Source: Parcubacteria group bacterium (GTDB taxonomy: Bacteria; Patescibacteriota; Minisyncoccia; Moranbacterales; UBA11712). From it: a stretch of DNA of 64,000 bases. The notes under the pieces are model-generated. The model did not search any database. It was given only the letters and a program-made list of their open reading frames with translations, and was not told where the DNA came from. The stretch spans positions 2,032 through 66,031 of the forward strand of contig JBAZXV010000006.1 of the NCBI GenBank assembly GCA_041659685.1, in the 5' to 3' direction. Position numbers and translations under genes: made by a program. The number at the start of each line of letters is the position of its first letter. Positions within the stretch are counted from its first letter, which is position 1. Positions 1-64,000 of the stretch are shown here, one piece after another.

Positions 1-171
1 TTCTCCTTCAACCTGGATATCCTTAACTTTTCCTTCATTGACTTGGTTGGCAAGCTCATTAAGATTCACTTCGCTGATTTTTTGGACCGGCGCGTTGTAA
101 ACCATCACAATGCCGGAAATCGCGAAAAAGATGAGAAGAATTATTGCTAAATTTTTAATGAAATTTTTCAT
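1..171 (-). CDS. ftsH: 5' end (N-terminus) of a membrane protein, probably the ATP-dependent zinc metalloprotease FtsH; the gene continues beyond the window start.
   Basis: Reverse-complement translation from the ATG at 169-171 reads MKNFIKNLAIILLIFFAISGIVMVYNAPVQKISEVNLNELANQVNEGKVKDIQVEGE. This gives a TM helix followed by the typical FtsH periplasmic start. It lies downstream of tilS (tilS-ftsH synteny is common). Confidence 0.45.
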   Translation of the reverse strand, partial: MKNFIKNLAIILLIFFAISGIVMVYNAPVQKISEVNLNELANQVNEGKVKDIQVEGE

Positions 172-208
172 ATGTTATTTATAGGAAGCTTGTTCTTAAG
201 AATTAAAA

Positions 209-1093
209 TCATGCTTTACTGATTATTAACTTATCACCTTTTTTTTTAATCTTCAACCCCGTTATCTCTGTTTCCTGTGTTTTGCTTTTGTTGCTTTTTA
301 TTATCTTCATAATTTCGTCTATGTGCCTGAACTCTATTTTTCGAAGATTTGGATTATATTCTTCTATGGCAAGGCGCAGCACTTCCTTCCGGATCGAAGG
401 ATGAAGTTTCCTCAGATCTGCCACGGACAGATTTTTTTTTGCCTTCAGCCATTCGCTGGAAAATAATCTGATAAAGCTATAGTCCTCGGCAACCGATTGC
501 GAGAGATTATACAAGGCTTCCTCGATATTGGGGTTGAAATCCTTTGCGATTTGCGGGAGCAATTGGTTTCGAATTTTATTTCGCGTGAAATTATCCTCAA
601 AATTGGTTTTGTCTGTGCGGGAACCTATCTTATTTTTACGTAAATAATCCAGTATTTCTTTGCGAGAGACATTGAGAAAGGGCCGGATGATGTTTCCGTT
701 TTTAAACTTAATCGCGCCCAGTCCGCGAAGTCCCGTCCCCCGAACGATTCTCATTATTACTGTTTCGGCTTGGTCTCCGCGGTTATGCGCAACTGCAATT
801 GCACCGGCTTTGTGTTTTTTTTGCACCTCTCGGAAAAAATTGTAGCGGAAATTCCGAAGTTTTTCTTCCAAATTTGCAGATTTCGGCGAATATCGACCGG
901 TGCGGATGATTTCAACCGGCAAAGAATATTTTTTGGCAAGACCGCTTACTAATTTTTCATCGAGTTCAGAATCTTTTTTCCGGAGGCCGTAGTTCACATG
1001 TGCGACGACAATCCCAAGGCCGTATTTGTCCTTTAATTGGCAAAAAATATCCAGAAGGCAAACCGAATCCGGTCCGCCGGAGCATCCGATCAC
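209..1093 (-). CDS. tilS: tRNA(Ile)-lysidine synthetase
   Basis: 294 aa; PP-loop motif SGGPDS near the N-terminus; classic position upstream of ftsH. Confidence 0.8.
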   Translation of the reverse strand: MIGCSGGPDSVCLLDIFCQLKDKYGLGIVVAHVNYGLRKKDSELDEKLVSGLAKKYSLPVEIIRTGRYSPKSANLEEKLRNFRYNFFREVQKKHKAGAIAVAHNRGDQAETVIMRIVRGTGLRGLGAIKFKNGNIIRPFLNVSRKEILDYLRKNKIGSRTDKTNFEDNFTRNKIRNQLLPQIAKDFNPNIEEALYNLSQSVAEDYSFIRLFSSEWLKAKKNLSVADLRKLHPSIRKEVLRLAIEEYNPNLRKIEFRHIDEIMKIIKSNKSKTQETEITGLKIKKKGDKLIISKA

Positions 1094-1179
1094 GATTTTC
1101 GCGCCTTGGGAAAATAGATCGTGGCGAAAAATATTTTCCTGGATCTTCTTTATGAGTCTTTTTATCGCAGTTTTACTGA

Positions 1180-1743
1180 CTATTTAAGGTTTTTTCTTAT
1201 AAATTCAATAACTTTTTTAAATACTTCCTCCCGGGAAAGGTCTGTGGTGTCAAGATAAAGGTCGTAATTTTTTGAATCGCGGATGTTTATCCCGTAGTAT
1301 TTTTCATATCTCAAATCGTCGGTTTTTCTCCTCTTGGAGATGTTTTTCATGATATCCTCCAGCGAGCTGAACTTCTTTATTTCGTTTCTTGAATTCCCGG
1401 CCTCCTCCTGAAGCTGTTTGAAAATTCTTCGCGCCCCTTCTCTTTCATCGACTCGCAAATATATTTTCAAAGACACCGGGATCAGGTGCCAGGCCGTCCT
1501 GCTTTCGATTATAAAATCACTCTCGTTTTTTGAAAGCTCGAGAATGTGATCATCCAACTCTTTGTCTATTTGCGGGTCAGATTCTCCCAGTTTCCCGTAT
1601 TCAACAACGGTTAAGCCTCTTCTTTTCGCCATGTCGCGAAAAATTTGGCCCATGTAATATCTTGGGTAACCGAGCGTTTCGGCGATCTTTTTTGCAATCG
1701 TGCTTTTCCCCGACCCCTCATCTCCGTTAAAAGAAACAATCAT
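1180..1743 (-). CDS. cmk: Cytidylate kinase-like P-loop nucleotide kinase
   Basis: 187 aa; Walker A GDEGSGKST; adjacent to rpsA (conserved cmk-rpsA neighbourhood). Confidence 0.55.
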   Translation of the reverse strand: MIVSFNGDEGSGKSTIAKKIAETLGYPRYYMGQIFRDMAKRRGLTVVEYGKLGESDPQIDKELDDHILELSKNESDFIIESRTAWHLIPVSLKIYLRVDEREGARRIFKQLQEEAGNSRNEIKKFSSLEDIMKNISKRRKTDDLRYEKYYGINIRDSKNYDLYLDTTDLSREEVFKKVIEFIRKNLK

Positions 1744-1816
1744 ACTGCCCTTTAAAGAAGGATTATTATTTTCTGAATACTAAATTTCGCTTCCATGTAA
1801 GCGTTAACCGAAAGAC

Positions 1817-3067
1817 TTATTTTTCTTTGCTCGCCCCCGTCAAAGCAAGCCCCATTCGGTGCTCCTTAGGTTCAATGGACAGGATTTTCCATTTGTAGGT
1901 ATCTCCGGTTTGGATGATATCCTCTATATTCTTTCCCGGGTGAGACTCAAGCAGCTCGCTTATATGGGCAAGTCCGTGAATATCGTCATCCAGGTATACA
2001 AAAGCTCCAAAATGATTGATTTTTCTCACTTGACCCTCTACTACGTCTCCCGGCTTGTATTTATTCTCCACTTCAGACCAGGGATCTTTTTGAAGCGCCT
2101 TGATGCTCAGGGACACCCTTGTATCATCAATGCCGATGATTTGGCATTTCACCTTGTCTCCGGTTTTAATGATTTCTCTGGGGTTGTCAATAAGTTGCCA
2201 GGCTAATTCCGAAATATGTACCAGTCCTTCGAGCTTGTCTTCCTCGTTATTGGAATCTTTTTTGCTTGGCGGAAGAAATTTAACGAAAGCTCCAAAATCG
2301 ACAACTCCGCTGACTTCTCCCTCGATAACATCCCCTATCTTGAGTTCTGAAATCGATTTTCTCTCCTGATCGCTGAAGGCAGCCTTTTCGCTTACGATCA
2401 GCTTTTCGCTTTCCCTGTCAGTATCAATCACTTTTACCCGCATTTCTGTCCCTATATATGAACGAAGTTTTTCTAAAATTTTGCTTTTTTCCCCTTCCTC
2501 AACGCGAGGATAGTGCTCGTTTGAAAGTTGAGAAACAGGAAGGAAACCGGTGATTCCGTTAACCTCGACGATAAGACCGCCCTTGTTGGCTTCCAATATC
2601 TTGGTATTGAATATTTCTTCGCCTATTTGCTTTTCTTCAAGATCCAGCCAGGCCTTTTCAATAGAAGCTTCGCGGATTGAGAGTTCGACATATCCCTCTT
2701 CATTCTCAAGATCTGTTACGGTCGCTGAAACGCTGTCTCCGATTTTAAGTTTGTCTGTTGCTCCGAGTCCGTCTTTGATCTCTTTTCCAAGAACAATGCC
2801 CGTTCCAAAAATACCAAGATCCAAGTAGATGGCGTTCGATCCGATTTCGATCACTTTTCCCTCAATGACGTCGCCTTCTTTGGGAAAATTGACCTTGGCT
2901 TGGTTCAAAAAATCGGCCATGCTTGAAGCCGTTTCTTCTTTTTCTTCGGTTTGAGTTTTAACTTCTTCTGATTCCTTTTCTTCCGAAACTGTGCTGATGT
3001 TATCGCTTTTTTCTTCAGAAACCTTGTCGACCTCTTTAGCCAGAGTGTCGTAAATATTATCCAGCAT
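1817..3067 (-). CDS. rpsA: 30S ribosomal protein S1
   Basis: 416 aa with four repeated S1 domains (GDVIEGKV..., GDSVSATV..., GDVIEGEV..., GDKVKCQI..., GDVVEGQV...). Confidence 0.8.
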   Translation of the reverse strand: MLDNIYDTLAKEVDKVSEEKSDNISTVSEEKESEEVKTQTEEKEETASSMADFLNQAKVNFPKEGDVIEGKVIEIGSNAIYLDLGIFGTGIVLGKEIKDGLGATDKLKIGDSVSATVTDLENEEGYVELSIREASIEKAWLDLEEKQIGEEIFNTKILEANKGGLIVEVNGITGFLPVSQLSNEHYPRVEEGEKSKILEKLRSYIGTEMRVKVIDTDRESEKLIVSEKAAFSDQERKSISELKIGDVIEGEVSGVVDFGAFVKFLPPSKKDSNNEEDKLEGLVHISELAWQLIDNPREIIKTGDKVKCQIIGIDDTRVSLSIKALQKDPWSEVENKYKPGDVVEGQVRKINHFGAFVYLDDDIHGLAHISELLESHPGKNIEDIIQTGDTYKWKILSIEPKEHRMGLALTGASKEK

Positions 3068-3409
3068 TTGATTAATGTTTAGGTTAACAATTATACTGCT
3101 AAGGAAGAATATAACATAAATGGAGTTTTAGCAAGGGGCGATCGAAGAAAACAGCTTATATCAGCAGATAATAAGGATTTTAGGAGGATAATATCGAACT
3201 CGTTGTCCTTCCGATGAAAGTGATAAATCGGCGGCCTGATAAGGTTGATATTTTATCTCCGCCGTGCTATTATTCCTTATGCAATGAGCTATAGGCTTTA
3301 TTTTTTATGTCCGGCGGCGATTTCTTCAGAGCTTCGGTCGCCGGAAGTTTAAGTTTTAATTCCAAGGTCGCCGATTTATTATTTATAGAAAGGCGAACTG
3401 ATATCAGGT

Positions 3410-4078
3410 ATGACCATTCAATGGTACGGACATTCTTGTTTTAAGATTTCAACCAAGCCCGAGGGGCGCGGTTCAGGGGAAGATGTGATTGTTTTCACCG
3501 ATCCTTTTCAAAAGGAGATCGGACTCCGCCCTCCCCAGGGAAAAGCCGATATTGTGACAATAAGCCATGACCATAATGACCACAATAACTCAGATGCTCT
3601 CAGAGGAGAGCCGGCGGTTTTGGACATACCAGGAGAATATTCTATTAAAGGAGTTTCGATTAAGGGGGTCAGTTCTTTCCACGACAAGAAGGAAGGGATG
3701 GAAAATGGCTTAAACACAATATTTATATTCGAAAGCGAAGGCGTGCGATTTTGCCATCTTGGCGATTTAGCAACGCCTCTTGACAAGAAGCAGCTTGAGG
3801 AAATAAACGGAGTTGACATTTTGGCGGTCCCGGTCGGAAACCGAAAATCTCTTAATGGAAAGGAAGCTAAAGAGGTGATCGGCCAGATCGAACCGAAGAT
3901 TATTCTGCCAATGCACTATAAAATCGAAGGATCGAAATTTCAAGGCGACGACGAGAAAGTTTTTTGCAAGGAAATAGGTTCTTGTCCAAAGGAAAAACTG
4001 GCAAAATTAATTATCAAAAAGAAGGATTTGGAAGGAAAGGAGATGGAAATAGTCATGATGGAGGCATTGAGCAGCTAA
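3410..4078 (+). CDS. MBL-fold metallo-hydrolase
   Basis: 222 aa; HxHxDH metal-binding motif (ISHDHNDHN). Confidence 0.7.
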   Translation: MTIQWYGHSCFKISTKPEGRGSGEDVIVFTDPFQKEIGLRPPQGKADIVTISHDHNDHNNSDALRGEPAVLDIPGEYSIKGVSIKGVSSFHDKKEGMENGLNTIFIFESEGVRFCHLGDLATPLDKKQLEEINGVDILAVPVGNRKSLNGKEAKEVIGQIEPKIILPMHYKIEGSKFQGDDEKVFCKEIGSCPKEKLAKLIIKKKDLEGKEMEIVMMEALSS

Positions 4079-4079
4079 A

Positions 4080-4514
4080 TTGAAAATAAAGTCAGATTTT
4101 TGTTACGAAAGTTATTTTATGGGGCTTCAGGAATACGTAAAAAATCTTCAAAAAAAGCCTCTTCGCCAGCGCGAACGGATTGCCGTTGCGGCTACTGGCG
4201 TCTCTTTTGCTATTATTCTGATCATTTGGCTCATTTCTTTTTCAGAAATGAACAGTAGCAACGCCCCTGCGGAAAGCAATACTTCAACCATCGATCAGCT
4301 GAAAAACCTGAAGGACGATATGGGAGAAGGAAAGAAATCAATACAAGAAATGTGGAGCCAGCTTCCGTCTCAGGAAGATGTTAATGCCTCCGTCCAGCCG
4401 TCCGGACCAGGAGAAGGGGGCATTAACGGCGCCGATGCTTCCGATAATCAAAATGCGGGCGAAAATGAAAAAAGTGGCGATCAGCAAAATGACGGCATAC
4501 CCCCGCTTCCCTGA
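4080..4514 (+). CDS. Hypothetical membrane protein
   Basis: 144 aa; one TM helix, then a low-complexity tail rich in acidic residues, Gly and Asn. Confidence 0.4.
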   Translation: MKIKSDFCYESYFMGLQEYVKNLQKKPLRQRERIAVAATGVSFAIILIIWLISFSEMNSSNAPAESNTSTIDQLKNLKDDMGEGKKSIQEMWSQLPSQEDVNASVQPSGPGEGGINGADASDNQNAGENEKSGDQQNDGIPPLP

Positions 4515-4632
4515 AGATTGATCAATTACGAGTCAAATATGAGTACGCGAACTGATGGCGAGGAAAGGACATTCCGATTTCGCCGGGATTAGTTCGCGTA
4601 TTGATAAAAATTAGTAATTCTCAAATAAAATC

Positions 4633-7065
4633 ATGGAAATAGGGTACATAAAACCAAGAGAAATAACGAAAGAGATGAAAGAGTCTTATCTCGCTTACGC
4701 GATGAGTGTTATCGTATCGAGAGCTCTTCCGGATGTTCGTGACGGGATGAAACCGGTCCATCGCCGGATTCTTTATGCCATGCGCGGGTTGGGTCTAACC
4801 CATGCGGCGAAATACAGAAAGTCGGCTACGGTAGTCGGAGAAGTACTCGGAAAATACCATCCGCACGGAGATTCTGCTGTTTACGACTCTATGGTGAGAC
4901 TCGCGCAGGATTTTTCCATGCGCTACCCTCTTGTCGACGGACAAGGGAACTTCGGATCAATGGATGGAGACAGCGCGGCGGCGATGCGTTATACGGAAGC
5001 CAAGCTTATGCCTCTGGCTGAAGAAATGATGGCCGATATTGAAAAGGATACGGTCGATTTTATACCCAACTATGATGCGTCAAGAGAGGAGCCCTCTGTT
5101 CTCCCGACCAAAGTTCCCCAGCTCCTTCTTAATGGTACGATGGGAATCGCAGTCGGAATGGCGACAAATATTCCTCCCCATAACCTGGGAGAATTGGTTG
5201 ACGGCCTTATCCATATTATTGAAAATCCGGATTGTGAGGTAAAAGATCTGATGAATTTCGTAAAGGGGCCCGATTTTCCGACCGGAGGATCGATTTTCAA
5301 TCAAAATGACATAAACCAGGCATATCTTACGGGGCGGGGCGGGATAGTTACGCGAGCCGAGACTGAAATTATGGAAACCAAAAACGGCCAATTCCAGATT
5401 ATCGTAACCGAGATGACCTATGCGTCAAACAAAGCAACGACCATATCAAAGATCGCCGAACTCGTGAAAACGGGAAAGATTGAGGGAATCAGAGACATTC
5501 GGGACGAATCAGATAAAGACGGAGTAAGGATTGTCATTGAACTCAAGAAGGAAGCTTTTCCAAAAAAGGTCCTTAATAAGCTTTACAGCCTTACCGATCT
5601 TCAAAAATCGTTTCATGTGAATATGCTGGCGCTTGTGGACGGAATTGAACCGAAGATTTTAAATCTCAAGGCAATATTGGAGCATTTCATCAACCACAGG
5701 CGTGTGGTTGTTACCCGCCGGACAAAATTCGATCTTCAGCGGGCCAAGGATCGCGCGCACATACTTGAAGGACTCAAAAAGGCGCTTGACCATATCGATG
5801 CCGTGATTAGCACAATAAGAAAATCACCCGACAAGGAGGCAGCCCATTCAAACCTTATGAAAAAGTTCAAGCTTTCCGATAAGCAGGCAGCCGCTATTTT
5901 GGAAATGAGGCTTCAGACGCTTGCCGGGCTTGAAAGAAAGAAAATAGAAGATGAATTGAAGGAAAAAAGAGGGTTCATAAAAGAACTCGAAGATCTTCTG
6001 AAGAGTCCCAGAAAGATTTTGGGCGTCGTGAAGAAAGAGCTTACGGAACTCAAGGAGAAATACGGAGATGAGAGAAAAACGCGCGTCGTGAAATCGGCCG
6101 TGGGCGAGTTTAAACAGGAGGATCTTATTCCCAATGAGGAGACAATCATCGTTCTTACGGAAGATGATTACATCAAACGCATGCCTCCTTCGTTTTACCG
6201 TGTTCAAAAAAGAGGCGGAAAAGGCGTGATCGGAGCGGCAACCAAAGAAGGAGATACGATTGATCGGGTGGTGACCGCCATGACTCATGACAGTCTTTTC
6301 TTTTTTACAAACACCGGCAAGGTGTTCCAATCCATGGCCTATGAAATTCCCGTTTCGTCGCGAATTGCCAAGGGTCAAGCCATTGTGAACTTTCTCCAGA
6401 TTGCGCAAGGCGAAAAAATTACCGCCATTATTTCAATCAGCAAAGACAGCCAGGCAAAATACCTGTTTATGACCACCAGACTGGGAACAGTAAAAAAATC
6501 AGCCATTTCTGATTTTGCCAAAGTCCGGCGTTCCGGCCTTATTGCTTTAAATCTGGCAAAGGATGATGAGCTTCGATGGATTGCGCCTATAGCGGGGAAG
6601 GATGAAATAATAATAACAACGGCTTCCGGTCAGGCTATTCACTTCAAGGAAACGGACGTTCGTCCGATGGGACGCGGGGCGGCTGGAGTACGCGGAATCA
6701 AACTAAAAAAAGATGATCTGGTAGTCGGAATGGATCCTGTTTTCAAGGAACAAAAGGGAAATCAACTGCTCGTTCTTACTGAGAACGGATTTGGGAAAAG
6801 AACAGACTTAAAAAGCTATAAAATTCAGCGGCGGGGCGGCTCAGGGATTAAAACCGCAAAGGTAACACCTAAGACGGGAAAACTGGTTTCAGCCCACGTA
6901 GTCAACACAGACGGACTTGAGGCGGATCTGATTGCAAGTTCCGCTAAAGGCCAGATAATCCGAACACCCCTAAAAACCATTTCTGTTTTAGGAAGAGCTA
7001 CGCAGGGGGTGCGCGTAATGAGGTTTAATCAAGACGACAAAATTGCGGCCACGACGGTTCTCTAG
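4633..7065 (+). CDS. gyrA: DNA gyrase subunit A
   Basis: 810 aa; N-terminal signature [28 protein letters not shown] with the active-site Tyr region; C-terminal beta-pinwheel repeats. Confidence 0.93.
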
Positions 7066-7085
7066 CGAAAAATTACGAAATATCA

Positions 7086-7114
7086 AAAGCGGCTTCCCTG
7101 GAAGCCGCTTTTTA
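7086..7114 (+). terminator. Rho-independent terminator after gyrA
   Basis: Hairpin AAGCGGCTTCC-CT-GGAAGCCGCTT followed by a T-run. Confidence 0.6.
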
Positions 7115-7328
7115 GATGACTTTGCATTAAATTCCCGGTTTGTATCTTTTTTCTGTTTATTGTAAAATTCAATTAACATTTCAGAAGCCACAAGGAGATT
7201 TTTAAAATAAATCGGCATTAACCTTTTCGATGCTATTGCTTGCCCGGAAATAATATTGTCAAGAAGGAGCATCCCCGTTCTCCGCCTGCCGGCGACAAGC
7301 ATCCAAAATAAAAATTAATCCAAATTGA

Positions 7329-8768
7329 GTGAATAAAAAAATATCCGTAGCGGCATTTCTTCTTATTCTGCTCATTACGTTTTCCGGTTGCGGGTGCAAA
7401 GCGCCAACCTCAAGCTATCAAGTCAGTCTCGAAGTCTGGGGTCTTTTTGACGATTCCGACGTGATGGCGAAGGTAATAAATGAATATAAAAAACGAAATA
7501 CTTTCGTCAAAGAAATAAATTACAAAAAATTGACGGTCGATTCTTACGAGAATGACTTGAGGGACGCTTTGGCATCCGGCAAGGGTCCTGATATTTTTTT
7601 AATTCATAATTCTTGGCTCTCAAAACATAAAGACAAACTGGCACCGGCGCCTGATTCGGTCATAAATGCAAAACAAATTCAGGATGCATTTGTTGATGTT
7701 GTGTCTCAGGACTTTGTAAGAGAGTCAAAAGTCTACGCCCTTCCTCTTTCCGCGGACTCTCTCGCCCTCTATTACAACAAAGATCTGCTTAATCAGGCGG
7801 GAATTTCGGTTCCTCCAAAAACCTGGCTGGAGTTTGATGATGCGGTTAAAAAAATTACAAAAATCGACACATTCGGGAATATCGTTGTTTCGGGGGCAGC
7901 CATGGGATCTTCGAGCGATGCCAGCGCGGGAGAAGGCAAAATTAACCGGGCGACCGACATCTTAACGGCCATTATGATGCAAGCAGGCGCGGAAATGTAT
8001 GATGCTGAAAGCAACACCTCCACCTTTGCGAAATTCGCCAACAAAAACATCAGTACCGGCAATCAAATACCTCCCGGACAAGCGGCGCTGAACTACTACA
8101 CAAAGTTTTCCAATCGGGATAATTTGGAATACTCATGGAATTCGACCATGCATAACTCCGTTGACAGCTTTATTGAGGGGCAAACGGCGATGACTTTGAA
8201 TTATTCGTGGCTATTGCCGAGAATTCAGTCAAAAGCGCCAAAATTAAATCTCGGAATATCAACTCTTCCGCAAAACATTGATGCAAACGGCAAGGGCCTT
8301 AATCTGAATTTCGCCAATTACTGGGGATTCGCAGTTTCGAATAATAAGGTAATCGAGAGCGGCGTGGATTCAGGCGTTTCCAACGCCCAAGCCACCAATG
8401 ACCAAAGGATCGGGGAGGCCTGGAGGTTCATACGTTACCTTACGATGCCGCCTTCGTACAGCCAGGACGCAGACTTCAAAGCCGCCCAGGACCCGAAATA
8501 TGACCCGGCGGCGGAATATGCGGCGGAGCAAAAAAAGCCGGCTGCCCGAAGGGATATTATCGAAACGCAGAAAAGCGACATTTTGATGGCGCCTTTTGCT
8601 GAAGGAAACCTAGTGGCAAAAAGCTGGCCGCAGCCGGATAATTTGGCCGTAGAGAGGATATTCGATGAAATGATCGACGATGTTGCTCTTCGGAACGCTG
8701 ATTCTCGAAAATCAATCGAACAAGCCCAGAAGGATGTCGATTTATTGATCAAGAAAGATTCTTTGTAA
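7329..8768 (+). CDS. Extracellular solute-binding lipoprotein (ABC-type substrate-binding protein family)
   Basis: 479 aa; lipoprotein signal peptide ending FSGCGC; size and composition typical of sugar-type substrate-binding proteins common in CPR genomes. Confidence 0.45.
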   Translation: MNKKISVAAFLLILLITFSGCGCKAPTSSYQVSLEVWGLFDDSDVMAKVINEYKKRNTFVKEINYKKLTVDSYENDLRDALASGKGPDIFLIHNSWLSKHKDKLAPAPDSVINAKQIQDAFVDVVSQDFVRESKVYALPLSADSLALYYNKDLLNQAGISVPPKTWLEFDDAVKKITKIDTFGNIVVSGAAMGSSSDASAGEGKINRATDILTAIMMQAGAEMYDAESNTSTFAKFANKNISTGNQIPPGQAALNYYTKFSNRDNLEYSWNSTMHNSVDSFIEGQTAMTLNYSWLLPRIQSKAPKLNLGISTLPQNIDANGKGLNLNFANYWGFAVSNNKVIESGVDSGVSNAQATNDQRIGEAWRFIRYLTMPPSYSQDADFKAAQDPKYDPAAEYAAEQKKPAARRDIIETQKSDILMAPFAEGNLVAKSWPQPDNLAVERIFDEMIDDVALRNADSRKSIEQAQKDVDLLIKKDSL

Positions 8769-8780
8769 TCTAAGGATGTA

Positions 8781-10100
8781 ATGGGATTATTCGCCTCAGA
8801 AAAAAAAAGCAAAACAAAAGCTATTTTGATAGTTGTTTTTGTTTTGGCCGCGGGGCTGTTTTTTTCCGGTAAAGCGCTAGCCTGTACATCCGGCGAATGT
8901 CGCCCCACTTGCTTTGACACGGAAAAACCGACGGGAGAAGGCTGCACCGTTTCGGCGGATGGTTTCACTCAAGAAGGATCCTGCTGTGAAAAAAAGAGCG
9001 GCACTGATCTGGTGAGCGGAAAAGTTTGTTCTGAAGACAAAGGAATGGTAGCAGGAAGATGTTACGTCAGCGGCTCAGCGGGAATGGCCGGTTGCTCGGG
9101 AATAGGCCCGGGGTTGGCATTGGGGGAAAAAGGAGAGATGGGTTGTCCAAGCGATCAAATTTGCTGCAAAACGCAGGAATATCAAGATGCAACTCAGGGA
9201 AAGCCGGAAACGTCATCAAGTTCACCGTCTTCCCCCGCGGCAGCGGTTTCGCCCTCTAGCTCAGGAATTGCGGGCGGCCTCGTTCCCTGCAAAGACGATT
9301 GCACTCTTTGCCATCTGGTAATTGGTTTCAAAAGCATTTTTGATTGGCTGATGGGTCTTCTGTTTATTGCGACAATGCTTATTATAACGGTTTCCGGAGT
9401 GTTCTATATGGTGTCAACCGGGAGCAAAACAATGATAGATAAGGCCAAAAAAGCGCTCACATATGCGCTTACCGCCTTTGTAATCGGCATGGGATGCTGG
9501 CTCATGATCAATATCATCATGACGATGCTCGGGTTTTCAAATCCTCTAGGAGGAAATTGGTGGGAGTTTACCTGCGACACGACGCAGACCAAAGGGGCGG
9601 CCCCGAGTTCTTCTCTGCCAACTTCCGGGCAACCGGCCGGGGATTACAAGCCGTCTCAATGCGCGGACGGAGCGCTCAAAAACGCTATGGCACTTAAGGA
9701 TCAGACGATTTATGATCAAGGGCCGCTCAGGGGGAAAAAGGATTCAAACGGTTACTGGCACCTGGATTGCTCGGCGTTTGTGAATAAGTGTTGGCAGGAT
9801 GCCGGGCTCAAAAGTCCCGGCGGTTCCACTAAACAAATGACAGCAAGCAGTTCCATTAATAATGGAAACAGAAACTCCTTCGGTGCCGGCGATCTGTTGT
9901 TGGTCTCCGGACATGTTGTGATGTGCATGGATCAGGGCTGCAAACAGGTTATCCACTCGTCCGGAAAAGATGATAATGTTAAAATATCAAACGGAGATTA
10001 CTATATCAGCAAAGGCGCGGGGGTTATTCGGGCGGCGGATTACGGCGGCAGCTCGTGCAAAACCACTATGCTCAAAATTTTTCCGTCGCGATATAATTAG
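8781..10100 (+). CDS. Secreted three-part protein: Cys-rich ectodomain, VirB2/TrbC-like pilin TM hairpin, and C-terminal NlpC/P60-type cysteine peptidase domain
   Basis: 439 aa. Signal peptide; more than 12 Cys in the first 150 aa. Central two-helix hydrophobic module (FIATMLIITVSGVFYMVSTGSK...KAKKALTYALTAFVIGMGCWLMINIIM) resembles the downstream pilin paralogs. C-terminus has DCSAFVNKCWQDAGL plus GHVVMC, a Cys/His catalytic pattern of NlpC/P60-like hydrolases. Confidence 0.5.
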   Translation: MGLFASEKKSKTKAILIVVFVLAAGLFFSGKALACTSGECRPTCFDTEKPTGEGCTVSADGFTQEGSCCEKKSGTDLVSGKVCSEDKGMVAGRCYVSGSAGMAGCSGIGPGLALGEKGEMGCPSDQICCKTQEYQDATQGKPETSSSSPSSPAAAVSPSSSGIAGGLVPCKDDCTLCHLVIGFKSIFDWLMGLLFIATMLIITVSGVFYMVSTGSKTMIDKAKKALTYALTAFVIGMGCWLMINIIMTMLGFSNPLGGNWWEFTCDTTQTKGAAPSSSLPTSGQPAGDYKPSQCADGALKNAMALKDQTIYDQGPLRGKKDSNGYWHLDCSAFVNKCWQDAGLKSPGGSTKQMTASSSINNGNRNSFGAGDLLLVSGHVVMCMDQGCKQVIHSSGKDDNVKISNGDYYISKGAGVIRAADYGGSSCKTTMLKIFPSRYN

Positions 10101-10112
10101 CCTGTAAAATTT

Positions 10113-10856
10113 ATGAAAAAAAGATATATCATAATATTAATCGTTATTGTTTCGGCCATTATTATTTTGGCTGCTATCAATTTTTTTAAGGAACAAAATA
10201 AAAAAACAAGCCAGCAAACGGAAGAATCAAGTGAAAGCCAGGCGGGTGACGGATTGCCTGACCTGCCGGGTATAGACAGAAAGGAATTTACGGCAGGCGG
10301 CCAAAACAGCCTTTCGGAGCAAATAGATTCCTATGTTGATTCCCAAACAGAAAGCAGGCCTTCTTCGGGAGAAAACAAAGAATTGAAAGATATCCAGTTT
10401 AAAGACAAGGAAGGAAACCCTATTCCGCTTAATGATTTTGAGAAAGCGGTTGGAATAAAAGTTGATGACCAGCTCCAGAAATACTTAAAAAGCGGAGATT
10501 ACAGCTTTATGGTATGTTCCGGCAAAGATGGCGAAGAAAATCACGGTCTGCTCCTGAATATCAGGCTTCTCAGTAAAGAAGAGACTTTTCCCGACGTCAT
10601 AAAAATATTATCAAGGTGGGAGCCGAGCATGCTTTCGGACCTCAGTGGGATACTTTTCAAAAACGCGTCTCTCGGCGAATCCGATCTCTCGAAAAAAATG
10701 GAATTTAAGGATGGAAAGTACAGGTATGCCGAACTTACCCTCGAGAACGGAAAAAAAATCAGTTTGAATTATGTTTGGGTGGATGATTATGTAATATTCG
10801 CCACCTCACTTGAATGCACGGATGAAATATATGATTATGTGTATGGCGCTGATTAA
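10113..10856 (+). CDS. Hypothetical secreted or membrane-anchored protein
   Basis: 247 aa; N-terminal TM/signal anchor; no recognisable motif. Confidence 0.4.
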   Translation: MKKRYIIILIVIVSAIIILAAINFFKEQNKKTSQQTEESSESQAGDGLPDLPGIDRKEFTAGGQNSLSEQIDSYVDSQTESRPSSGENKELKDIQFKDKEGNPIPLNDFEKAVGIKVDDQLQKYLKSGDYSFMVCSGKDGEENHGLLLNIRLLSKEETFPDVIKILSRWEPSMLSDLSGILFKNASLGESDLSKKMEFKDGKYRYAELTLENGKKISLNYVWVDDYVIFATSLECTDEIYDYVYGAD

Positions 10857-10874
10857 GTGTCTAATGGAATACAG

Positions 10875-11465
10875 ATGAAAAAATTTTTTATTTTAGTTCT
10901 CTCTCTCGCCTCCCTTTTCGCGGTTTCGAAAGGCATTTTTGCCGCTTCTATGGATTTTTCCGAAAATATCCAGACCGTAAAGACGCTTGACGAGCTTTTG
11001 ACCAGCACGTCGGGTTATCTCAACGTTGTGGCCGGAACGATTGCGGTAGTCTTTATTATCATCGGGGCGTCTTTCTATGCCGTGGCCGCTTTTGGAAAAA
11101 AAGATATGACCGATCTCGGAAGAAAAATCATAATCGTCGCGGTCGGAGGATTTGCAGTGGTTGTCGGAGCGCCGGTAATCTATAAGGAAATAATGAACAT
11201 TCTCAACGGTGATCCTTCCAGTGTGGCAGAAAGTTCTTCCATGGCGAAGATACTCCTGAGGACTCTGGAGGGATTTGCCTATTTAGTGGGACTTTACGCG
11301 ATAATGGGTTTTCTTATCGGCGGAATCACCTATTTTATATCCTTCGGGGATGAAACAAGAAACGAGCGGGCAAAAAAAATTCTGAAGTTCACGCTTATTG
11401 GAAGTTTAATCGCAATCGGTTCAATGGTTATCGCAAAACAGATAGTAACCTTGCTTGGCGGATGA
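10875..11465 (+). CDS. VirB2/TrbC-like pilin family protein with two tandem pilin modules
   Basis: Signal peptide MKKFFILVLSLASLFAVSKGIFA. Two modules of hydrophobic helix, short charged loop, hydrophobic helix (AGTIAVVFIIIGASFYAVAAFGKKDMTDLGRKIIIVAVGGF... and ...GGITYFISFGDETRNERAKKILKFTLIGSLIAIG...). The ATG at 10875 is preferred over the upstream ORF-track start. Confidence 0.5.
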   Translation: MKKFFILVLSLASLFAVSKGIFAASMDFSENIQTVKTLDELLTSTSGYLNVVAGTIAVVFIIIGASFYAVAAFGKKDMTDLGRKIIIVAVGGFAVVVGAPVIYKEIMNILNGDPSSVAESSSMAKILLRTLEGFAYLVGLYAIMGFLIGGITYFISFGDETRNERAKKILKFTLIGSLIAIGSMVIAKQIVTLLGG

Positions 11466-11496
11466 CTCGAATTGAATAACGGATAAAATTAAAGAA

Positions 11497-12276
11497 ATGA
11501 AAACGAGAAAAAAAATAATTTTATTTTTTCTGGCGGCGCTTATATTCGGAGCACTTGCCTTTTCCGGCAATGAATCCCTGGCTGCAAATTGCGCCTATAA
11601 TTGTTTTCCTTCGGTTTGTCCGGAGGGAACGAGCGGAATTTCAGGAGAATGCAAAGACAAAGACGGGTATGTCTGTTGCGCGGGAAGCCCGACTGGTTAC
11701 GTCGGGGATCCGCTTTCAGGTTTTAATCCCAATGCCTCATCGGGATCTTCCGGCGCAAACAGCGACACTGGCGTGATAAATCCAATAAGCGCCAATTCTT
11801 TTTCGGATCTTTTCCAAAGCGCAATGAATTATTTTAAGACTATTGCCGGAACCGTGGCGGTTCTTTTTATAATACTGGGCGGAGTAATGTATATGGCATC
11901 CGGCGGAAATTCCGGGATGACGGAACGGGCAAAAAATACTCTCATATACGCAATGGTAGGGCTGGTGGTCGTGGTGGCCGCTCCCCTCTTTCTTTCTGAC
12001 ATCCTGCTTGTTCTTAAGGGCAGCGGCGGAGGCGGCGGTTCAAGTCTTCTTACGATCGTAACAAATGTTCTCAAGGTTCTTTTGGCATGCGTCGGAATTT
12101 TTGGTATACTGGGAATATTGAACGGATCAGTCATCATGTTTATTTCTTCGGGGGATGAGAAAACGATCGAAATGGGAAGAAACGCGGTTAAGTATTCGCT
12201 CATCGCCATCGCTCTCTCGGCCGGCTCCCTGATTCTGGTGCAGACATTCATGGCCATGATACTGGTTAAGGACTAA
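11497..12276 (+). CDS. VirB2/TrbC-like pilin family protein with a Cys-rich N-terminal domain and two pilin modules
   Basis: 259 aa; signal peptide; Cys-rich segment NCAYNCFPSVCPEGTSGISGECKDKDGYVCCAG. Two hydrophobic hairpin modules (AGTVAVLFIILGGVMYMASGGNSGMTERAKNTLIYAMVGLVVVV and ...IMFISSGDEKTIEMGRNAVKYSLIAIALSAG...); internal Gly-rich linker. Confidence 0.5.
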   Translation: MKTRKKIILFFLAALIFGALAFSGNESLAANCAYNCFPSVCPEGTSGISGECKDKDGYVCCAGSPTGYVGDPLSGFNPNASSGSSGANSDTGVINPISANSFSDLFQSAMNYFKTIAGTVAVLFIILGGVMYMASGGNSGMTERAKNTLIYAMVGLVVVVAAPLFLSDILLVLKGSGGGGGSSLLTIVTNVLKVLLACVGIFGILGILNGSVIMFISSGDEKTIEMGRNAVKYSLIAIALSAGSLILVQTFMAMILVKD

Positions 12277-12369
12277 GAACGGGTGTTTCCCGTTTTGGCC
12301 GCAAAATAAAAACAGACATCGGAAAGTTAATTTATATATTTTTTATAATTATTGAAAGGAGGTGACGAT

Positions 12370-12723
12370 ATGAATAAAATAAAGTCAGTTATTAGAAAAA
12401 TCGGAATTGGAGCGGTAGTGATTCCCTTTACGGCCCTGGCTCAGTTTCAGCCTCCTTCCGGAACGAATCTTCCGCAATCTTCTATTTATGACATCATCAG
12501 AGGCGTTATGATGTGGGTGTTGGGACTTCTCGGTTTTTTCGCGGTTATCGGTTTTGTGATCAGCGGTATAATGTATCTTGTGGCGGCTGGAGACGAGGAT
12601 TCGCAAAAAAAGGCGAAGAAAGCCATGTATTATTCCATAACCGGGGTGATTGTCGGTTTGGTTGGTCTGGTTGTGATATATGCCGTCAACAAATTGCTGG
12701 GAACAACGTCAACTCAGTTCTAA
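12370..12723 (+). CDS. VirB2/TrbC-like pilin family protein (single module)
   Basis: SD AAGGAGGTGA 5 nt before the ATG at 12370 (the ORF-track TTG start at 12352 overlaps the SD). Signal peptide, then ISGIMYLVAAGDEDSQKKAKKAMYYSITGVIVGLVGLVVIYAVN. Confidence 0.55.
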   Translation: MNKIKSVIRKIGIGAVVIPFTALAQFQPPSGTNLPQSSIYDIIRGVMMWVLGLLGFFAVIGFVISGIMYLVAAGDEDSQKKAKKAMYYSITGVIVGLVGLVVIYAVNKLLGTTSTQF

Positions 12724-12900
12724 GGCGCGTTATATTGCCGATACTATCATTAGCGGCTCTCGACAAGAGGGTCGCTTTTCTATTTCCTGACTGAAAATAT
12801 CGATTTGGGATAAAATCCGGACTATTTCCAGTTTTTAAAATGTATTATATAATCAGGTTGGGAGAATTCTTCGCGAAATAATCAATCTAAGAGAAATAAA

Positions 12901-13269
12901 ATGAAAAACAAAATTGAAAAAACGCTTGCTTTGACAGTAGGTTTCGTTGGAAGTGTCAGCGCCGCTTTTGCTGCTCCAAGCGGATGGAGCACCTCGAATT
13001 ATTCCGGCATGGGTCTTCCGGGCGGATCTATTTATAATATAATCAGCAATACAGTGATGTGGGTTCTGGGTATTTTCGGTTTTATTGCCATAATCGGTTT
13101 TGTGATCAGCGGTATAATGTATCTCACGTCCGCCGGAGACGATGCCGCCATGAAAAAAGCTAAAAATCAGATGACCTGGTCCATAATCGGAGTCGTTGTC
13201 GGATTGGTCGGATATATAGTCATATATGCGGTTAATTCCATGCTCGGCGGGATATCCACCAGTTTCTAG
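12901..13269 (+). CDS. VirB2/TrbC-like pilin family protein (single module)
   Basis: 122 aa; signal peptide; ISGIMYLTSAGDDAAMKKAKNQMTWSIIGVVVGLVGYIVIYAVN, near-identical core to the next paralog. Confidence 0.55.
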   Translation: MKNKIEKTLALTVGFVGSVSAAFAAPSGWSTSNYSGMGLPGGSIYNIISNTVMWVLGIFGFIAIIGFVISGIMYLTSAGDDAAMKKAKNQMTWSIIGVVVGLVGYIVIYAVNSMLGGISTSF

Positions 13270-13294
13270 AAAAATTAATTAATCAGCCAGCAAA

Positions 13295-13648
13295 ATGAAA
13301 AAAACAAAGGGAGTCATTTTTTGCGCGTTAGTCATTTTTTTATTTTTCTTTATCGGAAAAGCCTCTGCTGACGGAGTACTTCTTCCGGATGTCGGGCTTC
13401 CCAGCAAGGGACTCCCGGATATTATCGAAGGTCTCGTTAAATGGCTTTTGGGAGTTTTCGGTTTTCTGGCGATTCTCTCCTTTATTATCAGCGGAGCGAT
13501 GTATTTTTTTTCCGCCGGAGACGATGCCGCCATGAAAAAAGCCAAAAATCAGATGAAGTGGTCCATAATCGGCGTTGTTGTCGGTTTGATGGGATATGTC
13601 GCTATTGCGGCCGTCGATTCGGCATTGCGGGGGAACGGCTTGGGATAA
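13295..13648 (+). CDS. VirB2/TrbC-like pilin family protein (single module)
   Basis: 117 aa; signal peptide; ISGAMYFFSAGDDAAMKKAKNQMKWSIIGVVVGLMGYVAIAAVD. About 85-90 percent nt identity to the preceding gene over ~100 bp, indicating a recent tandem duplication. Confidence 0.55.
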   Translation: MKKTKGVIFCALVIFLFFFIGKASADGVLLPDVGLPSKGLPDIIEGLVKWLLGVFGFLAILSFIISGAMYFFSAGDDAAMKKAKNQMKWSIIGVVVGLMGYVAIAAVDSALRGNGLG

Positions 13649-13748
13649 GAGTCAGCGGGCAAAAGGCGGATAAACAGAGCAACGCTTTTCCGGGCGTTGC
13701 AATTTTTTCTCCAAGCTGATATCATTTTTCATTGTCAGCGCGAAAAAT

Positions 13749-13829
13749 GCCGGGGTGGTGGAATGGCAGACACACTAGCCTTAGGAGCTAGCGGGGCAAC
13801 CCATGGAGGTTCGAGTCCTCTCCCCGGCA
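13749..13829 (+). tRNA. tRNA-Leu (anticodon UAG)
   Basis: Manual cloverleaf: acceptor GCCGGGG/CCCCGGC; anticodon stem CTAGC/GCTAG with loop CTTAGGA; long variable arm; T-arm GGAGGTTCGAGTCCTCT; discriminator A. Confidence 0.8.
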
Positions 13830-13831
13830 CG

Positions 13832-14515
13832 ATGATAAATATTGTTTTCCAAAGCGAAGATTTGATAGCTGTTGATAAGCCGGCCGGCTTAACCGTACAC
13901 GTCGGTGCCGGAGCAAAGGAAGAAACACTGGTTGATTTCCTGAAGGAAAAATTTCCGGAGATAAAAAATGTCGGAGATGATCCCGATGTTCGTCCGGGAA
14001 TCGTGCACAGACTCGACAAAGACACGTCCGGGATTATGCTGGTTGCCAGGAACCAAAAATCCTTTGAATACCTGAAGGAGCTTTTCAAAAATCGCCGGAT
14101 AACAAAAAAATATTTGGCCCTTGTTTACGGGAAAATGACTCATGCAGAGGGAAAAATCGAGGGAGAGATGGGAAGATCAAGGCGGGATTTCCGAAAACAA
14201 GCGTTAGTCCGGGGAAAGATAGACGTCAGAAAAGAGAGGTATTCCCTGTCTTACTATAAGCTCCTTCAGGAGCTTAACGAAAATTCTTTACTGGAGGTTA
14301 GCCCTAAGACCGGTCGGATGCATCAGATTAGGGTCCATCTTCACTCTATCGGGCATCCGATCGTCGGAGACAAAAAATATACCTTCAAGAAATATAAAAA
14401 TCGGGAAGATATCAGGATGTTTCTTCATGCAAGCGAAATATCCTTAACTCTGCAAAATGGCGAAAAAATCACCTTAAGAAGCGAATTACCCCAGGAGTTT
14501 AGTGGCTTATCTTGA
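13832..14515 (+). CDS. RluA-family pseudouridine synthase
   Basis: Motif HRLDKDTSGIMLVARN with catalytic Asp. True start is the ATG at 13832 immediately after the tRNA; the ORF-track start at 13697 reads through tRNA-Leu. Confidence 0.8.
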   Translation: MINIVFQSEDLIAVDKPAGLTVHVGAGAKEETLVDFLKEKFPEIKNVGDDPDVRPGIVHRLDKDTSGIMLVARNQKSFEYLKELFKNRRITKKYLALVYGKMTHAEGKIEGEMGRSRRDFRKQALVRGKIDVRKERYSLSYYKLLQELNENSLLEVSPKTGRMHQIRVHLHSIGHPIVGDKKYTFKKYKNREDIRMFLHASEISLTLQNGEKITLRSELPQEFSGLS

Positions 14516-14624
14516 CTTCTTGAGCGAATAATTATAAGATAAATAGGCTTTTAGGAGTCATTTTTTTATTTATGGGCTTCGCTCTAAATGTATTTTCGGG
14601 CGGAATGCCATATATTGTTCAACA

Positions 14625-15146
14625 ATGGAAAAGAAGAAGGCGACAACTAGCGAAGCGGAAAAGCTAGTAAAATTCAATGAAAAAGTTCGAAAATCGGCAA
14701 AGCGTCCGGATCTTCGAGCTGGCGATATCGTAAAAATTCACCGCAAAATTAAGGAAGGCAATAAGGAGCGAGTCCAGGTTTTTGAAGGAATTGTTGTCTC
14801 TATAAAGGGCAAGCAAAGCTCCTCGCCGATGGTAACGGTAAGAAAAATATCTTTCGGAGTCGGGATTGAAATAACTGTTCCTTTGTACTCCCCGGTAATT
14901 TCGAAAATTGAAGCGGTAAAAAGAGCTCAAACGAGGCAATCCAAGCTTTATTATCTTAGAAAGAGAGATTTTCGTCTGTCAAAATTAAAAATGAAAGAAC
15001 TGGATAAATTCGTAGCCAAGGAAGAAGAAATACCTGTTGAGGAAGAAGTATCTTTGGATAGCAATATTAGCGACACGGAAAAAAAGAACAATCCCTTGCC
15101 TGAAGAAGGGAAAAAAGAAGAAGATTCCGGAAAGCATGAAGAATAG
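14625..15146 (+). CDS. rplS: 50S ribosomal protein L19 with K/E-rich C-terminal extension
   Basis: RAGDIVKIHRKIKEGNKERVQVFEGIVVSIKG matches the L19 core; about 55 aa acidic/basic tail. Confidence 0.85.
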   Translation: MEKKKATTSEAEKLVKFNEKVRKSAKRPDLRAGDIVKIHRKIKEGNKERVQVFEGIVVSIKGKQSSSPMVTVRKISFGVGIEITVPLYSPVISKIEAVKRAQTRQSKLYYLRKRDFRLSKLKMKELDKFVAKEEEIPVEEEVSLDSNISDTEKKNNPLPEEGKKEEDSGKHEE

Positions 15147-15173
15147 CCAAAAATTAGAGTGGAAAAATTTTAA

Positions 15174-15257
15174 GCCGTGGTGCCGGAATCGGTAGACGGG
15201 CCAGCTTGAGGGGCTGGTGTCCATAAGGACGTGGGAGTTCGAGTCTCCCCCACGGCA
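15174..15257 (+). tRNA. tRNA-Leu (anticodon GAG)
   Basis: Acceptor GCCGTGG/CCACGGC; anticodon stem CCAGC/GCTGG with loop TTGAGGG; long variable arm; T-loop TTCGAGT. Confidence 0.8.
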
Positions 15258-15259
15258 CC

Positions 15260-15333
15260 TCGAACGGGAAAGGGGTCGGGAAAACGGGAGTTTCCCCGTG
15301 GCGGAAGAATTGAAACCGAGGGGTTTCAAAGAG
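15260..15333 (+). repeat. tRNA-associated ~74-bp repeat, copy 1 (TCGAACGGGAAAGGGGTCGGGAAAACGGGAGTTTCCCCGTGGCGGAAGAATTGAAACCGAGGGGTTTCAAAGAG)
   Basis: Starts 2 nt after the tRNA-Leu discriminator; contains an 8-bp hairpin TTGAAACC-GAGG-GGTTTCAA. It is followed at 15351-15370 by a duplicated 3' fragment of tRNA-Leu (GAGAGTCTCCCCCACGGCAC). Confidence 0.85.
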
Positions 15334-15371
15334 GCGTGAAGCGACGAAGTGAGAGTCTCCCCCACGGCACC

Positions 15372-15405
15372 TCGAACGGGAAAGGGGTCGGGAAAACGGG
15401 AGTTT
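15372..15405 (+). repeat. tRNA-associated repeat, truncated copy 2
   Basis: Identical first ~33 nt (TCGAACGGGAAAGGGGTCGGGAAAACGGGAGTT), then diverges; follows the duplicated tRNA-Leu 3' fragment. Confidence 0.7.
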
Positions 15406-15483
15406 TACCTCGGAGAAAGGTATCTGAAAGGGAATATTGATAACAATATTTATTTTTTTGGACAGTATTTTGAATTAATAAGC

Positions 15484-15557
15484 GGGCGCGTAGCTCAGTT
15501 GGTTAGAGCATCTGTCTTACAAACAGAGGGTCAGAGGTTCGATTCCTCTCGCGCCCA
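15484..15557 (+). tRNA. tRNA-Val (anticodon UAC)
   Basis: GGGCGCGTAGCTCAGTTGGTTAGAGC...; anticodon stem TCTGT/ACAGA with loop CTTACAA; T-arm GGTTCGATTCC; acceptor 3' CGCGCCC-A. Confidence 0.85.
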
Positions 15558-15558
15558 C

Positions 15559-15632
15559 TCGAACGGGAAAGGGGTCGGGAAAACGGGAGTTTCCCCGTGG
15601 CGGAAGAATTGAAACCGAGGGGTTTCAAAGAG
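15559..15632 (+). repeat. tRNA-associated ~74-bp repeat, copy 3
   Basis: Identical to copy 1; followed at 15633-15663 by a duplicated 3' fragment of tRNA-Val (CGAGGTTCGATTCCTCTCGCGCCCAC). Confidence 0.85.
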
Positions 15633-15666
15633 CGCAGCGAGGTTCGATTCCTCTCGCGCCCACATT

Positions 15667-15705
15667 GCCGGGCTAGCTCAGTCCCGCCGGGGGCGGGCAG
15701 GGTCC
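15667..15705 (+). pseudogene. tRNA-like chimera: 5' acceptor/D-arm of tRNA-Phe fused to a CCCGCC...GGCGGGCAGGGTCC GC-hairpin module
   Basis: GCCGGGCTAGCTCAGT is identical to the tRNA-Phe 5' end, then CCCGCCGGGGGCGGGCAGGGTCC. No anticodon arm or T-arm. A related module occurs at 34967-35025. Confidence 0.5.
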
Positions 15706-15753
15706 GAGCAGAGGACTTGAGTTTAAAGTAAAATTAACATCCGAATAATTCTA

Positions 15754-15825
15754 GCCGGGCTAGCTCAGTGGTAGAGCAGAAGACTGAAAATCTTTGTGTG
15801 CCCAGTTCGATTCTGGGGCCCGGCA
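15754..15825 (+). tRNA. tRNA-Phe (anticodon GAA)
   Basis: GCCGGGCTAGCTCAGTGGTAGAGC; anticodon stem GAAGA/TCTTT with loop CTGAAAA; T-arm CCCAGTTCGATTCTGGG; discriminator A. Confidence 0.85.
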
Positions 15826-15840
15826 CAGTTAATGTAATCT

Positions 15841-15912
15841 GCGGGCGTCGTATAGTGGCCATTACACGGCCTTGCCAAGGCTGAAACGGCGGTTCGATTC
15901 CGCTCGCCCGCT
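15841..15912 (+). tRNA. tRNA-Gly (anticodon GCC)
   Basis: Acceptor GCGGGCG/CGCCCGC with discriminator U; anticodon stem CGGCC/GGCTG with loop TTGCCAA; T-loop TTCGATT. Confidence 0.8.
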
Positions 15913-15952
15913 CAGAAAACGAAAGAATCCCCCCCCCTGGGGGATTTTTTTG
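15913..15952 (+). terminator. Rho-independent terminator of the tRNA cluster
   Basis: AATCCCCC-CCCT-GGGGGATTTTTTTG; the stem includes a C9 homopolymer. Confidence 0.65.
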
Positions 15953-16172
15953 TTTGGTCGACCGTGAAAGGCTGAATCGGACAAGGGATAATTAACTAAC
16001 AATGCCTCCAGATAAACTTGAACCATGTCCGATAACAATCGCAAAATTATTGCATGATGAGAGCCTTAAATAAAAAATTGTTAAGACGGCAGCATGAATT
16101 AATTGTTTCCCGGCATCGCTTGCCGCAGGTTCCCTTTGTCCTGCCGTCCCGCATTCACGTTCCATTTTAGCG

Positions 16173-16201
16173 TTGACAAAATCTTTTTTGTCAGCTATAC
16201 T
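16173..16201 (+). promoter_or_regulatory. Sigma70-like promoter (TTGACA-17-TATACT)
   Basis: Exact consensus -35 with 17-nt spacer and near-consensus -10. Downstream is a small ORF (16303-16458, 51 aa) and then the 3D-domain gene. Confidence 0.45.
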
Positions 16202-16510
16202 ATTAGAGTGCCTTGAATGAGTCAGGCGCTCAAGAAGGGCAAAAAAACTACTTTCTGACAAAGTCGTTTTTTTATTTTTAAAATGCGTGAAAAAACAAAA
16301 TCATGTCTAAATTCGAGCTGCTGAAACAACTGGAATACCTCATTGCTTTCCAGTCTAACTGCCTCGCCGGCGGGGATTGGGAAAGTTTCGATAAGACCGA
16401 GGGTGAAATAAAGAGACTGGAGGAAAAAATCATTCACTGGGATGAAGATATTCCATAAAAAGACGTGAAACATTAGATTTTTTCTGTGAAACATTGAGAT
16501 CTTTCGATAC

Positions 16511-16539
16511 TTGACTTCGCACTCCAAAAATGCTATGAT
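16511..16539 (+). promoter_or_regulatory. Sigma70-like promoter (TTGACT-17-TATGAT) upstream of the 3D-domain protein gene
   Basis: Near-consensus boxes with 17-nt spacer about 110 nt upstream of the ATG at 16647. Confidence 0.45.
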
Positions 16540-16646
16540 TGTCCGTTAAGTCCTAAAAGGGCTTTTTTATTTTCTTTTAGAAGAATTGATTCCTAAAGGA
16601 AAAAAAGCCTGAATAAGGGTTTGACGTTAACAATTCATAACATTAA

Positions 16647-17219
16647 ATGCGTATTTTGGCCAGCACGATCCTGTTAAGCCTTGTCCTTAATTTCGCGATT
16701 ATTGCCAGGGCAAAAGCCGAAGAAGTTTCAAACCAAAATACAGAACAAAAACCAAAATATCAATCTGACGAAAGAATTGCGAATGGAGAAAAGGGGGATA
16801 CGCAACTTAAGATTGTTAAGATCGCCTCGGTTAATAACAGTTTTATCGCGCCGACATATATATCCGAAGGCTCTTCGAAAAATTATAGCAGACTGAAAAA
16901 AATAAGTCCGACAGCAACACGCAATATTCCTTCAGGGAGTTTTGTCATGAATGCCAGCGCCTATACGGCTTCGGCCGATGAGTGCGGGAAAAGTGATGGA
17001 ATTACTGCTTCCGGAGCGAGAGTACAATCCGGAAGAACCCTGGCTTGTCCTTCGGTCTACCGCTTCGGAACCAAGGTTGAAATTGAAGGAATGGGAACAT
17101 ATATCTGCGAAGATCGCGGAGGCGCCATCAAGGGAAACCACTTTGACATTTATATGAAGACAAAGAAAGAGGCTTTCTCTTTTGGCCGGAGGAATCTTGT
17201 AGCATCAGTTATCGAGTAA
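16647..17219 (+). CDS. 3D-domain (MltA/YabE-like) secreted protein
   Basis: 190 aa; signal peptide; C-terminal 3D-domain pattern with conserved Asp residues (ASAYTASADECGKSDGITASGARV...GTYICEDRGGAIKGNHFDIYM). Confidence 0.6.
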   Translation: MRILASTILLSLVLNFAIIARAKAEEVSNQNTEQKPKYQSDERIANGEKGDTQLKIVKIASVNNSFIAPTYISEGSSKNYSRLKKISPTATRNIPSGSFVMNASAYTASADECGKSDGITASGARVQSGRTLACPSVYRFGTKVEIEGMGTYICEDRGGAIKGNHFDIYMKTKKEAFSFGRRNLVASVIE

Positions 17220-17221
17220 AA

Positions 17222-17250
17222 AATACCCCCCGTTTATCGGGGGGTATTTT
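17222..17250. terminator. Bidirectional Rho-independent terminator between convergent genes
   Basis: ATACCCCCCG-TTTAT-CGGGGGGTAT flanked by A-run and T-run; lies between the 3D-domain gene (+) and clpP (-). Confidence 0.7.
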
Positions 17251-17264
17251 GCTGCTGCAGAAAA

Positions 17265-17852
17265 CTATTTGATTATCTTATCGATAATGCCGTAATCTTT
17301 CGCTTCTTCGGCGCTCATAAAATAGTCTCTTTCGGTATCCGTTTCCACTTTGCTTATTTTTTGGCTGGTATGCTTGGCCAAAATATCATTAAGTCTTTCC
17401 TTTACCTTAATAATGTGATTAGCGTGAATGGCGACATCGGTGGCTTGTCCCGAAGCCCCGCCCATTACCTGATGGATGAGAACCTCGCTGTTTGGAAGGC
17501 AGAATCGTTTTCCTTTTTTTCCGGCTGCCAGAAGAAGAGCGGCGCCGGAAGCGGCCAGGCCGATGCAAATAGTGGAAACATCGGCTTTGACATATTGCAT
17601 TGTGTCGTATATCGCAAGAGCCGAACTGACTTGTCCGCCGGGAGAGTTTACATAAAGTCTGATGTCTTCTTTATTGTCTTGGCTGTCAAGGAAAAGCAGC
17701 TGGGCGATCACGGCGTTGGCCGCATTATCTTCAATGGGGCCTCCAAGAAATATTATTCTTTCCTTCAAAAGCCTTGAGTATATATCGTAAGCCCTTTCTC
17801 CGTAGGCGGTTTTCTCTATAACTGTGGGAATAAGGATTTGATTTGTTGCCAT
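17265..17852 (-). CDS. clpP: ATP-dependent Clp protease proteolytic subunit
   Basis: 195 aa; active-site Ser region [14 protein letters not shown] and catalytic His (IHQVMGG) typical of ClpP. Confidence 0.9.
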
Positions 17853-17912
17853 GTATATTTATGATAATGAGTTAATGTTGGATGATATTTATTTTTATAT
17901 TTTATCAGCATT

Positions 17913-19190
17913 CTATTTAATGCTTTCCAGGAGTTGAAAAACCTTCTCGTTGGTCAGCATGCCTTTCGTGTAATCGTATAACTTTGCCATGTCGACGCTT
18001 TTTTCCATTTCGGGAAAACTTTTGTAGTAAGCGAGAACTTTATTCATTTCTTCTTCGATTTCTTTGCTGTCGATTTCAATCTGTTCTGCTTTCGCAATTT
18101 CGCGCAAAGCCAAAGCGGCTTTAACTCTTTTCTCGGCTGTTTCCCGCCAATTATCCAGGAGTTCTTTTTTTGTCTTCTTTATCTGCTCCAGATAAGAATC
18201 AAAGTTCAACCCCATTTGAGCGATATTCTGCTCGAATTCAGCCGTCATTTTTTCAAGCTCTCCTTTGATAAGTATTTCAGGCACTTCTATTTGGCTATTA
18301 TCAACAATTTCTTCGATTGCCTTCGTTCTCCACTCCTCTTTGTTTTTTTTCTTTTGCTCCGATTCCATTCCCTCTTTTACACTGGCCTTCAGCTTTTCCA
18401 GATTTTCAAAATTACCGAGACTTTTCGCAAATTCATCATTAATTTCGGGAACCTCTTTTTCCTGAACAAGGTTTACCTTTACCTTAAAATCAGCTTCTTT
18501 TCCGGCCAAGTCTTTCTTGTGGTAGTCTTTCGGAAAATCGAGCTTAAATTCTTTCTCGTCCCCTTCCTTCATTCCAATTAAGTTGTCTTCAAAGCCGGGA
18601 ATAAAATAATCCTCTCCGACAGTAAGCGGGTGGTTCTTGCTTGTTCCGCCCTCGATTGTTTTGCCTCCGATCTTAACCTCAAAGTCTATTTCGGCTCTAT
18701 CCCCTTTTTTAATCGGCCGGTTAACAGTAATTAGCTTTGCCCGGTTTCCGGCCAGATTTTTGAGTTCCCCTTCCACCTGTTCAGCCGTGATTTCTTTATC
18801 TTCTTCCTTCTTTATCTTCTTTATTTCTTTTCTGTGATTTCCCAGAGTTATCTCGGGCATAACGCTGACAACTGCCTTGTATTCCAGATCGTTGCCTGGA
18901 GCGATTTTAGTGATCGTTATCTTCGGTTCGCCTATTGTTTCGATCTTTTCTTTTACTACGAAGTCTGCGTAGGTTTTTTTCACCGCTTTCTCGGCTGCGT
19001 GGGCCAAAACTTTTTCAGTTCCCACCTTTTGCTCCACAATTTTCCGGGGAGCTTTTCCGGGGCGAAAGCCATCGGCTTTGATGTCTTTCGAAATTTCTTC
19101 CGCTGCATGATCAAGGTAAGTTTCGAGATCTTTTGCCGGAACGGAAATGTCTATTTCAATTTGAGAATTAGGAAGTTTTTTTATCTGCAT
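17913..19190 (-). CDS. tig: Trigger factor
   Basis: 425 aa; N-terminal ribosome-binding domain with GFRPGKAPRKIVE signature; PPIase and C-terminal domains; upstream of clpP as in many bacteria. Confidence 0.85.
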   Translation of the reverse strand: MQIKKLPNSQIEIDISVPAKDLETYLDHAAEEISKDIKADGFRPGKAPRKIVEQKVGTEKVLAHAAEKAVKKTYADFVVKEKIETIGEPKITITKIAPGNDLEYKAVVSVMPEITLGNHRKEIKKIKKEEDKEITAEQVEGELKNLAGNRAKLITVNRPIKKGDRAEIDFEVKIGGKTIEGGTSKNHPLTVGEDYFIPGFEDNLIGMKEGDEKEFKLDFPKDYHKKDLAGKEADFKVKVNLVQEKEVPEINDEFAKSLGNFENLEKLKASVKEGMESEQKKKNKEEWRTKAIEEIVDNSQIEVPEILIKGELEKMTAEFEQNIAQMGLNFDSYLEQIKKTKKELLDNWRETAEKRVKAALALREIAKAEQIEIDSKEIEEEMNKVLAYYKSFPEMEKSVDMAKLYDYTKGMLTNEKVFQLLESIK

Positions 19191-19723
19191 TATTTTTTAA
19201 ATTTCTTATTATAAAGTTCAACGCTCTTTTTGACTGCTTCAAACGCTTTTTCTTTTCCTTCCGTTCCATCAATAGTAACCACTTTGTCCTCGATGGATTT
19301 ATATGTTTCGAAAAAATGCTTTATTTCCTTTATGGTATAAGGATTAATATCACCGAGGTCGTTTACGTTTTCCCATCGAGGATCCTTCACCGGAACGGCG
19401 ATAATCTTATCATCCGATTCCCCGCTGTCAACCATGTGCATAATCGCTACCGGCCTAACCTTGAGAAGTATACCGGGATGGATCGGATAAGTCGCCAGGA
19501 CAACGATATCCAGAGCATCTCCGTCTTCCCAGAGCGTTTGAGGGGCAAATCCGTAATCGAAGGGGAAGTCCTGGGCGGTCTTCATGGCTCTGTCAAGCTT
19601 TATGAGGCCGGTTTCCTTATCGATCTCATACTTGTTTTTTGATCCCTTGGGATTTTCAATGATGACATTAAACTCTTCAGGAGCTTTTTCTCCAAGCGGT
19701 AAATCGTGCCAAAGATTAGTCAT
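19190..19723 (-). CDS. ppa: Inorganic pyrophosphatase
   Basis: 177 aa; family I PPase motifs (NVIIENPKGSKNKYEIDKETG..., DGDALDIVVL). Confidence 0.85.
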   Translation of the reverse strand: MTNLWHDLPLGEKAPEEFNVIIENPKGSKNKYEIDKETGLIKLDRAMKTAQDFPFDYGFAPQTLWEDGDALDIVVLATYPIHPGILLKVRPVAIMHMVDSGESDDKIIAVPVKDPRWENVNDLGDINPYTIKEIKHFFETYKSIEDKVVTIDGTEGKEKAFEAVKKSVELYNKKFKK

Positions 19724-19743
19724 TTTTTTAAATTTAATATTTA

Positions 19744-21095
19744 TTATTTTTCGTCTTTTCCTTTTTCCGGATCATTTTTATCGGATTCTTTGTCACTTTT
19801 TTTTAACTTCGTTTCTTTTTTCTTCTTTTTCTCTCCCGGCTCCCCCTTGTCTTTTGCGCTGATATCTTTATCCTCAGAATCTTCCGAATCAGTTGCCGGC
19901 TCTTTTTCCTCATTCTTTTCTTCGCCGGACAATACGTCTATTTTCCAGCCGGTTAGTTTTGCCGCGAGTCTGACGTTTTGTCCTTGTTTTCCTATGGCAA
20001 GCGATAATTGATCGGATGGGACAGTTACGCGGGCTTCTTTTTTTGCTTCATTAATGCTGACGCCCAGAACTTTTGCCGGCGAAAGGGCGTTGGAAATGAA
20101 TTTCGCCACGTCGTCGTTCCACTCGATGATATCAATTTTCTCTCCTCCAAGTTCATCAATAACAGCCTGGACCCGTGTCCCCTTTTGTCCGACACAGGAT
20201 CCGATAGGGTCAATTCCTTCTTCGGTTGAGGCCACGGCTATTTTGGTGCGCGAACCGGCTTCTCTTGCCATTGCCTTTATTTCAACCGTTCCGGCAAAAA
20301 TTTCGGGTACCTCTATTTCAAAAAGTTTTTGCACCAGCGCCGGATGCGAACGGGAAAGAACAATTCCCGGACCTTTGGGATCAGCCTCGACTTTCATAAT
20401 ATAAACCTTGAGTCTTTGTCCGAGCCGATATCTTTCGCCCTCTACTTGTTCGGAAGGGAAAAGAACGCCTGTTGATTTTCCGAGATCAACAAAAATGTTG
20501 CGTCCTTCGATTCTTTGAATTATGCCGCTTAATACCTCGCCTTCTTTTTGCTTGTATTCGTCATACATGGCATCACGTTCCGCCTCTCTTATTTTTTGGA
20601 TAATAACTTGTTTGGCAGTTTGCGCGGCAACCCTTCCATAATCGTTTTTTGGTTCAAGTTTTTCCTCAATAATATCTCCCACCTTGGCATCTTTCTTTGC
20701 TTTTTGGGCCTCTCCCAGGGTAAGATCTCTCTCAGGGTTATAGCGGGGAATCTTAATTTGACCTTCCTCGATTTTTTCTTCATTTTTCGCAATTTCTTCC
20801 GGTGCAGATTCCTTGTCTTCCTCAGTTTCGAAAACGCGGGTAGATTCATCAACAACCTCCTTTACCAAATAAAATCGGCTCCGCCAGTAATTTCGTTGAA
20901 CTGAGCCCGGATGTGCTGGCCGCGCCGGCCGTAATCTTTCTTATAAGCAGCCGCCAGGGCAGATTCAATTGCCTCAACGACCTTATCTTTGGATATTCCT
21001 TTTTCTTCGCAAATTTGAGCGATAGCGCTTCCAAACTGGCCAAGGCGGCCGGCTGATTGCGAATCTTCCGTATTAATTTTTTTTCGTTTAGCCAT
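19744..21095 (-). CDS. nusA: Transcription termination/antitermination factor NusA, split into two ORFs (20862-21095 N-terminal domain part 1; 19744-20868 rest) by an apparent frameshift
   Basis: The upstream 77-aa ORF ends GADFIW-stop. The downstream ORF (TTG start) begins VKEVVDE. Together they align to the E. coli NusA NTD segment GDFDTFRRWLVVDEV, followed by S1 and two KH domains and a K/E-rich tail. The frames differ by one nucleotide at about 20862-20868. Confidence 0.75.
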
Positions 21096-21223
21096 ATTTC
21101 AATGTTAAAAGTAAAAATGAAGAGGAACAAAATGAATGTTTTTCCCCTTTATTTTTGCTTTTTATTTTTAAATAAAAAGTCCGATCGCTCGGACACAAAC
21201 CAACACTTCAGTACTAAGTACTA

Positions 21224-21251
21224 ATTTAGCGGAGAAAAATATTCTTGTCAA
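21224..21251 (-). promoter_or_regulatory. Candidate promoter for nusA operon (TTGACA-16-TAAATT on the minus strand)
   Basis: Consensus -35 and a weak -10, read on the reverse strand about 120 nt upstream of the NusA N-terminal ORF. Confidence 0.3.
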
Positions 21252-21283
21252 GAAAACCCCTGCCTGGACGGCAGGGGTTTAGA
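21252..21283 (-). terminator. Rho-independent terminator downstream of the 863-aa membrane protein gene
   Basis: AAACCCCTGCC-GTCCA-GGCAGGGGTTT followed by TTCTTG on the minus strand. Confidence 0.5.
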
Positions 21284-21308
21284 GCTGGCTGTTATTGATC
21301 CGGTTTGA

Positions 21309-23900
21309 CTAATTCTGAGGCGGATTTTGCTGTTCATTCGTATTCTCAATCGGCGTTTCCGGCGGAACAGGCTGCTGCTCGCGCTGGACAGAAGGTTGAT
21401 TTTGCTCGGACTGGCCGCTGGTGCTCTGGTTTACAGCACTTTCTTCAAGTCCGCTGAGGGCGCTTTTCCCTGCCTCCAAGTTTGAGACAATTTTTTTAAT
21501 ATCTTCGTTGTCAGGATTCAACTCAGCCACTTTTTTGAATTGTTCAAGGGCTTTTTGCTTGTTGTTTTGTTTGTCATAGATGAGGCCGAGAAAGTATCGG
21601 GCGTTGGAATAATTTTCGGCGAGTTTAACCGCCTGTTCGAGCTCCGCCTTGGCCTGGTCGTATTTTTCCGCTTTATAATAGAAAACTCCAAGCTGGAAAA
21701 TGATGCCCACATCCTGAGAATTCATTTGCTTGCTTTCTTCCAACTTTGCAATGGCTTCATCAATTTTACCGAGTCTGTCGAGAGTTACGGCAATCATAAA
21801 CTGGGCGGGAATGTAGTTGTTTTTTGCATCAACAGCTTTCTCGAAGTTCTGCTGAGCCGAGACAATGTACTCTTTTGCCTTATCGGAAAGCTGGGGAGTC
21901 TTGCCGGATCCTTGCTGCTGGCTGGAGTTTTTTGCGGTATCGAGATCAGCCATCATGAGATATATTTGACCGATTTGGTAATAACTCGAAGGATTTTTCG
22001 GATCGTATTTCAACGATTCCAAATATTCATCTCGCGAGGCTTCGTCGGCTCCGTCTTTTGACCCGATTACATTTTGGTTGATTTGGGCGAGTTGAACGAT
22101 ATTGTCAGGATTTTTTTGATTCAAGCTGATAGCCGTTTGGGCTTCTTGTTCGGCGGCGAAATACAAGTTGCTGATTTCCGCCCGGTCATTTTCGGATAAG
22201 TTTTCTGCTCCTTTTTGGGAAATTCTGTCATTAAGGGCGGCAAATAATGCGACAGAAAGATTGCGATGATAGAGATCGCGGTTTGGGTCAAGATTAACCA
22301 CCCGGGAAAGTTTATTCACAAGATCGTCAACCTTGGCTCCCTGTACATCGCTCGCCAGGGCTTTATTGTATGCAACAGCCGCAACATATCTTTGACCCTC
22401 AAGAAAGATGAGCGAGATAAATCCGACGATGATCAAAACAAAAACAAATGAAAGAATGAGAGATACGCGCGGGGAACTGGTTTCGCTGATAATTTCCTCT
22501 TTTTTCTGGAAAAACAGGGAGGTCAGAACAATTATGGAAGCCGTAGCCACCCACCACATGAAATCGACGGTAATGTTCGACGGGTAAAGGAAATAAACCA
22601 GAGTAAGATAGAACCACATAGCTGTGAGGCCAATAAGCATATATGTTCCTTCCTGGTTTTTTCCGAATATCTTTACGAATGAAGAGAATATATACACCAG
22701 AACTGATCCAATCAGAAAAAGAAACGCAATCGCTCCGAGAAAGCCGGTTGTGGTGGCTATGGTGAAAAATCTGCTGCTGGCCTCGTTGAATTTAACCGAC
22801 CAAAAATTAGTAAGGTTGATTTCGTTCGGCTTGCTTTTCAGGTAAGCCAAATCATAAGAAGACATTCCGGGCCCAAGAAGAAAGTCATCCTTCCAGGCTC
22901 CTTTCATGACGTCATAAGAGGCGCTTGATGACAGTCCCACTTCTACCGGAAGCTGCGCCCTTACAATTGATCCTCTTTTTCCAATAAGAGTTGCGAGCAG
23001 GATCAGGGTTAAAACTACCATAGGGAATATTAAGGCCCGATTTTTTTCTTCATTTCCGCTTGTCATGATTGCTAGCCCGAGAAGAATAGCCATGCCAATC
23101 AAGAACACGATGAGAGAAGTTCCGAAATTTACCATTATAATGGTAAAGATAAAGATCAAGGAGAAAATAATAAGAGCAATTTTAACCGGAAGGGATTGCT
23201 TCTCGAGAAGCATCGCAACCGTAAGAATCAGAATGGCTCCTACGAAAATAGCCAGAGCATAAACAGATCCTACGGAATTAAATGAATTTTGGGCGACAGC
23301 CTGATTTTTAAAGATGAACTTTCCAAATATTTGAAATATTGCGTAAATATTGGCAATGGCGGATGATCCGATGATAGTCAAGGCCAGAACATTTATTTTT
23401 TTTCTGGTGTTGAAATTATTCGTGACTACCAAAAATAACGCGATCAGCGCGACAATAGAAACCAGAGACATACTCTCTGTTCCAAAGCTTCCCCACATGC
23501 TCTGGTCCCGATAAATAGAGAAAACAGTATTAAGCGCCAAAATGAAGAGCAGTAATAGTATAGGAATAAGAAGGAAGTTTTTCTTTACTCGAATTTTTCC
23601 TTCCCAAGCAAGTTTTCCAACCCATGCCAAAAAAGCAATCCCTCCGAGAACAACGATCAGTATTTGCTTATTGAGCTCAAGTACGCTTGGAACAATCGGG
23701 AGAAAGAAGATCGGCACCAGGAAAGCGAGAAGATAAACCGCACCTGATATAATCCAGTCAATAATCTTTGGCGCCTGCGCATCTTTTTTTGGCTGGGGTG
23801 AACTTGGCGCGTTGGTCCCCTCTTCTCTTTGGCCAGCATAACGTTCCGCCGGCCTTCTCGGAGAAAGAAATTCTCCCGATCTTTTCAGATTGATTTTCAT
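21309..23900 (-). CDS. Polytopic membrane protein (O-antigen ligase/polymerase-like) with C-terminal TPR repeats
   Basis: 863 aa; more than 12 predicted TM helices in the N-terminal 500 aa; C-terminal tandem TPR-like repeats (YYKAEKYDQAKAELEQAVKLAENYSNARYFLGLIYDKQNNKQKALEQFKKVAELNPDNEDI); Q/P-rich extreme C-terminus. Confidence 0.45.
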   Translation of the reverse strand: MKINLKRSGEFLSPRRPAERYAGQREEGTNAPSSPQPKKDAQAPKIIDWIISGAVYLLAFLVPIFFLPIVPSVLELNKQILIVVLGGIAFLAWVGKLAWEGKIRVKKNFLLIPILLLLFILALNTVFSIYRDQSMWGSFGTESMSLVSIVALIALFLVVTNNFNTRKKINVLALTIIGSSAIANIYAIFQIFGKFIFKNQAVAQNSFNSVGSVYALAIFVGAILILTVAMLLEKQSLPVKIALIIFSLIFIFTIIMVNFGTSLIVFLIGMAILLGLAIMTSGNEEKNRALIFPMVVLTLILLATLIGKRGSIVRAQLPVEVGLSSSASYDVMKGAWKDDFLLGPGMSSYDLAYLKSKPNEINLTNFWSVKFNEASSRFFTIATTTGFLGAIAFLFLIGSVLVYIFSSFVKIFGKNQEGTYMLIGLTAMWFYLTLVYFLYPSNITVDFMWWVATASIIVLTSLFFQKKEEIISETSSPRVSLILSFVFVLIIVGFISLIFLEGQRYVAAVAYNKALASDVQGAKVDDLVNKLSRVVNLDPNRDLYHRNLSVALFAALNDRISQKGAENLSENDRAEISNLYFAAEQEAQTAISLNQKNPDNIVQLAQINQNVIGSKDGADEASRDEYLESLKYDPKNPSSYYQIGQIYLMMADLDTAKNSSQQQGSGKTPQLSDKAKEYIVSAQQNFEKAVDAKNNYIPAQFMIAVTLDRLGKIDEAIAKLEESKQMNSQDVGIIFQLGVFYYKAEKYDQAKAELEQAVKLAENYSNARYFLGLIYDKQNNKQKALEQFKKVAELNPDNEDIKKIVSNLEAGKSALSGLEESAVNQSTSGQSEQNQPSVQREQQPVPPETPIENTNEQQNPPQN

Positions 23901-24130
23901 TTTAATCTTTATTATTAATTATGATATTAAATTTATGGACAAAATTAACACCCCGCAATTATCGCAAGACATGGGTGAATATTAATAGATATATTTCTTT
24001 TTATTTCTGTTCTCCCACGCCAATATACGGGGCTCGTTAGGGTAATTATAGCAACTAAAAATATTTTGTCCAACACTCATGGATTTTGATATTTTGAGGG
24101 TTGAGAAAGTATATATTGACCGCATCTAAA

Positions 24131-25603
24131 CTAGCGCATGCTAGCGTGAAAAAATTTTTCTGCCGATAATTTAAGAAAAATTATTGGGATAAAGAAAACA
24201 ATCATTCCAAGCTTAATATCCCAAAAATAGTGATCAAACAAGGAAATGAAAAGAAAAGAAAATATAATACAATAAAAAGATAAGTATGTCAACTCTCCAT
24301 ATGATATGCTTTTTCTATTGATCTTCGGCCTCATGGTCACAGAAAAGAAAAGGAGTAAGAATATAACCCCAACGATTCCTAGCTCGCTAAAGACTAATAG
24401 GTAGATATTGTGAACGGGTTGGTATTGCCATCCTTCCATGTCTGGATATTTTTTAAATTCGCCAAAAACAAATTGCCCTATGCCGATTCCTGTCAGTGGA
24501 TGGTGAGAAATTGTTTCATATGAAACACGTTGGTATAAATTTCTTTCTTCAAGTGACTGCGTAGAAAATATTGAAGTTGCATTGATATGTGATTGGGCAA
24601 AGAATGTAACGGAGATTATTAAGATAAATATTAACACGATAATCTCACGCCGAAATATTTTTTTGAACAGCAATTTTCTGAACCAAAGAAGGCCAAGTAT
24701 CAGGCCAAGCAGGAGTCCAATAATTGCAGATCTCGAAAATGTTAATAATAATCCCATTAATAAGATTGCAAAGGTGATGACCAAGAATTGAGTTGGTATG
24801 TGATAAAAAAAAGTTCCACGTGAAACTTCCATATTGTTTTTTGCAAATACAAGACGTTTTAGCAGTAATGACAAAATAAAGAAAATTGTGATTATCAAAA
24901 AACCAGCTAAAATATTGGGATGCGGAAATGTTCCGTAGGCGCGAATATGCTTTTCTCCCCGTATGATTATTTTTGCTACCCCTTCGATGTTGCTGGCCAA
25001 AATACTCTCGCCCATCCAATGGATTCCGACTGATCTATTGAGGAAAAATTGTGCACTGCCTAAAATAGACTGAAAAAGACCGTTAATGATTAACGCCAAG
25101 AAGGCTACGTCGATCCAATTCGAGTTTTTTAGCGATTTAATGCTGATATAAGAGAAAACCAATATCTCTAAAAATGTTGAGAATCTGTAAAGCGCAAAGG
25201 CCTTATTTTGGGACCAAGAAATTGAGATTCCCATCCAAAAGATAAATACAGTTAACAATAATGTTTCACGTGAAACATTATTTAAACACTGTATTACACT
25301 TGATATAAATCGTATTACGTGGTCTAATAATGAATTATCAGATAAATCCCATACAAATTGACTATACAACCATTTTATAGTATAAATAATTATAACGGCC
25401 AACATCAGAAAATCCGCCCAACCAAGACTAGGCGTCAGGTATTCATTGAATGTTCCATCGAGAAAAGAATAAGGCGTTAAAAAAACCTTACGGATATTGA
25501 AAGAGAAAGCGGCCAAAAACAAAATGATCAAAATTTTTTCCGCATTTTGCCGGAAATACTGAAAATTTACGCGAATATTGCCCATATAAAATAAGTCTAG
25601 CAT
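24131..25603 (-). CDS. O-antigen ligase family-like polytopic membrane protein
   Basis: 490 aa; about 12 TM helices; central loop with RSAIIGLLLG-type region as in Wzy/WaaL-like proteins. Confidence 0.4.
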   Translation of the reverse strand: MLDLFYMGNIRVNFQYFRQNAEKILIILFLAAFSFNIRKVFLTPYSFLDGTFNEYLTPSLGWADFLMLAVIIIYTIKWLYSQFVWDLSDNSLLDHVIRFISSVIQCLNNVSRETLLLTVFIFWMGISISWSQNKAFALYRFSTFLEILVFSYISIKSLKNSNWIDVAFLALIINGLFQSILGSAQFFLNRSVGIHWMGESILASNIEGVAKIIIRGEKHIRAYGTFPHPNILAGFLIITIFFILSLLLKRLVFAKNNMEVSRGTFFYHIPTQFLVITFAILLMGLLLTFSRSAIIGLLLGLILGLLWFRKLLFKKIFRREIIVLIFILIISVTFFAQSHINATSIFSTQSLEERNLYQRVSYETISHHPLTGIGIGQFVFGEFKKYPDMEGWQYQPVHNIYLLVFSELGIVGVIFLLLFFSVTMRPKINRKSISYGELTYLSFYCIIFSFLFISLFDHYFWDIKLGMIVFFIPIIFLKLSAEKFFHASMR

Positions 25604-25661
25604 AATAATATTGACTTAAGAAAATATTTCACATTGATAGGTTCTATGGTACGATGCTTAT

Positions 25662-26342
25662 ATGAAGCGACCGAATGTGAAACAAAAAGTCTTAGAGCTT
25701 AGAAAAAGAGGAAAAACTTATAAGGAAATTTTGAATGCTTTAAAAGTCGATGTGCCTAAAAGCACTTTGTCTTGCTGGTGCCGTTCAATATTTTTGCCAA
25801 GCGGTTATCGAAGAAAAGTGCGTAAATATAATTTAATTAATTTGGAGAAAGCCCGAAAAATAGCGTTGCTGGTTAGAAAGAAAAAAAGATATGCTTATCT
25901 TGAGTTGCTGAAAAACCGCAATGTTCATCTTTCAAAATTGATACAAAATAGAAACATTGCAAAAATAGCACTTGCATCGTTATATCTCGGAGAGGGGCAG
26001 GGAAACATAAAAAGAGGTTCTTTGATGTTTGGGAATTCCAATCCATTAATAATAAAATTATTTCTTAATCTCTTGAGGCGCTGTTATGATATTGACGAAA
26101 AAAAATTTCGTTGCACGCTTCAATGCAGGGCTGATCAAAATGTTAAAAAATTGGAAATATTTTGGTCACATGCAACCGGAATTTCTGCTGGTCAATTCTA
26201 CAAAGCGCAGATAGATCCCCGTACTAAAGGTAAACCTTCAAAAAAATTAGACTATAAGGGAGTTTGCAGAATAGATTATTTTTCGGCAGAGATATTGATT
26301 GAGTTATTGCAAATTCCCGAAATAATTGGTAGGTTGATGTAA
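25662..26342 (+). CDS. HTH-domain protein with LAGLIDADG-like motif (paralog A); possible free-standing homing-endonuclease-like protein
   Basis: 226 aa. N-terminal HTH (QKVLELRKRGKTYKEILNALKVDVPKSTLSCW); LASLYLGEGQGN followed by SNPLIIKLFLNLL, resembling a single LAGLIDADG motif and its following helix. Paralogous to 26765-27475. Ends 7 nt before tRNA-Ala. Confidence 0.4.
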   Translation: MKRPNVKQKVLELRKRGKTYKEILNALKVDVPKSTLSCWCRSIFLPSGYRRKVRKYNLINLEKARKIALLVRKKKRYAYLELLKNRNVHLSKLIQNRNIAKIALASLYLGEGQGNIKRGSLMFGNSNPLIIKLFLNLLRRCYDIDEKKFRCTLQCRADQNVKKLEIFWSHATGISAGQFYKAQIDPRTKGKPSKKLDYKGVCRIDYFSAEILIELLQIPEIIGRLM

Positions 26343-26349
26343 TGATAAA

Positions 26350-26422
26350 GGGCCGTTGGCGCAGTTGGTAGCGCGTCTCGATGGCATCGAGAAGGTCACC
26401 GGTTCAAGTCCGGTACGGTCCA
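26350..26422 (+). tRNA. tRNA-Ala (anticodon GGC)
   Basis: GGGCCGT acceptor with G3:U70; anticodon stem TCTCG/CGAGA with loop ATGGCAT; T-arm ACCGGTTCAAGTCCGGT. Confidence 0.8.
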
Positions 26423-26425
26423 CAA

Positions 26426-26764
26426 ATGCAATCAAAAAAATTTCAACGCCGAATTGAAGACTTTGTCTGTGAAAAATGCGCAGTGTTAGTCAAAGGCAAT
26501 GGATACACGGACCATTGCCCGAATTGTTTATATGGAAAACATGTGGATGTGAACCCTGGTGACCGCGCGGCCAGTTGCGGAGGAATAATGGAGCCGGTGC
26601 GGGCGGAGGTAAAAGGCGGAAAATATTTGCTATATTATATATGTAAGGAATGCGGGCATAAATTTCGGGTGAAATCATCCAAGGATGATAACTTCGAAAC
26701 GCTTGTAAAAATAAATCGAAGGGTGAACCTTTCTAGTCCAATAGATAAAGCCATCTTGTCCTAG
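26426..26764 (+). CDS. RNHCP-like zinc-ribbon protein
   Basis: Starts at the ATG at 26426 right after tRNA-Ala (the ORF-track start at 26381 lies inside the tRNA). Pattern CEKC...TDHCPNC...C...CKEC with a conserved HCP motif. Confidence 0.45.
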   Translation: MQSKKFQRRIEDFVCEKCAVLVKGNGYTDHCPNCLYGKHVDVNPGDRAASCGGIMEPVRAEVKGGKYLLYYICKECGHKFRVKSSKDDNFETLVKINRRVNLSSPIDKAILS

Positions 26765-27475
26765 TTGACTAATATGGTTCGTTATGATAAAATGGACTTA
26801 ATGGCAAAAAATCCTTTAAGTACAAATCAGATAAAAAGAATTGTCCATCTTAGGAAGCGCGGGCATAGTCTTCCTGAAATTAGAAATAAAACAGGTCACG
26901 GAAAGGCTACAATTTTCAAGTACATTCAAAATGTTGAAATTCTCCCTAGATTTATAGAGCGATGGAATAATCGTAAAAAAAGTAGTGTATCCCGGATGAT
27001 TGAAAATCAAAAAAAGGCTCGAATTGAGGCGGAAGCTGTAATTAGGGAGATAACTAGAAAGGACAAAATTCTAATCATTGGATGCTTGTATTGGGCTGAA
27101 GGGAACAAAAAAGATTTCAGCCTATCGAATACTGATCCTGTTTTAATAAAAACTTTTATAGATTATCTGTCGGAAATAGGGGTCAAAAAAAATGATTTAA
27201 GGGTAACAGTCAGGGTTTACGAGGATATAAATATAAAGAAGGCGTGTAAATTTTGGGCAAGAGTCGTAGGGATTTCAGTGAATAAAATCAGAAATATTAA
27301 CATTCTTAAGGGAAAGAAGAAGGGAAAATTAAGATATGGAATGTGTAGGATCAGAGTAGCAAAAGGGTCATATTTTTTGAAACTTCTTAGAGCAGTAAAA
27401 GACATTATTGGAGAAAATGTTATTCCTCCCCATAGTTCAACGGATCAGAACAAGGGACTCCTAAGCCCTAGATGA
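26765..27475 (+). CDS. HTH-domain protein with LAGLIDADG-like motif (paralog B)
   Basis: 236 aa; HTH (QIKRIVHLRKRGHSLPEIRNKTGHGKATI); IGCLYWAEGNKKDFSLSNTDPVLIKTFIDYL. Shares FW..GIS and GxCRI blocks with paralog A. Its last ~17 codons run into tRNA-Arg, so the functional C-terminus is probably earlier. Confidence 0.4.
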   Translation: MTNMVRYDKMDLMAKNPLSTNQIKRIVHLRKRGHSLPEIRNKTGHGKATIFKYIQNVEILPRFIERWNNRKKSSVSRMIENQKKARIEAEAVIREITRKDKILIIGCLYWAEGNKKDFSLSNTDPVLIKTFIDYLSEIGVKKNDLRVTVRVYEDINIKKACKFWARVVGISVNKIRNINILKGKKKGKLRYGMCRIRVAKGSYFLKLLRAVKDIIGENVIPPHSSTDQNKGLLSPR

Positions 27476-27498
27476 AGGTTCGATTCCTTCTGGGGAGA
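27426..27498 (+). tRNA. tRNA-Arg (anticodon CCU)
   Basis: Acceptor CTCCCCA/TGGGGAG; D-stem GTTC/GAAC; anticodon loop CTCCTAA; T-arm GAAGGTTCGATTCCTTC; discriminator A. Confidence 0.65.
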
Positions 27499-27550
27499 CA
27501 AAAAGTAATCGGGTAAAATTTCTGCCAAGGGCAAAAGATAGAGAATATAT

Positions 27551-28177
27551 ATGAAAAACATCATTATTTTTGACGCGGATGGCGTGGTGGTTAAAAGAGA
27601 AATTTATTTCAATTCCCGACTTGAACGTGATTATGGAATACCTGCTGAAGAAACGGCGCCTTTTTTTAAAAATGAATATAAACTTTGCGCGGTGGGGAAG
27701 GCGGATTTGGAAGAAGAACTTGAAAAGCATATCGACGCTTGGGGATGGAAGGGGACGATGGATGAGCTAATCAAATATTGGTTTGAGAGTGAACGGGAGC
27801 TTGATGAGGAAATAGTTCAAGAAATAAAATCTCTGCAAGAATTGGGATATATGTGTTGCCTCGCGACAAACAACGAAGCCTACAGGACGAAATATCTGGT
27901 TCAGGAGGTCGGTCTCGGGAAGGTTTTTGATAAAACATTCTCTTCTTCCCAACTTGGATATTTGAAATCGCAAAAAAGATTTTGGGAAGAGCTGTCCGAA
28001 AGACTGGAGGGTGTTAAGAGGAATGAAGTTCTGGTCTGGGACAATGATGAAGAAAACATTAAAGCCGCGAAGGAGTTTGGGTTTACAGCGCGGAGATACA
28101 GAGGATACGATGATTTTCGAACAGAAATGCAAAAATTATTTCCGCAAATTTCATTCATTCAGCCATTGAAAAAATGA
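27551..28177 (+). CDS. HAD-superfamily hydrolase
   Basis: 208 aa; motif I IIFDADGVVV. Confidence 0.65.
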   Translation: MKNIIIFDADGVVVKREIYFNSRLERDYGIPAEETAPFFKNEYKLCAVGKADLEEELEKHIDAWGWKGTMDELIKYWFESERELDEEIVQEIKSLQELGYMCCLATNNEAYRTKYLVQEVGLGKVFDKTFSSSQLGYLKSQKRFWEELSERLEGVKRNEVLVWDNDEENIKAAKEFGFTARRYRGYDDFRTEMQKLFPQISFIQPLKK

Positions 28178-28680
28178 AAAAAAATATTATCCATGAACTT
28201 ATAATGTGCACGAATGTTTTTGTCCGGAAGGACGGAAAATATTTACTCTTAAAGCGCGCAGAGAATAAGAAGTGGGCGCCGGGCAAGGTGCATGCGATCG
28301 GCGGAAAGATAGACCCGAATGAAAATCCCTTGGAAGGGGCGAAGAGAGAGCTTTGGGAAGAATCCGGGATCCGGGCAAATAATTATAAACTCGAGGTGGT
28401 GTTTCTTGAGATTGCCCCTTATGCCGATGATCCCAATAATTGGCTGGTTTTTTATTTCACCGCCGATTACGAATCGGGAGAACCAAAAGGAAGCGAAGAA
28501 GGGGATCTGCTTTGGCTGTCGCCGGATGAAATATACGGGTCCGATCTTATCTCTTCGATGAAACCGGTAATTAAAAATATTCTGAACCCGAAGGACGGGA
28601 CGATTTTTGGAACATTAACCTATGATGGCAAAAACAACGTAATAATTGGGAAAAGCCGAATAAAAATATGCCCAGCCTGA
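28174..28680 (+). CDS. NUDIX hydrolase
   Basis: 168 aa; Nudix box GGKIDPNENPLEGAKRELWEESGI. Confidence 0.75.
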   Translation: MKKNIIHELIMCTNVFVRKDGKYLLLKRAENKKWAPGKVHAIGGKIDPNENPLEGAKRELWEESGIRANNYKLEVVFLEIAPYADDPNNWLVFYFTADYESGEPKGSEEGDLLWLSPDEIYGSDLISSMKPVIKNILNPKDGTIFGTLTYDGKNNVIIGKSRIKICPA

Positions 28681-28764
28681 AGATCGAAATGCTTAAATGG
28701 AGAACCTTTGTGGAGGTTCTTTTATGCTGGTAGAATATTTAAGTAAAAGCTAATAAATAATATT

Positions 28765-29847
28765 ATGTCAAAAAAAATCAACCTCGCCGTTATTTTCGGC
28801 GGAAAGTCCGGGGAACATGAAGTTTCTCTTTCATCAGCCAGGGGAGTGATGGGAAATCTCGACAAAGAAAAATACAATATAATTCCAATCGCCATCACGA
28901 AGAAAGGGAATTGGCTGATCGGGGACAAAGGGGCGGAATACATGAAGTTAAATTCAGACAAAGCCGGAAAGGAAGGAGCGATCAGTGCAGAGGAGTCGCA
29001 AAAGCTCGTCACGATTTCCGAAGAAGAGAAAAGTTTCGTGAAATACGCAGAGGGAAATATAAACGGAAAGATAGATATGGTTTTTCCGATTCTGCACGGG
29101 CCGTTCGGCGAAGACGGGCGGCTTCAGGGCATGCTTGATATGCTCGGCGTGCCGTATGTTTTCTCGGGAGTGCTTGCGCACGCACTCGGAATGAACAAAC
29201 CGAAAGCGAAAATAATTGCCGCAAAATTTGGAGTGCCGGTGCCGGATGATGTGGTGGTCAAAAGGGGAGAAGAACTCAATCTCGAAGAAATAATCGAAAA
29301 GTTGGCTCTTCCTATGATGGTAAAGCCATCGGAACTCGGATCCTCAGTCGGAATTTCTCTCGTCAAAACCAAAGAGGAGTTAGAAAGGGGAATTCGGGAT
29401 GCATTTTCTCATGGAGATGAAGTAATTCTCGAGCAATATATCAAAGGAAGAGAGTTCACGGTGACGGTTATGGGAAGTGATGATCCAAAAGTCTTGGCCA
29501 TTACGGAAATTATTCCTGTCATTTCGGAATTCTATGACTACAAGGCCAAATACGAAGACGGGGGATCAAAACACGTTTGCCCGGCCGAAATTTCAAAAGA
29601 AGACGAGGAAAAATTGAATCAATGCGCCGTGGCTACCTTCAAAGCAATTGGATGCCAGGATCTCGCCCGCGTCGATTTTCTCTGGAGCGAAAAGAATAAC
29701 GAATATTATTTCACCGACATCAACACCATTCCCGGCATGACCCCGACGAGTCTTGCCCCGGAAGCCGCCAGGCGGGCCGGCATGGACTTTTCACAGTTTC
29801 TCGACAGGCTGATTGAGGGCGCGATGAAAAGATCTAGTATTGGATGA
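28765..29847 (+). CDS. ddl: D-alanine--D-alanine ligase
   Basis: 360 aa; N-terminal INLAVIFGGKSGEHEVSLSSA and ATP-grasp fold typical of Ddl. Confidence 0.85.
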   Translation: MSKKINLAVIFGGKSGEHEVSLSSARGVMGNLDKEKYNIIPIAITKKGNWLIGDKGAEYMKLNSDKAGKEGAISAEESQKLVTISEEEKSFVKYAEGNINGKIDMVFPILHGPFGEDGRLQGMLDMLGVPYVFSGVLAHALGMNKPKAKIIAAKFGVPVPDDVVVKRGEELNLEEIIEKLALPMMVKPSELGSSVGISLVKTKEELERGIRDAFSHGDEVILEQYIKGREFTVTVMGSDDPKVLAITEIIPVISEFYDYKAKYEDGGSKHVCPAEISKEDEEKLNQCAVATFKAIGCQDLARVDFLWSEKNNEYYFTDINTIPGMTPTSLAPEAARRAGMDFSQFLDRLIEGAMKRSSIG

Positions 29848-29937
29848 ATGCAAATAATTAATGGAAAGTTTTTAAGAAGAAGATGCAACTGAGCATCTTC
29901 TTCTTGTAATAATGAATTAGCGTGTTAATATTGGAAT

Positions 29938-31569
29938 ATGATTAGCAAAATTCCTAAGCCAATCGTCGAAATTATCCAAAAACTCGAAATGGCCGGTTTT
30001 GAGGCTTTTGTCGTGGGCGGGTGCGTGCGAGACCTTCTTATGGATGTTGAGCCGAAGGATTGGGACGTGACGACGATTGCGAAGCCGGAAGAAATTGTGA
30101 AAATATTTCCAGATAGTTTTTATGAAAATAAGTTTGGGACTGTTGGGGTAAAGATTAGGAATTATGAATTAGGAATTATGAATTATGGAGATAAAGAGGG
30201 AATAAGCGTGGTTGAAGTGACGACCTATCGCGTTGAGTCGAAATATTCTGACAAGAGGCATCCGGATGAGGTGAAGTTCGCGAAGACGCTGGAAGAAGAT
30301 TTGAGCCGGAGAGACTTTACAATTAACGCTCTCGCGTTAAAAATATCCAATATCCAATATCTCCCCCTACGGGGGACCACCCGCAGGGTGGCAATATCCA
30401 ACAAAATCTCAAAATTTAAATCTCAAAATACTAAATACCGGACACTAGATGCTAAATACGAGATTATTGATTTGTATGACGGGCAAAAGGATCTCCAAAA
30501 GAAAATCATTCGCGCGGTGGGGGATCCGGATGAACGCTTTGACGAGGACGCGCTTCGAATGATGCGGGCGGTGCGGTTTGCGGTGACGCTCGGAGGAGAC
30601 ATTGCCGTTAAGAAAACCGATGGTCCAAGAAAATTGAATGAAAAACTTCCGTTTGAAATCGAAGAGAAAACCAAAAAGGCAATTGCAAAAAACGCTAAGA
30701 ATTTGAAATATATCGCTCTTGAAAGGATCCAGGATGAGCTTAATAAAATTCTGGTTTCGGATTTTGCCGCTGAAGGAATTGAATTATTAAGAGAATTGAA
30801 ACTGCTTCAATATGTCATTCCCGAACTCGAAAGAGGATACGGAGTGGGACAAAACCGCCATCACATTTACACTATTTATGAACATTTGATTCTTTCGCTC
30901 AAAAATTGTCCTTCGAAAAAAATTGAAGTGCGCCTGGCGGCTCTTCTTCATGATATCGCAAAACCGGAAACAAAGAGGGGCGAGGGCGCATATTCGACGT
31001 TCTATAACCACGATCATGTCGGAGCGCGGGTGGCCGAGAAAATTTTGCGACGGCTGAAATATTCAAACGACGCTATTCAGAAAGTCAGGCTGCTCGTTGA
31101 CCACCATATGTTTTATTACAACGTTGACGAAGTGGGTGCCTCAAGCGTGCGGCGGCTTGTTCAAAAAGTGGGGCTTGAAAATATCGATGATCTTATTGAT
31201 CTTCGCGTCGGCGATCGGCTGGGGTCGGGAGTTCCAAAGGCTGTGCCGTATAAACTCCGCCACTTCAAGTATATGGTGGATAAAGTTTCGAGCGACCCGC
31301 TTTCGGTTAAAATGCTCAAAGTGGACGGCAATGACCTCATGAAAGAGCTTAAGCTTGAACCCGGTCCGAAAATCGGCGCCGTTTTAGACGTTCTCCTTTC
31401 AGAGGTTATTGAAAATCCAAATGAAAATAAGAAGGAAATATTGCTGAAGAGAGCAAAAAAATTATCGGAAGAAAATTTGCCAAAACTTCGCGAAATGGCG
31501 AAGGAAAAAATTGAAGAAAAAAAAGAGGAGGAAGATAAGGAAATTAAGAAAAAATATTGGGTGAAGTGA
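29938..31569 (+). CDS. cca: CCA-adding tRNA nucleotidyltransferase with HD domain; carries an in-frame ~35-aa insertion that contains a genomic repeat
   Basis: 543 aa; Pol-beta head GGCVRDLLM; RDFTINALAL then inserted segment KISNIQYLPLRGTTRRVAISNKISKFKSQNTKYRTLDAKYEIIDLYDG before the usual GQKDL; HD domain LHDIAKP; K/E-rich tail. Confidence 0.75.
   Translation: MISKIPKPIVEIIQKLEMAGFEAFVVGGCVRDLLMDVEPKDWDVTTIAKPEEIVKIFPDSFYENKFGTVGVKIRNYELGIMNYGDKEGISVVEVTTYRVESKYSDKRHPDEVKFAKTLEEDLSRRDFTINALALKISNIQYLPLRGTTRRVAISNKISKFKSQNTKYRTLDAKYEIIDLYDGQKDLQKKIIRAVGDPDERFDEDALRMMRAVRFAVTLGGDIAVKKTDGPRKLNEKLPFEIEEKTKKAIAKNAKNLKYIALERIQDELNKILVSDFAAEGIELLRELKLLQYVIPELERGYGVGQNRHHIYTIYEHLILSLKNCPSKKIEVRLAALLHDIAKPETKRGEGAYSTFYNHDHVGARVAEKILRRLKYSNDAIQKVRLLVDHHMFYYNVDEVGASSVRRLVQKVGLENIDDLIDLRVGDRLGSGVPKAVPYKLRHFKYMVDKVSSDPLSVKMLKVDGNDLMKELKLEPGPKIGAVLDVLLSEVIENPNENKKEILLKRAKKLSEENLPKLREMAKEKIEEKKEEEDKEIKKKYWVK
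30360..30401 (+). repeat. Twin-hairpin ~42-bp repeat (TCTCCCCCTACGGGGGACCACCCGCAGGGTGGCAATATCCAA), copy inside the cca coding sequence
   Basis: Two adjacent hairpins CCCCC-TAC-GGGGG and CCACCC-GCA-GGGTGG; flanked by AATATCCAA direct repeats. A second copy lies at 39702-39743. Confidence 0.8.
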
Positions 31570-31640
31570 TTTTTGTATTTGGTATATATTTTTATCAATT
31601 AAATACAAGATACTAGCTACTAAATACTAGATACCAAATC

Positions 31641-32255
31641 TTGGCTTATCAAATTTCCCACGTCGTCTACGCAAAGAAATACCTTGAAAAAAATCCAAGG
31701 AGCGACGCAGACGCTTTCATGCTCGGGACGCTTTTTCCGGATGTCCGCAAAGTAGCTCCGGAGATCAGAAGGCGCGATACGCATTTTATTCTTCAGGAAC
31801 TTAATCCTGACTTTTCCAAGCTGTCTCCTTTCCGGGCCGGTTGGAAATTTCATCTTTGGTGCGACATGAGGCGGGAAGAGATTCTTAATGGATATGAATT
31901 TTATTCCCTGGGGGAAATCACCGATTATGAAGATGGGCTGACGGCGAAACTTTTGGAGGATGAGCTGGTATATGAAAGATACAATAATTGGGAAAAATTA
32001 TGTTATCTTCTCAACAATCCTCCGGCAATAGAAAGCTCCCTTCCCGTTTCACAGGAAACAATCGAGAGATGGTATGCGGTAATTGCGAAGTATTTTGAAA
32101 AAAAACCGGATGACAGGACCATAAAAATATTTCTCATGAAACAGCCATCGTTTGCGGATGACGCCGAAGGGATTATTGACTCACTTCGAAAATTGAGGAA
32201 TAATCTTAAGGTGGCGGAAATACTGACTAAAATTTCTGAAGAAATCATAATATAG
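31641..32255 (+). CDS. Hypothetical protein
   Basis: 204 aa; no recognisable motif. Confidence 0.4.
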   Translation: MAYQISHVVYAKKYLEKNPRSDADAFMLGTLFPDVRKVAPEIRRRDTHFILQELNPDFSKLSPFRAGWKFHLWCDMRREEILNGYEFYSLGEITDYEDGLTAKLLEDELVYERYNNWEKLCYLLNNPPAIESSLPVSQETIERWYAVIAKYFEKKPDDRTIKIFLMKQPSFADDAEGIIDSLRKLRNNLKVAEILTKISEEIII

Positions 32256-32277
32256 CTCCTTGCGGGCAACAAATAAA

Positions 32278-32643
32278 ATGAAAATTTATTTCGGGCATTC
32301 AAAAAAATTTGATTACAAAAATGAACTCTATGATCCGATCCGAAAAAGCATTTTAAATGAAGAACATGAGATAGTTTTTCCCCATGAAATGAGCGAAGCG
32401 CCTTCGAACTCGAAAAATTTTTTGAAAACGCGCGACTTAATGATCGCGGAGCTGTCGTATCCGGCGACGGGACTCGGAATTGAATTGGGATGGGCGGATG
32501 CTTTCAACGTTCCCATTTTGGGTGTTTATAGAACCGGTTCAAAAGTTTCGAGTTCAGCAAAACTACTGACGGATAATTTCATTGAATATTCTGACCCAGC
32601 AGATTTAGTTGAAAAAATAAAAATATTTTTTAACGGGCTGTAG
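32278..32643 (+). CDS. Hypothetical protein, possibly nucleoside 2-deoxyribosyltransferase-like
   Basis: MKIYFGHS N-terminus and GIELGWA segment reminiscent of the Rossmann-like deoxyribosyltransferase fold. The 3' end overlaps tRNA-Pro by 10 nt. Confidence 0.3.
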   Translation: MKIYFGHSKKFDYKNELYDPIRKSILNEEHEIVFPHEMSEAPSNSKNFLKTRDLMIAELSYPATGLGIELGWADAFNVPILGVYRTGSKVSSSAKLLTDNFIEYSDPADLVEKIKIFFNGL

Positions 32644-32708
32644 TGTATCGGCAACACGCGCGATTCGGGTTCGTGAGACAGAGGGTTCGACTCCCTCCAG
32701 CCCGACCA
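32634..32708 (+). tRNA. tRNA-Pro (anticodon CGG) with encoded CCA
   Basis: Acceptor CGGGCTG/CAGCCCG; D-stem GTGT/ACAC; anticodon stem CGCGA/TCGTG with loop TTCGGGT; T-arm GAGGGTTCGACTCCCTC; then ACCA. Confidence 0.75.
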
Positions 32709-32722
32709 ATTAAAATATAAAA

Positions 32723-33133
32723 ATGAAAAAAGAACCAAAAGTAGGATTTGGAGTATACATCCTGAAAGAAAACAGGGTTTTGTTCGGCAAAAGAAAGAAT
32801 TCCCATGGCGAAGGAACCTGGTGCGCGACGGGCGGGCATCTTGAATTTGGAGAAAGTTTTGAAGAGGGCGCGAAAAGAGAAACAATGGAAGAGGCGGGGA
32901 TAGAAATAAAAAATATCAGAGTTGCCGGAATCACGAATGATTTTTTTGAAAAAGAGAATAAACATTACGTCACGGTGGCGCTGGTGGCGGATTACGCAAG
33001 CGGGGAAGTAAAAATGATGGAGCCTGACAAATGGGTGGAATGGGACTGGTTTTCGTGGGATAATCTGCCGAATTCGCTCTTTCTCACGACGGAACATCTG
33101 CTTGAACAAGGATTTAATCCTTTCGAAAAATGA
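32723..33133 (+). CDS. NUDIX hydrolase
   Basis: 136 aa; Nudix box GGHLEFGESFEEGAKRETMEEAGI. Confidence 0.75.
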   Translation: MKKEPKVGFGVYILKENRVLFGKRKNSHGEGTWCATGGHLEFGESFEEGAKRETMEEAGIEIKNIRVAGITNDFFEKENKHYVTVALVADYASGEVKMMEPDKWVEWDWFSWDNLPNSLFLTTEHLLEQGFNPFEK

Positions 33134-33320
33134 TGCGAATGCCGGAATAAAATGATCAGATTTTTATTCGGCCGCATTGAATATAAAAAGTAAGACTGCG
33201 CTGAAACAAACAATACATCGTCACTGGAAAGAATAATTTCGGAATTATATTTTCCGTAAGCGGCTGGAAAAAACGATTAACTGATATGTTCATAAACCCG
33301 GAAAGCATTATAAAAATTGT

Positions 33321-33698
33321 TTGAATCTGTTTGTGTTGATAAGCACAAAGTGTATAATAAAAAGAGATAAATACAAAAATATGATGAAGAAAAACAAAAA
33401 AAGCATTTCGGAGGAGGGCGGATCGGACTGGAAAGAAAAAATCGAAGGATATCTGGGAGAATTCGCCAAAAATCTGGCGGGGGGATTTCTTGAAAGAATC
33501 AAAAGCCAGCTTCACGATATTTACATTTCCATCCAAGAGCATGCCCTGGGGATGTTTTTTATTTTAACTGGGTTTGTTTTTGCGCTGATCGGGATTGCAG
33601 ATTTCATAAACGATGTGGTAAAAATCAGCAGCGGGGTCGGTTACGCGGTTGTCGGAATCGGCGCCTTGCTTATCGGACTAATTATTATAAAGAAATAA
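33321..33698 (+). CDS. Hypothetical membrane protein
   Basis: 125 aa; two C-terminal TM helices. Confidence 0.4.
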   Translation: MNLFVLISTKCIIKRDKYKNMMKKNKKSISEEGGSDWKEKIEGYLGEFAKNLAGGFLERIKSQLHDIYISIQEHALGMFFILTGFVFALIGIADFINDVVKISSGVGYAVVGIGALLIGLIIIKK

Positions 33699-33791
33699 GC
33701 ACTGCAATAGTGCTTGAAATTGCATCGTTCGCCTCAATCTGTTCCGCCCTGGCGGTACGTTTGCAGGCCCGTTAGCAATTGCAAAAAAATT

Positions 33792-34013
33792 ATGAACAAA
33801 AAAGAGGCAAAGAAAAAAGCCGAAGAGCTTAAGAAGAAAATGAAGGTTATGGCGGCCAAGGAGCTGAAGAAAGCAAAAGCGGAATTGGTGAAAGCGGGGA
33901 AGAAAGTCGAAGAGTTTGTCAAAAAGAATCCGGAAAAGGCGGCGATTATTTCAGCTGGCATTGGTGCGGCCATCGGTGCAGCAATTGCGTCTCTTGCCCG
34001 GAAGAAAAAATAG
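33792..34013 (+). CDS. Small Lys/Ala-rich protein
   Basis: ATG at 33792 (MNKKEAKKKAEELKKKMKVMAAKELKKAKAELVKAGKKVEEF...); followed by a strong terminator. Confidence 0.35.
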   Translation: MNKKEAKKKAEELKKKMKVMAAKELKKAKAELVKAGKKVEEFVKKNPEKAAIISAGIGAAIGAAIASLARKKK

Positions 34014-34043
34014 TTTTCGCAGTTTGAAGCGAATGTTTATTTT

Positions 34044-34076
34044 CCCCGCCCCGCGCTCGTATGCGGGGCGGGATTT
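34044..34076 (+). terminator. Rho-independent terminator
   Basis: CCCCGCCCCGCGC-TCGTAT-GCGGGGCGGG followed by ATTTT. Confidence 0.6.
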
Positions 34077-34127
34077 TACATTCTGACAAAGATTCGCTAG
34101 TATTTTATTGTTGTAGCATTAATCTAC

Positions 34128-34655
34128 ATGAAAGTCATTAGAGGTAAAAAATTCATTCTTCGGCCGCTGAAGATGGGTGACGCGCAGTCAATTACAGAAA
34201 ACGCAAACGACAAAATGGTCTCGCGTGGGATGGGTCATATGCCATATCCGTATAAATTGAAAGACGCGGAGGGGTTTTTGGCTGAAGTTATGAAAGACTA
34301 CAAACGAAAAAAGCCGGATCATTTCCGCCTAGCAATTGAAATCGACGGAAAAGCGGTTGGTGTAATCGGTCTTCATGTCTGGCAAAAAAGAGAAAGTCAT
34401 CGGGCGGAAATCGGATATTGGATTGGAAAAAAATATTGGGGAAAGGGCATTGTCTCAGAAGCGGTTGGAAAAGTGGTCAAATGTGGCTTTGATAATTTGA
34501 AATTTTTCAGGATTTATGCCCACGTTGTGCCTTTCAACAAGGCTTCAATGAAGGTGCTCAAAAAAAATAAATTCAAATTTGAGGGAATACTCAAGAAAAA
34601 CGCGAAAAAAGACAATAAGTTTATTGATCATTGCCTTTTTGCAAAAGTAAAATAA
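34128..34655 (+). CDS. GNAT-family N-acetyltransferase (RimJ/RimL-like)
   Basis: 175 aa; acetyl-CoA binding region IGYWIGKKYWGKGIVSEAV. Confidence 0.7.
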   Translation: MKVIRGKKFILRPLKMGDAQSITENANDKMVSRGMGHMPYPYKLKDAEGFLAEVMKDYKRKKPDHFRLAIEIDGKAVGVIGLHVWQKRESHRAEIGYWIGKKYWGKGIVSEAVGKVVKCGFDNLKFFRIYAHVVPFNKASMKVLKKNKFKFEGILKKNAKKDNKFIDHCLFAKVK

Positions 34656-34660
34656 TATTT

Positions 34661-34954
34661 ATGAAATTCGTCATCGAAAGTCCAACAATGAGCGTCGTCA
34701 ATTTTTTCCGCCGGGCCGGTTACGCTTTCCAAAAGCGGGAAGGTGACGAGATGGCCTTTGTGCGCCGGCTCACCGATCAGCCGTTTCCCCGGCTCCATCT
34801 TTTTGTGCGAATCGCGGATTACAATTTTCATGTCAGCTTCCATATTGACCACAAAGCGGCGAGCTACGAAGGAACGAGTATGCACAGCGGAGAATACGGC
34901 GAAGACAGCAAATTGCTTCAAGAAGAAGCGGAAAGATTGAAAAAAATTGCGTAA
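34661..34954 (+). CDS. Hypothetical protein
   Basis: The ATG at 34661 (MKFVIESPTMSVV...) is preferred over the overlapping upstream start. Confidence 0.35.
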   Translation: MKFVIESPTMSVVNFFRRAGYAFQKREGDEMAFVRRLTDQPFPRLHLFVRIADYNFHVSFHIDHKAASYEGTSMHSGEYGEDSKLLQEEAERLKKIA

Positions 34955-34966
34955 AGTATTTTAGAC

Positions 34967-35025
34967 GGGCCTGTCGTATAGTCCCGCCATATTTATCCGC
35001 CTTTGGCGGAGGCGGGCAGGGTCCA
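34967..35025 (+). pseudogene. tRNA-like chimera: tRNA 5' end (GGGCCTGTCGTATAGT) plus CCCGCC...GGCGGGCAGGGTCC module
   Basis: Starts like the adjacent tRNA-Ala. The middle is replaced by CCCGCCATATTTATCCGCCTTTGGCGGAGGCGGGCAGGGTCCACA with an inner CCGCC-TTT-GGCGG hairpin. No anticodon or T-arm. Confidence 0.45.
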
Positions 35026-35052
35026 CACACGGCATTCGTAAAACATTAAATC

Positions 35053-35123
35053 GGGCCTATGGTATAGTGGCAGAACGCGACATTCGCATTGTCGAGACGG
35101 CGGTTCGATTCCGCCTAGGTCCA
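35053..35123 (+). tRNA. tRNA-Ala (anticodon CGC)
   Basis: Acceptor GGGCCTA/TAGGTCC with G3:U70; anticodon stem CGACA/TGTCG with loop TTCGCAT; T-arm GGCGGTTCGATTCCGCC. Confidence 0.75.
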
Positions 35124-35139
35124 CAAAATAACAAATAGT

Positions 35140-35559
35140 ATGAAAGTAAAATTCTACAAAGTTATAAATTTTTCAGAAGAAACGGAAGTCAGAAGCTTAT
35201 CTGATTTTTATTTGCCAGAAAAAATAAAGCTTCCTTTTTATCCGCGCCTTTTCCGCGCCATTCAGCCATCAGAATTAGCGGTAAAAAATAAATTGGTTTT
35301 AGGAAACCATTATCATCCGAAAAAATCAAAACGCTGGGAATTTTTTGCCATTTCCGGAAAGCCTAAAGTTAATCTTTTTAAATTCAGGTATAAAATTGGA
35401 AAAAAAGTGAGGGAAAGACTATTAAAGAATGGCGATGCCATCCTTGTGCCCCAAGATATTTCGCATGCATTTCTGCCACTCAGGAAGGGAGTAATACTTT
35501 TTGAGCTATCGAATATTCCGTATAACAGAAGCCAGAGCGTAGCGGACAAAATTTTGTGA
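35140..35559 (+). CDS. Hypothetical protein, possibly cupin-like (FdtA/WxcM-like sugar ketoisomerase fold)
   Basis: 139 aa; LGNHYHPKKSKRWEFFAISGKPKV resembles the RGxHxH cupin core. Confidence 0.3.
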   Translation: MKVKFYKVINFSEETEVRSLSDFYLPEKIKLPFYPRLFRAIQPSELAVKNKLVLGNHYHPKKSKRWEFFAISGKPKVNLFKFRYKIGKKVRERLLKNGDAILVPQDISHAFLPLRKGVILFELSNIPYNRSQSVADKIL

Positions 35560-35577
35560 AATTACGGGTTAAAAAAT

Positions 35578-35664
35578 GGAGAGTTGGCTGAGTGGACGAA
35601 AGCGGCAGTTTCGAAAACTGCTGTCCTGGAAACGGGACCAGAGGTTCGAATCCTCTACTCTCCG
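35578..35664 (+). tRNA. tRNA-Ser (anticodon CGA)
   Basis: Acceptor GGAGAGT/ACTCTCC with discriminator G; anticodon stem GCAGT/ACTGC with loop TTCGAAA; long variable arm; T-arm AGAGGTTCGAATCCTCT. Confidence 0.8.
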
Positions 35665-35950
35665 AATTTATAATTTTGGCGTGGTGAGGTTTCATCCTAC
35701 GGGTGACTACTCGTCAAGGCGGCGACTCCCTCCCTCTCCGCATCTATCTAAGATCAGTCTTATCGCTCACTTTTGTAAGTGTCTGGTAGGGCTGTTTTAG
35801 TTTGAAACAAGCCATATTTTATTTTCCACGGAAGCGTTCAAAGGTATTTTTTTCAGGGCTTATTTTTAGGTTGTTGACTGGAAATATCCAATTGAGCTAA
35901 TATGAGCTTAGAAATCAACAATCGCAATAATAACCAATAATTGAAAACTT

Positions 35951-36724
35951 ATGCCTTTTCGTGAACCAACCCCCAATGTAGTAGAAAAAAAAGAAAATCT
36001 CCCTAGTGTAGTTGCAATTTATGCAAAAGACATAACGAAAACACATGAAAGTAAATTTACTGAACAAGGATTTGGCCTCAGCCAAAAATTGGCCTCCCCT
36101 GAAACGACAACTATTTATTTTTGGGAAGGAAAACTCCACCCAACTAAACAAGAAAGAGAACGAAAGGCAGAGGAAACCGAAGGATACAGCAGTAGCAGCA
36201 ACAGCAAAGAAAGCTTGGAATTATTGGCACAAAATTTAGCAGCTAATCTTTTTGGCCGAAAAAACCCTGTTCTCGTTAGAGAAAATAAACCTTCCTACGA
36301 ACTCAAATTCACTCCCCCGCAAAAAGACCTTGGAGCGCAAGAAGGGACAATAATCCGAGGATTAACCCCTGAAGAAGAAAAAGAATTTCTTCAACATTAT
36401 AGAGAAGCACATCGAAGCTTACGGGAACAAAATCCTGATCCATGGGCAATGACTTCCGAAAAGTTGTATGGAAAGGTTCCAGATAAAGACCCGACATATG
36501 ATCCGGAAGGATATTATAGTCTGCTCGAAATTAATCCGCGCGAATTAGGTGGATTAGATGATCAGCAAACCGAAGCACTTATCAGAACAAATTTTCGCAG
36601 GCTAATAAAGAAACATCATTCAGATAAAGGGGGAACAAAAATTGGCTCCAGGCCGATACAAGAGGCTTACGATTTCCTGATGGACAAAGAGAAACGAGAT
36701 TCTTATGGGCTGTCTAAAACATAG
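35951..36724 (+). CDS. J-domain-like protein (DnaJ domain at C-terminus, variant HSD instead of HPD)
   Basis: 257 aa; C-terminal YYSLLEINPRELGGLDDQQTEALIRTNFRRLIKKHHSDKGG. Confidence 0.4.
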   Translation: MPFREPTPNVVEKKENLPSVVAIYAKDITKTHESKFTEQGFGLSQKLASPETTTIYFWEGKLHPTKQERERKAEETEGYSSSSNSKESLELLAQNLAANLFGRKNPVLVRENKPSYELKFTPPQKDLGAQEGTIIRGLTPEEEKEFLQHYREAHRSLREQNPDPWAMTSEKLYGKVPDKDPTYDPEGYYSLLEINPRELGGLDDQQTEALIRTNFRRLIKKHHSDKGGTKIGSRPIQEAYDFLMDKEKRDSYGLSKT

Positions 36725-36935
36725 TATGGGAAAGAATGATTTTCAAGATCTGACTTTCATCTCAAAGCGATTAAAAAGCAAAATAATATTCTTAGAAACC
36801 ATCAGCATTAAACTGGTGGTTTTTTCTGGCTAAAATATTATCTATCCAGTATTATAGCAATGTGGGGAAGCCAGCGTTCTCACTTTATCCCAGGTTTCCT
36901 GCTAATATGTTTATTGCTTCCGGGAAAGCACTAAT

Positions 36936-37385
36936 ATGAAATTAAGGATAAAAAGATTCAATAAAAATATTCCGCTGCCCCGATATGAAAAAATGGCGGC
37001 GGGGTTTGATTTTTATCTGCCGAAAAGGGTGACTTTCAATCCGGGAGAAACAAGAGCTTTGGACTGCAATGTAGCCATGGAAATTCCGGAAGGATATTTT
37101 CTGCTTATCGCGCCCCGGAGCACAACTTTTTCGAGGTTTGGGATCATCATGCCGCATTCGATCGGGATAATCGACCCAATGTACCGGGGAGACAGCAATG
37201 AATTGGTTTTGCTTTTCCATAATGTTTCCAAGAAAAAAGCGATTGTTCCCAAGGGCGCCAAAATAGCCCAGGGAATTTTTATGAAATATGAAAAAGCGGA
37301 ATTTCAGGAAGTGAAAAAACTGAATAAACCAAAAAGAGCGAAGTGGAATATCAAGGTAAAAAATAAATACAGGATGGGTAATTAA
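36936..37385 (+). CDS. dut: dUTP diphosphatase (dUTPase/dCTP deaminase family)
   Basis: 149 aa; AAGFDFYLP and GIIDPMYRGD motifs. Confidence 0.6.
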   Translation: MKLRIKRFNKNIPLPRYEKMAAGFDFYLPKRVTFNPGETRALDCNVAMEIPEGYFLLIAPRSTTFSRFGIIMPHSIGIIDPMYRGDSNELVLLFHNVSKKKAIVPKGAKIAQGIFMKYEKAEFQEVKKLNKPKRAKWNIKVKNKYRMGN

Positions 37386-37392
37386 TCAAAAA

Positions 37393-38040
37393 ATGGTCAG
37401 GAAGAATATAAATAAAATTCCGGAATTAATAATATTTGATTGGAGCGGCGTGCTTAGCGATGACAGGATGCCGGTTTTTGCGGCGAATATGAAAATGCTC
37501 GAAGATTATGGAAAACTTACAATGAATCTCGAAGGATGGCTCTCAAACACCGAAATGACCATTGTCCGCTTTATTCATAAGCGGGGAATAAAAGCAACCG
37601 CCGGGAGTATAAACAAAAAATACAAAAAATATTATAATGAATCCATAAAGTCGGGAATCACTCCTAAAATCATGCCCAGTGCAAAAAGAGTTCTTCGACA
37701 CTTAAGAAGAAAAAATATCCGGCTCGCGGTCTTAAGCAGTCATCCGCACAAAAACCTCAAAAAAGAAATGGCCGAATATGGGCTAAGTCGTTACTTTAAT
37801 GAAGTTGTCGGTGAAGTGAAAGACAAGGTTGAAAGTTTGCGAAAAATTTGCAAAGATCTGGATACGGATCCCGGTCGGTCGGCGTATGTCGGCGATATGA
37901 TCTCTGATATTCAATCGGCAAAGCAAGTTGGAGCAACTTCGATTGCTGTCAGCACCGGATATCATTCCAAAAAAAGGCTAAAAAATGAAAAACCGGATTA
38001 CCTGTTTGGAAAACTATCGGATCTGTCAAAATTGTTTTAG
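37393..38040 (+). CDS. HAD-superfamily hydrolase
   Basis: 215 aa; motif I IIFDWSGVLSDD; motif IV GDMISD. Confidence 0.65.
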   Translation: MVRKNINKIPELIIFDWSGVLSDDRMPVFAANMKMLEDYGKLTMNLEGWLSNTEMTIVRFIHKRGIKATAGSINKKYKKYYNESIKSGITPKIMPSAKRVLRHLRRKNIRLAVLSSHPHKNLKKEMAEYGLSRYFNEVVGEVKDKVESLRKICKDLDTDPGRSAYVGDMISDIQSAKQVGATSIAVSTGYHSKKRLKNEKPDYLFGKLSDLSKLF

Positions 38041-38049
38041 ATTAATATA

Positions 38050-38424
38050 ATGGAAATTGTTTCCCAAGACAAAGCGAAATTTTTTGATAATCCTGAAGGG
38101 CGGAAAGCCTGGATTTTCGGTTTTCCCGAATATGAATTTCAGTATGACGAGCAGCAGCCGGGCGCGGTCCTCAAGTGGCACCACCACGAAAAAATTTGGG
38201 AGACGATATATATCATTGAAGGTGAGCTTGCGGCGAGATGGAAAGAAAATGGAGAGGAAAAAGAACAAATTGTGAAAACGGGCGATGTGATTGAACCGGG
38301 ATACGGAACACACACATTCGAAAATCGTTCCGGAAGCACCGTAAAATTTATTGCCTTCAAACAAATGCTATCCGGAGAAGATATGGGAGAAATGATTGCG
38401 AAGGATAAGGTTTATGACGAATAA
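38050..38424 (+). CDS. Cupin-domain protein
   Basis: 124 aa; cupin His pattern (WHHHEK...E...H). Confidence 0.5.
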   Translation: MEIVSQDKAKFFDNPEGRKAWIFGFPEYEFQYDEQQPGAVLKWHHHEKIWETIYIIEGELAARWKENGEEKEQIVKTGDVIEPGYGTHTFENRSGSTVKFIAFKQMLSGEDMGEMIAKDKVYDE

Positions 38425-38612
38425 TTTTTTGCGAATTAATAATAAATTGAGCTGCTAAAGAATCCGTATTTTCTTGAAATTGAACTCGAAGCCGGTTTTT
38501 GTCCCAAAAATTTCCTAGCGATGCACACGTAAAGCGGAAATTTTTGACAAAAATCAGCTCCTCAAACAACAATTTCTGCAAAAATTCGAATTTTTCAGTA
38601 GTTTCTAACTTT

Positions 38613-39062
38613 ATGGAAATAACCAGGCATTTTACGGTGACGACAACGATAGTTCATAAAAACAAAGTCCTTTTGCATTTTCATAAAAGCTTAAAGAAGT
38701 GGCTGCCTGTCGGCGGACATATTGATCGGGACGAGCTTCCCGAGGAAGCGGCAGTAAGGGAAGCAAAAGAAGAATCCGGGCTTGATATCGAGATCTATGA
38801 TCCCGATAAAAAGGTAATCTTCAAAAAATCGAAACAACTCATCAGGCCTTCCCTCATTACGCTTCATGACATTAATCCTTACCACCAGCATATTGATTTT
38901 GCATATTTTGCAACCGCAAAAACAAACAAGTTGAAGCCGAAGAAAAATGAAACGAAGGATCTCAGGTGGTTTTCCCTGAAAGAAGTTGAGTGTTTAGACA
39001 TGCCCGAAGATGCGAAAATCCGAGCCCTTAAGGCGTTTGGTGAGCTTGGCGAAGAAAAATGA
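38613..39062 (+). CDS. NUDIX hydrolase
   Basis: Nudix box GGHIDRDELPEEAAVREAKEESGLD; start chosen at MEITRH (the upstream extension looks non-coding). Confidence 0.7.
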   Translation: MEITRHFTVTTTIVHKNKVLLHFHKSLKKWLPVGGHIDRDELPEEAAVREAKEESGLDIEIYDPDKKVIFKKSKQLIRPSLITLHDINPYHQHIDFAYFATAKTNKLKPKKNETKDLRWFSLKEVECLDMPEDAKIRALKAFGELGEEK

Positions 39063-39158
39063 AAGTCCGGCAATGTTCATAATCCGCAACTCTTCCTTTA
39101 TGCGGGGAGCTTTTCTTTACATCCGAAAAAATCAGTGTTAAGTTTAAGTAACTGAATT

Positions 39159-39677
39159 ATGCTGAATTCCATTATTCAAAACAACATGGGGCTAAGCGTT
39201 ATTGGGGCAGCCGTGGTCGCAATTTTGCTTTTGGTTTGGAATATTTTTCTTCATCTCAATGTCGGCCGCTTAAAGAAAAATCAGCAGCAGCTTTTTTCAG
39301 GGAAAAACGGCGTCGATCTTGAAAAGATAATTCTGGAACACGCGAAAAACTTAAAAGAGCTTGACCGGGACATTCAGGATCTTTACGGCATTTCGAACCG
39401 GATTCACGGTCTGGCCTTGAAATCGGTGCACAAGGTCGGCATCGTCCGCTTTAATCCCTTTAAGGACCTCGGCGGAGATCAAAGCTTTTCTGTGGCCTTT
39501 CTTGACGGAGAGAACTCCGGCGTGGTAATCTCATCGCTCCATACGCGGGAAGGGAACCGTGTTTACTCGAAACCGATTGAGAAAGGGAAGGCCGTAAAAT
39601 ATCCCCTCACGGACGAGGAGCAAGACGCGATAAAAAAAGCGGATGCCGGGGGAAGCAATGCCGGAAAAAAAGCGTAA
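39159..39677 (+). CDS. DUF4446-like membrane-anchored protein
   Basis: 172 aa; N-terminal TM; conserved IVRFNPFKDLGGDQSFSVAFLDGENSGVVISSLH block. Confidence 0.45.
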   Translation: MLNSIIQNNMGLSVIGAAVVAILLLVWNIFLHLNVGRLKKNQQQLFSGKNGVDLEKIILEHAKNLKELDRDIQDLYGISNRIHGLALKSVHKVGIVRFNPFKDLGGDQSFSVAFLDGENSGVVISSLHTREGNRVYSKPIEKGKAVKYPLTDEEQDAIKKADAGGSNAGKKA

Positions 39678-39701
39678 ACTGAGAATAGCCAATAACCAAA
39701 T

Positions 39702-39743
39702 TCTCCCCCTACGAGGGACCACCCGTAGGGTGGCAATATCCAA
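39702..39743 (+). repeat. Twin-hairpin ~42-bp repeat, intergenic copy (TCTCCCCCTACGAGGGACCACCCGTAGGGTGGCAATATCCAA)
   Basis: 39 of 42 nt identical to the copy inside cca; the second hairpin is preserved with a loop change (GCA to GTA). Confidence 0.8.
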
Positions 39744-39852
39744 ATAAGTTCCAATCACCAATGACTGAATAACCAAGATGTTCTTTATTTTGAAAAATTG
39801 GTCATTGATTATTATTTAATTATTGTTCTAGGAATTTGAAGTTTTAAAGATT

Positions 39853-41631
39853 ATGGAAGATGTAGAAAAAGTAAAAGTGAAAATTCCGTCGCTGGTGACC
39901 GTGAAGAAATTCGCGGAACTTTTGGGTCTTTCTGTAACGGATGTCATCAAGGAGCTTATGAAAAATAAAATCCTGGCGACAATCAACGATGAAATAGATT
40001 ACGAAACTGCAGCCGTAATAGCTTCCGATTTGGGGTTTGAAACTGAAGAGGATATCGAGGTGTCGGGATCGGGAGTAATGACGCTGGAACAGCTTGATGA
40101 AATTATGCGGAAGGAAAAAGAATCCGGAAAAAATCTGAAACATCGGCCGCCGGTGGTTACTATCTTGGGCCATGTTGATCACGGGAAAACCACTCTTCTT
40201 GATACGATTCGAAAAACTTCGGTTGTAGAGAAAGAAGCGGGCGGAATCACCCAGCACATCAGCGCCTACCAGGTAAAAAAGAAAGGCGAGATTGTTACGT
40301 TTGTTGATACTCCGGGACATGAGGCTTTTTCTGCTATGCGCGAGCGCGGAGTAAGTCTTGCGGATATTGCGATATTAGTCGTTGCCGCCGATGACGGAGT
40401 CCGTCCGCAGACGGAGGAAGTGATCAAGTATCTTAAGGAAAAGAAGATTCCGATGGTGGTGGCGATAAACAAAATTGACAAGCCTAACGCTAACGTCCAA
40501 AGAGTGAAACAGGAGCTGGCGGACAGAGAAATCATGATTGAGGAGTGGGGCGGAAATATAGTTTCAGCGGAAATATCTGCCAAACAAAACATTGGCATCG
40601 ACGAACTTCTTGACATGGTCCTTCTTGTTGCGGAAGTTGAGGATTTAAGAGCGGACTATAAAAGGCTGCCTCTCGGAGTTGTGATTGAATCCAACCTTGA
40701 TCCTAAAAAGGGACACATGGCGACGGTCTTAGTGCGGACGGGAACCCTGAAAGAGGGACAGGATATTATTGTCGGATCAATTTCCGGGCGGGTGAGAAGA
40801 ATTGAAGATTTTAAAGGCCGTCAGCTCAAAGAAGCCGGGCCTTCAACGCCGGTTACGGTCATCGGGCTCAATCAGTCCCCCAACGTAAACGATGTTTTTC
40901 TGGGTGTGGCTGATCTGAAGTCGGCAAGAGCCATGCAAAAGGATCTTGGAGCCAGCGGAACCGGAACAAGAAAATTCGATTCGCAAAGCATGCTGAAGAG
41001 CATTGAGGATCAGAATATGAACAGACTCAATATTATTCTTAAAACCGATGTGCAAGGGTCGCTCGAGGCCATTGACCAGATTTTGAGCACCATCAAATCC
41101 GAGGAAGTGGGAATAAATTACATAAAACAGGGAGTGGGAGATATTACCGAATCGGATGTAAAGCTTGGACAAACGGCGGGTACGGTTATTTTTGGCTTTA
41201 ACAGCCAGCCGACAACGGTTGCCAAGCGCCTTGCGGAAATGAACAACGTTGAAATAAAAAGTTATAAAATCATCTATGAATTGGTTGAGGATATCAAGAA
41301 GAGACTGGAAGACATGTTGGGAGAGGAAACCGTCAGAACCGATCTCGGAAAATTAAAAGTGCTGGCCATTTTCATGACGGGCAAAAAAGACATGATTGTC
41401 GGCGGAAAAGTGATCTCGGGGAAAATGGTCAACGGGGAAAATATAGAAGTTTTGCGCGAGGAAAAAAATTTGGGACGAGGAAAACTTTCCAATCTTCAGC
41501 AAAACAAAATCAATGTGGATGAGGTGAAAGAGGGAAACGAGTGCGGAATCACTTTTATTGGGGAAACAAAAATAAAAGAGGGAGACACCCTTGTTTGTTT
41601 TCATGAAGAGGTGGTGAAGAAAGTATTATAA
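39853..41631 (+). CDS. infB: Translation initiation factor IF-2 (short N-terminus form)
   Basis: 592 aa; GTPase motifs GHVDHGKTTLLD, DTPGH and NKID. Confidence 0.9.
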   Translation: MEDVEKVKVKIPSLVTVKKFAELLGLSVTDVIKELMKNKILATINDEIDYETAAVIASDLGFETEEDIEVSGSGVMTLEQLDEIMRKEKESGKNLKHRPPVVTILGHVDHGKTTLLDTIRKTSVVEKEAGGITQHISAYQVKKKGEIVTFVDTPGHEAFSAMRERGVSLADIAILVVAADDGVRPQTEEVIKYLKEKKIPMVVAINKIDKPNANVQRVKQELADREIMIEEWGGNIVSAEISAKQNIGIDELLDMVLLVAEVEDLRADYKRLPLGVVIESNLDPKKGHMATVLVRTGTLKEGQDIIVGSISGRVRRIEDFKGRQLKEAGPSTPVTVIGLNQSPNVNDVFLGVADLKSARAMQKDLGASGTGTRKFDSQSMLKSIEDQNMNRLNIILKTDVQGSLEAIDQILSTIKSEEVGINYIKQGVGDITESDVKLGQTAGTVIFGFNSQPTTVAKRLAEMNNVEIKSYKIIYELVEDIKKRLEDMLGEETVRTDLGKLKVLAIFMTGKKDMIVGGKVISGKMVNGENIEVLREEKNLGRGKLSNLQQNKINVDEVKEGNECGITFIGETKIKEGDTLVCFHEEVVKKVL

Positions 41632-41649
41632 TTTATACCTAGCGAAATT

Positions 41650-42006
41650 ATGAAATTAGATTCAGCAGTTTTTTATTCCAATGACATTGAAAAAGCTACT
41701 GAATTTTACAGAGATGTCATCGGGCTGGAGGTTGATTATATTCAGGAAGGAAAATATTCCTCATTCAATTTTGAAAACGCAAAATTTGGCATAAAACAGA
41801 GAAAAGAAGAGAGGGAGGTTCCAGGATCCCAAACGATATTTGTTGAAGCGAAAAATATTGAAGATCTATACTCTCTTTTGAAGGAAAAAGGAGTTTCTTT
41901 TTATAAGGAAATTGTTGAGGAGGATTGGGGAACGAATTTTAGCTTGCTTGATCCAGATGGAAATAAAATCCAATTCGTAAGAAGACGCGATGTTTTCAAG
42001 AATTGA
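41650..42006 (+). CDS. VOC/glyoxalase-family protein
   Basis: 118 aa; glyoxalase-like beta-alpha-beta-beta-beta module. Confidence 0.55.
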   Translation: MKLDSAVFYSNDIEKATEFYRDVIGLEVDYIQEGKYSSFNFENAKFGIKQRKEEREVPGSQTIFVEAKNIEDLYSLLKEKGVSFYKEIVEEDWGTNFSLLDPDGNKIQFVRRRDVFKN

Positions 42007-42319
42007 TCGTATCAACGAACTGATAAAGAATACCCTGGCGCAAGTTATCCAGGAAGAGGCCGAAATTCCCCTCGGTGTTTTTTTGACAGTAACTAAAGTT
42101 GACACTTCGCGCGACCTTCGCTATGCTAGGGTGTTTGTGAGTGTTTTTCCGGAAAAAAAATTCGGCGAGACTCTCAGAAGACTTGAGAAAAAAGTTTATT
42201 CAATTCAGGGGATATTGAATAAAAAACTGAACATGAAACCGCTTCCGAGAATTGAATTTATTTCTGACCGGACTGAAGCGCAGGCGGATGAGATTGAAAA
42301 AATTCTCAAAGATTTATAG
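41990..42319 (+). CDS. rbfA: Ribosome-binding factor A
   Basis: 109 aa; infB-rbfA synteny; KH-like fold residues. Confidence 0.7.
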   Translation: MFSRIDRINELIKNTLAQVIQEEAEIPLGVFLTVTKVDTSRDLRYARVFVSVFPEKKFGETLRRLEKKVYSIQGILNKKLNMKPLPRIEFISDRTEAQADEIEKILKDL

Positions 42320-42354
42320 GCCGGCTTAACGAATCGGGGAAACGATAATATCCG

Positions 42355-43350
42355 TTGCGATTCTTTCTTTGTATGACCAGTATTTTTTCGAAAGAATTTA
42401 TAGATATAAAAAATGAGCTGGAAAAATCCAGAAATATTTTACTTGTGGCCCATTCTAATCCGGACGGAGACACAGTCGGATCCGTTTTTGCCCTGAAAGA
42501 ATATGCAAAGAGTTTTTTGGGAAAAGAAGCGCAGGTGACTTGCGTCAATTCTCTCCCTCAGCACTTAAAAGACTTTTTGCTTGGCGATGATATTATCGAT
42601 CCTAAAACAGTGGATACGTCCAAGTATGATTTGCTGATCGGTTGTGATGCTGTGGAACGGGGTTTCGAAAAAATAGTAACTTCAAAAAATGAGGGTCAAA
42701 AAATAATTCTTCTTGATCATCACACGACATTGCGGATGAACAAGGTGAAGCCGGATATAATTATCAGCGATGAAAAATATTCCTCGGTTTGCGAAATAAT
42801 TTTTGACTTTTTCGATTTTCACCGCGTTGAAATAAATCGAAGAATTGCCGAGTTTCTCCTCCTTGGCATCATAGGAGACACAGGAATATTTCAACATGCC
42901 AATACAACGCCGAAGGTTATGGAAATAGCGGCCAAGCTCATGAAAAAAGGCGCTTCCCTCTCCAGGATAATCAGGCTGGTATTCAAAAACAAAAGACTCG
43001 AAACCCTGAAGTTATGGGGGCGGGCCATGGAACGGGCGGAAATTAGTCCGAAGACGGGGGCGATTATGTCTTATATTACCAAAAAAGATCTGGAAGATCT
43101 TCAGGGCGACATCGAAGATATTTCCGGCGTTGCAGAAATTCTCAATACGGTTTCGGGAACAAAGTTTTCTTTGGTTTTGTCCGAGCGGGGAGAAAATCGC
43201 GTTAAAGGGAGTCTCCGCAGCGAGGAATATAAAAATATGGATGTCTCGGAAATAGCCCGATTCCTAAAAGGAGGGGGCCATAAGCTCTCCAGCGGTTTCG
43301 AAATCAGAGGGCGTCTCATAAAAGATGGCGATGGCTGGAAAGTGGAGTGA
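42355..43350 (+). CDS. DHH-family phosphoesterase (NrnA-like)
   Basis: 331 aa; DHH motif region LLVAHSNPDGDTVGS; DHHA1-type C-terminus GGGH. Confidence 0.75.
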   Translation: MRFFLCMTSIFSKEFIDIKNELEKSRNILLVAHSNPDGDTVGSVFALKEYAKSFLGKEAQVTCVNSLPQHLKDFLLGDDIIDPKTVDTSKYDLLIGCDAVERGFEKIVTSKNEGQKIILLDHHTTLRMNKVKPDIIISDEKYSSVCEIIFDFFDFHRVEINRRIAEFLLLGIIGDTGIFQHANTTPKVMEIAAKLMKKGASLSRIIRLVFKNKRLETLKLWGRAMERAEISPKTGAIMSYITKKDLEDLQGDIEDISGVAEILNTVSGTKFSLVLSERGENRVKGSLRSEEYKNMDVSEIARFLKGGGHKLSSGFEIRGRLIKDGDGWKVE

Positions 43351-43414
43351 TTTTCCGTGAATTGCAAATAGGAGATAAACAATTTATTCATACGATTTAA
43401 TTTCCGCAGGTCGC

Positions 43415-44080
43415 ATGAAATTAGCAGTTCGTAAAGATATGCTTCAATATAAAAATATCGAGAAAAAGATAGTATCTTGCTGCAAGTGCCTTTTGCGGGG
43501 AACTTGCTCGCGGGTTGTTCCCGGTGAAGGCAGCCCCAACGCCGAGATTATGTTTATTGGCGAGGCGCCCGGTGCAGAAGAAGACAGGCAGGGCCGCCCG
43601 TTTGTGGGCTCAGCCGGGAAGTTTCTCGAAGAGATGATTTCTCTTATCGGAAAGAAGAGGGAAGATGTATTTATTGCAAACGTTCTCAAGTGCCGTCCGC
43701 CTGGGAATCGGGATCCTCTTCCCGAAGAAATTGAAGCCTGTTGGCCGTGGATGATTGAACAGATAAATATCATAAACCCCAAGCTTATCGTAACTTTGGG
43801 CCGTCATGCCATGGAGCGATTTCTTCCCGGCCAGAAAATTTCGCAAATTCATGGAAAAGTAATGAGGCGCGAAATTCCGGGAGTCGGGCGGCGGGTCTTT
43901 TATGTTCTCTATCATCCGGCGGCCGCCCTTTATCAGGGCAGCCTTCGCGAAACCCTCAAGGCGGATTTCAAAAAGATTCCAAAGGTTATTGAAGCAATCG
44001 AAAAAGAAAAATATGTTCCTGATAAGAAAACGGAAAAAGGAGTTGAAGTTGAGGAGAATAAACAAAAGCCTCTGTTTTGA
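43415..44080 (+). CDS. Uracil-DNA glycosylase, family 4
   Basis: 221 aa; GEGSPNAEIMFIGEAPGAEED and HPAAAL motifs; Cys ligands for the Fe-S cluster. Confidence 0.8.
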   Translation: MKLAVRKDMLQYKNIEKKIVSCCKCLLRGTCSRVVPGEGSPNAEIMFIGEAPGAEEDRQGRPFVGSAGKFLEEMISLIGKKREDVFIANVLKCRPPGNRDPLPEEIEACWPWMIEQINIINPKLIVTLGRHAMERFLPGQKISQIHGKVMRREIPGVGRRVFYVLYHPAAALYQGSLRETLKADFKKIPKVIEAIEKEKYVPDKKTEKGVEVEENKQKPLF

Positions 44081-44139
44081 ATGTTTGCCGAAAACGGACC
44101 AATATTAAGCCGGCCCAGTAATGCATAAATCCGCTTCAA

Positions 44140-44168
44140 TTGACCGTCATTTCAAATGATGCTATTTT
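44140..44168 (+). promoter_or_regulatory. Candidate promoter for tRNA-Cys (TTGACC-17-TATTTT)
   Basis: Near-consensus -35, 17-nt spacer, AT-rich -10, about 12 nt before tRNA-Cys. Confidence 0.3.
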
Positions 44169-44180
44169 TTTTATAGTTTT

Positions 44181-44251
44181 GGTCCGATGGCCGAGTGGCT
44201 AGGCAGAGGACTGCAAATCCTCGTACGGCGGTTCGATTCCGCCTCGGACCT
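44181..44251 (+). tRNA. tRNA-Cys (anticodon GCA)
   Basis: Acceptor GGTCCGA/TCGGACC with discriminator U; anticodon stem GAGGA/TCCTC with loop CTGCAAA; T-arm GGCGGTTCGATTCCGCC. Confidence 0.8.
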
Positions 44252-44282
44252 CAAAAGATGATTGCCGGGATGTTATTCGCAC

Positions 44283-44322
44283 GGCGTACTAACTGTATAT
44301 TATATACTAATTAGTATGCCGT
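44283..44322. repeat. 40-bp near-perfect palindrome (CGGCGTACTAA...TTAGTATGCCG around an AT-rich palindromic core)
   Basis: 11-bp arms with one mismatch around TGTATATTATATAC; immediately upstream of the HNH-like ORF. Confidence 0.6.
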
Positions 44323-44326
44323 TGTA

Positions 44327-44554
44327 TGAAGAAAAGAAGCTGGTCTGAAAAAAGCTAAGGCAGGCTGCCGCAGCATTGTGAATTTTGCGGATGGAAGGAA
44401 AAGTCAAAGGACGGAAGATTGCCATTGGAGCTTGATCGCATAAACGGAGTCAGTAATGACAATCGCCTAACGAATCTTCAGGTACTTTGTCCCAACTGTA
44501 ACTGCCATAGTCCGCAACCGACTCATCGGAAAAGAAACAGAAAAAAGAAATAAG
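44327..44554 (+). pseudogene. Small HNH-endonuclease-like ORF interrupted by an in-frame TAA (44357-44359)
   Basis: MKKRSWSEKS-stop-GRLPQHCEFCGWKEKSKDGRLPLELDRINGVSNDNRLTNLQVLCPNCNCHSPQPTHRKRNRKKK. Has CxxC...N...CxxC of the HNH/His-Me finger, but the first His is replaced (DR). No alternative start codon after the stop. Confidence 0.4.
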
Positions 44555-44639
44555 CCGAAGTGGCGGAACTGGCATACGCGCGACACTTAAAATGTCGTGA
44601 GATTTTATCTCTTGTGGGTTCGAGTCCCACCTTCGGCAC
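44555..44639 (+). tRNA. tRNA-Leu (anticodon UAA)
   Basis: Acceptor GCCGAAG/CTTCGGC; 3-bp D-stem with 11-nt loop; anticodon stem CGACA/TGTCG with loop CTTAAAA; long variable arm; T-arm GTGGGTTCGAGTCCCAC. Confidence 0.8.
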
Positions 44640-44648
44640 AATTATTCT

Positions 44649-45350
44649 ATGCTTCAACCAAACAGAAAAAAAATGATAATTTCCGCCGATGACTTCGGTG
44701 TAAGCAAATCGGCGAACAAAAATATATTGGAGCTGGCTAGAAGAGGAAAGCTTGACAGGGTGTCAGTGATGGCAAGCCAGGATTATCTCGGCGGAGAAGA
44801 TGTCTCGGAGCTAAAAAAAACAGGAGTTAAGCTCGATATCCACCTCGAGCTTCCGAGAGCGAAAGGCAAGAAGCATAAACTTAAAGACGGAGTTGCCCGC
44901 AGAGGACTGATTTTTCTTTTGCACTATATTCTGGGGAGAAACGGGAAAAAAAATATGAAACAGGCGTGGGCTTATCAGATCGAAAGATTCAGGGATATTT
45001 TTGGAAGATATCCGGATGGCATCAATTCCCACGAATACATTCATTTTTTTCCGCCTTATTTTAAAACAGCGCTGGAGCTTGCTCGGGATAATAAAATTAA
45101 TTTTATCCGTTTTGGAAAAGAGGGTCCCCTAAGAAAAAAAAGCAATGTTTCCAGGGTTCTTGGCAGGCTTCATAGGGTTAACAACAAGCGGTTTGTCTGT
45201 TCCGGCCTTCAATCAAGCGATTGCTTTGTCAGTCTCGACTGGATAAGGGACAGGAAAAAATTTCTGGATAATCTTCCGGAAGGAAAAACGGAGTTGATCT
45301 GCCATCCGGAGCGGGGGGAAGAGTTCGACATTATCAATAAATGGGAATAA
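44649..45350 (+). CDS. ChbG/YdjC-family carbohydrate deacetylase
   Basis: 233 aa; N-terminal MIISADDFGVSKSANKNILELARRGKLDRVSVMA typical of YdjC. Confidence 0.65.
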   Translation: MLQPNRKKMIISADDFGVSKSANKNILELARRGKLDRVSVMASQDYLGGEDVSELKKTGVKLDIHLELPRAKGKKHKLKDGVARRGLIFLLHYILGRNGKKNMKQAWAYQIERFRDIFGRYPDGINSHEYIHFFPPYFKTALELARDNKINFIRFGKEGPLRKKSNVSRVLGRLHRVNNKRFVCSGLQSSDCFVSLDWIRDRKKFLDNLPEGKTELICHPERGEEFDIINKWE

Positions 45351-46102
45351 TAATCATGACTGTTTGGATTTACACAATTTTAAGCGTGATTGCCGTAAGT
45401 CTGATTTCATTAGTCGGAATTTTCACGCTTTCTTTCGGCGAATCGAAAATCAGAAAGGTTATTCTTTTCTTTGTCAGCTTTGCAGTCGGGGCGCTTTTTG
45501 GAGATGCGCTCATTCATCTCATCCCGGAAACTTTTGAGAAAATGGAGTCGAATCTGCTGGCATCCATGCTGGTCCTGTCGGGGATCATTATTTTCTTCGC
45601 GCTTGAAAAATTTATACACTGGAGGCATTGCCATGATGCATCCTGCGAAGGCCATTTGCATCCGGTTATCACAATGAATATTGTCGGAGACATGGTCCAT
45701 AATTTGATTGACGGTATGATTATTGCCGGAAGCTTTTCCATCAGCGTTCCGCTTGGAATCGCGACGACAATAGCTGTCGTTCTTCATGAGATACCTCAGG
45801 AAATAGGGGATTTTGGCATAATGATTCATGGCGGATTAACCGTAAAAAAGGCGCTTATGCTGAACTTTCTCTCAGCCACAACGGCAATTTTGGGGGCCGT
45901 TATTGTATTGGCGGTTGGGAGCCGCATTACCGGATCTTCCGTTTTTCTTCTCCCTGTCACGGCAGGCGGTTTCCTTTATATTGCCGGATCGGATTTGATT
46001 CCGGAACTTAAACACGAAACAAAAATAACTGTCTCGATTGGACAGCTACTTGCAATGATTCTGGGTATTGCCGTGATGGCAGCGCTGCTACTGGTTGATT
46101 AA
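45341..46102 (+). CDS. ZIP-family metal transporter (ZupT-like)
   Basis: 253 aa; 8 TM helices; HNLIDGMIIAGSF and HEIPQEIGDFGIM signatures. Confidence 0.75.
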   Translation: MGIIIMTVWIYTILSVIAVSLISLVGIFTLSFGESKIRKVILFFVSFAVGALFGDALIHLIPETFEKMESNLLASMLVLSGIIIFFALEKFIHWRHCHDASCEGHLHPVITMNIVGDMVHNLIDGMIIAGSFSISVPLGIATTIAVVLHEIPQEIGDFGIMIHGGLTVKKALMLNFLSATTAILGAVIVLAVGSRITGSSVFLLPVTAGGFLYIAGSDLIPELKHETKITVSIGQLLAMILGIAVMAALLLVD

Positions 46103-46141
46103 CGAAAAAATAAGCACTAAGATATTCCCGCTTCGTTTAAA

Positions 46142-47722
46142 TCATCTTAAGAATTCCAGTAAATTTTGTCCTGTCATTTCCGGCGGGATTTTTATTTTCA
46201 TCAAGCTTAATATTGTTGGCGCAACATCGCTGAGAAATCCTCTCACATTGGTCGTGTCCTCCAAAATCTCAGATTCGCCTTTCTGGCGCTGATTGTCAGG
46301 AGAGACATACCAAAAAGGAACGGGAAACGTGGAGTGCTCGGTATCAGGTTCTTCCGTCCGGGGATTCGTAACTTCTTCGGCGTTTCCATGGTCCGCCGTT
46401 ATGAAAAGAGTTCCGCCAATTTTAAGAACCTCCGGAATTAACTTGCCCAGGCACTGGTCCACAGTTTCTATGGCGGAGATCGCAGCTTTTAAATTTCCGG
46501 TGTGTCCGACCATGTCGGGATTGGCATAATTTATCAGGACAAAGGAATATTTTCCCGTGCCTAATTCCTGAATCGCTTTTTCGGTTATGGAGGAAGCGCT
46601 CATTTCCGGGGCTTTGTCGTAAGTTGAAACTGACTGGGAAGGAATCAATACATGGTCTTCGTTGGGGAAAGGATCTTCTTTGCCCCCGTTAAAAAAATAT
46701 GTGACGTGAGCATACTTTTCCGTTTCTGCGATTCTGAGCTGGTGGAGGCCTTCGCGACTGATTATTTCACCGAGGCAATGGTCCATTTTTTCCGGAGGAA
46801 ATATAACTTTGACCGGCAGGTTGTCCTCGTATTGAACCATGCAGATGAATTCCAGATCCGGCAGATATTTCTGACGATTGAACTTGGAAAAAGAAGGAAG
46901 GACAAAAGCCTTGGTAATCTGGCGGGCGCGATCTTCCCGGAAATTAAAGAAGATAAGGGAATCTTTCTCCGTGACGAAATTTATTTCTCCCTTTTCGTCC
47001 TCAATTGCAGTCGGCTCGATGAATTCGTCGGTAATATTGGCTTTGTAGGATTTTTGGACGGCCTCTTTGGCGCTTTTTTCTTTTTTTCCGATTCCTTGCG
47101 TAAGAAGATTATACGCCTTTTCGGTGCGGTTCCAATTGTCGTTTCGATCCATGGCGAAATATCTTCCGCAAAGAGAAGCTATTTTTCCGCTGCCGAACTC
47201 GCTGAGACGCGTTTCAATGTTTTCAATCACTTCTTCTCCCGATCGGGGAGGGGAATCGCGTCCATCCAAAAAAAGATGGAGATAAACCTTCTTCAGCTTA
47301 TTGTTTTTTGCAAGCTCCAAAAGGGCAAAGAGATGACTGAGGGAGCTGTGGACTCCGCCGTTAGAGGCAAGTCCCATGATGTGGAGGGCGCTGTCATTTT
47401 TTTTTACATTTTCAATCGCGGCGTTCAAAGCTTCTTTCTTGAAGAAATTTCCTTCCTGGATGGAAAGGGTGATGCGGGGAAGGTTTTGATAGATTACCCG
47501 GCCGGCCCCCAGAGCAAGATGCCCGACTTCCGAGTTGCCCATTTCTCCCCAGGGGAGCCCGACGGAGATTCCTGATGCCTGCAAGAGCGTTTGGGGGTAA
47601 TAGCGTTGCAGTTTGTTCATTGTGGGCGTGTTTGCCTGCGCGATTGCATTTCCTTCGAAGGCCGGATTCACTCCCCAGCCGTCAAGGATTATCAAGAAAA
47701 TTGGTTTTACCATGTGTGTCAA
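46142..47722 (-). CDS. gpmI: 2,3-bisphosphoglycerate-independent phosphoglycerate mutase
   Basis: 526 aa; N-terminal LIILDGWG and metalloenzyme-domain residues. Confidence 0.9.
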   Translation of the reverse strand: MTHMVKPIFLIILDGWGVNPAFEGNAIAQANTPTMNKLQRYYPQTLLQASGISVGLPWGEMGNSEVGHLALGAGRVIYQNLPRITLSIQEGNFFKKEALNAAIENVKKNDSALHIMGLASNGGVHSSLSHLFALLELAKNNKLKKVYLHLFLDGRDSPPRSGEEVIENIETRLSEFGSGKIASLCGRYFAMDRNDNWNRTEKAYNLLTQGIGKKEKSAKEAVQKSYKANITDEFIEPTAIEDEKGEINFVTEKDSLIFFNFREDRARQITKAFVLPSFSKFNRQKYLPDLEFICMVQYEDNLPVKVIFPPEKMDHCLGEIISREGLHQLRIAETEKYAHVTYFFNGGKEDPFPNEDHVLIPSQSVSTYDKAPEMSASSITEKAIQELGTGKYSFVLINYANPDMVGHTGNLKAAISAIETVDQCLGKLIPEVLKIGGTLFITADHGNAEEVTNPRTEEPDTEHSTFPVPFWYVSPDNQRQKGESEILEDTTNVRGFLSDVAPTILSLMKIKIPPEMTGQNLLEFLR

Positions 47723-48026
47723 ATGAAAAACTTATATTTTAGCCCGCATAGCTTAGTCTTTGAATTAATTTTAGCGTGCCAGTTCGAAAGTTATTAAATT
47801 TTAACACGGTATGCTTAATTTTGACAAAAAAAACAGAATGTTTTAATATAATCTTCGTTGATTGTTAAAACGCAGCGTCAATTGATAACAAGTTAGCACC
47901 TAGTATTTGAGGTCATATCCCGTGTTTATAAGTCGGATCATTATCCTAAAAAATAAACTGCGAAAGACGTATTTCGCATAAATATCAAGATGTATAGATG
48001 TTATCAACTGAATAGCTCTCAAAATT

Positions 48027-49559
48027 ATGGAACTAAGTTTCGGTCTTCTTGCTATTGGAATTTTAAGTTTAGCGGTTGGTTCGCTGTTGGGGTATCTTGC
48101 CCGCCAGTCAATCGCTAAAAAACAACTGGGCACCGCAGAAGGGAAAGCCAACAAAATGATCCAGGACGCTGAGGTGGCGGTTCAGGCGAGTCTTTTGGAA
48201 TCCAAAAATAAAGCGGTTGAAATTCTTGAAGAAGCCAAAAAAGAGGAGAAGAAAAGGCAGGATCAAATCTTCAGGCTTGAAAAAAGACTGGAGGCAAGAG
48301 AGGTGACTCTCGACAAAAAATTGGACGAGCTGGAACGGGGAAAAGATCTTCTGATAAGAAAAGCTGAAGAAATCAAAAAGATAAAAAGAGAAACCGAAGC
48401 CGCAAAGCAGGAGCAGCTCACAAGGCTTGAAAAGATTGCAGGGCTTTCAAAAGAGGAAGCGAAAAAAATTCTTTTGCAGCTGGCTGAGGAGCAAAACAAA
48501 GATCTCGTGGCAAAGCAAATGAAGAAGCTTGAACGGGAGGGAAAAGAAGAGCTGGAAAAGAAAGCTAAAAATATCATGACTATAGCTCTCCAGCGTTATG
48601 CGGGAAGTCACGCAATGGAAACCACCACCTCGACCGTTGCCATTCCGTCGGATGAACTAAAAGGGAGAATTATCGGTCGGGAAGGGAGAAATATAAAGAC
48701 TCTGGAGAGACTGACGGGAATTGAGATCATTGTTGACGACACGCCCGAAGCCATAGTGATTTCCGGCTTTAACCCTGTGCGGCGGGAAATCGCAAGATTG
48801 GCTCTGGAAAAATTAATTGTGGACGGGCGCATTCATCCGACCCGTATTGAAGAAGCGGTTAATTTTGCCAAAACGGAGGTAAATAATAAAATCAAGGAAG
48901 CCGGAGAGGCAGCCGCTTACGATGTCGGCATTGCCGGACTTGACCCGAAATTAATTCAGCTTATCGGAAGACTTCGGTTCAGGACCAGCTACGGGCAGAA
49001 CGTTCTGCTTCATTCTTTGGAGGTGGCGCATCTTTCCGGAGCGCTGGCATCCGAGCTTGGACTTGACGTCAGTCTGGCAAAAAAAGCGGGACTTCTCCAC
49101 GACATTGGAAAAGCGATCGATCATGAGGTGCAGGGCACGCATATCGAAATCGGCGTAAGTATCCTGAAAAAATTCGGGATGGAACAAGCGGTGATTGATG
49201 CCATGAAATCCCATCACGAAGACTATCCCTTTGAAAGCAATGAATCCATGATTGTGGCCGCCGCCGACGCTCTTTCAGCTTCCCGGCCAGGGGCGCGCAA
49301 AGACACTTTGGAAAATTATCTCAAGCGCCTGACGGATCTTGAGAACGTTGCCACTTCTTTCCCGGAGGTTGAGAAATCTTATGCCATTCAAGCCGGCCGC
49401 GAGATCAGGGTGTTTGTTAAGCCCGATCAAGTGGATGATCTTGGCGCTCTGAAACTTGCCCGGACAATTGCCGACAAAATAGAAGACGAACTGAAATATC
49501 CCGGAGAAATAAAAGTTAACGTTCTTCGCGAAACAAGAGCTGTTGAAATCGCAAGATAG
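48027..49559 (+). CDS. rny: Ribonuclease Y
   Basis: 510 aa; N-terminal TM, coiled-coil, KH ([17 protein letters not shown]) and HD domain ([12 protein letters not shown]). Confidence 0.9.
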
Positions 49560-49733
49560 GGCAAAGACAAAAGAAAGAAAAATTATTGCGCCGCTGTATT
49601 GAACATCAGTAACGATAAAATGGCGGAATTTCGGCAAAATGGATCGGATCTATTGCAGTAAGGCGGATAATGGCTTAAAATAAATAAAAAAGATAGGTAT
49701 TCATTAATTCTAAAATAGAAAGAGAGGTGTATT

Positions 49734-50057
49734 ATGGCTACCGATATCAATAAAGATGCTCTGGTCGAAATGGTTGCGAATAAGACCGGCCAAACAAAAA
49801 AAGAAGTTGAGTTGACTGTTGATAATGTAGTGGATGTGATTATGGACGCTCTTCATCAGGACAGGAAGGTCACTATCGCCGGTTTTGGAACCTTTAAGGT
49901 TACGCATAGAGCGGCGCGGGAGGGGATTAATCCGCAGACCAAAGAAAGAATAACAATCGGAGCGGTTAACACTCCAAAGTTTACAGCCGGGAAACGTCTT
50001 AAGGAAACAGTGAGATCTCAAGTTGTGCCAGCACCTCAAGAAGCTCCAGCTGAATAA
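49734..50057 (+). CDS. hup: HU-family DNA-binding protein
   Basis: 107 aa; GFGTFKVTHRAAREGINPQTKERITIGAVNTPKFTAGKRLKE matches the HU arm. Confidence 0.85.
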   Translation: MATDINKDALVEMVANKTGQTKKEVELTVDNVVDVIMDALHQDRKVTIAGFGTFKVTHRAAREGINPQTKERITIGAVNTPKFTAGKRLKETVRSQVVPAPQEAPAE

Positions 50058-50247
50058 ATTATTACTTGGCTTAAGATAAACTACCTCGCGTTTTTTCTGT
50101 GCGAGGGAATCGCAAACCATCCTCTTTTCAGGATGGTTTGCATTATCAATTGCCGAACTGAAGCGGACGGTTATTCGCTCGGCAGGAATTAGAGACCGGC
50201 CAGGTCATTGCCAGGATAACAATTTTCCAATAGGATATAAAAGTGTC

Positions 50248-50318
50248 CGGGCTGTCGTATACCGGTAGTACGCATGCTTTGGGAGCATGTCGACTGGGTT
50301 CAATTCCCAGCAGCCCGA
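50248..50318 (+). tRNA. tRNA-Pro (anticodon UGG)
   Basis: Acceptor CGGGCTG/CAGCCCG; anticodon stem CATGC/GCATG with loop TTTGGGA; T-arm CTGGGTTCAATTCCCAG. Confidence 0.75.
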
Positions 50319-50320
50319 AA

Positions 50321-50393
50321 TCGAACGGGAAAGGGGTCGGGGAAACGGGAGTTTCTCCGGGGTGGAAGTATTGAAACCGAAAGGTTTCAAGGA
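50321..50393 (+). repeat. tRNA-associated ~74-bp repeat, copy 4 (variant TCGAACGGGAAAGGGGTCGGGGAAACGGGAGTTTCTCCGGGGTGGAAGTATTGAAACCGAAAGGTTTCAAGGA)
   Basis: Begins 2 nt after tRNA-Pro; hairpin stem TTGAAACC/GGTTTCAA is preserved with loop GAAA. Followed by hairpin CCGCCAGATGGCGG and a duplicated tRNA-Pro 3' fragment (ATTCCCAGCAGCCCGAAA, 50418-50436). Confidence 0.85.
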
Positions 50394-50471
50394 TCCGCCA
50401 GATGGCGGAAACGTGAAATTCCCAGCAGCCCGAAATAAGAAGAAATAGTAAATAATAAGAGTATTCGCGCT

Positions 50472-50816
50472 ATGATCGAAGATGGATCAGGCTTTGAGAA
50501 CAAGGATATCGGTTACAGAGCGGAAATCAGGCTTAGATTTGTGAAAGAGCTTGCTTGGAAGCTTCAATCGGCTAAAATTTGTTTTGATGCGTTAGAGCGA
50601 AAACCGCACGATGAATCACTGAGAGCGGATCTTGAAAACCGCAGAAAAGAATTTGCGGAGGCCGTCGATAGGTTCATTGAGGAAGAGCGCAGCCGCCCGA
50701 CTGTCAAGATAAACGCGGCATCCCTTTCGAAGCTGAAGGAATACTGCGAATTCAGCTGGGAAGAGGGAGAACGTCTTAAGGAATTAATGAGGAATGTTTC
50801 CGAGATGGCAAATTGA
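50472..50816 (+). CDS. Hypothetical protein
   Basis: 114 aa helical protein located between two tRNA-repeat units. Confidence 0.35.
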   Translation: MIEDGSGFENKDIGYRAEIRLRFVKELAWKLQSAKICFDALERKPHDESLRADLENRRKEFAEAVDRFIEEERSRPTVKINAASLSKLKEYCEFSWEEGERLKELMRNVSEMAN

Positions 50817-50874
50817 CGCGAGCGGTGGGAGAGAGTTTACTATATGTCTGGACTCCTATAATATAAAAATACCT

Positions 50875-50946
50875 GCGGGTGTTGTATAATGGCTATTACA
50901 TCAGGTTTCCAACCTGAGGACGAGGGTTCGATTCCCTTCACCCGCT
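50875..50946 (+). tRNA. tRNA-Gly (anticodon UCC)
   Basis: Acceptor GCGGGTG/CACCCGC with discriminator U; anticodon stem TCAGG/CCTGA with loop TTTCCAA; T-loop TTCGATT. Confidence 0.8.
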
Positions 50947-50947
50947 C

Positions 50948-50988
50948 ACTGAAACGAAAAATCTCCTTAAGGGGATTTTTTGTTTTGC
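50948..50988 (+). terminator. Rho-independent terminator after tRNA-Gly (ATCTCCTTAAGGGGATTTTTTG)
   Basis: Hairpin plus T-run. A 34-nt segment including it (50946-50979) is repeated at 52321-52354. Confidence 0.65.
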
Positions 50989-51006
50989 TGAATATGAGGG
51001 TGGGAA

Positions 51007-51080
51007 TCGAACGGGAAAGGGGCCGGGGAAACGGGAGTTTCTCCGGGGTGGAAGTATTGAAACCGAAAAGTTTCAAGGAG
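51007..51080 (+). repeat. tRNA-associated ~74-bp repeat, copy 5
   Basis: TCGAACGGGAAAGGGGCCGGGGAAACGGGAGTTTCTCCGGGGTGGAAGTATTGAAACCGAAAAGTTTCAAGGAG; followed by hairpin GCGAAGCGACGTTCGCTTC and a duplicated tRNA-Gly 3' fragment (CCCTTCACCCGCTCAG, 51097-51113). Confidence 0.85.
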
Positions 51081-51356
51081 CGAAGCGACGTTCGCTTCCC
51101 TTCACCCGCTCAGTTTTCGAAAAATTCAAATCAAGGCTTTCACAAAACTTTTTCCAGTTCTGACCAAAAAATTATTTTCACAAAAATTGGCTTGCTTGAT
51201 CCCTTTTTTGTGTGAATTTTCTTCATATTTAAGGCAAAATATCTCCTCAAAAACTTGGTTCTAGCTGTGTGCCCTTGCTTCTGTCGAACTTACGGAAGCA
51301 CGACTTGACAAAAATAGTGAATAGAGTATGATAATAGTATAATATTCACTAAAAAT

Positions 51357-52247
51357 ATGCCAGTGACTCGTCCTATCAAAAACCACATTCAGGCCTTGAA
51401 AAAACAGTATGATATCCTCAAAAAAGGCAAAGATTCGCTTTTGAATTTGATCGACCAGACCGAAATTCCGGAAAGCGTCTACAATTCAAATGCTATCGAA
51501 AATTCAACTTTGACATTCAAAGAGACGGAGAAAATACTTTTGGAGATGGAAATGTCTCGCGATGTCAGTGTCAGGGAAGTATACGAAGCCAAAAATCTGG
51601 CTCGCGTCATGGATTACATTAAGAAAAAGTCGGAAGAATCGGAAATCAATAGGGAGCTGATTCTTCTGCTTCATCAAATGCTTATCGGTGGCATTGATGA
51701 TAATATTTCCGGACGGTTCAGAAATACAGGCGAGTATGTTCGAGTGGGAACACATATCGCGCCGCCTCCAGAAAAAGTGAGCAGTATGATTGCGGTGATA
51801 ATAAATCAATATGTGAGTGACAAGGAAAAATATTTTCTCGATAAAATTTCCCTATTTCACCTTGATTTTGAAACTGTCCATCCGTTTTGTGACGGCAATG
51901 GCCGAATTGGCAGAGCGCTGATGTGCTATCAGCTGGTTCAATTAGGCTATCCGCCGATAATTATCCGTGATAAAGAAAAAGGAAATTACTATAATGCTTT
52001 TGGCGAGTACAGATTCAAAAAGAATACCAAGCCAATGGAAAAAATAGTTGCTCTTTCTGTGATGGAATCTCTGCACAAACGCATAGCCTATCTTTCCGGA
52101 GAAGAAATCATTACCTTGTCCGATTATGCTAAAATAAAAAACAAAAAAGCGCCAGCCTTGTTCAACGCGGCGAAGCGCCAAAACATTCCTGCTTTTCGGG
52201 AAAGGGGAGTTTGGAAAATCAGTTCCGATTGGAAAGATAGCAAATAA
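51357..52247 (+). CDS. Fic/DOC-family protein (putative AMPylase or related nucleotidyl/phosphocholine transferase)
   Basis: 296 aa; Fic active-site motif HPFCDGNGRIGRALM. Confidence 0.85.
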   Translation: MPVTRPIKNHIQALKKQYDILKKGKDSLLNLIDQTEIPESVYNSNAIENSTLTFKETEKILLEMEMSRDVSVREVYEAKNLARVMDYIKKKSEESEINRELILLLHQMLIGGIDDNISGRFRNTGEYVRVGTHIAPPPEKVSSMIAVIINQYVSDKEKYFLDKISLFHLDFETVHPFCDGNGRIGRALMCYQLVQLGYPPIIIRDKEKGNYYNAFGEYRFKKNTKPMEKIVALSVMESLHKRIAYLSGEEIITLSDYAKIKNKKAPALFNAAKRQNIPAFRERGVWKISSDWKDSK

Positions 52248-52320
52248 GAAAAGGATAAAAAAATATCTTAGCCAAGCATCTTTTCCATAAATCCGGTTCT
52301 AACCGCGTGTACTAGTCAGT

Positions 52321-52354
52321 TCACTGAAACGAAAAATCTCCTTAAGGGGATTTT
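52321..52354 (+). repeat. Direct repeat of the tRNA-Gly 3' flank and terminator (TCACTGAAACGAAAAATCTCCTTAAGGGGATTTT)
   Basis: 34 of 34 nt identical to 50946-50979. The two copies bracket repeat copy 5, the tRNA fragment and the Fic gene. It also acts as a terminator between convergent genes. Confidence 0.8.
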
Positions 52355-52376
52355 CATTTCTGTAGCAAGCACTAAG

Positions 52377-52631
52377 TCATTTTCTTATCAATTCTTTCAA
52401 CTCCTTATATTCCTTGCTTTTATCAATTATTTCTTGAAAATATTTATTGCTTTTCCAATATACTTTATATGCATTCGCACTAGATCTTGAAGAAATGATT
52501 CTGTAAGTTTTGTCTATAATTTCAAGCGCGCAATAATTATCAACTGCGACGGCGACACCGGGAGTCTTTTTCATCATTTTTTTCAAATCAGCTTTTCTGT
52601 GTATCTGCGTGTCGTAATGAAGATTAAACAT
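52377..52631 (-). CDS. Hypothetical protein
   Basis: 84 aa ORF convergent with the Fic gene. Confidence 0.35.
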   Translation of the reverse strand: MFNLHYDTQIHRKADLKKMMKKTPGVAVAVDNYCALEIIDKTYRIISSRSSANAYKVYWKSNKYFQEIIDKSKEYKELKELIRK

Positions 52632-52685
52632 CCTGGCTTTTTCCTGATATAATTAAAGCGATCAGTAAGGCTTTAGATTAATATT

Positions 52686-53723
52686 ATGAAAAGAATGGAA
52701 TTTCGTGCAGGCGAAGAATCTTTACCTGACAAAGCAGCGAAAAAAAATGCCAGTGGAGCTGATCTGAGTCCCTTCAAGGAAGGGGCGGTAGGGAAAAGTA
52801 TTTCTGAAGGTTCGCATGCGAATATTCATGAGATAAACAAGCCAAGAGAGGGTTTTCCGGATAGGATAGTTAAAATCGGGAAAACGGATGGTTATACGCC
52901 GCCTCTTTTAAGCGATAAACTGCGAATCAAATTTTCCAGAAAAAGAGTCAGTGACGCCTTGGTTAAGCTGTTCGGGCCGAGATTTCAAATTCATCCGGAC
53001 CAGGATTTTATTAAAAACGGAGTGGCGGAATACTTAATCATGAGGGAATATTTTGGGCATGACGGAAGAGAAGATAAAAATACCAGCCAAAAAAATCGCA
53101 GAGAATTATTGGCTTCGCTGGAGGATCATGGCAACCCATTCTATAAAGAGATGGCGTGCGTTCTCGGCGATAACGGATTAATTGCTGAAACCATCCAAGT
53201 TCTCAAAAATCACCAGCATGATAATTTTCTTCCTGAGGAGCAAACAATTATCGGCCATCCGCCCAATGCAGTTCATGGACAGGCGGGGAGTTTCCGGGCC
53301 AGGGGCGAGAAATTGCCGGTCACTTATTATATTTATCAGGAAAAAATCGCCGGTTCAAACACCGTTCCGCTCCGGGAGTTAAGCGACGAGGAACTATTGA
53401 AGTATCCAAAATTAATTGAAAAATTACTTACTTTTGCGATTTTAACCAAAAAAATGTATTTCGACACCGGTAAATTAATTGACACAAGGCCTGAAGAGCT
53501 GGCAAAGCATCCCTTTGAGTGGTTTCAAGAGACGGCTAATATTTTAGTGAACAAAGATGAACAGGAATTATCGTTTACTGACACTCGCTGGCTTTGGGAT
53601 GGGGACAGCCGCGTAGGAAAAGAAGGGGTGAACCTTGTAAAGCATCTTGGGATAAAGTCGGTTAACGGCGCCATAAGGAAATACGCCGGCATGCTAAAAT
53701 CACTGAGGAGGATGCGGTTATGA
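52686..53723 (+). CDS. Hypothetical protein
   Basis: 345 aa; no motif recognised. Confidence 0.4.
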   Translation: MKRMEFRAGEESLPDKAAKKNASGADLSPFKEGAVGKSISEGSHANIHEINKPREGFPDRIVKIGKTDGYTPPLLSDKLRIKFSRKRVSDALVKLFGPRFQIHPDQDFIKNGVAEYLIMREYFGHDGREDKNTSQKNRRELLASLEDHGNPFYKEMACVLGDNGLIAETIQVLKNHQHDNFLPEEQTIIGHPPNAVHGQAGSFRARGEKLPVTYYIYQEKIAGSNTVPLRELSDEELLKYPKLIEKLLTFAILTKKMYFDTGKLIDTRPEELAKHPFEWFQETANILVNKDEQELSFTDTRWLWDGDSRVGKEGVNLVKHLGIKSVNGAIRKYAGMLKSLRRMRL

Positions 53724-53852
53724 TTTTTTTCCGGCAGGGCGCTATTTACTTAACGTCCTGATCCGCCTTTGTTTGCAACGGGAGTATTCTAAAACGCCGG
53801 TTTTATGTCTGTGATATAATTATTTTATGTGATAATTCGCGATTATAGAGCC

Positions 53853-54632
53853 ATGAGAAAATACGGCGTTGATAAAAATGGATTTATTAAATCAGGGGCA
53901 GGTCTTAATGAGATAAAGGCGCCCTTTAAAAAAATCGTTACCGGTTCCAGGCGAGAAATTATCGGTAAATTTGGAGGCAAAATACACAGCATATATATTT
54001 ACGGAAGCGCGGCAACCGGAAAGGCCCGGCCCCGAATATCGGATTTAGATATCCTCGTCGCGTTCAGGAAAAAGCCGACTTCCGAAATTGAAGAACAAAT
54101 TAAGGATCTCCAGAATATATTGTCAAACAAATTTCGGCAGGCGGTTCGCAAAGTCGACATTGTTTCAATTTTTGTTAAGGAAGCAACCGGCGACAAATAT
54201 GGCTGGGGCTGCTTTATAAAACACCTCTCGGTTTGCGTTTATGGAACCGACCTTTCAAAAAATTTACCGAAATTCAAACCGTCAAAAAAAATCGCCTCTG
54301 CATTCAACAGCGATATCGGAAAATGTTTGGATGACACTCTGGAAAAATTAGAGTCTATTTCGGATGACAGGGAAGTTATAAATCTATGCAGGGAAACCAT
54401 GAGAAAAATTGTTCGCGCGGGATTCAGCCTGGTTATGGACCGGGAAGAATCCTGGACTTCTGATCTTGATAAATCCTGCGAAGTATTTTCGAAATACTAT
54501 CCGGAGCAAACTCTGAAAATGAAGAAGGCTCTTGCAATGGCCAAAAAACCGCTGGCGGATAAAAAAACATTAGCGGATTTCCTTAACGGATTTAGATACT
54601 GGCTGACGAGGGAGGCAAATAGAAAGCTGTAG
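53853..54632 (+). CDS. Nucleotidyltransferase-domain protein (AadA/ANT(3'')(9)-like fold)
   Basis: NTase motif IYIYGSAATGKARPRISDLDILVAF followed by a helical C-terminal domain, as in aminoglycoside/streptomycin adenylyltransferase family proteins. ATG at 53853 preferred over the GTG at 53829. Confidence 0.55.
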   Translation: MRKYGVDKNGFIKSGAGLNEIKAPFKKIVTGSRREIIGKFGGKIHSIYIYGSAATGKARPRISDLDILVAFRKKPTSEIEEQIKDLQNILSNKFRQAVRKVDIVSIFVKEATGDKYGWGCFIKHLSVCVYGTDLSKNLPKFKPSKKIASAFNSDIGKCLDDTLEKLESISDDREVINLCRETMRKIVRAGFSLVMDREESWTSDLDKSCEVFSKYYPEQTLKMKKALAMAKKPLADKKTLADFLNGFRYWLTREANRKL

Positions 54633-54652
54633 CTTTTTTAAAGTTAAGCATC

Positions 54653-55546
54653 ATGAAAATTAAAAAAGTCCTGGCGCATCTTCTTGGGCTTCTTGAAAAG
54701 TGGGGTATTCCTTCGGAAGATTGGATTTTGACCGGCCAATACGCAGACCGTATGCAAGGTTATGAGGTTAAGGTTCGCAAGGGTCATCTGAATATTCTCG
54801 TTCCCCGGGCAAAGATTCCCTGGAGAATCGGAAGAGCGCTTGAAGCCCATGCGCCGGCAGGAACTTCTCAAGGAAATCAATTTCAAAAATTCTTAAAGGA
54901 AACCGGCTTTGAATTCGATTTTTTGCCAATGTCTTCGGGGGAATTTAAGAAAAATGTAAAGAAAACCGTCCGATACAGTCTTCGGGACGGGAGAGAAATT
55001 TTGCTTCTGGCTCCTATCGGCGAGCTTAAATTGCTTAAAAATATCTTGGAAAAATCAAATGAAAAAGCGTGGGGTACTGAAAAGGGAAGAAGGATACTCG
55101 GCTATGTCGAAGAATTCGCGAATGAACTGAAGCGAAAAAATGAAAAAGAAGATTCCGAAGCCTATTCACGCGTTGCGGAAAAATACAAATATCTTAAGAA
55201 AACCTCAATTCAAAAGCGGGGTCGGAAAAAAGAAATCAGAGGACTGACGGCTTATGCAGGCAAAGCTAAGGGCATCGCCAGGATTATCGGTGAGGCTTCA
55301 AAGACAAAATTTGATCGCGGCAATATCTTGGTGACAAAAATGACGAGTCCTAAATTCACTCCACTCATGCTGAAAGCGGCTGCGATTGTTACGGATATTG
55401 GGGGCCAGCTATGCCACGCGGCAATTACCAGTCGGGAACTCAAGATTCCCTGCATCGTTGGCGCAAAGAGCGCTACAAAAATTATTCATGACGGTGACAT
55501 GATTAAAGTGGATGCCGGCAGGGGGATAATAAAAATTATGAAATGA
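54653..55546 (+). CDS. Protein with C-terminal PEP-utilising-enzyme mobile (swivel phosphohistidine) domain
   Basis: 297 aa; C-terminal ILVTKMTSPKFTPLMLKAAAIVTDIGGQLCHAAITSRELKIPCIVGA matches the PEP-utilisers mobile domain. N-terminal 200 aa are uncharacterised. 4-nt overlap with the next gene. Confidence 0.55.
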   Translation: MKIKKVLAHLLGLLEKWGIPSEDWILTGQYADRMQGYEVKVRKGHLNILVPRAKIPWRIGRALEAHAPAGTSQGNQFQKFLKETGFEFDFLPMSSGEFKKNVKKTVRYSLRDGREILLLAPIGELKLLKNILEKSNEKAWGTEKGRRILGYVEEFANELKRKNEKEDSEAYSRVAEKYKYLKKTSIQKRGRKKEIRGLTAYAGKAKGIARIIGEASKTKFDRGNILVTKMTSPKFTPLMLKAAAIVTDIGGQLCHAAITSRELKIPCIVGAKSATKIIHDGDMIKVDAGRGIIKIMK

Positions 55547-56286
55547 AGGAATTAAGATTAAGGAGAAATAAATTCATAGTCAAAGGCGAGAAATATACGG
55601 TTATATTTTGCCATGTGCAGAAGAAATGCGAAATAAACAAAATCTGCAAGAAATTTTCCGCTATAAAAATGGGAGACATAAAAGAGATTAGATCTTGTGC
55701 CCGTTTCATATCAAAGGTGATTATTGAAAGTATCCCTGATTATGCGAAAAACGAATGGGTGATTGCCGGAATTCCGAATGTAATGCCAAGCGCCGCGCAA
55801 TACATTGGCAAAGAGATTTCCAAGCTGCTTAAGAAAAAATATGTTCAGTTGAAAATGAAATCCTGGAAAAATTCGTTGTACTATCTCGATCTAAAGCCAG
55901 GCGATAGGATTAAGGAGTTAAGAAAATTAGTGTATTGCGATGTCAACTTATCCGGTAAGAAAATAATAATAATCGATGACGCAGTTTCTTCCGGATCCGT
56001 TTTAAGGGCTAGCGGAGAAATATTGATTGACAATGGAGCTGAGGATATACGCGCGTTTGCCTTTGTTAAATTTATGGAAGAAAAAAACGCGGAGAAAGAA
56101 GCAAGTCTCTTAAATTATAGATTGAAGGGGGTCAGATATCTGGTCAAAATTGCCGGAGACAGCAGGAATCCTGTCTTATCCCGCATGGTCTCGGTATCCA
56201 AAAACCTTTCTTCGCCGGAATTTTGTTATTTGCTAAAAAACATGACCAGCGGCAGAAGAAAAAAACTCATTCACTATTTAAAATGA
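55543..56286 (+). CDS. Phosphoribosyltransferase-domain protein
   Basis: 247 aa; PRPP-binding motif KIIIIDDAVSSGSVLRASG. Confidence 0.55.
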   Translation: MKELRLRRNKFIVKGEKYTVIFCHVQKKCEINKICKKFSAIKMGDIKEIRSCARFISKVIIESIPDYAKNEWVIAGIPNVMPSAAQYIGKEISKLLKKKYVQLKMKSWKNSLYYLDLKPGDRIKELRKLVYCDVNLSGKKIIIIDDAVSSGSVLRASGEILIDNGAEDIRAFAFVKFMEEKNAEKEASLLNYRLKGVRYLVKIAGDSRNPVLSRMVSVSKNLSSPEFCYLLKNMTSGRRKKLIHYLK

Positions 56287-56335
56287 ATTGATATAAAAAT
56301 AGAACCGGCCTTCCCGCCCCTTCTTTTTTATGGGG

Positions 56336-57055
56336 TTACTGCTTCTTCGCGGTGAGCAGGGCTTCCAAACGGCAGCGGCTGTTGATTTTTATATTCTTAA
56401 ATCCAATCTTTAGCATAACGGCGATTGATTCTTCCGCTCGCATAATAATTTCCGGTTTATTGTCAGTTTTGTAGTGCTCGATCCAGGCCGTTCTAATTTT
56501 TTCGTTCGGCGCTTTATTGAATTGGCGGAGTTGCCATGCGTATTCTTTTCCATACTCTTCTTCGTCATCCGGAACATATTTGTCGGCGTTTATGAAAATT
56601 CCCTGCGGCTGCAAAACACGAAATATTTCCCGAAGAATATTTTCGCGGTAGACTCTTTTGAAGTTATGGAGCGTCATCGCGCTCGCAAGCGAATCAACGC
56701 TTCCGCCGGGAATTCTCCTGAGGTATTTCAGCGCGTCTTCCAAAATCAATTCCAGCCTTCCGCTTGCAATAAAACTATTCAGATTTTTTTCTGCCACCCT
56801 GATCATTTTCGGTTCGTTGTCGATGCTCTCTAATATTATTCTTTTGTCAGCCTTCAGTATTTCAACAGAGGTGAGTCCGGCGCCGGTTCCGATCTCGATA
56901 ACGCTGATTCTCGGGCCGCAAAATTTTTTGAAACCATCTTTCAGTTTTTTCCCGATCATTTTTTGGAACTTGTCCTGATGAGGCGCGGAAAATCGGATGG
57001 AGGCCAGATTTTTTCCCGCCAGCGCTCCGCTGAAACGGCTGTTGTTTTTATTCAT
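56336..57055 (-). CDS. Class I SAM-dependent methyltransferase
   Basis: 239 aa; motif I VIEIGTGAGLTSVEIL. Confidence 0.65.
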   Translation of the reverse strand: MNKNNSRFSGALAGKNLASIRFSAPHQDKFQKMIGKKLKDGFKKFCGPRISVIEIGTGAGLTSVEILKADKRIILESIDNEPKMIRVAEKNLNSFIASGRLELILEDALKYLRRIPGGSVDSLASAMTLHNFKRVYRENILREIFRVLQPQGIFINADKYVPDDEEEYGKEYAWQLRQFNKAPNEKIRTAWIEHYKTDNKPEIIMRAEESIAVMLKIGFKNIKINSRCRLEALLTAKKQ

Positions 57056-57172
57056 ATATAAATTTTAGCATTATTTTAGTTTGTTAAATAGATTTGATTT
57101 CTTCTTTAAAAAATGCTATAATGACAAACAGTAAGATAGCTTAAGAACGGGTGTAAGCCCGTTTTTGCATTT

Positions 57173-57790
57173 TTGGAAAATAGCATGGCTAAAAAGAAAA
57201 AACAAAGAAAAAAAGCGGAAAAAACATTGAAAATCACTCCGAAATATCTCAAAACCCCCGAAGATATATTTTTCGGTCTTTTAGTTGTGATTTCGGTTGT
57301 TTTTGCGACCTTTTGCCTGATGAGCGCAAAAAGCTCCATGCCGGAAGCGAAATCAACGGTTCGCAGCGATAAATCTCCGGAGCTTGAAAATAATATCGAG
57401 AAAATTGTTTCCGGCTATCCGATTGATAAAATGGCGCCGTATATCGCTAAGAAAGACAACAAAGTGGCCGCTTACCTCGTGGCGATCGCCAAAAAAGAAA
57501 GCAACTGGGGAAAAAACACTCCCAAGAAAGACGGCAAAGAATGCTACAATTACTGGGGGTTCAGGGGTTCCTATAATCTGACCGCATCCGGCTATAGCTG
57601 TTTTGATTCTCCCGCCCAGGCGGTCAACGTGGTGGGAAAAAGGATCGGTAATCTGGTGGCGCAGAATATAGACACACCGAGGGAAATGGTGGTTTGGAAG
57701 TGCGGAAAGAGCTGTTCGAGCCACAGTTCGCCGGACGCTTCCAAATGGGTTCGGGACGTAGACTTTTATTACAGGAAACTTTATGATTGA
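57173..57790 (+). CDS. Secreted glucosaminidase-like (FlgJ/LytD-type) cell-wall hydrolase domain protein
   Basis: 205 aa; N-terminal TM anchor; LVAIAKKESNWGKN and YNYWGFRG resemble the ESGWG core of mannosyl-glycoprotein endo-beta-N-acetylglucosaminidase domains. Confidence 0.35.
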   Translation: MENSMAKKKKQRKKAEKTLKITPKYLKTPEDIFFGLLVVISVVFATFCLMSAKSSMPEAKSTVRSDKSPELENNIEKIVSGYPIDKMAPYIAKKDNKVAAYLVAIAKKESNWGKNTPKKDGKECYNYWGFRGSYNLTASGYSCFDSPAQAVNVVGKRIGNLVAQNIDTPREMVVWKCGKSCSSHSSPDASKWVRDVDFYYRKLYD

Positions 57791-57829
57791 AATTAGCGGA
57801 ACTTGATTTAAGGGTTTTCATCATCCAGG

Positions 57830-57851
57830 AAGCGCCGAAAGGCGTTTTTTT
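57830..57851 (+). terminator. Rho-independent terminator
   Basis: AGCGCC-GAAA-GGCGTT followed by TTTTTTG. Confidence 0.5.
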
Positions 57852-57870
57852 GTCGGCTGGGGGGGGGCTA

Positions 57871-57899
57871 TTGACAAGACTTTATTTTGGCAATATACT
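57871..57899 (+). promoter_or_regulatory. Sigma70-like promoter (TTGACA-17-TATACT) for the marR-efflux operon, preceded by a G9 homopolymer tract
   Basis: Consensus boxes; G9 run at 57859-57867 directly abuts the -35 box; AT-rich palindromic segment downstream (a possible MarR operator). Confidence 0.5.
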
Positions 57900-57931
57900 T
57901 AGAAAATCTAAATATTATATATTCTAATGAT

Positions 57932-58351
57932 ATGAAAAAGGAAGATGCCACAAATCAGGCCGTCTCCCTCATATTTTCACTGGGCAGGCAGATCAAGGAA
58001 AGGTTTCAAAACGAAAGGAAAGGCTGGATCTCGGGAATGAATCTTGAAGTGCTGCGCTATATCCGGGAACATAAACCCCTTATGAAAGACATCGCCGATT
58101 ATCTTTGCGTCACGCCTCCCTCTGCCACATCCCTTGTGAATAATTTAGTGAATGATAAGCTGGCGGAGAGAGTCTACGATGAGGAGGACCGGAGAGTTGT
58201 CAGGCTGCAGATAACTGTTCACGGAAAAAACGAACTTATGAAAGGGAAGGAAAGAATAGCGGATCGGATGAAAAAAATTCTGAGTTCGCTTTCCAAAAAG
58301 GAAAAAGAGGATCTGATAAGAATTCTCGAAAAGATATCTAATAACAATTAA
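57932..58351 (+). CDS. MarR-family transcriptional regulator
   Basis: Winged-helix region LEVLRYIREHKPLMKDIADYLCVTPPSATSLVNNLVNDKLAER; ATG at 57932 preferred because the ORF-track start overlaps the promoter -10. Confidence 0.75.
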   Translation: MKKEDATNQAVSLIFSLGRQIKERFQNERKGWISGMNLEVLRYIREHKPLMKDIADYLCVTPPSATSLVNNLVNDKLAERVYDEEDRRVVRLQITVHGKNELMKGKERIADRMKKILSSLSKKEKEDLIRILEKISNNN

Positions 58352-58362
58352 CTGAAAAGGGA

Positions 58363-59439
58363 ATGAATAAAAATATATTCGGAATGAGCCTGGTTGCAAT
58401 ATTGGTAATCGGGGCAATAGTTTCCATTTTCATTTACGGCAACCTTTCCAAGCGGCCGGATTATTCAACGATGCAGGTTGAAAGGGGGGACATTACCCAG
58501 GAAATCAGCCTTGAAGGAAAGATAAGGCCCCGGGACGGTGCCGATTTGGGCTTTGAAAGAGGGGGGAAAATTACAAAATTGACTCACAAAGTCGGAGATT
58601 TTGTGGAAGCCGGAACAGTTTTGGCTCATGCCAACGCCGTTGACCTCCAGGCTCAATACAGCGAGGCAATTGATCTGGCCAAGAGTTCCGAAGCCGATCT
58701 TTTGCAGTATCAGGAACTTTATAAAAAAGAAAAAGCCAAGCTCGATTCCCTCAAAAAAACTGATACCGCAAATTCATCCGACAAGAAAGCGCAAAAAAAA
58801 CAGATTGAAGCCAGCGAGGCGCAGGTAACTTCGCAGGAAGAAAAAGTGGCGGCGGCTTATGCGAATGTCGAAAATGCCAAAGCTCAGATTGATAAGACGG
58901 TTGTCACAGCTCCCTTTGCCGGTGTTATTTCGGCGCAGGACGTCCACGAAGGAGAGGTGGCGCAATCCAATGTCCCGATAATCACGCTTGCCAGCCAAAA
59001 TTCATATAAGATCGAAGCCTTCGCTTCCGAAACGGATGTCCGGAGTCTTAAGGCAGGCGACTCGGCGCGAGGAAATCTTGATGACAGGCCGGAAAGTTAT
59101 TTTGATGCAAAGATAACAGCGGTTGATCCGGCGGAAAGTGAAATCAACGGCATATCAAATTATAAAATTACCCTCAGTCTTTCTGAGAATATTTCCAATC
59201 TTCGATCCGGCGTAGGGGCGAATATTTCTGTTGCGATTCAGAAAAAGAATGGCGTTGTCGCTGTTCCGAAAGACGCTGTCTTTGAAGAAGGCGGGAAAAA
59301 CTTTGTTTACTTTTCGGAAAACGGACTGAGGTTAAAAAGAGAAGTCCAAACCGGCATATACGGATCGAATGGCAATGTTGAGATAATCAGCGGCCTTAAC
59401 GCCGGAGACAGTATATTCATTACGAGATCTAATTCTTAA
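58363..59439 (+). CDS. Efflux periplasmic adaptor subunit (HlyD/EmrA family)
   Basis: 358 aa; N-terminal TM, biotin-lipoyl-like and coiled-coil regions, beta-barrel. Confidence 0.65.
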   Translation: MNKNIFGMSLVAILVIGAIVSIFIYGNLSKRPDYSTMQVERGDITQEISLEGKIRPRDGADLGFERGGKITKLTHKVGDFVEAGTVLAHANAVDLQAQYSEAIDLAKSSEADLLQYQELYKKEKAKLDSLKKTDTANSSDKKAQKKQIEASEAQVTSQEEKVAAAYANVENAKAQIDKTVVTAPFAGVISAQDVHEGEVAQSNVPIITLASQNSYKIEAFASETDVRSLKAGDSARGNLDDRPESYFDAKITAVDPAESEINGISNYKITLSLSENISNLRSGVGANISVAIQKKNGVVAVPKDAVFEEGGKNFVYFSENGLRLKREVQTGIYGSNGNVEIISGLNAGDSIFITRSNS

Positions 59440-59449
59440 GCAAGTCGCT

Positions 59450-60100
59450 ATGGAAAATAACATCAAGGAAAATCGCCTGAAAGAAAAAAGTTCCGGCAGA
59501 AAAAAGCTAATGCTTCTTGCCCTCATCGCATTTGTCGTTGCGGGAGTGGTGGCTATTTTATATCTTTCCCTTTCAAAAAAGCGGATTTACGTTGAGAAAT
59601 CATCGGTTGCCGCTTCTTCAATAGATTTATCTTCGCAAAGCGGGGGAACTTTGCAGAAAATATTCGTCGAAGCGGGAGGCAGAGTCGGGGCGAACGAAGC
59701 CGTCGCCCAAATAGGAAACGATATCGTGAAAACAAAAGAAGCGGGGATTATTATTTCAGCCCAAAATGACATTGGAAAAAATTTTTCTCCCCAGGAAACC
59801 GTGGCCGCCATGGTAAAGCCGGATGATCTTCGGGTTGTCGCCCGAGTGGTGGAGGATAAGGGATTGAGCGATATAAAAGTCGGGCAAACAGCGGTTTTCA
59901 CAGTCGATGCTTTCGGTTCCAAGGAATATTCAGGGGTGGTCGATGAAGTCAGTCCTACTGCAAGAAGCGGAGATGTAGTTTTTAATATTTCCACTGCCCG
60001 GGAAAAGCAGGAGTTTGATGTGAAGATACGTTTCGACGTTAAGGAATATCCGGAGCTCAAGAACGGGATGTCTGCCGAAGCCTGGATTTATAAAGATTAG
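59450..60100 (+). CDS. HlyD-family periplasmic adaptor-like protein (short paralog)
   Basis: 216 aa; N-terminal TM; lipoyl-like half-motifs; operonic with the preceding and following genes. Confidence 0.5.
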   Translation: MENNIKENRLKEKSSGRKKLMLLALIAFVVAGVVAILYLSLSKKRIYVEKSSVAASSIDLSSQSGGTLQKIFVEAGGRVGANEAVAQIGNDIVKTKEAGIIISAQNDIGKNFSPQETVAAMVKPDDLRVVARVVEDKGLSDIKVGQTAVFTVDAFGSKEYSGVVDEVSPTARSGDVVFNISTAREKQEFDVKIRFDVKEYPELKNGMSAEAWIYKD

Positions 60101-60106
60101 ACTCAC

Positions 60107-61612
60107 ATGATCAAAAGACTGAGAAGGATAAAAAATAATCCTGATAATTTTCGCTGGCTCATTCTGCTTACCGTCATTGTTGGAACTTTTTTAGGGAGGC
60201 TCGACCAGACAATTGTCAATCTGGCTCTTCCGAAAATTATTGATGATTTTGGCATTACGGTAACCGCGGCGGGATGGATTGCCACGGCTTATATTCTGGC
60301 TAACGCCATATTTGTTCCTATTTGGGGAAAACTTGGGGATACCATCGGCCGAAAAAAGGTTTACGTTCTGGGATTTTCGATTTTTATTCTCGGATCCGTC
60401 CTCGCGGGGCTTGCCTGGAACTTAAGTTCGATGATTGCCTTCAGAATCATCCAAGCCATTGCCGGTTCGGCAGATTATCCGACAGCGATGGCGATTATTG
60501 CCGTTACATTTCGCGAAGGCAAAGAAAGAGCCCAGGCTCTTGGCATCTGGTCATCGTCTTTTGCGGCTGCCGCGGTGTTCGGTCCGCTTATTGGAGGACC
60601 GCTGATCGACAATTTCGGCTGGCGATCGGTTTTTCTCATTAATTTGCCGGTCGGTATCGTTGGCCTGTTCATGGCCATGGCTTTTATCAGTGAATCTGTT
60701 TCGGGAAAGGTCAGCAAGAAATTCGATTGGTGGGGGGCAATCACGCTTGGATTGGCGCTCTCTGCGTTAGTTCTGGTCCTTGATAAGGGATTGGATTGGG
60801 GCTGGTTTTCCGCCAAAAGCCTGCTTTCATATCTGACAATACTGATTTTTGGCTATATTTTCATTGATATTGAAAAAAAACAAGAAGAGCCGCTTGTCGA
60901 TTTCAAATTCTTCAAAATCGGAACCTTTGTGAACACTCTGGGGAATAATTTTATCGTGTTTATGGGGATGATGGGCGCGATTTTTCTTATTCCTATTTTT
61001 GCCCAAACTTTTTTGGGGTACGATGCCACTCAAACCGGATTTTTGTTTATTCCCATGGCCTTCATAATGATTTTAGCTGCGCCGATCGGAGGAAGCTTAA
61101 GCGGAAAAGTGCAACCCAGATACATCATCGCCGCCAGCACTTTCGTTGCCGCCATCGGACTCTATTTATTTTCAAATCTTGATCCGCGATCTACTGCTTT
61201 CGACATTGTCTGGCCGCTTTCGATCATGGCGTTCGGCCTTGGTTTCGGGATGGCGGAAAGGACAAATATTATCGCCTCCATTGTTCCCCAAAATGAGATC
61301 GGCGTTGCTTCATCCGTTTTGGCGCTGGCCAGGAATATCGCGGGAGCCTTTGGTATTGCCATTTTTGGAACTCTTCTCAATAATTCAATAAACGCAAATG
61401 TGCTTGAAATATCCCGCAACAGTTTTATGAACATGAAAAGCCCCTTAATCGTCAAAGAATTTGTCGGTCTCATAATTCTCAAGTCCCAGGTTGCCGCTTA
61501 CGGAAGAGTTTTTGTTGTGGCATCGATTTTTGTCCTTATTGGGGCGGTGCTGGCTCTTGGAATAGTCGTGAAAAGGAGAATTAAGCCGGCTGAAAACGTT
61601 TTTATTGATTGA
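60107..61612 (+). CDS. MFS transporter, DHA2 (EmrB/QacA) drug-efflux family, 14 TM
   Basis: 501 aa; motif LPKIIDDFGITVTAAGWIATAYILANAIFVPIWGKLGDTIGRKKV; 14 hydrophobic segments. Confidence 0.8.
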   Translation: MIKRLRRIKNNPDNFRWLILLTVIVGTFLGRLDQTIVNLALPKIIDDFGITVTAAGWIATAYILANAIFVPIWGKLGDTIGRKKVYVLGFSIFILGSVLAGLAWNLSSMIAFRIIQAIAGSADYPTAMAIIAVTFREGKERAQALGIWSSSFAAAAVFGPLIGGPLIDNFGWRSVFLINLPVGIVGLFMAMAFISESVSGKVSKKFDWWGAITLGLALSALVLVLDKGLDWGWFSAKSLLSYLTILIFGYIFIDIEKKQEEPLVDFKFFKIGTFVNTLGNNFIVFMGMMGAIFLIPIFAQTFLGYDATQTGFLFIPMAFIMILAAPIGGSLSGKVQPRYIIAASTFVAAIGLYLFSNLDPRSTAFDIVWPLSIMAFGLGFGMAERTNIIASIVPQNEIGVASSVLALARNIAGAFGIAIFGTLLNNSINANVLEISRNSFMNMKSPLIVKEFVGLIILKSQVAAYGRVFVVASIFVLIGAVLALGIVVKRRIKPAENVFID

Positions 61613-61741
61613 TATGCCAGCATCGATTCGAAAACTTTAGTGACAAAATGATAGAATACTGCTAATTTTAAAAGGCGAATATTTTTTGACGGGCTTGACC
61701 GCGAGTCGGCAAAAATTAGCTCATCTCCGTATGAAAAGTAT

Positions 61742-62032
61742 ATGCCAATGAAAATAATTTTCGAAATTAAGAGTAGTAACAAGGTGCGGCTTATGATTTT
61801 TGAATGTGGAAATGAAATTGATTCTTTAAATTGGGAGGAAAAAAATAATCTTTCCCAAAAAATGCTTTCGAAACTGGACCAGATTCTGCGTCGCAACAGG
61901 CTGGGGCTTGACAAAATTTCTGGATACGAGATAATAAGCGAAGTGCCGAAAAGCTGGACAAGCTTCAGGATAACTAAATGTACGTTTGACATTCTTGGGC
62001 TGGCAAAAAATTATCAGCATAAGGCGGTGTAA
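61742..62032 (+). CDS. Hypothetical protein
   Basis: 96 aa ORF; no motif. Confidence 0.3.
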   Translation: MPMKIIFEIKSSNKVRLMIFECGNEIDSLNWEEKNNLSQKMLSKLDQILRRNRLGLDKISGYEIISEVPKSWTSFRITKCTFDILGLAKNYQHKAV

Positions 62033-62254
62033 GGGCCTGATGAATGAAGAATATCGGATTTGCCAAAAAAAGGAAGTTGTGATAGAGTAAAAAGCACGTT
62101 ACTAAAGCACGGGGGATTTGAATAATTTATCTACAGTTAATTAAATATCTTTGCCCTGTGAAATTATTTCACGGGGTGAAACTAAAACCATTCACCAGCC
62201 AGTTTGCTTCCAAGAAATTTTCGAAGTAAACGACATGGGAATGGAGAGTCTTTT

Positions 62255-64000
62255 ATGTCTTTAGGGCCCAAAACTCTCGGGGTGAAAGAGTCTTTCAGCC
62301 CGCAATCCTCTCTCCGAAAGAGGAAATTCTTTAAGCGTCTTCCAATGGTTTCTCTTCCGAATCTCATTGAGGCGCAGATGAACTCCTATGATTGGTTTCT
62401 TAAGGAAGGACTTCGGGAACTTCTTGACGAAATCAATCCGATTAAGGATTTCACCGGGAAAGACTTGGAGCTTTCTTTCGGTGATTACTACCTTGACGAA
62501 CCGAAATACGACGAAAAAACCGCGAAATCAAAAAACATCTCCTTTGAAGCCCCTCTTCGATCCCGAGTGAAACTGCTAAACAAGCAGACGGGCGAAATTA
62601 AGGAGCAGGAAGTTTACCTGGGGGATCTTCCGATCATGACTGATCGGGGAACTTTCGTTATAAACGGTGTGGAGCGAGTCGTTGTCAGCCAGCTCATCAG
62701 GAGTCCGGGTGTGTTTTTTACTATGGATTATCAAAAGGTACAGAGACTCTTCGGCGCAAAGATTATTCCTAATCGGGGAGCTTGGCTTGAAATGGAGACG
62801 GATCTCGATGGGGTTATCTGGGTAAAAATTGACCGGAAAAGGAAAGTGGCCATTTCGTCGCTTCTCCGGGCTTTTGGCATTTCCGGCGACGAAGACATTA
62901 TAAAAACTTTTGCGGATATTAACACGGGAGAGGTGAACTATATTGAGGCGACGATTGAAAAGGACGCGGCCAAAAATCAGGGAGAAGGATTTATGGAGGT
63001 CTATAAAAGAATAAGGCCGGGGGATTTGGCGTCGGTTGATAATGCCAAGCAGATGATTGAGGCCATGTTTTTTAACTTTGACCGATATGATTTCGGAAAG
63101 GTGGGCCGCTACCGGCTTAACCAAAGGCTGGAGATCGATTGTCCCAACGACGAAGACCACAGAATTTTAAGATCGGAAGATCTGATAATGATAATAAAAG
63201 AAATTATCAACCTTAATAATGATCCGATGGCCATCCCGGATGATATCGACCATCTGGGAAACAGGAGAGTCAGATGCGTCGGAGAGTTGGTCCAAAACAA
63301 GTTCCGGGCGGGCCTTGCGCGGCTAGTAAGAAACATTAAGGACCGGATGAGTACCTGTGATCTTGCAACTGTTGTTCCGGGCCAGCTCATAAATTCAAGG
63401 CCGGTTGCGGCGGCGGTCAAAGAATTTTTTGCTTCTTCCCAGCTCTCTCAATTTATGGATCAGGTAAATCCGCTTGCCGAACTTGAACATAAAAGAAGGC
63501 TTTCCGCTATGGGACCGGGAGGACTTACTCGCGAGCGCGCCGGATTTGAGGTTCGCGATGTCCATCACTCCCATTATGGAAGGATATGTCCGGTGCAAAC
63601 GCCGGAAGGACCGAATATCGGACTGGTTAATCATCTGGCCTGTTATGCGCGTATAAATGAATTTGGTTTTGTTGAAACTCCTTATCGAAAAGTGGTTACG
63701 AAGATGGCTGGCAATTCGGAGGATCTTGCAGGAAGAATGCTTTCTCAGGACGTTAAAGATGAAAAAGGAAGCATTGTGGCTTCAAAAGGAGAAAAAATAA
63801 GCGAAGAATTGGCCCAAAAGATAAAAAAGGCGAAAGTTTCCGATGTTTCCATCCGTCCTTATATTACCAAGGAAATCGAATATCTAAATGCCACCATTGA
63901 GGATAGAAAAAGCGTTGCCCATGCGGATGTGGAATCTGATGAGGATGGCAATATTTTGAATGATAACGTGGAAGCCCGTGTTAAAGGACAGCCGGCGATG
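62255..64000 (+). CDS. rpoB: DNA-directed RNA polymerase subunit beta (5' part; continues beyond the window)
   Basis: ATG at 62255; open to the window end (582 codons). Conserved rpoB blocks: PNLIEAQMNSYDWFL, GDLPIMTDRGTFVINGVERVVVSQLIRSPGVFF, and the Rif-region FFASSQLSQFMDQVNPLAELEHKRRLSAMGPGGLTRERAGFEVRDVHHSHYGRICPVQTPEGPNIGL. Missing from the ORF track only because no stop codon falls in the window. Confidence 0.95.
   Translation, partial: MSLGPKTLGVKESFSPQSSLRKRKFFKRLPMVSLPNLIEAQMNSYDWFLKEGLRELLDEINPIKDFTGKDLELSFGDYYLDEPKYDEKTAKSKNISFEAPLRSRVKLLNKQTGEIKEQEVYLGDLPIMTDRGTFVINGVERVVVSQLIRSPGVFFTMDYQKVQRLFGAKIIPNRGAWLEMETDLDGVIWVKIDRKRKVAISSLLRAFGISGDEDIIKTFADINTGEVNYIEATIEKDAAKNQGEGFMEVYKRIRPGDLASVDNAKQMIEAMFFNFDRYDFGKVGRYRLNQRLEIDCPNDEDHRILRSEDLIMIIKEIINLNNDPMAIPDDIDHLGNRRVRCVGELVQNKFRAGLARLVRNIKDRMSTCDLATVVPGQLINSRPVAAAVKEFFASSQLSQFMDQVNPLAELEHKRRLSAMGPGGLTRERAGFEVRDVHHSHYGRICPVQTPEGPNIGLVNHLACYARINEFGFVETPYRKVVTKMAGNSEDLAGRMLSQDVKDEKGSIVASKGEKISEELAQKIKKAKVSDVSIRPYITKEIEYLNATIEDRKSVAHADVESDEDGNILNDNVEARVKGQPAM

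Follow-up and report, generated by a model that had tools for sequence, protein, structure and literature searches.

Small protein cassettes dedicated to single tRNA genes in Patescibacteria and Actinobacteria point to a tRNA-targeted selfish element

Introduction

Two similar protein genes that each abut a tRNA gene raise the question of whether homing endonucleases, or some other kind of mobile gene, have settled at these tRNAs. The genes lie in a 64,000-nucleotide stretch of DNA from a Parcubacteria group bacterium, here referred to as the window. An initial annotation, made from the sequence alone, described the two encoded proteins, A and B, as paralogs with an N-terminal helix-turn-helix (HTH) and a LAGLIDADG-like block, and proposed tRNA-targeted mobile activity. 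Here, we compare the two proteins, their relatives in other genomes and the adjoining tRNA genes. The pairing of gene and tRNA, which is found again in thousands of genomes and moves between genomes, points to an undescribed tRNA-targeted selfish element and not to a classical LAGLIDADG homing endonuclease. The family is not described in the literature found by searches on LAGLIDADG, CPR and tRNA, on free-standing homing endonuclease genes and tRNA genes, on Patescibacteria tRNA genes and on RNHCP.

Layout of the locus

All features are on the plus strand. A promoter scan places the promoter of cassette A at 25628-25655, with a -35 box TTCACA (25628-25633) and a TG-extended -10 box TACGAT (25650-25655). 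The ATG follows 6 nt further on, i.e., the open reading frame (ORF) is leaderless. Paralog A (25662-26342, 226 aa) matches MFA5926198.1, annotated as a hypothetical protein in a Parcubacteria group bacterium, at 100% identity. Its stop codon is separated by 7 nt from tRNA-Ala(GGC) at 26350-26423 (ARAGORN; Rfam RF00005, 63.9 bits).

The promoter of cassette B, TTGACT-17-TAAAAT with a TG (26765-26793), has 10 of 12 matches and is the top promoter-like site of the region. Here, too, the ORF is leaderless, with the ATG 7 nt past the -10 box. ORF B had been annotated as 26765-27475; its end stands, but its start is the ATG at 26801, and the TTG at 26765 is the -35 box. The conserved protein comprises 207 residues and ends at 27421, after which 17 codons run into tRNA-Arg(CCU) at 27426-27499 (ARAGORN; Rfam RF00005, 63.0 bits). 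These last codons are unselected read-through: the ORF overlaps the tRNA by 50 nt and its stop codon lies within it. Apart from the start of ORF B, the initial placement of both genes relative to their tRNAs agrees with these results.

Both tRNAs are full length and intron-free, as first noted, covering model positions 1-71 of 71 of RF00005 without a break. An Rfam search of 24000-29000 finds no group I ribozyme or other structured RNA family besides tRNA, and the tRNAs are contiguous at 73-74 nt, which rules out a group I intron in the locus.

The gene between the paralogs (26426-26764, 112 aa) encodes an RNHCP-type zinc ribbon, confirming its first description (Pfam PF12647, E 5.5e-24, 84.4 bits against a gathering cut-off of 24, profile positions 2-89 of 90). 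Its start is most likely the ATG at 26426, 3 nt past the 3' end of tRNA-Ala; the alternative ATG at 26381 falls within that tRNA. As an ordinary, variable neighbour, the RNHCP gene stands outside the cassette system: it is missing from the corresponding site of the syntenic locus L001 and is placed elsewhere in L081, L048 and L078. In L081 it ends 4 nt short of tRNA-Arg(CCU). Other ORFs of the window that abut tRNA genes (L19, one with a weak Nuc_deoxyrib_tr match, and some of unknown function) are unrelated to the cassette family.

The protein family

That A and B are paralogs is borne out by BLASTP (E 7e-11, 24% identity across 218 residues) and by the HMM of each family, which also scores the member of the other. 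Both proteins share one architecture, an N-terminal HTH, a long helical linker and a C-terminal alpha/beta domain of about 120 aa. The HTH is recognised in both families: Pfam HTH_38, HTH_23 and HTH_7 match 35-39 of 87 B members (about 40%, best E 4e-9), while HTH_SB matches 38 of 53 A members. The HTH matches among PDB sequences are 2lvs and the Sleeping Beauty PAI subdomain, and the predicted model contains three N-terminal helices (residues 8-19, 24-31 and 35-42). Judging from these matches, the HTH is of the transposase/resolvase type.

When grouped at 50% identity, the superfamily to which the proteins belong forms about 9,000 clusters, and the annotation of none goes further than "HTH". 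Members are typically about 205-250 aa long and very basic, with a GKKKGK loop; in Actinobacteria, two-copy tandem-fused forms exist. The blocks LYLGEG/LYWAEG, FW..GI and G.CR, which had drawn attention at first, are real and conserved. Invariant in the superfamily are R18, G101, N110, W152, G180 and C182 (B numbering), and E100, D112 and P113 are conserved at 90% or more.

The cassette ORFs are strongly conserved, with dN/dS of about 0.1, and disruption is seen in only about 1 of 80 copies (L063). Between the window and L001, paralog B shows 72% identity, which is comparable to the 76-83% of the CCA-adding enzyme. The cassettes are AT-rich (34% GC, the window 43%). A phage, plasmid or defence origin was considered and rejected, as no relatives were found in IMG/VR, among INPHARED phages or among PLSDB plasmids, and a PADLOC search for defence systems gave no match.

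The LAGLIDADG question

The segments IGCLYWAEG in B and LASLYLGEG in A do fit the LAGLIDADG motif, a helix with small residues followed by an acidic residue and a glycine. Across four subfamilies, the glutamate of the motif is at least 90% conserved and the glycine is invariant, and in both models the helix ends at this glutamate (residues 86-100 in B, 97-111 in A). However, the structures predicted around this helix are different. Two independent AlphaFold models (pLDDT 90 and 92.7) have the topology helix-beta-alpha-beta-alpha-beta-beta-alpha; the alpha-beta-beta-alpha-beta-beta-alpha core of LAGLIDADG proteins is found in neither, and no LAGLIDADG enzyme is among the top 50 Foldseek matches of either model in the PDB.

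Sequence profiles give a similar picture. Pfam LAGLIDADG_3 matches 6 of 87 B members (best E 0.024) and none of 53 A members, and hhalign assigns a probability of 23% to I-DmoI and 0.2% to I-CreI. The family profiles do match the second motif of I-DmoI weakly (E 0.0056-0.02), the sole PDB sequence match outside the HTH, but the A-family profile by itself has no LAGLIDADG match. Thus, the LAGLIDADG assignment of the initial annotation is not supported by the predicted fold of A and B. In view of the persistent weak match to I-DmoI, the cassette proteins may still be very remote kin of these enzymes.

No other recognised nuclease domain was found. Searches for LAGLIDADG, GIY-YIG, HNH, His-Cys, PD-(D/E)xK and EDxHD domains in Pfam, NCBIfam, PHROGs, PADLOC, PDB sequences and Foldseek recognised none of them. 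Neither is there a match to the catalytic domain of an integrase or resolvase, the only link to tyrosine or serine recombinases being the resolvase-type HTH (HTH_7).

Each subfamily is joined to one tRNA

Across homologs in other genomes, the link to tRNA genes turns out to be much stronger and more specific than first guessed. Homologs of B (35-72% protein identity) are directly 5' of tRNA-Arg(CCU) in 79 of 80 genome loci, and in 56 loci the B stop codon falls within the tRNA or overlaps it. Homologs of A are directly 5' of tRNA-Ala(GGC) at all 75 loci for which downstream sequence is available, and so is a distant A member (L175). This adjacency, in independent loci, is far above chance. Two further subfamilies, C and D, are found 5' of tRNA-Arg(UCU) (L151, L161-166) and 5' of tRNA-Gly(GCC) (L124-126, L167-169, L176, L177), respectively, while in Actinobacteria the tandem-fused forms are neighbours of tRNA-Gln(UUG), in one orientation or the other. 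The downstream tRNA is constant and the upstream context variable. Each subfamily is therefore dedicated to a single tRNA, and across Patescibacteria and Actinobacteria the superfamily has diversified to pair with at least five different tRNAs. An exception is P0504, a member that lacks a downstream tRNA.

The same tRNAs also exist without a cassette, as in 42 tRNA-Arg(CCU) and 10 tRNA-Ala(GGC) genes. In Microgenomates, B is in long-standing synteny, with a divergent tRNA-Pro(CGG) upstream in 23 loci, which looks like vertical inheritance of a useful gene. A coupling through codon usage, in which an excess of AGG codons in B and of GCC codons in A would make each require its own tRNA, can be ruled out: B is higher in AGG but also in AGA, A is lower in GCC, and the pattern is a general AT bias.

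Promoters and tRNA remnants

In the recurring unit, a sigma-70 promoter of its own precedes a leaderless ORF, whose 3' end is joined to the specific tRNA. In subfamily A, the promoter block TTGCACATTGAnAAnnTCTATGGTACAAT is conserved across 62 distinct loci, 48 of which have a TAnnnT hexamer 6 nt 5' of the ATG. Conservation of this block reaches far past the -35 and -10 hexamers and includes an imperfect dyad. In subfamily B, the geometry TTGACA-17-TAnAAT is conserved across 70 distinct loci.

Upstream of the cassette, a decayed copy or 5' half of the same tRNA has often been left. In the window, a decayed 5' half of tRNA-Arg(CCU) (26732-26764; D arm, anticodon stem and "..GTCCTAG") stops exactly at the -35 box of B and encodes the final 11 or so codons of the RNHCP gene. 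It is detected by an nhmmer model built on clear remnants from 9 other loci, which matches the window at 26734-26767 (E 0.03) and otherwise 129 real tRNA-Arg(CCU) genes. Such a remnant abuts the -35 box in 17 B loci including the window (E <0.1), with its breakpoint in the anticodon loop. Subfamily C loci L151 and L161 also have an upstream 5' half, and in L148 and L105 cassette A is preceded by a decayed full tRNA-Ala-like copy. The outcome is reversed in L022, where the upstream tRNA-Arg is intact and the downstream copy degenerate.

An upstream remnant is missing from most A loci, and in the actinobacterial loci no tRNA remnants were found above a shuffled control. By eye, the A promoter could plausibly derive from the 5' half of tRNA-Ala; an nhmmer profile of 59 A promoters, however, matches no tRNA-Ala(GGC), and the idea was dropped.

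Insertion, deletion and signs of horizontal spread

Comparison of syntenic relatives shows that the cassette is a discrete unit of insertion or deletion, flush with the tRNA. The window contains both A and B, L001 only B and L081 only A. Cassette A lies between tRNA-Arg(CCU) and tRNA-Ala(GGC); in the empty sites L002, L005, L007 and L010, these two tRNAs are separated by 2-106 nt. Likewise, cassette D lies between tRNA-Phe and tRNA-Gly; in the window these two are direct neighbours (15754-15913).

The block from promoter to tRNA can be much younger than its flanks. In one pair of A loci (L127/L134), identity jumps from about 75% to about 96% at the promoter. In another (L140/L148), the block from the promoter to the 3' end of tRNA-Ala is 89.6% identical and the neighbouring tRNA-Arg 74%, and in L097/L108 dS is 0.46 for A versus 1.1-2.4 for the flanking genes. 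In 68 of 71 locus pairs, third codon positions are more alike in A than in the flanks, a measure inflated by about 0.1 through AT-rich composition, as saturated pairs also show an excess of about 0.1. For B the signal is weaker (L049/L054, L029/L032); in L029/L032 the block from the remnant to the 3' end of the tRNA is 84% identical, the flanks 70-75%. In several genome pairs the promoter-ORF-tRNA block is thus far more alike than its flanks, a sign of horizontal spread.

An "immune" allele is unsupported at the family level: no position of tRNA-Arg(CCU) or tRNA-Ala(GGC) differs consistently between alleles with and without a linked cassette.

A proposed mechanism and its alternatives

We suggest, with a probability of roughly one half, that A and B are members of a large unannotated superfamily of small mobile cassettes that target tRNA genes. 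In favour of this are the single tRNA partner of each subfamily, the constant downstream tRNA in a variable upstream setting, the presence or absence of cassettes at a fixed site, the upstream tRNA copies, the signs of horizontal spread, the transposase/resolvase-type HTH, the tandem fusions and the separate promoter with leaderless geometry. The cassette protein would be a sequence-specific DNA-binding enzyme or cofactor that acts as a dimer, which fits the tandem two-copy fusions. It would recognise its cognate tRNA gene and promote the insertion of its own cassette with the attached tRNA copy, at the resident tRNA gene or into it, either by homing-like break repair or by site-specific recombination. 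The resident copy would then decay, and the element would become anchored because an essential tRNA now depends on the cassette promoter. As the ORF forms the 5' leader of the tRNA, cleavage by RNase P would free the tRNA from the mRNA. With a stop codon inside the tRNA, full-length protein could come only from the unprocessed transcript.

Catalysis by the cassette protein is something we purely infer, as no nuclease or recombinase fold or motif is recognised in it. A tentative extension, which we consider rather doubtful, is that the C-terminal domain is a new sequence-specific DNA enzyme, with a fold unlike those of known nucleases and recombinases, that replaces the resident tRNA with the linked copy. 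The cassette, about 0.8 kb long and with a single protein, would then be a minimal "tRNA gene drive" for which an essential tRNA is both target and anchor.

Several observations go against a mobile element. The low dN/dS, the scarcity of disrupted copies and the Microgenomates synteny are of this kind, as are the many A loci without a remnant, the lack of copies in the phage and plasmid collections searched and the lack of a downstream tRNA for P0504. The third-position excess is partly compositional, and there is no consistent immune difference.

The strong purifying selection, the long-lived synteny and the near absence of disrupted copies would suit a different, though unlikely, explanation, in which the protein is a dimeric HTH autoregulator of its co-transcribed tRNA, a "regulator-tRNA operon" inherited mainly vertically and exchanged occasionally and passively through recombination at tRNA genes. 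The HTH is the sole recognisable domain, the extended A promoter block with its imperfect dyad could be an operator, and so could the tRNA-like remnant at the -35 box of B. However, near-consensus promoters should need no activator, and a regulator gives no reason for a spacer-free join to the tRNA with the stop codon inside it. Nor does it explain the patchy presence in close relatives, the duplicated tRNA remnants and the identity steps at the cassette borders. Actinobacterial members can be convergent to their tRNA, which excludes co-transcription there and is likewise unexplained.

Less probable still is a basic protein that binds its cognate tRNA or pre-tRNA in cis, as a chaperone, a helper in processing or modification, or a protector against anticodon nucleases, tuned in each subfamily. 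One subfamily per tRNA and a very basic protein with the GKKKGK loop would be expected of such a protein, and translation beside the nascent tRNA would favour action in cis. The beta-alpha-beta-alpha-beta-beta topology of the C-terminal domain resembles generic nucleic-acid-binding alpha/beta sandwiches, and IF3-C/YhbY-like folds have the same order. Yet no RNA-binding or tRNA-enzyme family matches (tRNA-synt_2c is at noise level, best E 0.023), the convergent orientation in Actinobacteria removes any coupling in cis, and most genomes use these tRNAs without having the protein, as the cassette-free genes counted above show. The insertion and deletion behaviour, the remnants and the horizontal spread would also be left unexplained.

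Finally, a canonical single-motif homodimeric LAGLIDADG enzyme with an added HTH, cleaving cassette-free tRNA alleles, is very improbable: the motif helix fits, with small residues at positions 3 and 7 and the acidic residue and glycine at 8 and 9, the I-DmoI match recurs, the tandem fusions parallel the split of known enzymes into homodimers and monomers, and free-standing, site-specific behaviour suits the class, but the predicted topology, Foldseek, Pfam, hhalign and the A-family profile all go against it.

If the mobile-cassette reading is true, it gives a role to about 9,000 clusters now only called "hypothetical" or "HTH domain-containing", and compact tRNA-gene-specific mobile cassettes would exist both in reduced candidate-phyla-radiation (CPR) genomes and in cultivable Actinobacteria. 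It would explain the many CPR tRNA genes that have protein-coding 5' leaders with stop codons inside the tRNA, and would be a concrete case of a selfish gene anchored via the captured promoter of an essential gene. Should the protein be catalytic, it would represent a new DNA-targeting family, programmable by evolution, with natural variants on at least five different targets of about 70 bp. Actinomadura atramentaria (WP_019629257.1) is a cultivable system that carries a member.

Comparison with known systems

What survives of the homing-endonuclease proposal is the selfish-looking, tRNA-tied behaviour of the cassettes. SegB of phage T4 is located in the tRNA region of that phage. Like such free-standing homing endonuclease genes, the cassettes are small selfish ORFs between genes at a fixed site by a tRNA, patchy among relatives, with their own expression signals, and spread in a manner like gene conversion in which flanking sequence is co-converted. 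PMC13096335 mentions SegB and tRNA loci. However, SegB is a phage GIY-YIG enzyme, while the proteins described here have no recognised nuclease domain and are chromosomal, in Patescibacteria and Actinobacteria. Further, each cassette ORF is joined to one specific tRNA that apparently travels along, and the family has diversified into subfamilies with differing tRNA partners.

With LAGLIDADG enzymes such as I-DmoI and I-CreI, the cassette proteins share the helix-Glu-Gly motif, the weak match to the second motif of I-DmoI and the existence of single and tandem-fused forms. They differ in the predicted order of strands and helices, in the lack of a structural or significant Pfam match, in the N-terminal HTH and in a gene that lies outside any intron or intein.

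Tyrosine-integrase elements (phages, ICEs) also target a specific tRNA gene and, as at some of the cassette loci, leave a partial tRNA duplicate flanking the insert and regenerate a complete functional tRNA. The breakpoint of the B remnant is in the anticodon loop, a classic crossover site of integrases. The cassettes are different in being about 0.75-0.8 kb, with a single protein that has no integrase fold, and no cargo. While classic integrative elements duplicate the 3' half of the tRNA, the cassettes duplicate the 5' half, and the regenerated tRNA therefore has a new promoter.

Group I introns with homing endonucleases occur in the anticodon loops of bacterial tRNA genes, including tRNA-Arg(CCU), tRNA-Leu(UAA) and tRNA-fMet (I-Ssp6803I). 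The cassettes share this target class, down to tRNA-Arg(CCU) and the breakpoint of B in the anticodon loop, but contain no intron, and their ORF is upstream of a complete tRNA. Invasion of bacterial tRNA genes by group I introns is described in PMC3984707.

The cassettes share their position directly 5' of tRNA genes with two eukaryotic retroelements. For Ty3 of yeast and TRE5-A of Dictyostelium, insertion just 5' of tRNA genes provides a "safe haven". These elements are RNA-mediated, targeted by Pol III factors and tied to no single tRNA species, whereas the cassettes have no reverse transcriptase and each subfamily keeps to its own tRNA.

A superfamily with dedicated tRNA partners

The paralogous genes A and B belong to a superfamily in which each subfamily lies, almost without exception, next to one particular tRNA gene; full-text literature searches found no published account of the family or of the arrangement. 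In the window, ORF A (25662-26342, 226 aa) ends with its stop codon 7 nt before tRNA-Ala(GGC) (26350-26423), and the final 50 nt of ORF B (listed as 26765-27475, with a TTG start that is the -35 box of its promoter) overlap tRNA-Arg(CCU) (27426-27499), both tRNAs being placed by ARAGORN. Between A and B lies an RNHCP-domain gene (PF12647, E 5.5e-24), whose plausible start, ATG 26426, is 3 nt past the tRNA-Ala 3' end. This layout had been proposed in the initial annotation, as had the paralogy (BLASTP E 7e-11, 24% identity across 218 residues) and the absence of introns: Rfam reports both tRNAs as complete and uninterrupted, and no further RNA family in 24000-29000. The A protein is 100% identical to MFA5926198.1, and the window matches a Parcubacteria-group metagenome-assembled genome.

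Homologs keep the association with tRNA genes that had been suspected. In subfamily B, tRNA-Arg(CCU) lies immediately downstream on the same strand in 79/80 genome loci, which come from Parcubacteria, Microgenomates, WWE3 and others (35-72% identity to B). Subfamily A, sampled in 80 metagenome loci, is followed by tRNA-Ala(GGC) in all 75 with downstream sequence. Subfamily C is found upstream of tRNA-Arg(UCU), then tRNA-His, and subfamily D upstream of tRNA-Gly(GCC), mostly after tRNA-Phe; a distant A-like member (L175) also precedes tRNA-Ala(GGC). Across the loci compared the downstream tRNA is constant, while the upstream context is highly variable. The stop codon falls inside the tRNA in 55 A loci and inside or overlapping it in 56 B loci. 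All three reading frames are represented in B, and thus the overlap itself is not under selection; what is constant is that the conserved C-terminus ends a few codons or less from tRNA position +1.

High-GC tandem fusions with two full copies (531-576 aa) adjoin tRNA-Gln(UUG) at L173:3001-4801, L170:1115-2791 and L171:1497-3227. One gene precedes the tRNA in the same orientation at a distance of 43 nt, while others are convergent with it and touch its 3' end. Since either orientation occurs, the linkage is at the DNA level and not merely co-transcription. An example is WP_019629257.1 from Actinomadura atramentaria, a cultivable organism for testing the fusions, where tRNA-Gln(UUG) is followed by glmU and prs. 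One sampled member, P0504 (L178:464-1141, L179:118-795), has no tRNA downstream; either it departs from the rule or its cassette has lost the tRNA. Its 3' end runs into an acylphosphatase gene, and a divergent tRNA-Val(UAC) lies about 90 nt upstream.

Overlap of an ORF with a tRNA is also found elsewhere in this compact genome: about 10 nt at the start of tRNA-Pro(CGG) (32634-32708) are shared with a 130-aa ORF (32251-32643) that is unrelated to A and B and weakly matches Nuc_deoxyrib_tr (E 4.5e-4).

Cassettes are present or absent at fixed sites

ORF, promoter and attached tRNA form cassettes that behave as discrete presence/absence units. Locus L001 keeps synteny with the window, an O-antigen-ligase-like gene being followed by tRNA-Ala, B, tRNA-Arg, a HAD hydrolase and the CCA-adding enzyme, but it has neither A nor RNHCP, both differences being flush with tRNA-Ala. 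Its tRNA-Arg(CCU) is identical to that of the window and its CCA-adding enzyme 76-83% identical; despite this synteny, the contig (DATGZC010000049.1) is titled 'Candidatus Bathyarchaeia archaeon', and it is probably mis-binned or mislabelled. Conversely, B is missing from L081, which carries A together with an identical tRNA-Ala and, as in the window, Ddl as a neighbour; its RNHCP/tRNA-Arg(CCU) junction is exactly where the window carries a tRNA remnant, the promoter and ORF B.

A frequent order at A loci is tRNA-Arg(CCU), A, tRNA-Ala(GGC), and in L002, L005, L007 and L010 these two tRNAs are just 2-106 nt apart. Similarly, only 14 nt separate tRNA-Phe(GAA) from tRNA-Gly(GCC) in the window (15754-15913), an empty site for D, whose cassettes occupy this gap in L124-126 and L167-169. 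Altogether, 42 tRNA-Arg(CCU) and 10 tRNA-Ala(GGC) genes in the fetched loci are cassette-free.

The RNHCP gene is itself an indel relative to L001 (L001:3916-3965), and in L081 (1762-2075) it ends 4 nt short of tRNA-Arg(CCU). As it starts 3 nt after tRNA-Ala and has no Shine-Dalgarno sequence (26423-26430), its mRNA may be leaderless and generated by tRNA 3' processing.

Promoters and tRNA remnants

Each cassette has its own promoter with leaderless geometry. A genes share a strongly conserved upstream block, TTGCACATTGAnAAnnTCTATGGTACAAT, with the ATG 6 nt past the -10 hexamer in 48/62 distinct loci (in the window, TTCACA 25628-25633 and TACGAT 25650-25655). The B promoter is TTGACA-17-TAnAAT, usually followed by the ATG at a distance of 6-7 nt; the window copy (26765-26793) is the best promoter-like site in the region. 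Given this spacing, A and B are most likely both leaderless. Conservation of the A block reaches far beyond the hexamers, and in all A loci (window 25628-25661) TTGCACATTGA..TCTATGGTACAA forms an imperfect inverted repeat across -35 and -10. The HTH protein might use this block as an operator to regulate its own gene.

In 17 loci, the window among them, the B promoter is preceded by a recognisable 5' half of tRNA-Arg(CCU) (E <0.1) that spans the acceptor stem, the D arm, the anticodon stem and "GTCCTAG", ending at or overlapping the -35 box. The nhmmer model of this remnant matched 129 genuine tRNA-Arg(CCU) genes first and places the window copy at 26734-26767 (E 0.03), within the 3' end of the RNHCP ORF, whose final ~11 codons (26722-26764) come from it. 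L022 is the mirror case, with an intact tRNA-Arg upstream and a degenerate copy downstream, and in L148 and L105 a decayed tRNA-Ala-like copy lies between tRNA-Arg and the A cassette.

A similar 5' tRNA fragment lies upstream of the promoter in C cassettes. C and D cassettes also carry a T-arm-like GGTTCGAAT/GGTTCAATT motif just before the ATG (L151:87-155, L161:2880-3000, L167:2975-3000, L124:4920-4938), and the upstream sequence in its entirety may represent a decayed tRNA copy that encloses the promoter. The 'tRNA-Ile(TAT)' called by ARAGORN just upstream of A in L146 (~3895-3975), L151 (3864-3941) and L149 begins with GGGCCCGTAGCTCAA, as tRNA-Ala does; instead of a genuine tRNA-Ile(UAU), it may represent a tRNA-Ala copy that was displaced and whose anticodon loop has mutated.

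Cassettes can be younger than their surroundings

Several locus pairs show that cassette and tRNA can be younger than the flanking genes, a sign of horizontal spread. For A, the cassettes of L097/L108 have dS 0.46 (dN/dS 0.11) against 1.1-2.4 in the flanks; L127/L134 share ~96% nucleotide identity from the promoter on (flanks ~75%), with the caveat that both stem from one metagenome; and L140/L148 are 89.6% identical over 782 nt, from just past tRNA-Arg to the final tRNA-Ala base, compared with 74% for the neighbouring tRNA-Arg and 74.6% for the upstream gene. For B, L029/L032 align ungapped at 84% over 817 nt from remnant to tRNA-Arg 3' end (flanks 70-75%), and third-position identity in L049/L054 is 0.88 against 0.59 in the flanks. 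Third-position identity of A exceeds that of the flanks in 68 of the 71 A-locus pairs sharing flanking orthologs, by >0.10 in 50, where the AT-richness of cassettes (34% GC vs 43% for the window) alone adds ~0.1 in saturated pairs; composition cannot account for the large steps.

There is also counter-evidence to mobility. Cassette ORFs are under strong purifying selection, and only 1 in ~80 B copies is split (L063). Between window and L001, B is 72% identical, a value close to that of the CCA-adding enzyme and clearly higher than those of the ligase-like (46-49%) and HAD (58-59%) neighbours. Microgenomates share a stable order (tRNA-Pro(CGG) on the minus strand, B, tRNA-Arg), no family-wide "immune" tRNA allele was seen, and the phage and plasmid databases searched hold no copies. 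The purifying selection, the stable order and the rarity of split copies would suit a host autoregulator of tRNA transcription; this reading, which leaves the patchy presence among relatives and the identity steps unexplained, we consider unlikely. A factor binding its cognate tRNA would fit the one-to-one pairing; the DNA-level linkage of the fusions speaks against it, and we consider it less probable still.

Protein family and fold

Homolog searches gave 225 (B), 888 (A) and 1,994 (C/D profile) matches, nearly all "hypothetical" proteins of 205-230 aa from Patescibacteria; a four-subfamily profile reaches 8,980 clusters (50% identity) at E <=1e-3 and 4,650 at E <=1e-10. Invariant or nearly so are, in B numbering, R18, Y97, E100 and G101 (of the LYWAEG block), N110, D112, P113, W152, G180 and C182. 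The N-terminal HTH noted initially is the sole part recognised by Pfam, NCBIfam, PHROGs, PADLOC and PDB sequence searches (HTH_38, HTH_23 and HTH_7 in 35-39/87 B members, HTH_SB in 38/53 A members).

The AlphaFold models for B (pLDDT 90.0) and A (92.7) agree: a long helical linker joins a three-helix HTH to the C-terminal domain, in which a first helix ending at the conserved Glu-Gly is followed by b-a-b-a-b-b-a. Foldseek against the PDB gave nothing significant for either (best IspF and OmpA-like/YfiB sandwiches, E >=7e-3), a BFVD comparison was equally uninformative, and family, sequence-profile and Foldseek searches found no nuclease or recombinase signature. The LAGLIDADG fold suggested initially is not borne out, as no such enzyme is in the PDB top 50 for either model. 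Beyond the HTH, sequence searches match only the second LAGLIDADG motif in I-DmoI, which the B profile scores at E 0.017 and the superfamily profile at 0.0056; the A profile alone finds nothing. From hhalign, with both reference sequences entered by hand, come probabilities of 23% for I-DmoI and 0.2% for I-CreI, and Pfam LAGLIDADG_3 picks up 6/87 B members (E >=0.024). A bona fide LAGLIDADG enzyme, which this motif might hint at, is very improbable.

A possible mechanism

We rate the cassettes as putative site-specific selfish DNA. Our preferred reading, with a probability of about one half, is that the protein acts as a dimeric, sequence-specific DNA-binding factor: on recognising its cognate tRNA gene, it would help the cassette, with the linked tRNA copy, to insert at the resident gene, either by homing-like repair or through site-specific recombination. 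Decay of the resident copy would then leave the essential tRNA reliant on the cassette promoter, and the ORF would be preserved by this dependence and by ongoing transfer. RNase P would cut the tRNA out of the transcript that also carries the ORF; at loci whose stop codon falls within the tRNA, this processing would leave a non-stop mRNA, so that only unprocessed transcripts could yield protein. That enzyme and mechanism are both categorically new is conceivable but rather doubtful.

The closest known behaviours are those of free-standing homing endonuclease genes, such as SegB in the tRNA cluster of T4, of tRNA-targeting integrative elements, and of group I introns with homing endonucleases in tRNA anticodon loops. 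The cassettes differ from all three in that their protein has no known catalytic fold, its gene is welded to the 5' side of a complete tRNA with which it travels, and the family has radiated onto several tRNAs.

Follow-up and report, generated by a model that had tools for sequence, protein, structure and literature searches.

How did a hairpin-forming repeat come to lie within the coding sequence of an essential gene, and what kind of element is it? The question is raised by a Moranbacteria gene for a tRNA nucleotidyltransferase (cca), found in a 64-kb stretch of DNA (hereafter, the window). A preliminary description held that a roughly 42-bp, MITE-like repeat forming two adjacent hairpins had inserted in frame in this gene, with a second, intergenic copy elsewhere. 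The observation is confirmed, and the core of its interpretation is supported. The 42-mer TCTCCCCCTACGGGGGACCACCCGCAGGGTGGCAATATCCAA is present at 30360-30401 (+), and the second copy is at 39702-39743 (+). The two are identical at 40 of 42 positions, not at 39 as first described, and none of 100 dinucleotide-preserving shuffles gave any match. The similarity between the sites extends to 71 nt at 85% identity (30342-30412 versus 39684-39754, +), and includes AATANCCAA-type flanks.

The repeated unit, however, is exactly 30 nt long, not about 42. In cca it is TCCCCCTACGGGGGACCACCCGCAGGGTGG, located at 30362-30391 (+), and it comprises a T, a 5-bp stem with a 3-nt loop, an A, and a 6-bp stem with a 3-nt loop. 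We refer to it as the twin hairpin (TH). The cca copy folds as two adjacent perfect hairpins at -20.3 kcal/mol (z = -3.3; 0 of 200 shuffles were as stable), and a covariance model of the element scores it at 51.1 bits (E = 1.7e-12). The second copy, TCCCCCTACGAGGGACCACCCGTAGGGTGG, is found at 39704-39733 (+), between an unnamed 172-aa ORF (39159-39677) and infB (39853-41631; identified as IF-2 by NCBIfam); it scores 46.5 bits (E = 3.4e-11) and is flanked by the same kind of CCAAT-type short repeats. As first noted, it has a loop change in hairpin 2 (GCA to GTA), but it also carries a stem mismatch in hairpin 1 (GGGGG to GAGGG), and it is predicted to refold as one longer hairpin. The model detects no other full copy in the window; a degenerate half-copy (TCATCCTACGGGTGAC...; 14.5 bits, E = 0.03) is located at 35692-35722 (+), just downstream of a tRNA-Ser gene (35577-35665).

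The host ORF (29938-31569, +) encodes a 543-aa class II tRNA nucleotidyltransferase, probably of the CCA-adding type. It has the Pfam PolyA_pol head (PF01743, E = 2.9e-31), RNA-binding (PF12627), HD (PF01966) and tRNA_NucTran2_2 (PF13735) domains, the HD domain being C-terminal, and the motifs GGCVRD, DWDV and RRDFT are evident in its translation. Its model matches CCA-adding enzymes with a target-normalised TM of about 0.7, the fold matching 6qy6 and 1miv. The best NCBIfam hit is a CCA tRNA nucleotidyltransferase (PRK13299), but its score of 253 bits falls below the 290-bit cut-off. Notably, 13 of the 14 tRNA genes in the window lack an encoded CCA end. The reading frame is open through the TH, which lies between RDFTINALALKI and YEIIDLYDGQKDL in a segment that is 33 aa longer than in minimal 496-aa orthologues and about 36 aa longer than in solved CCA-adding enzymes.

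This segment is composite. In an alignment of 120 orthologues, the variable region (30346-30459, +; residues 137-174, SNIQY...DAKY) replaces the 5-aa turn KNSDF of the minimal orthologues, and the solved structures 6ibp and 1miv have only three residues here. It consists of an older, AT-rich repeat tract shared with three orthologues (P0002, P0009 and P0030), to which the TH later added 10 residues: a proline becomes LPLRGTTRRVA (L142-A152). AlphaFold models residues 142-170 with pLDDT below 50, between strands 133-137 and 173-177; although low pLDDT is not proof of a surface loop, this is consistent with a disordered coil at a tolerant β-turn. A second hypervariable β-turn in the same gene harbours an in-frame 14-nt tandem, AGGAATTATGAATT x2 (30157-30184, +), within residues 73-90 (IRNYELGIMNYGDKEGIS); it has no hairpin potential, and minimal orthologues have the 4-aa turn SEVG there. 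Among the 120 orthologues, both sites carry many unrelated inserts, up to a domain of roughly 190 aa.

The copies of AATATCCAA that flank the hairpin, initially described as flanking direct repeats, occur at 30342, 30349 and 30393. They are not target-site duplications. Rather, they are units of a pre-existing (AATATCC)4 heptamer array (30342-30401, +) that is interrupted by the TH, which was inserted at ...AATATC^CAATATCC.... Orthologue P0030 has (AATTTCC)4 with no hairpin, and P0002 has the same four units plus a different, 36-nt hairpin, of which no other copy was found among the 138 loci examined. Once the hairpins are removed, the three genes have equal numbers of units. At the protein level, KISNIQY[P>LPLRGTTRRVA]ISNK compares with KISNFQFPISNK in P0009. 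Only 1 of the 120 orthologues has the TH; because the nearest of them are only about 80% identical, the inference of a gain in this lineage, as opposed to losses elsewhere, rests on parsimony.

The TH is a member of a dispersed family, with the consensus T-CNCCC-TAC-GGGNG-A-CCNCCC-GNA-GGGNGG. Identical 30-mers occur in four other Patescibacteria (CPR) MAGs, and the cca copy is identical to those at the loci that we term L001, L002, L004 and L008. About 60 loci remained after duplicates were collapsed. In 20 variants, the twin-hairpin structure has 95% of cells paired, with five pairs changed on both sides and 0 of 500 shuffles reaching the observed covariation score; a single long hairpin has 85% paired, although the GTA-loop variants can adopt both. 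Further compensatory variants include CAGCC/GGCTG, CCCGC/GCGGG, CCAGCC/GGCTGG and CAACC/GGTTG. Because the metagenome search pattern fixed both loops and most stem bases, these statistics describe one subfamily. A fully degenerate structural pattern, scanned against viral contigs, yielded only two chance hits, in Gly/Pro-rich and low-complexity DNA. Rfam searches found nothing at the element or at the GIY-YIG module discussed below, either at gathering thresholds or at E values up to 10. The ACCA following hairpin 1 resembles a tRNA minihelix 3' end, but the final A is not conserved (a variant at locus L003 has ACCG).

In four empty/filled comparisons, the insertion is exactly 30 nt and lacks a target-site duplication: the cca array; L002, where an intact tRNA-Glu (CTTT^CAA) is compared with its filled duplicate; L016, with an adjacent empty hairpin (GAGGTCTTT^CCTC); and L090 (CCAGGTTTT^CATCCTGG). 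Many copies are flanked by 5-7-nt direct repeats, but no testable empty site shows a duplication, and the repeats are pre-existing tandem arrays; the equal unit counts also argue against the arrays being footprints of repeated insertion and excision. The insertion sites share the motif TTN^(C/A)AA. Over 60 loci, position -3 is T in 56 and -1 is T in 56; of 59 loci, +1 is C in 34 and A in 13, +2 is A in 50, and +3 is A in 44. The cca copy sits at TATC^CAAT and the intergenic copy at ATTC^CAAT. In one metagenome lineage, about 70 nt including the flanks is repeated, and the two window copies also share AT-rich flanks. The unit that spreads within a genome may therefore sometimes be larger than 30 nt, or copies may spread by gene conversion between similar repeat tracts.

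Copies of the TH recur in frame in genes for IleRS, ValRS, PheT, LigA, CarA, TatD, Tgt, TsaD and GT4 glycosyltransferases, in four reading frames. The unit is 10 codons long and free of stop codons in five of six frames, and it therefore cannot break the reading frame. No long gene is split by a copy in the one frame that carries a stop codon, but this absence is statistically weak (about two would be expected; P is about 0.09). The cca copy is most likely translated, an inference drawn from the open frame and from the pattern across genes rather than from transcripts or peptides. With reasonable confidence, then, we regard the feature as a solo copy of the TH that inserted into an array already occupying a β-hairpin turn of the enzyme's head domain. 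It is selfish or neutral DNA tolerated by an essential gene, not an adaptation of cca.

How the element moves is inferred, not shown. The only recurrent neighbouring gene is an 80-aa GIY-YIG nuclease ORF, present at 8 of 60 loci on the same strand and starting 15-50 nt after the TH. In this module the TH sits at TTTT^CAT in the anticodon loop of a truncated tRNA-Glu copy, and the ORF is followed by an intact tRNA-Glu; the arrangement held in five of five loci chosen without regard to the hairpin, including Bacteroidota. We tentatively favour a mechanism in which the GIY-YIG nuclease nicks or cuts anticodon-loop-like TTN^CAA sequences, and the break is repaired by copying the 30-mer from a TH-bearing locus using the 3-4-nt flanking microhomologies. 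An equivalent reading is that the TH is the end of the cassette and can move alone. However, neither a GIY-YIG gene nor a tRNA-Glu was found in the 64-kb window, and a standalone 80-aa GIY-YIG domain has no known transposase or integrase activity. It is possible, though no more than that, that the TH is the recognition or terminal structure of an undescribed class of selfish element, a GIY-YIG cassette occupying the anticodon loop of tRNA-Glu genes in at least two phyla (Patescibacteria and Bacteroidota), and that in CPR bacteria the hairpin module has become a non-autonomous, codon-compatible parasite that copies itself into TTN^CAA sites throughout gene-dense genomes, including essential genes such as cca, the aminoacyl-tRNA synthetases, ligA and tsaD.

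An alternative that we consider unlikely, but the most credible of the rivals, is that the TH moves as single-stranded hairpin DNA by the action in trans of an HUH/Y1 enzyme of the IS200/IS605 TnpA or RAYT type, as for REP/REPIN and PATE elements; truncated tRNA copies would then be merely neutral landing sites containing TTT^CA, and the GIY-YIG association incidental. Duplication-free insertion 3' of a short specific motif favours this notion, as do the resemblance of the two hairpins to minimal left-end and right-end hairpins, the quasi-palindromic nature of the element (the reverse strand still scores 31 bits), and the location of some copies in the loops of other hairpins, which would be exposed as single-stranded DNA. 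Yet no Y1/HUH-like gene recurred within 1.5 kb of a TH in the 60 loci, although only these neighbourhoods, not whole genomes, were searched, and the invariant position of the TH in the GIY-YIG/tRNA-Glu module across phyla is hard to explain as an accident. Less likely still is that the hairpin is a functional cis element retained by selection, such as an RNA stability or processing signal or a protein-binding site, with a regulatory role in cca. Its stems are maintained by compensatory changes, its placement upstream of the GIY-YIG start codon could suit an operator or a 5' RNA structure, and 10 of 11 first-pass copies internal to genes are in the sense orientation. Nonetheless, its contexts are too varied for one function: either orientation between genes, four frames inside unrelated ORFs, the loops of dead tRNA fragments, and nested within other repeats. 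Moreover, 119 of 120 cca orthologues lack it, and stem conservation is equally expected if an enzyme must recognise the hairpins for the element to spread.

We find two further possibilities very improbable. The 30-mer could be removed from the RNA as a mini-intron, or skipped by the ribosome between the matching ATA-TCC-AA sequences on either side, as with the "byp" GC elements of yeast mitochondria or T4 gene 60; a stable hairpin pair flanked by identical short sequences is present, and copies occur in tRNA-like loops, where introns are known in other domains of life. But there is no stop codon after the would-be take-off site, the unit is always 30 nt and, within genes, is seen only in open frames, and deleting the TH in silico restored no tRNA in 21 cases and no long split gene. 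In many of these cases an intact tRNA, often of the same type, lies next to the fragment, so the hosts are fragments and not intron-bearing genes. Finally, the site is a hotspot for low-complexity tandem repeats, which might suggest local origin by slippage or hairpin extension, or an assembly artefact. This idea is contradicted by the identical 30-mer in unrelated genes and genomes from independent assemblies and by the unchanged presence of the protein in NCBI and JGI records.

These findings add a second, independent case, after Rickettsia, of selfish palindromes residing in essential protein-coding genes. CPR proteins are known for unexplained insertions, and part of this extra sequence may simply be repeat DNA, with consequences for annotation, alignments, phylogenies and structure prediction. 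The TH would be among the smallest insertion modules of which we are aware. The arrangement of truncated tRNA-Glu with hairpin, GIY-YIG ORF and intact tRNA-Glu appears undescribed, as our literature searches found no account of it or of the TH, and it may represent a new way for a nuclease gene to parasitise tRNA genes.

The closest precedent is the Rickettsia palindromic elements (RPEs; Ogata et al. 2000, 2002, as summarised in PMC10969869). Like the TH, they are palindromic repeats that colonise protein-coding genes of a reduced-genome bacterium in frame, including essential and metabolic genes, and that also occur between genes; their translated segments are judged compatible with the fold. 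RPEs, however, are about 100-150 bp, are restricted to Rickettsia, and encode in each family a conserved peptide in one frame. Judged by its size and its four reading frames, rather than by direct sequence comparison, the TH does not belong to an RPE family; it also occurs in both orientations, inserts without duplication at a defined motif, and is tied to the GIY-YIG/tRNA-Glu cassette. The term "MITE-like" fits only loosely. Classical MITEs (Correia, ERIC, BOX and others; PMC10969869) are likewise small, non-coding, dispersed elements with inverted-repeat character that can create in-frame fusions, but they are roughly 50-500 bp, have terminal inverted repeats derived from a parent IS, and make target-site duplications, whereas the TH made none in four of four comparisons, and no DDE transposon parent was seen near the copies. 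REP/BIME/REPIN elements are similarly short (about 20-40 nt), GC-rich, often paired imperfect palindromes with compensatory stem changes and a single associated nuclease-type gene, but they are by definition extragenic, typically carry a 5' GTAG-type tetranucleotide and associate with RAYT genes, whereas the only recurrent neighbour of the TH is the GIY-YIG ORF; 11 of about 60 unique TH loci are internal to ORFs. With IS200/IS605 and their PATE derivatives the TH shares hairpin ends and duplication-free insertion next to a short specific sequence, although those elements are generally at least 100 nt long with distinct ends and require a Y1 TnpA, no gene for which was seen near a TH. The GC clusters of yeast mitochondrial DNA, including those in var1 and the byp elements of Magnusiomyces, appear comparable as 30-50-nt GC-rich palindromes spreading in an AT-rich, gene-dense genome and entering coding sequence without destroying function, but they are organellar, their mobility is linked to gene conversion or unknown factors, and the byps are bypassed rather than translated. 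Lastly, free-standing GIY-YIG homing endonuclease genes and elements that integrate in the anticodon or T loops of tRNA genes (e.g. Williams 2002) offer a parallel to the cassette, in that a selfish nuclease gene sits beside a partial duplicate of its tRNA target, with an intact tRNA regenerated and the junction in the anticodon loop. Such tRNA-integrating elements generally use tyrosine integrases and are kilobases long, and GIY-YIG homing enzymes usually carry DNA-binding domains; here, the ORF is a bare 80-aa GIY-YIG domain, and a structured 30-mer marks the junction.

The 42-mer singled out in the preliminary description is found at 30360-30401. It recurs at 39702-39743 with two mismatches, such that the two are identical at 40 of 42 positions rather than at the 39 of 42 originally claimed; none of 100 shuffles produced a match. 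Further, the similarity between the two sites extends over 71 nt at 85%. The copy in cca folds into two adjacent perfect hairpins, CCCCC-TAC-GGGGG and CCACCC-GCA-GGGTGG, with an energy of -20.3 kcal/mol (z = -3.3, with 0 of 200 shuffles as stable). The intergenic copy has the loop change noted in the preliminary description, but we also found a stem mismatch in its hairpin 1. It can refold as one longer hairpin, because its GTA loop complements the TAC loop. A degenerate half twin-hairpin (35692-35722) lies just 3' of tRNA-Ser (35577-35665), possibly in a decayed tRNA-like fragment.

The organism is a Candidatus Moranbacteria (Parcubacteria, CPR) MAG, and the identical protein (P0001 in our set of orthologues) is on an 81.6-kb contig. 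The copy in cca lies in the ORF at 29938..31569 (543 aa), which has PolyA_pol head, RNA-binding, HD and tRNA_NucTran2_2 domains. The predicted fold of the product matches class II CCA-adding enzymes, with a target-normalised TM of about 0.7, and NCBIfam places it nearest to CCA tRNA nucleotidyltransferase, although below the equivalog cut-off. Of the 14 tRNA genes in the window, only tRNA-Pro (32634-32708) encodes its 3' CCA; the other 13 do not, from which we infer that a CCA-adding activity must be essential here.

To delimit the insertion, we aligned 120 orthologues of 62-81% identity. The alignment shows two hypervariable sites in the head domain: site A, between GTVGVK and VVEVTTYR, and site B, between INALALKI and (Y/F)EIIDL. 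Minimal orthologues of 496 aa have turns of four and five residues at these sites (SEVG and KNSDF, respectively). The present protein has an additional 14 aa at site A, where the insert is an in-frame 14-nt tandem repeat (AGGAATTATGAATT x2, at 30157-30184) that gives RNYELGIMNY and has no hairpin potential, and an additional 33 aa at site B. Other orthologues carry many unrelated inserts at the same two sites, and several peptide types, such as PHPSPLLIKERE and NFSKVRPFPSSS..IPQGQTLKN, appear at both. Three Moranbacteria orthologues (P0043, P0045 and P0061) carry an insertion of about 190 aa with HD-like motifs (..HDVGR..) at site A; a whole domain is thus nested in this turn of the head domain. 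Only the orthologue studied here has the twin-hairpin peptide. Solved CCA-adding enzymes (6ibp, 1miv) have three residues where this protein has 39. An AlphaFold2 model built with 56 sequences (mean pLDDT 77) gives a pLDDT below 50 for residues 142-170, which are modelled as coil between strands 133-137 and 173-177; we note that model confidence is only indirect evidence for a surface loop.

DNA from three of the orthologues resolves the history of site B. P0016 has the bare turn, whereas P0030 has (AATTTCC)x4 and no hairpin. P0002 has the same four units, interrupted by a different 36-nt hairpin (CCTGCCCGAATTGCTTCGCAAAACGAAGCAAGCGGG, at 1190-1230 of its locus, L127), which is in frame and of which no other copy occurs in the 138 loci that we examined. 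The window has (AATATCC)x4, interrupted by exactly 30 nt. The heptamer array is therefore older and shared, and the 30-mer came later and made no target-site duplication. At the protein level, KISNFQFPISNK of the orthologue P0009 corresponds here to KISNIQY[LPLRGTTRRVA]ISNK; one Pro codon is split, for a net gain of 10 residues (142-152).

The element is a member of a large family. A scan of one genome per species found the core in four other Patescibacteria or Moraniibacteriota MAGs. In the first of these loci (L001) it is inside tsaD, in the same frame as in cca (FLPLRGTTRRVAIS); in L004 it is inside a GT4 glycosyltransferase gene, in another frame (SPPTGDHPQGGN); and in L002 and L003 it is in loops of tRNA-like fragments. 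The stems covary: hairpin 1 appears as CACCC/GGGTG, CCCCC/GGGGG, CTCCC/GGGAG and CGCCC/GGGCG, and hairpin 2 as CCACCC/GGGTGG and CCTCCC/GGGAGG. On 20 variants, the twin-hairpin structure has 95% of cells paired and five pairs changed on both sides, and no shuffle in 500 reached the observed covariation score; a single long hairpin gives 85%. A covariance model then recovered further, more diverged copies with new compensatory pairs. The core is almost always preceded by T (56 of 60 loci), which gives a unit of 30 nt.

Four comparisons of empty and filled sites all show the insertion of exactly 30 nt with no duplication (a caret marks the point of insertion). In L002, the intact tRNA-Glu has CTTT^CAA in its anticodon loop, and the neighbouring duplicate has the 30-mer at that point. 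In locus L016, an empty hairpin, GAGGTCTTT^CCTC, lies next to a filled one, and in locus L090 the site is CCAGGTTTT^CATCCTGG. The cca series constitutes the fourth comparison. Across 60 loci, the flanks read T(-4) T(-3) N(-2) before the 30-mer and C/A(+1) A(+2) A(+3) after it. Many copies sit in 7-9-nt AT-rich tandem arrays or in the apical loop of another hairpin.

Eleven of about 60 loci are internal to long ORFs. NCBIfam identifies the hosts, in addition to cca, as IleRS, ValRS, PheRS-beta, LigA, CarA, TatD, Tgt, TsaD and glycosyltransferases; LigA and PheT each carry a second, diverged copy. The encoded peptides are of the types HPTGDHPKGG (six copies), PLRGTTRRVA (three copies) and PYGGPPVGW (one copy) in the sense orientation, and PPFGRSPVGR (one copy) in the antisense orientation. 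Sense orientation predominates inside genes (10 of 11) but not between genes, which fits selection acting on the encoded peptide. Five of the six frames are free of stop codons. No long gene was found to be split by a copy in the sixth frame, but the statistical power of this observation is low (P about 0.09). Because the length is 30 nt even in non-coding sites, frame preservation is an intrinsic property of the element and not a filter artefact. Other repeat-derived peptides recur inside CPR housekeeping proteins, including IleRS (locus L122), TsaD (L001) and many of the cca orthologues. Examples are LPTGQAGGRQA, NSSRSNL/GSTFPFPD, PHPSPLLIKERE and IPQGQTLKN, the last two of which are seen at both variable sites of cca in different species. 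This suggests that there are several further families of in-frame hairpin repeats.

The occurrence of copies in tRNA-like sequences raises the question of whether the element is an intron. We deleted the 30-mer in silico from 21 tRNA-like contexts, and ARAGORN called no tRNA across the junction in any of them. In many of these contexts, an intact tRNA, often of the same type, lies next to the fragment. The hosts are therefore truncated duplicates, not intron-bearing genes. In the window, an element of about 85-106 nt (TCGAACGGGAAAGGGGTCGGGAAAACGGGAGTTTCCCCGTGGCGGAAGAATTGAAACCGAGGGGTTTCAAAGAG; 15261-15365, 15558-15664, 50321-50426 and 51007-51112) sits directly after tRNA 3' ends and is followed by a duplicate of the last 22-24 nt or so of that tRNA; it looks like a small insertion that targets tRNA 3' ends and leaves an att-like duplication. 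Also, a 5' fragment (15669-15720) of the tRNA-Phe that follows it (GCCGGGCTAGCTCAGT) carries a different GC hairpin, CCCGCCGGGGGCGGG, in its D-loop, upstream of the intact gene at 15754-15826.

The only gene family that recurs within 1.5 kb of the hairpin is an ORF of approximately 80 aa with a GIY-YIG domain (PF01541, E down to 1e-17). It occurs in 8 of 60 loci, is always on the same strand, and starts 15-50 nt after the hairpin. All 12 such ORFs in 610 kb of loci lie within 525 nt of a hairpin. Because those loci had been selected for the hairpin, we reversed the test and began instead with homologs of the GIY-YIG protein, which come from CPR phyla and also from Bacteroidota. All five loci (six units; L130, at 2400-2930, and L132, L134, L137 and L138, around the GIY-YIG ORF) have the same layout: positions 1-35 of tRNA-Glu(UUC), ending ...AGGTTTT; the 30-nt twin hairpin, with covariance-model scores of 22-46 bits and new compensatory variants; CATCCTG.., the remainder of the anticodon arm; the GIY-YIG ORF; and an intact tRNA-Glu directly after the stop codon. 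These loci include a Cyclobacteriaceae MAG and a 3.1-Mb contig, and the module is sometimes present in tandem (L090, L138). Taxonomic labels exist only for loci from named MAG records in the genome scan and from NCBI records. The hairpin is a conserved component of a cross-phylum cassette, and its position there, TTTT^CAT, matches the flank consensus of the solo copies.

We conclude that the feature in cca is a solo copy of this element, which landed in a heptamer array at a turn that tolerates almost anything and, although no expression data are available, is probably translated as a disordered 10-residue addition. Its mobility is inferred, no strain-level polymorphism having been obtained, from the identical 30-mers in unrelated contexts and species, the precise empty sites, and the absence of the hairpin from 119 of 120 orthologues. 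The mechanism is not shown. We tentatively favor a process that depends on the GIY-YIG nuclease, in which the enzyme would cut at anticodon-loop-like TTN^CAA sites and the break would be repaired from a hairpin-bearing template through the short flanking microhomologies; alternatively, the hairpin may act as the mobile end of the cassette. Neither a GIY-YIG gene nor a tRNA-Glu lies in the window, however. The main rival to this model is single-strand transposition of the HUH/Y1 type, as for REP or IS200/IS605 elements.

We found no description of the element in Rfam or in the literature that could be searched, coverage of which was incomplete. It is possible that the cassette behind it is a new kind of selfish element. 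The hairpin does not satisfy the criteria for a MITE, as it makes no duplication and is too small, nor those for a REP, as it is not extragenic; no RAYT gene was seen in the neighborhoods searched. The nearest precedent is the Rickettsia palindromic elements (RPEs), which are in-frame palindromes in essential genes (PMC10969869). The twin hairpin differs from them in that it is about four to five times shorter than an RPE, is used in several reading frames, inserts without duplication at a defined motif, and is tied to a nuclease cassette.

Follow-up and report, generated by a model that had tools for sequence, protein, structure and literature searches.

The window analysed here, a stretch of 64,000 nt from a Parcubacteria group bacterium, carries genes for tRNA-Pro(UGG) and tRNA-Gly(UCC) that are each followed by a hairpin-forming repeat and by a second copy of the tRNA's own 3' end. 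What are these repeats, and how did they come to lie behind tRNA genes that are intact? An earlier note, made from the letters alone, had placed them in one family with repeats behind tRNA-Leu and tRNA-Val about 35 kb away, and had compared the duplicated tRNA fragments with integrase core sites. We put the chances at about even that the two repeats, elements c4 and c5, are ORF-less structured elements of ~100-150 nt from a Patescibacteria-wide family that propagates among tRNA genes by T-loop-anchored copying.

Copies of the family in the window

A covariance model search detected five copies of the family in the window, all on the + strand and none elsewhere in it. They are located behind tRNA-Leu (two copies, of which one is truncated), tRNA-Val, tRNA-Pro and tRNA-Gly (Table 1). 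The search confirmed that the same family is present at a second locus behind tRNA-Pro(UGG) and tRNA-Gly(UCC), as had been claimed. Moreover, the 34-nt 5' motif occurs five times in the window and not once in 100 shuffles. Over 75 nt, c1 and c3 match at 74 positions and c4 and c5 at 72, and the identity of c4 and c5 to c1 and c3 is 85-88%, in line with the roughly 88 percent given before.

Table 1 Features of the element-bearing tRNA loci, numbered from the first letter of the window
Feature	Position	Strand	Evidence or remark
tRNA-Leu(GAG)	15174-15259	+	
Element c1, directly 3' of tRNA-Leu(GAG)	15260-15352	+	covariance model, 92.6 bits
Tail copy after c1	15353-15371	+	
Element c2, first 34 nt of core only	15372-15405	+	covariance model, 47.1 bits
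tRNA-Val(UAC)	15484-15558	+	
Element c3, directly 3' of tRNA-Val(UAC)	15559-15638	+	covariance model, 96.8 bits
Tail copy after c3	15639-15663	+	25 nt, whole T arm and acceptor 3' strand
Promoter-like site ahead of tRNA-Pro	50208-50236		
tRNA-Pro(UGG), intact	50248-50318	+	ARAGORN; Rfam tRNA, 55.6 bits
tRNA-Pro tail copy 1 (last 20 nt)	50302-50321	+	sequence comparison
Element c4	50321-50416	+	covariance model, 92.0 bits; fold z = -4.0; left end TCGAAC, abutting tRNA-Pro; J1 GGGAAAGGGGU; right end ACGTGA
c4 hairpin A	50338-50359		GGGA loop
c4 hairpin B	50371-50390		
c4 hairpin C	50395-50408		variable, short, GC
tRNA-Pro tail copy 2 (AATTCCCAGCAGCCCGAAAT)	50417-50436	+	exact match to 50302-50321
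tRNA-Gly(UCC), intact	50875-50947	+	ARAGORN; Rfam
tRNA-Gly tail copy 1	50932-50948	+	
Terminator-like hairpin and T run in the tRNA-Gly/c5 spacer (segment R)	50959-50981	+	sequence reading
c5 left arm (GGGTGGGAATCGAAC)	50998-51012	+	11-nt inverted match
Element c5	51007-51095	+	covariance model, 86.3 bits
c5 hairpin A	51024-51045		
c5 hairpin B	51057-51076		innermost pair lost
c5 hairpin C (GCGAAGCGACGTTCGC)	51080-51095		short, GC
tRNA-Gly tail copy 2 (TTCCCTTCACCCGCTCA)	51096-51112	+	exact match to 50932-50948

An intact tRNA lies upstream of every window copy (ARAGORN, Rfam), and each complete copy is followed by an exact duplicate of 17-25 nt of the 3' end of that tRNA. The GC hairpin and the duplicated tRNA fragment described earlier behind c4 and c5 were both recovered. 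The second tail of tRNA-Pro spans T-loop nt ~57 to the 3' end plus 3 nt, while the similarity of the second tRNA-Gly tail reaches back to GTTCGc if one mismatch is allowed; third copies of the two tails were not found. The truncated element c2 is a tandem second unit lacking its 3' part, which begins right after tail copy 2 of tRNA-Leu. Elements c1, c3 and c4 have no left arm; no terminator separates them from their tRNAs, and they lie within the predicted tRNA transcription units. The left arm of c5 is an inverted, imperfect copy of the tRNA tail (GTTCGaTTCCC..CACCC) and pairs with tail copy 2. A simple terminator scan made no call at the hairpin in the spacer ahead of c5. Up to about one third of the tRNA genes in the window carry a non-coding element of 100-150 nt. 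The window contains housekeeping genes only, among them the gene for the CCA-adding enzyme.

Fold and covariation of the core

The earlier note had reported compensatory changes in the TTGAAACC/GGTTTCAA stem. Within the window there are none: the stem is invariant in c1, c3 and c4, and c5 has lost the innermost pair (C.A). The varying segment said to precede the hairpin turned out to be the 3' strand of another hairpin, in which an A.C in c1 and c3 has become G-C in c4 and c5, with one G.U. Real covariation becomes visible only across genomes. In a set of 72 distinct copies, 97.8% of the helix cells are paired and two helices covary strongly; changes on both sides were found at five helix pairs, in 16-39 sequences. 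None of 500 shuffles reached the observed covariation score, and shifted registers collapse. Hairpin B shows covariation of several types and hairpin A exchanges AU and GC pairs. There is also a candidate tertiary pair (CG 54, UA 7, AU 2). Selection on the structure, which had been suspected, is borne out by these data.

The model matches are strand-specific, and the core has what defines a structured non-coding RNA, namely a conserved, strand-specific secondary structure with covariation. A folded DNA single strand is equally compatible with the covariation. Searching the whole window against Rfam 15 at the gathering score returned tRNAs only, and a permissive search of positions 15100-15750 up to E = 10 gave nothing relevant; a 15-bit match to a 'permuted tmRNA' was discarded as noise. 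A literature search that included the literal core sequence yielded no description of the family.

Distribution in the Patescibacteria

More than 118 genomes of Patescibacteria contain the same core. About 85 copies have a tRNA of the same strand 3-77 nt upstream, nearly all amino-acid identities being represented, and the tRNA-associated elements are always oriented as their tRNA. The usual gap is 30-77 nt, and c5 starts 59 nt after tRNA-Gly; the idea that every copy sits 1-3 nt after the discriminator base has to be given up. Six further copies are located at the 5' end of typA or lepA, where the element is antisense and upstream of the gene. These copies also bear a duplicated gene end, and the target gene is restored. 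Here, the conserved copy is 39 nt long and coding-like substitutions have been kept: 29 of the 35 differences between the two copies of the gene start are at third codon positions. The earlier note had named copies at non-tRNA positions without the duplicated fragment as evidence against its view. By this yardstick the six copies would refute it, although the gene end is duplicated in each.

The core is 85-95% identical between genomes whose genes are ~65% identical. In most loci a terminator-like hairpin separates the tRNA from the element and no promoter is evident, so that an RNA product would depend on read-through. The order tRNA-Val, element, tRNA-Phe is common to the window and a syntenic locus (L110). 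In the orthologous HU-tRNA-Pro-tRNA-Gly loci, other cores in the same layout were found at 13 of 119 tRNAs, and these unrelated core families share the architecture, in that the centre varies and the arms are kept. The family is shared across the superphylum and appears to have spread from one tRNA gene to another while leaving them unbroken.

Layout and boundaries of the unit

In 71 loci, the identity block consists of the last 15 nt of the tRNA, beginning within the T-loop. The identity of tRNA and tail copy is at least 0.86 over exactly these 15 nt, as compared with 0.3-0.6 on either side. The copied block extends from T-loop position ~59 to the last tRNA base, and its start in the T-loop is seen with nearly all tRNA identities. 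The proposal that the generic tRNA 3' end is the target holds to this extent; its restriction to tRNAs does not, given the six copies at typA and lepA. The duplicated length is variable (13-85 nt), and the tail copies track lineage-specific changes of the acceptor (L061 versus L094).

Ahead of the core there is usually an inverted copy of the T-loop and T-stem. Inverted arms of at least 9 nt were detected at 56 of 84 tRNAs with a core and at none of 201 upstream controls, and the arm pairs with the tail in about two thirds of the copies. Because the generic T-loop part is common to the arm/tail pairing of all copies, register-based and exact-match tests were used; according to the register-based test, 26% of the copies show target-specific pairing beyond the generic part, versus 5% of permuted pairs. 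The arm of locus L101 is complementary to the whole acceptor strand as well (15/15). Like c1, c3 and c4, L110 has no arms, and its bare core lies exactly between two tRNAs. The element ends, TCGAAC...GTTCGA, are T-loop mimics of 6-10 nt.

A complete unit may be described as follows. The optional left arm is the reverse complement of the T-loop, the 3' strand of the T-stem and sometimes the acceptor strand (...GGA-NTCGA-AC). The core is purine-rich and multi-helical, consisting of J1 (GGGAAAGGGGU), hairpin A with its GGGA loop, J2 (GGNGGA), hairpin B and optional extra hairpins. The right end imitates T-loop nt 53-58 (GT-TCGA or GT-GAGA) and leads into the copy of tRNA nt ~59-73.

Evidence for spread and for duplication of the flanks

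Near-identical cores occur at different tRNAs together with locus-specific arms, tails and spacers, and copies within a genome are more alike than copies at the same tRNA in different genomes. For instance, even hairpin C is common to loci L038 and L060, although these lie behind the tails of different tRNAs (that of tRNA-Tyr at L060). Gene conversion among old copies, instead of new insertions, could also produce the high similarity within genomes. The occupancy of orthologous sites is variable. In L110, the tRNA-Leu site is empty and the tRNA-Val site is filled, and this core is present in only 2 of ~60 orthologous HU-tRNA-Pro-tRNA-Gly loci. Among relatives, 2 of ~50 tRNA-Gly(UCC) sites and none of ~60 tRNA-Pro sites are filled. 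L150 and L151, considered as an empty/filled pair, are not a clean case as they differ from tRNA-Gly onward. A single related contig that was retrieved via the exact HU protein ends inside tRNA-Pro.

The flanks of the elements have been duplicated as well. Young copies duplicate the trailer and terminator of the target itself, and the trailer ahead of the element is homologous to the flank beyond the tail copy in a graded manner, with 100% identity in L016 and L060, 93% in L005 and ~70% in L076 and L102, the latter two with compensatory changes in the terminator. As this flank decays, the tail copy beside it keeps its identity to the tRNA. Tandem second units break off 0-34 nt into the core (c2 in the window, L016, L060 and L038), and L004 has two different cores with identical arms and tails. 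The idea that the arm pre-exists at empty tRNA loci was rejected. Of 13 tRNAs with a long arm and no canonical core, the nine clearest have another core and a tail copy, and most of the remaining four have a diverged or non-canonical core; the only arms that no core follows belong to the truncated second units of L060 and L038.

Proposed mode of propagation

The elements reside in the trailers and spacers of tRNA genes. The strand as written, most likely as RNA co-transcribed with the tRNA, would fold into a core closed by pairing between the arm and the copied tail. Within a genome, the element may then reach further tRNA genes or, in rare cases, typA or lepA at a GTCAAC motif resembling the T-loop. 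It would be copied replicatively or recombined, with the T-loop sequence mimicked by its ends as the anchor on either side. The target would be re-copied from the T-loop to the insertion point, which would keep the tRNA intact and leave a second tail and terminator behind. We infer from the sequence comparisons that the folded strand is RNA and that template switching or recombination generates the copies. A template-switch scheme does not explain the strong conservation of the core and the origin of the first copy, nor does it explain why the tail stays identical long after the flank has decayed. The persistent identity points to some function of the tail.

It is possible, albeit doubtful, that the elements are self-propagating structured RNAs or single-stranded DNAs without any protein of their own. 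The arm would then serve as an internal guide that pairs with any tRNA gene or transcript across T-loop nt 58/59, the conserved purine-rich core would be catalytic or a handle for a universal tRNA-processing or replication enzyme, and the tRNA tail would be copied upon insertion. If this were true, the elements would represent a new class of mobile elements, or a guide RNA with the T-loop as target-adjacent motif. The class would comprise several core families without relation to each other and would be restricted to the Patescibacteria with their reduced genomes.

Alternative explanations

We regard it as unlikely that the family is a non-mobile small RNA of benefit to the host, which is released from tRNA transcripts by RNase Z and RNase P and whose copies are old paralogues under gene conversion. 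Tail and arm might in this case form a module for processing, stability or recognition, for example by RNase Z or the CCA-adding enzyme, whose gene is present in the window. Cross-phylum conservation, covariation and the candidate tertiary pair suit such an RNA, and so do the constant orientation, the conserved tRNA-Val-element-tRNA-Phe order, the bare core of L110 at the place where RNase Z and RNase P would release it, the streamlined genomes, and a tail that stays tRNA-identical beside a decaying flank and follows the acceptor. However, the patchy occupancy of orthologous tRNA-Gly(UCC) and tRNA-Pro sites, the truncated and tandem copies, the antisense elements upstream of typA and lepA, the several unrelated cores in the same layout and the terminator ahead of most copies all argue against it.

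Quite unlikely, too, is a derivation from integrases, with the copies as att-only miniature remnants of islands or prophages or as derivatives mobilised in trans, the tails as attL and attR and the core as leftover attP arm. The direct repeat spans the T-loop to the tRNA 3' end, reportedly the classic identity block of T-loop-crossover integrases. The target gene is restored in every case, typA and lepA included, and the excess of third-position differences there would be expected if the copy came from another lineage. Accessory-looking genes (Fic, nucleotidyltransferase) follow 3' of c5 and would fit an island. The crossover-site tail repeat of tRNA-integrating elements is present; no integrase, cargo or autonomous relative was found. 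No unit contains an ORF, no integrase or cargo lies between the two tail copies in any of the 118 loci, and no mobility gene or other gene family is enriched within 8 kb of them; the most frequent neighbour, RecG, occurs at 12 loci. A larger element with cargo was rejected, as none of the 8-kb loci has a distant second tail copy. Moreover, the core matched none of 2.9 million viral contigs. Between the repeats there is no att arm region but an inverted arm and a covarying folded core, the latter more conserved than the surrounding proteins. The trailer and terminator of young copies come from the target and are not borne by the element, near-identical cores have locus-specific surroundings, second units break off early in the core and the duplicated length varies; the integrase core site suggested earlier finds no support in these results.

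Little credence can be given to a guide RNA in which the core is the scaffold, the 15-20 nt tail a 3' guide and GTTCRA the target-adjacent motif, the nuclease, transposase or repressor being encoded elsewhere. A conserved scaffold is indeed followed by a variable stretch of this length that matches a genomic target beside a fixed motif, several scaffold families have one layout, and the tail is more conserved than arm pairing needs. Patescibacteria are also known hosts of compact RNA-guided systems. However, a scan of the 30 largest ORFs of the window and of neighbouring ones detected no gene for a recombinase, TnpB, IscB, Cas protein or transposase, and such effectors are not enriched near the 118 loci. 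The neighbouring intact tRNA gene would offer a perfect target as well, the seed would be hidden by the arm, and the conserved copy at typA and lepA has 39 nt with coding-like substitutions.

We give equally little weight to a folded single-strand recombination site, in which the arm/tail duplex would imitate the T-loop-to-3'-end DNA of the tRNA gene, and the insertion would become fixed at replication once a host recombinase had exchanged a single strand. If, as in the mechanism of CTX-phi, a circle bearing a hairpin exchanged one strand, the parts should come in exactly the order tail, spacer, inverted arm, core loop, tail. The fold is strand-specific, and arms are kept while the centre varies across core families. 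The inner ends ATCGAAC / GTTCGAT fit 6 of 7 positions of the attC R''/R' consensus (RYYYAAC / GTTRRRY). However, the centre is highly conserved within the family, unlike that of attC, the duplicated trailer and terminator of young copies stem from the target, and c1, c3, c4 and L110 have no arms. An integron integrase or candidate recombinase was not seen in the window or enriched at the loci, and the circles of 150-200 nt are hypothetical.

The remaining candidates were rejected: in a tRNA minihelix with a T-loop insertion the left arm would consist of the 5' strands of the tRNA itself, whereas it is the reverse complement of the tail, T-loop included; reverse transcription of mature tRNA with a stop at m1A58 would account for the start at nt 59, but no CCA follows the tail copy, young copies hold genomic trailer, truncated copies have lost the 3' and not the 5' end, and the typA/lepA cases are of opposite polarity; an IS200/IS605-type insertion 3' of TTCGA agrees with the immediate flanks but leaves the inverted arm and the intact tRNA unexplained; a MITE would have terminal inverted repeats and a target-site duplication of fixed length, whereas the duplicate here has 13-85 nt and the inverted part is copied from the target; and an intron, group I or archaeal, would interrupt the tRNA, which is uninterrupted upstream of every window copy.

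Comparison with known systems

The preferred reading, T-loop-anchored copying of a structured element, has partial counterparts in known systems. Integrative elements with T-loop crossover and CIMEs, which are derivatives of such elements lacking the integrase, share the T-loop-to-3'-end repeat, the restored tRNA, the many tRNA identities and the replaceable end of a protein gene. The family described here, however, lacks integrase and cargo, having only a covarying folded core of ~100-150 nt between the repeats. It also has an inverted arm and a duplicated target trailer and terminator, and its cross-phylum sequence conservation exceeds that of proteins. CTX-phi attP(+) and integron attC are similar in the strand specificity, the order of parts after integration and the R''/R'-like inner arm ends, and the arm/tail hairpin may, like theirs, imitate the target duplex. 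In contrast to these sites, the family has a conserved centre of several helices and neither cassette ORF nor phage genome, and the tRNA T-loop is the target.

Small interspersed repeats and MITEs, such as REP/BIME, ERIC, Correia, RUP and the IS200/IS605-derived PATEs, are likewise multi-copy, intergenic, ORF-less and foldable, with clade-specific subfamilies; they are co-transcribed with neighbouring genes, as the elements described here probably are. The family differs from them by having neither a fixed short target-site duplication nor long terminal inverted repeats of its own; its flanks, direct as well as inverted, are copies of target sequence, its association with tRNA tails is strict, and it is superphylum-wide. 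A parent IS whose transposase shares these ends was not found in 118 + 80 loci or the window. TnpB omega-RNA and Cas12 crRNA also combine a structured scaffold with ~16-20 nt that match a target beside a fixed motif, but here no effector gene was found, and the 'guide' matches the adjacent gene and is masked by the inverted arm.

T-loop introns are said to occur in archaea of the Thermoproteales. Mobile tRNA introns and the internal guide of group I introns resemble the family in the insertion point at T-loop nt 58/59, in the related sequences at many tRNAs, and in an arm that complements the sequence spanning the insertion point like an exon-aligning guide. However, the family leaves the tRNA uninterrupted, and it has no bulge-helix-bulge, group I core or Rfam match. 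It is also bacterial, and the archaeal splicing endonuclease is missing from bacteria. The group I introns described for anticodon position 35/36 are unrelated to the element (PMC13011429; Nakagawa et al. 2026).

Implications

Tail copies and T-loop mimics can mislead the annotation of tRNAs and integration sites, and the repeats break metagenomic assemblies, as illustrated by the related contig that ends in tRNA-Pro. The genomes of Patescibacteria are among the smallest and most streamlined in bacteria, and yet the element is better conserved across the superphylum than the surrounding proteins. If it is an RNA, a major RNA family has so far escaped characterisation in a lineage that accounts for much of the diversity of bacteria. 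If the element is mobile, its spread would need no element-encoded protein and would never damage the essential target. The T-loop, the most conserved short sequence in biology, would then be used as a landing mark, with implications for the origin of tRNA genes as universal hot spots of integration.

Copies in the window and their relatives

The earlier note had assigned two copies behind tRNA-Pro(UGG) and tRNA-Gly(UCC) to the family of the first cluster, and the motif search and the covariance model both agree with this assignment. Five occurrences of a 34-nt motif taken from the first cluster were counted in the window and none in 100 shuffles. Moreover, a covariance model that was trained on 72 copies from other genomes and then run on the window gave exactly five matches, all on the plus strand, and the top unrelated score was 13.7 bits. 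Over the 75 nt compared, c4 and c5 share 85-88% of positions with c1 and c3, in line with the 88% estimated before; c1 and c3 are identical at 74 and c4 and c5 at 72 of the 75 positions. Behind each complete copy, a short variable GC hairpin is followed by an exact copy of the 3' end of the tRNA (the tail copy), as had been noticed for tRNA-Pro and tRNA-Gly. No additional copies of the four tails were found in the window.

Positions of the element copies and of further features (window numbering unless a locus from another genome or metagenome, L, is named; A2, alignment of element copies; bits, covariance-model score)
Feature	Position or locus	Remark
c1, complete, at tRNA-Leu(GAG)	15260-15352	92.6 bits; tail copy 19 nt
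c2, truncated second copy at tRNA-Leu	15372-15405	47.1 bits
c3, complete, at tRNA-Val(UAC)	15559-15638	96.8 bits; tail copy 25 nt
tRNA-Pro(UGG)	50248-50318	
c4, complete, at tRNA-Pro	50321-50416	92.0 bits
Tail copy of tRNA-Pro	50417-50436	20 nt, equals 50302-50321
tRNA-Gly(UCC)	50875-50947	
c5, complete, at tRNA-Gly	51007-51095	86.3 bits
Tail copy of tRNA-Gly	51096-51112	17 nt, equals 50932-50948
Covarying junction and loop bases, c4	50363 and 50382	A2 columns 45 and 66
GGGAAAGGGGTCGGGAAAACGGG stretch	50327-50351	same part of every copy; A2 columns 9-31
GCGAAGC or GCGNAGC motif	51080-51095, 15338-15344	also in many loci
Copy of tRNA-Phe 5' end	15667-15682	16 nt, equals 15754-15769
tRNA-Phe-like region	15667-15753	
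CCA-adding enzyme gene	29938-31569	
114-codon ORF	50472-50816	between c4 and tRNA-Gly (50437-50874)
Cluster with Fic/DOC protein	51357-54632	directly after c5
Split tRNA-Phe	L110, 606-960	
tRNA-Leu 5' fragment	L110, about 278-330	
typA-like loci	L002, L003, L089, L100	
lepA-like loci	L028, L045	
Unrelated cores	L052, 1656-1729, 1935-2018	
Unrelated cores	L082, 513-587, 3931-4002	
Unrelated core	L018, 6768-6842	
Unrelated core	L106, 3131-3203	
Unrelated cores, tRNA-Gly(tcc)	L179, L185, L187, L188	
Unrelated cores, tRNA-Pro	L125, L158, L191	

The copies c1, c3 and c4 directly abut their tRNA and have no arm, i.e. no inverted copy of the T-loop and T-stem before the conserved core. The sole window copy with an arm is c5, which begins 59 nt after tRNA-Gly behind a terminator-like hairpin. 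A position 1-3 nt behind the discriminator base does not hold for every copy, as c5 lies far from its tRNA and the usual distance elsewhere is 30-77 nt. The motif GCGAAGC or GCGNAGC is repeated in the variable 3' part of the elements; GCGAAGC forms an exceptionally stable mini-hairpin in DNA. The 3' CCA is not encoded by the four element-bearing tRNA genes read in the window (Leu-GAG, Val, Pro-UGG and Gly-UCC). The window contains a gene for a CCA-adding enzyme, and in three other loci an element-bearing tRNA-Arg(TCG) adjoins such a gene.

A 23-base core pattern was searched in a species-representative genome collection; all genomes compared are metagenome bins and the locus sets are samples. 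At least 118 stretches match the pattern. Among the matches listed, nearly all are from Patescibacteria (Saccharibacteria, Parcubacteria/Paceibacterota, Moranbacteria, Jorgensenbacteria, Berkelbacteria and others), a few bins are labelled Bdellovibrionales or Oligoflexia, and about 85 cores follow a same-strand tRNA at a distance of 3-77 nt, with nearly all amino-acid identities represented. In 72 of these tRNA-linked loci, an exact tail copy of at least 10 nt follows the core at about +85 to +130. No locus contains a second tail copy further away, and therefore nothing larger is enclosed. No mobility genes are enriched among about 1300 clustered ORFs around the loci, the most frequent neighbours being RecG-like helicases, ABC transporters, translational GTPases, RluA-type pseudouridine synthases and CCA-adding enzymes. 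Housekeeping proteins are encoded in the window (GyrA, IF-2, NusA, trigger factor, ClpP, RNase Y, HU, L19 and the CCA-adding enzyme). Viral contigs gave no match to the core, no Rfam family matches the element and a literature search retrieved no paper on it.

Fold of the core

Hairpins A (CGGGAAAAC-GGGA-GUUUUCCCG) and B (xxxAAACC-GNNN-GGUUUxxx) were tested for pairing and covariation on 72 distinct copies. Paired cells amount to 97.8%, compared with 87.7% in shuffles and 27-62% in shifted registers, and none of 500 shuffles reaches the observed covariation, which supports the selection on structure suggested in the earlier note. In hairpin B, double-sided changes affect four pairs, each in 25-39 sequences and with up to four pair types, and one pair of hairpin A alternates between AU and GC in 16 sequences. 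Within the window, the compensatory changes claimed for the TTGAAACC/GGTTTCAA stem do not exist, and c5 in fact loses one pair. The segment preceding this stem does vary as described, but it is the 3' strand of another hairpin, in which an A.C mismatch of c1 and c3 is replaced by a G-C pair in c4 and c5.

Covariation links the middle base of the junction GGNGGA to loop base four of hairpin B (CG in 54, UA in 7, AU in 2 and other combinations in 9 copies), which suggests a tertiary contact. The unpaired purine-rich junctions, including GGGAAAGGGGU, are invariant. Where a left arm exists, e.g. in c5, single-sequence folds are closed by a helix in which the left flank pairs with the tail copy. 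Judged from these alignments, the predicted fold is the signature of a folded single strand, either RNA or single-stranded DNA. The invariant GGGAAAGGGGTCGGGAAAACGGG also fits a G-quadruplex pattern with four G runs and loops of 3, 2 and 5 nt; this stretch overlaps hairpin A, and two alternative folds are therefore conceivable.

Boundaries and targets

The final 15 nt of the tRNA, and no more, match the downstream copy with an identity of 0.86 or above; the value is about 0.6 at three more T-loop bases and at G53/T54 and about 0.3 at positions 55/56. Past the tRNA end, it drops to 0.56 and then to about 0.4. The right end of the element (GT-TCGA, GT-GAGA or GT-GAAA) is a degenerate 5' half of the T-loop, and the left end (GGA-NTCGA-AC) corresponds to the T-loop and the first T-stem bases in reverse complement. 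An inverted tail copy of at least 9 nt is present within 130 nt downstream of 56 of the 84 core-bearing tRNAs and at none of 201 upstream controls. Pairing of arm and tail beyond the generic T-loop part (at least six contiguous pairs) was observed for 26% of the copies versus 5% of permuted pairs, and it can span the entire acceptor strand (15 of 15 in L101). Because of these boundary identities and inverted-arm counts, the general layout can be read as tRNA, spacer of 0-60 nt (often with a terminator), inverted arm, core, tail copy and flank (often with another terminator).

The generic tRNA 3' end had been proposed as the common target. This holds for nearly all tRNA identities, but the target is not confined to tRNAs, since in six loci the canonical core lies upstream of and antisense to a translational GTPase gene of the typA or lepA type. 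Here, the first 39 nt of the gene are duplicated up to GTNGAC of the AH(V/I)DHGK motif, and the arm is an inverted copy of the duplicated segment. The gene-start copies differ mostly at third codon positions (29 of 35 differences), and the target gene is kept whole in every case. In all six loci, a reading frame of 50-60 codons opens at the displaced start, crosses the antisense element and terminates 3-24 nt short of the real start codon, an arrangement that could permit translational coupling. It follows from the GTPase-gene copies that a short motif resembling the T-loop (GTTCRA or GTCAAC), and not tRNA identity, serves as the anchor.

Gain, loss and duplicated flanks

The locus L110 is syntenic with the first cluster (L19, tRNA-Leu(GAG), tRNA-Val(UAC), element, tRNA-Phe, tRNA-Gly(GCC)), and its genes are about 65% identical to those of the window at the nucleotide level. 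Its tRNA-Leu site is empty, and its tRNA-Val element is a bare core without arm or tail copy, exactly between two tRNAs. A second set comprised 80 metagenomic loci chosen by the HU gene that adjoins tRNA-Pro; the order HU, tRNA-Pro(UGG), tRNA-Gly(UCC) is found in about 60 of them, with the tRNAs often 7-20 nt apart. The canonical core is present in two of these 60 or so loci, both times behind tRNA-Gly(UCC) like c5 and never behind tRNA-Pro. Tail copies were detected at 13 of the 119 tRNAs of the HU loci, and 11 of the 13 are preceded by a different, unrelated core.

Unrelated cores also occur in the first locus set (L052, L082, L018, L106 and a variant in L004), always with the T-loop-complement arm in front and the tail behind. 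They are about 55-125 nt long, have the same layout (tRNA, spacer, T-loop-complement arm, core, tail copy) and represent at least five further families, one of which starts with AAGGCGACAT and ends with GGGAGAGGC; another starts with GGGCAG. In L004, two different cores stand in tandem with identical arms and tails. Copies of the same genome behind different tRNA tails can be near-identical, variable hairpin included (L038, L060), and their arms, tails and spacers are locus-specific. Tandem second units end after 0, 2, 12 or 34 nt of core (L060, L038, L016 and window c2, respectively).

The trailer between tRNA and element is homologous to the flank after the tail copy, and the loci form a graded series: L016 and L060 show full identity of the two, L005 shows 93%, and L076 and L102 show about 70%, with compensatory terminator-stem changes. 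In most loci the likeness is no longer detectable, yet a terminator hairpin is usually found on both sides. The homology indicates that insertion copies everything between the T-loop and the insertion point. The series further indicates that the copy beyond the tRNA end decays after insertion; the 15-nt tail stays identical to the tRNA. At syntenic tRNA-Gly(GCC) loci, a lineage-specific acceptor change is present in both copies (TAGCC in L061 versus TACCC in L094). As the tail is unchanged and tracks this change, it is either constrained or repeatedly renewed.

Several oddities were observed nearby. In the window, a copy of the tRNA-Phe 5' end is followed by the GC-rich hairpin CCCGCCGGGGGCGGG and a further tRNA-Phe-like stretch, GAGCAGAGGACT; the region resembles a 5' half that was displaced and interrupted and that directly precedes the intact tRNA-Phe. 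L110 has a comparable tRNA-Leu 5' fragment, likewise interrupted, and its tRNA-Phe, not called by ARAGORN, seems to be split in the anticodon loop by about 300 nt of inserted sequence, probably a group I intron. The 114-codon ORF between c4 and tRNA-Gly has no Pfam match and no tblastn match in the 80 related loci; given also that these tRNAs are often 7-20 nt apart in the related loci, the whole 556-nt spacer looks like inserted material. The cluster behind c5 encodes a Fic/DOC protein, a 345-residue protein without Pfam match and a Pol-beta/MNT-type nucleotidyltransferase and has an accessory look.

Proposed nature and spread of the element

The data show one or several families of small folded elements without ORFs. 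Such elements come and go at tRNA tails, never disrupt the tRNA and have flanks copied from the target in direct and inverted orientation. The chances are about even that the core is a structured RNA co-transcribed with the tRNA and spread by replicative copying or recombination anchored on T-loop homology at both ends; such anchoring is proposed because the termini TCGAAC...GTTCGA imitate the T-loop. A more speculative, concrete route would be snap-back and template switching. After stalling or breakage behind a tRNA gene, a nascent strand would snap back on the tail and make the arm, switch to another element copy via arm homology and copy the core, and then go back to its own T-loop to re-copy tail and trailer; repeated cycles would give truncated second units. 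Such a route is compatible with an arm whose inner boundary is fixed and whose outer one varies, with a duplication that starts at a fixed point and ends at a variable one, with the 3' truncation of copies and with the involvement of several core families. It leaves the strong conservation of the core and of the tail unaccounted for.

Two other readings match the anatomy of the element well, namely a guide RNA, in which a scaffold would carry a 3' guide and the T-loop would serve as the adjacent motif, and a folded attachment site of the CTX-phi or attC kind, but a protein partner was identified for neither. A non-mobile small RNA of the host fits in part: conservation and synteny agree with it, whereas patchy occupancy, truncations, antisense placement at typA/lepA and multiple core families do not. 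Remnants of integrase-made att sites, the idea raised before, agree with the repeat boundaries and the GTPase data and fail on four points, i.e. no cargo and no integrase between the repeats in 118 loci, a structured core and duplication of the target's own trailer.

Every defined known family considered fails at least one tested defining feature, and the element was placed among the small interspersed structured repeats of bacteria, the kind that fits most loosely. A propagation mechanism or RNA function of an altogether new kind has a fair, though less than even, chance. The targeting of tRNA tails, the copying of a target-derived arm and tail and the superphylum-wide conservation appear to be undescribed.
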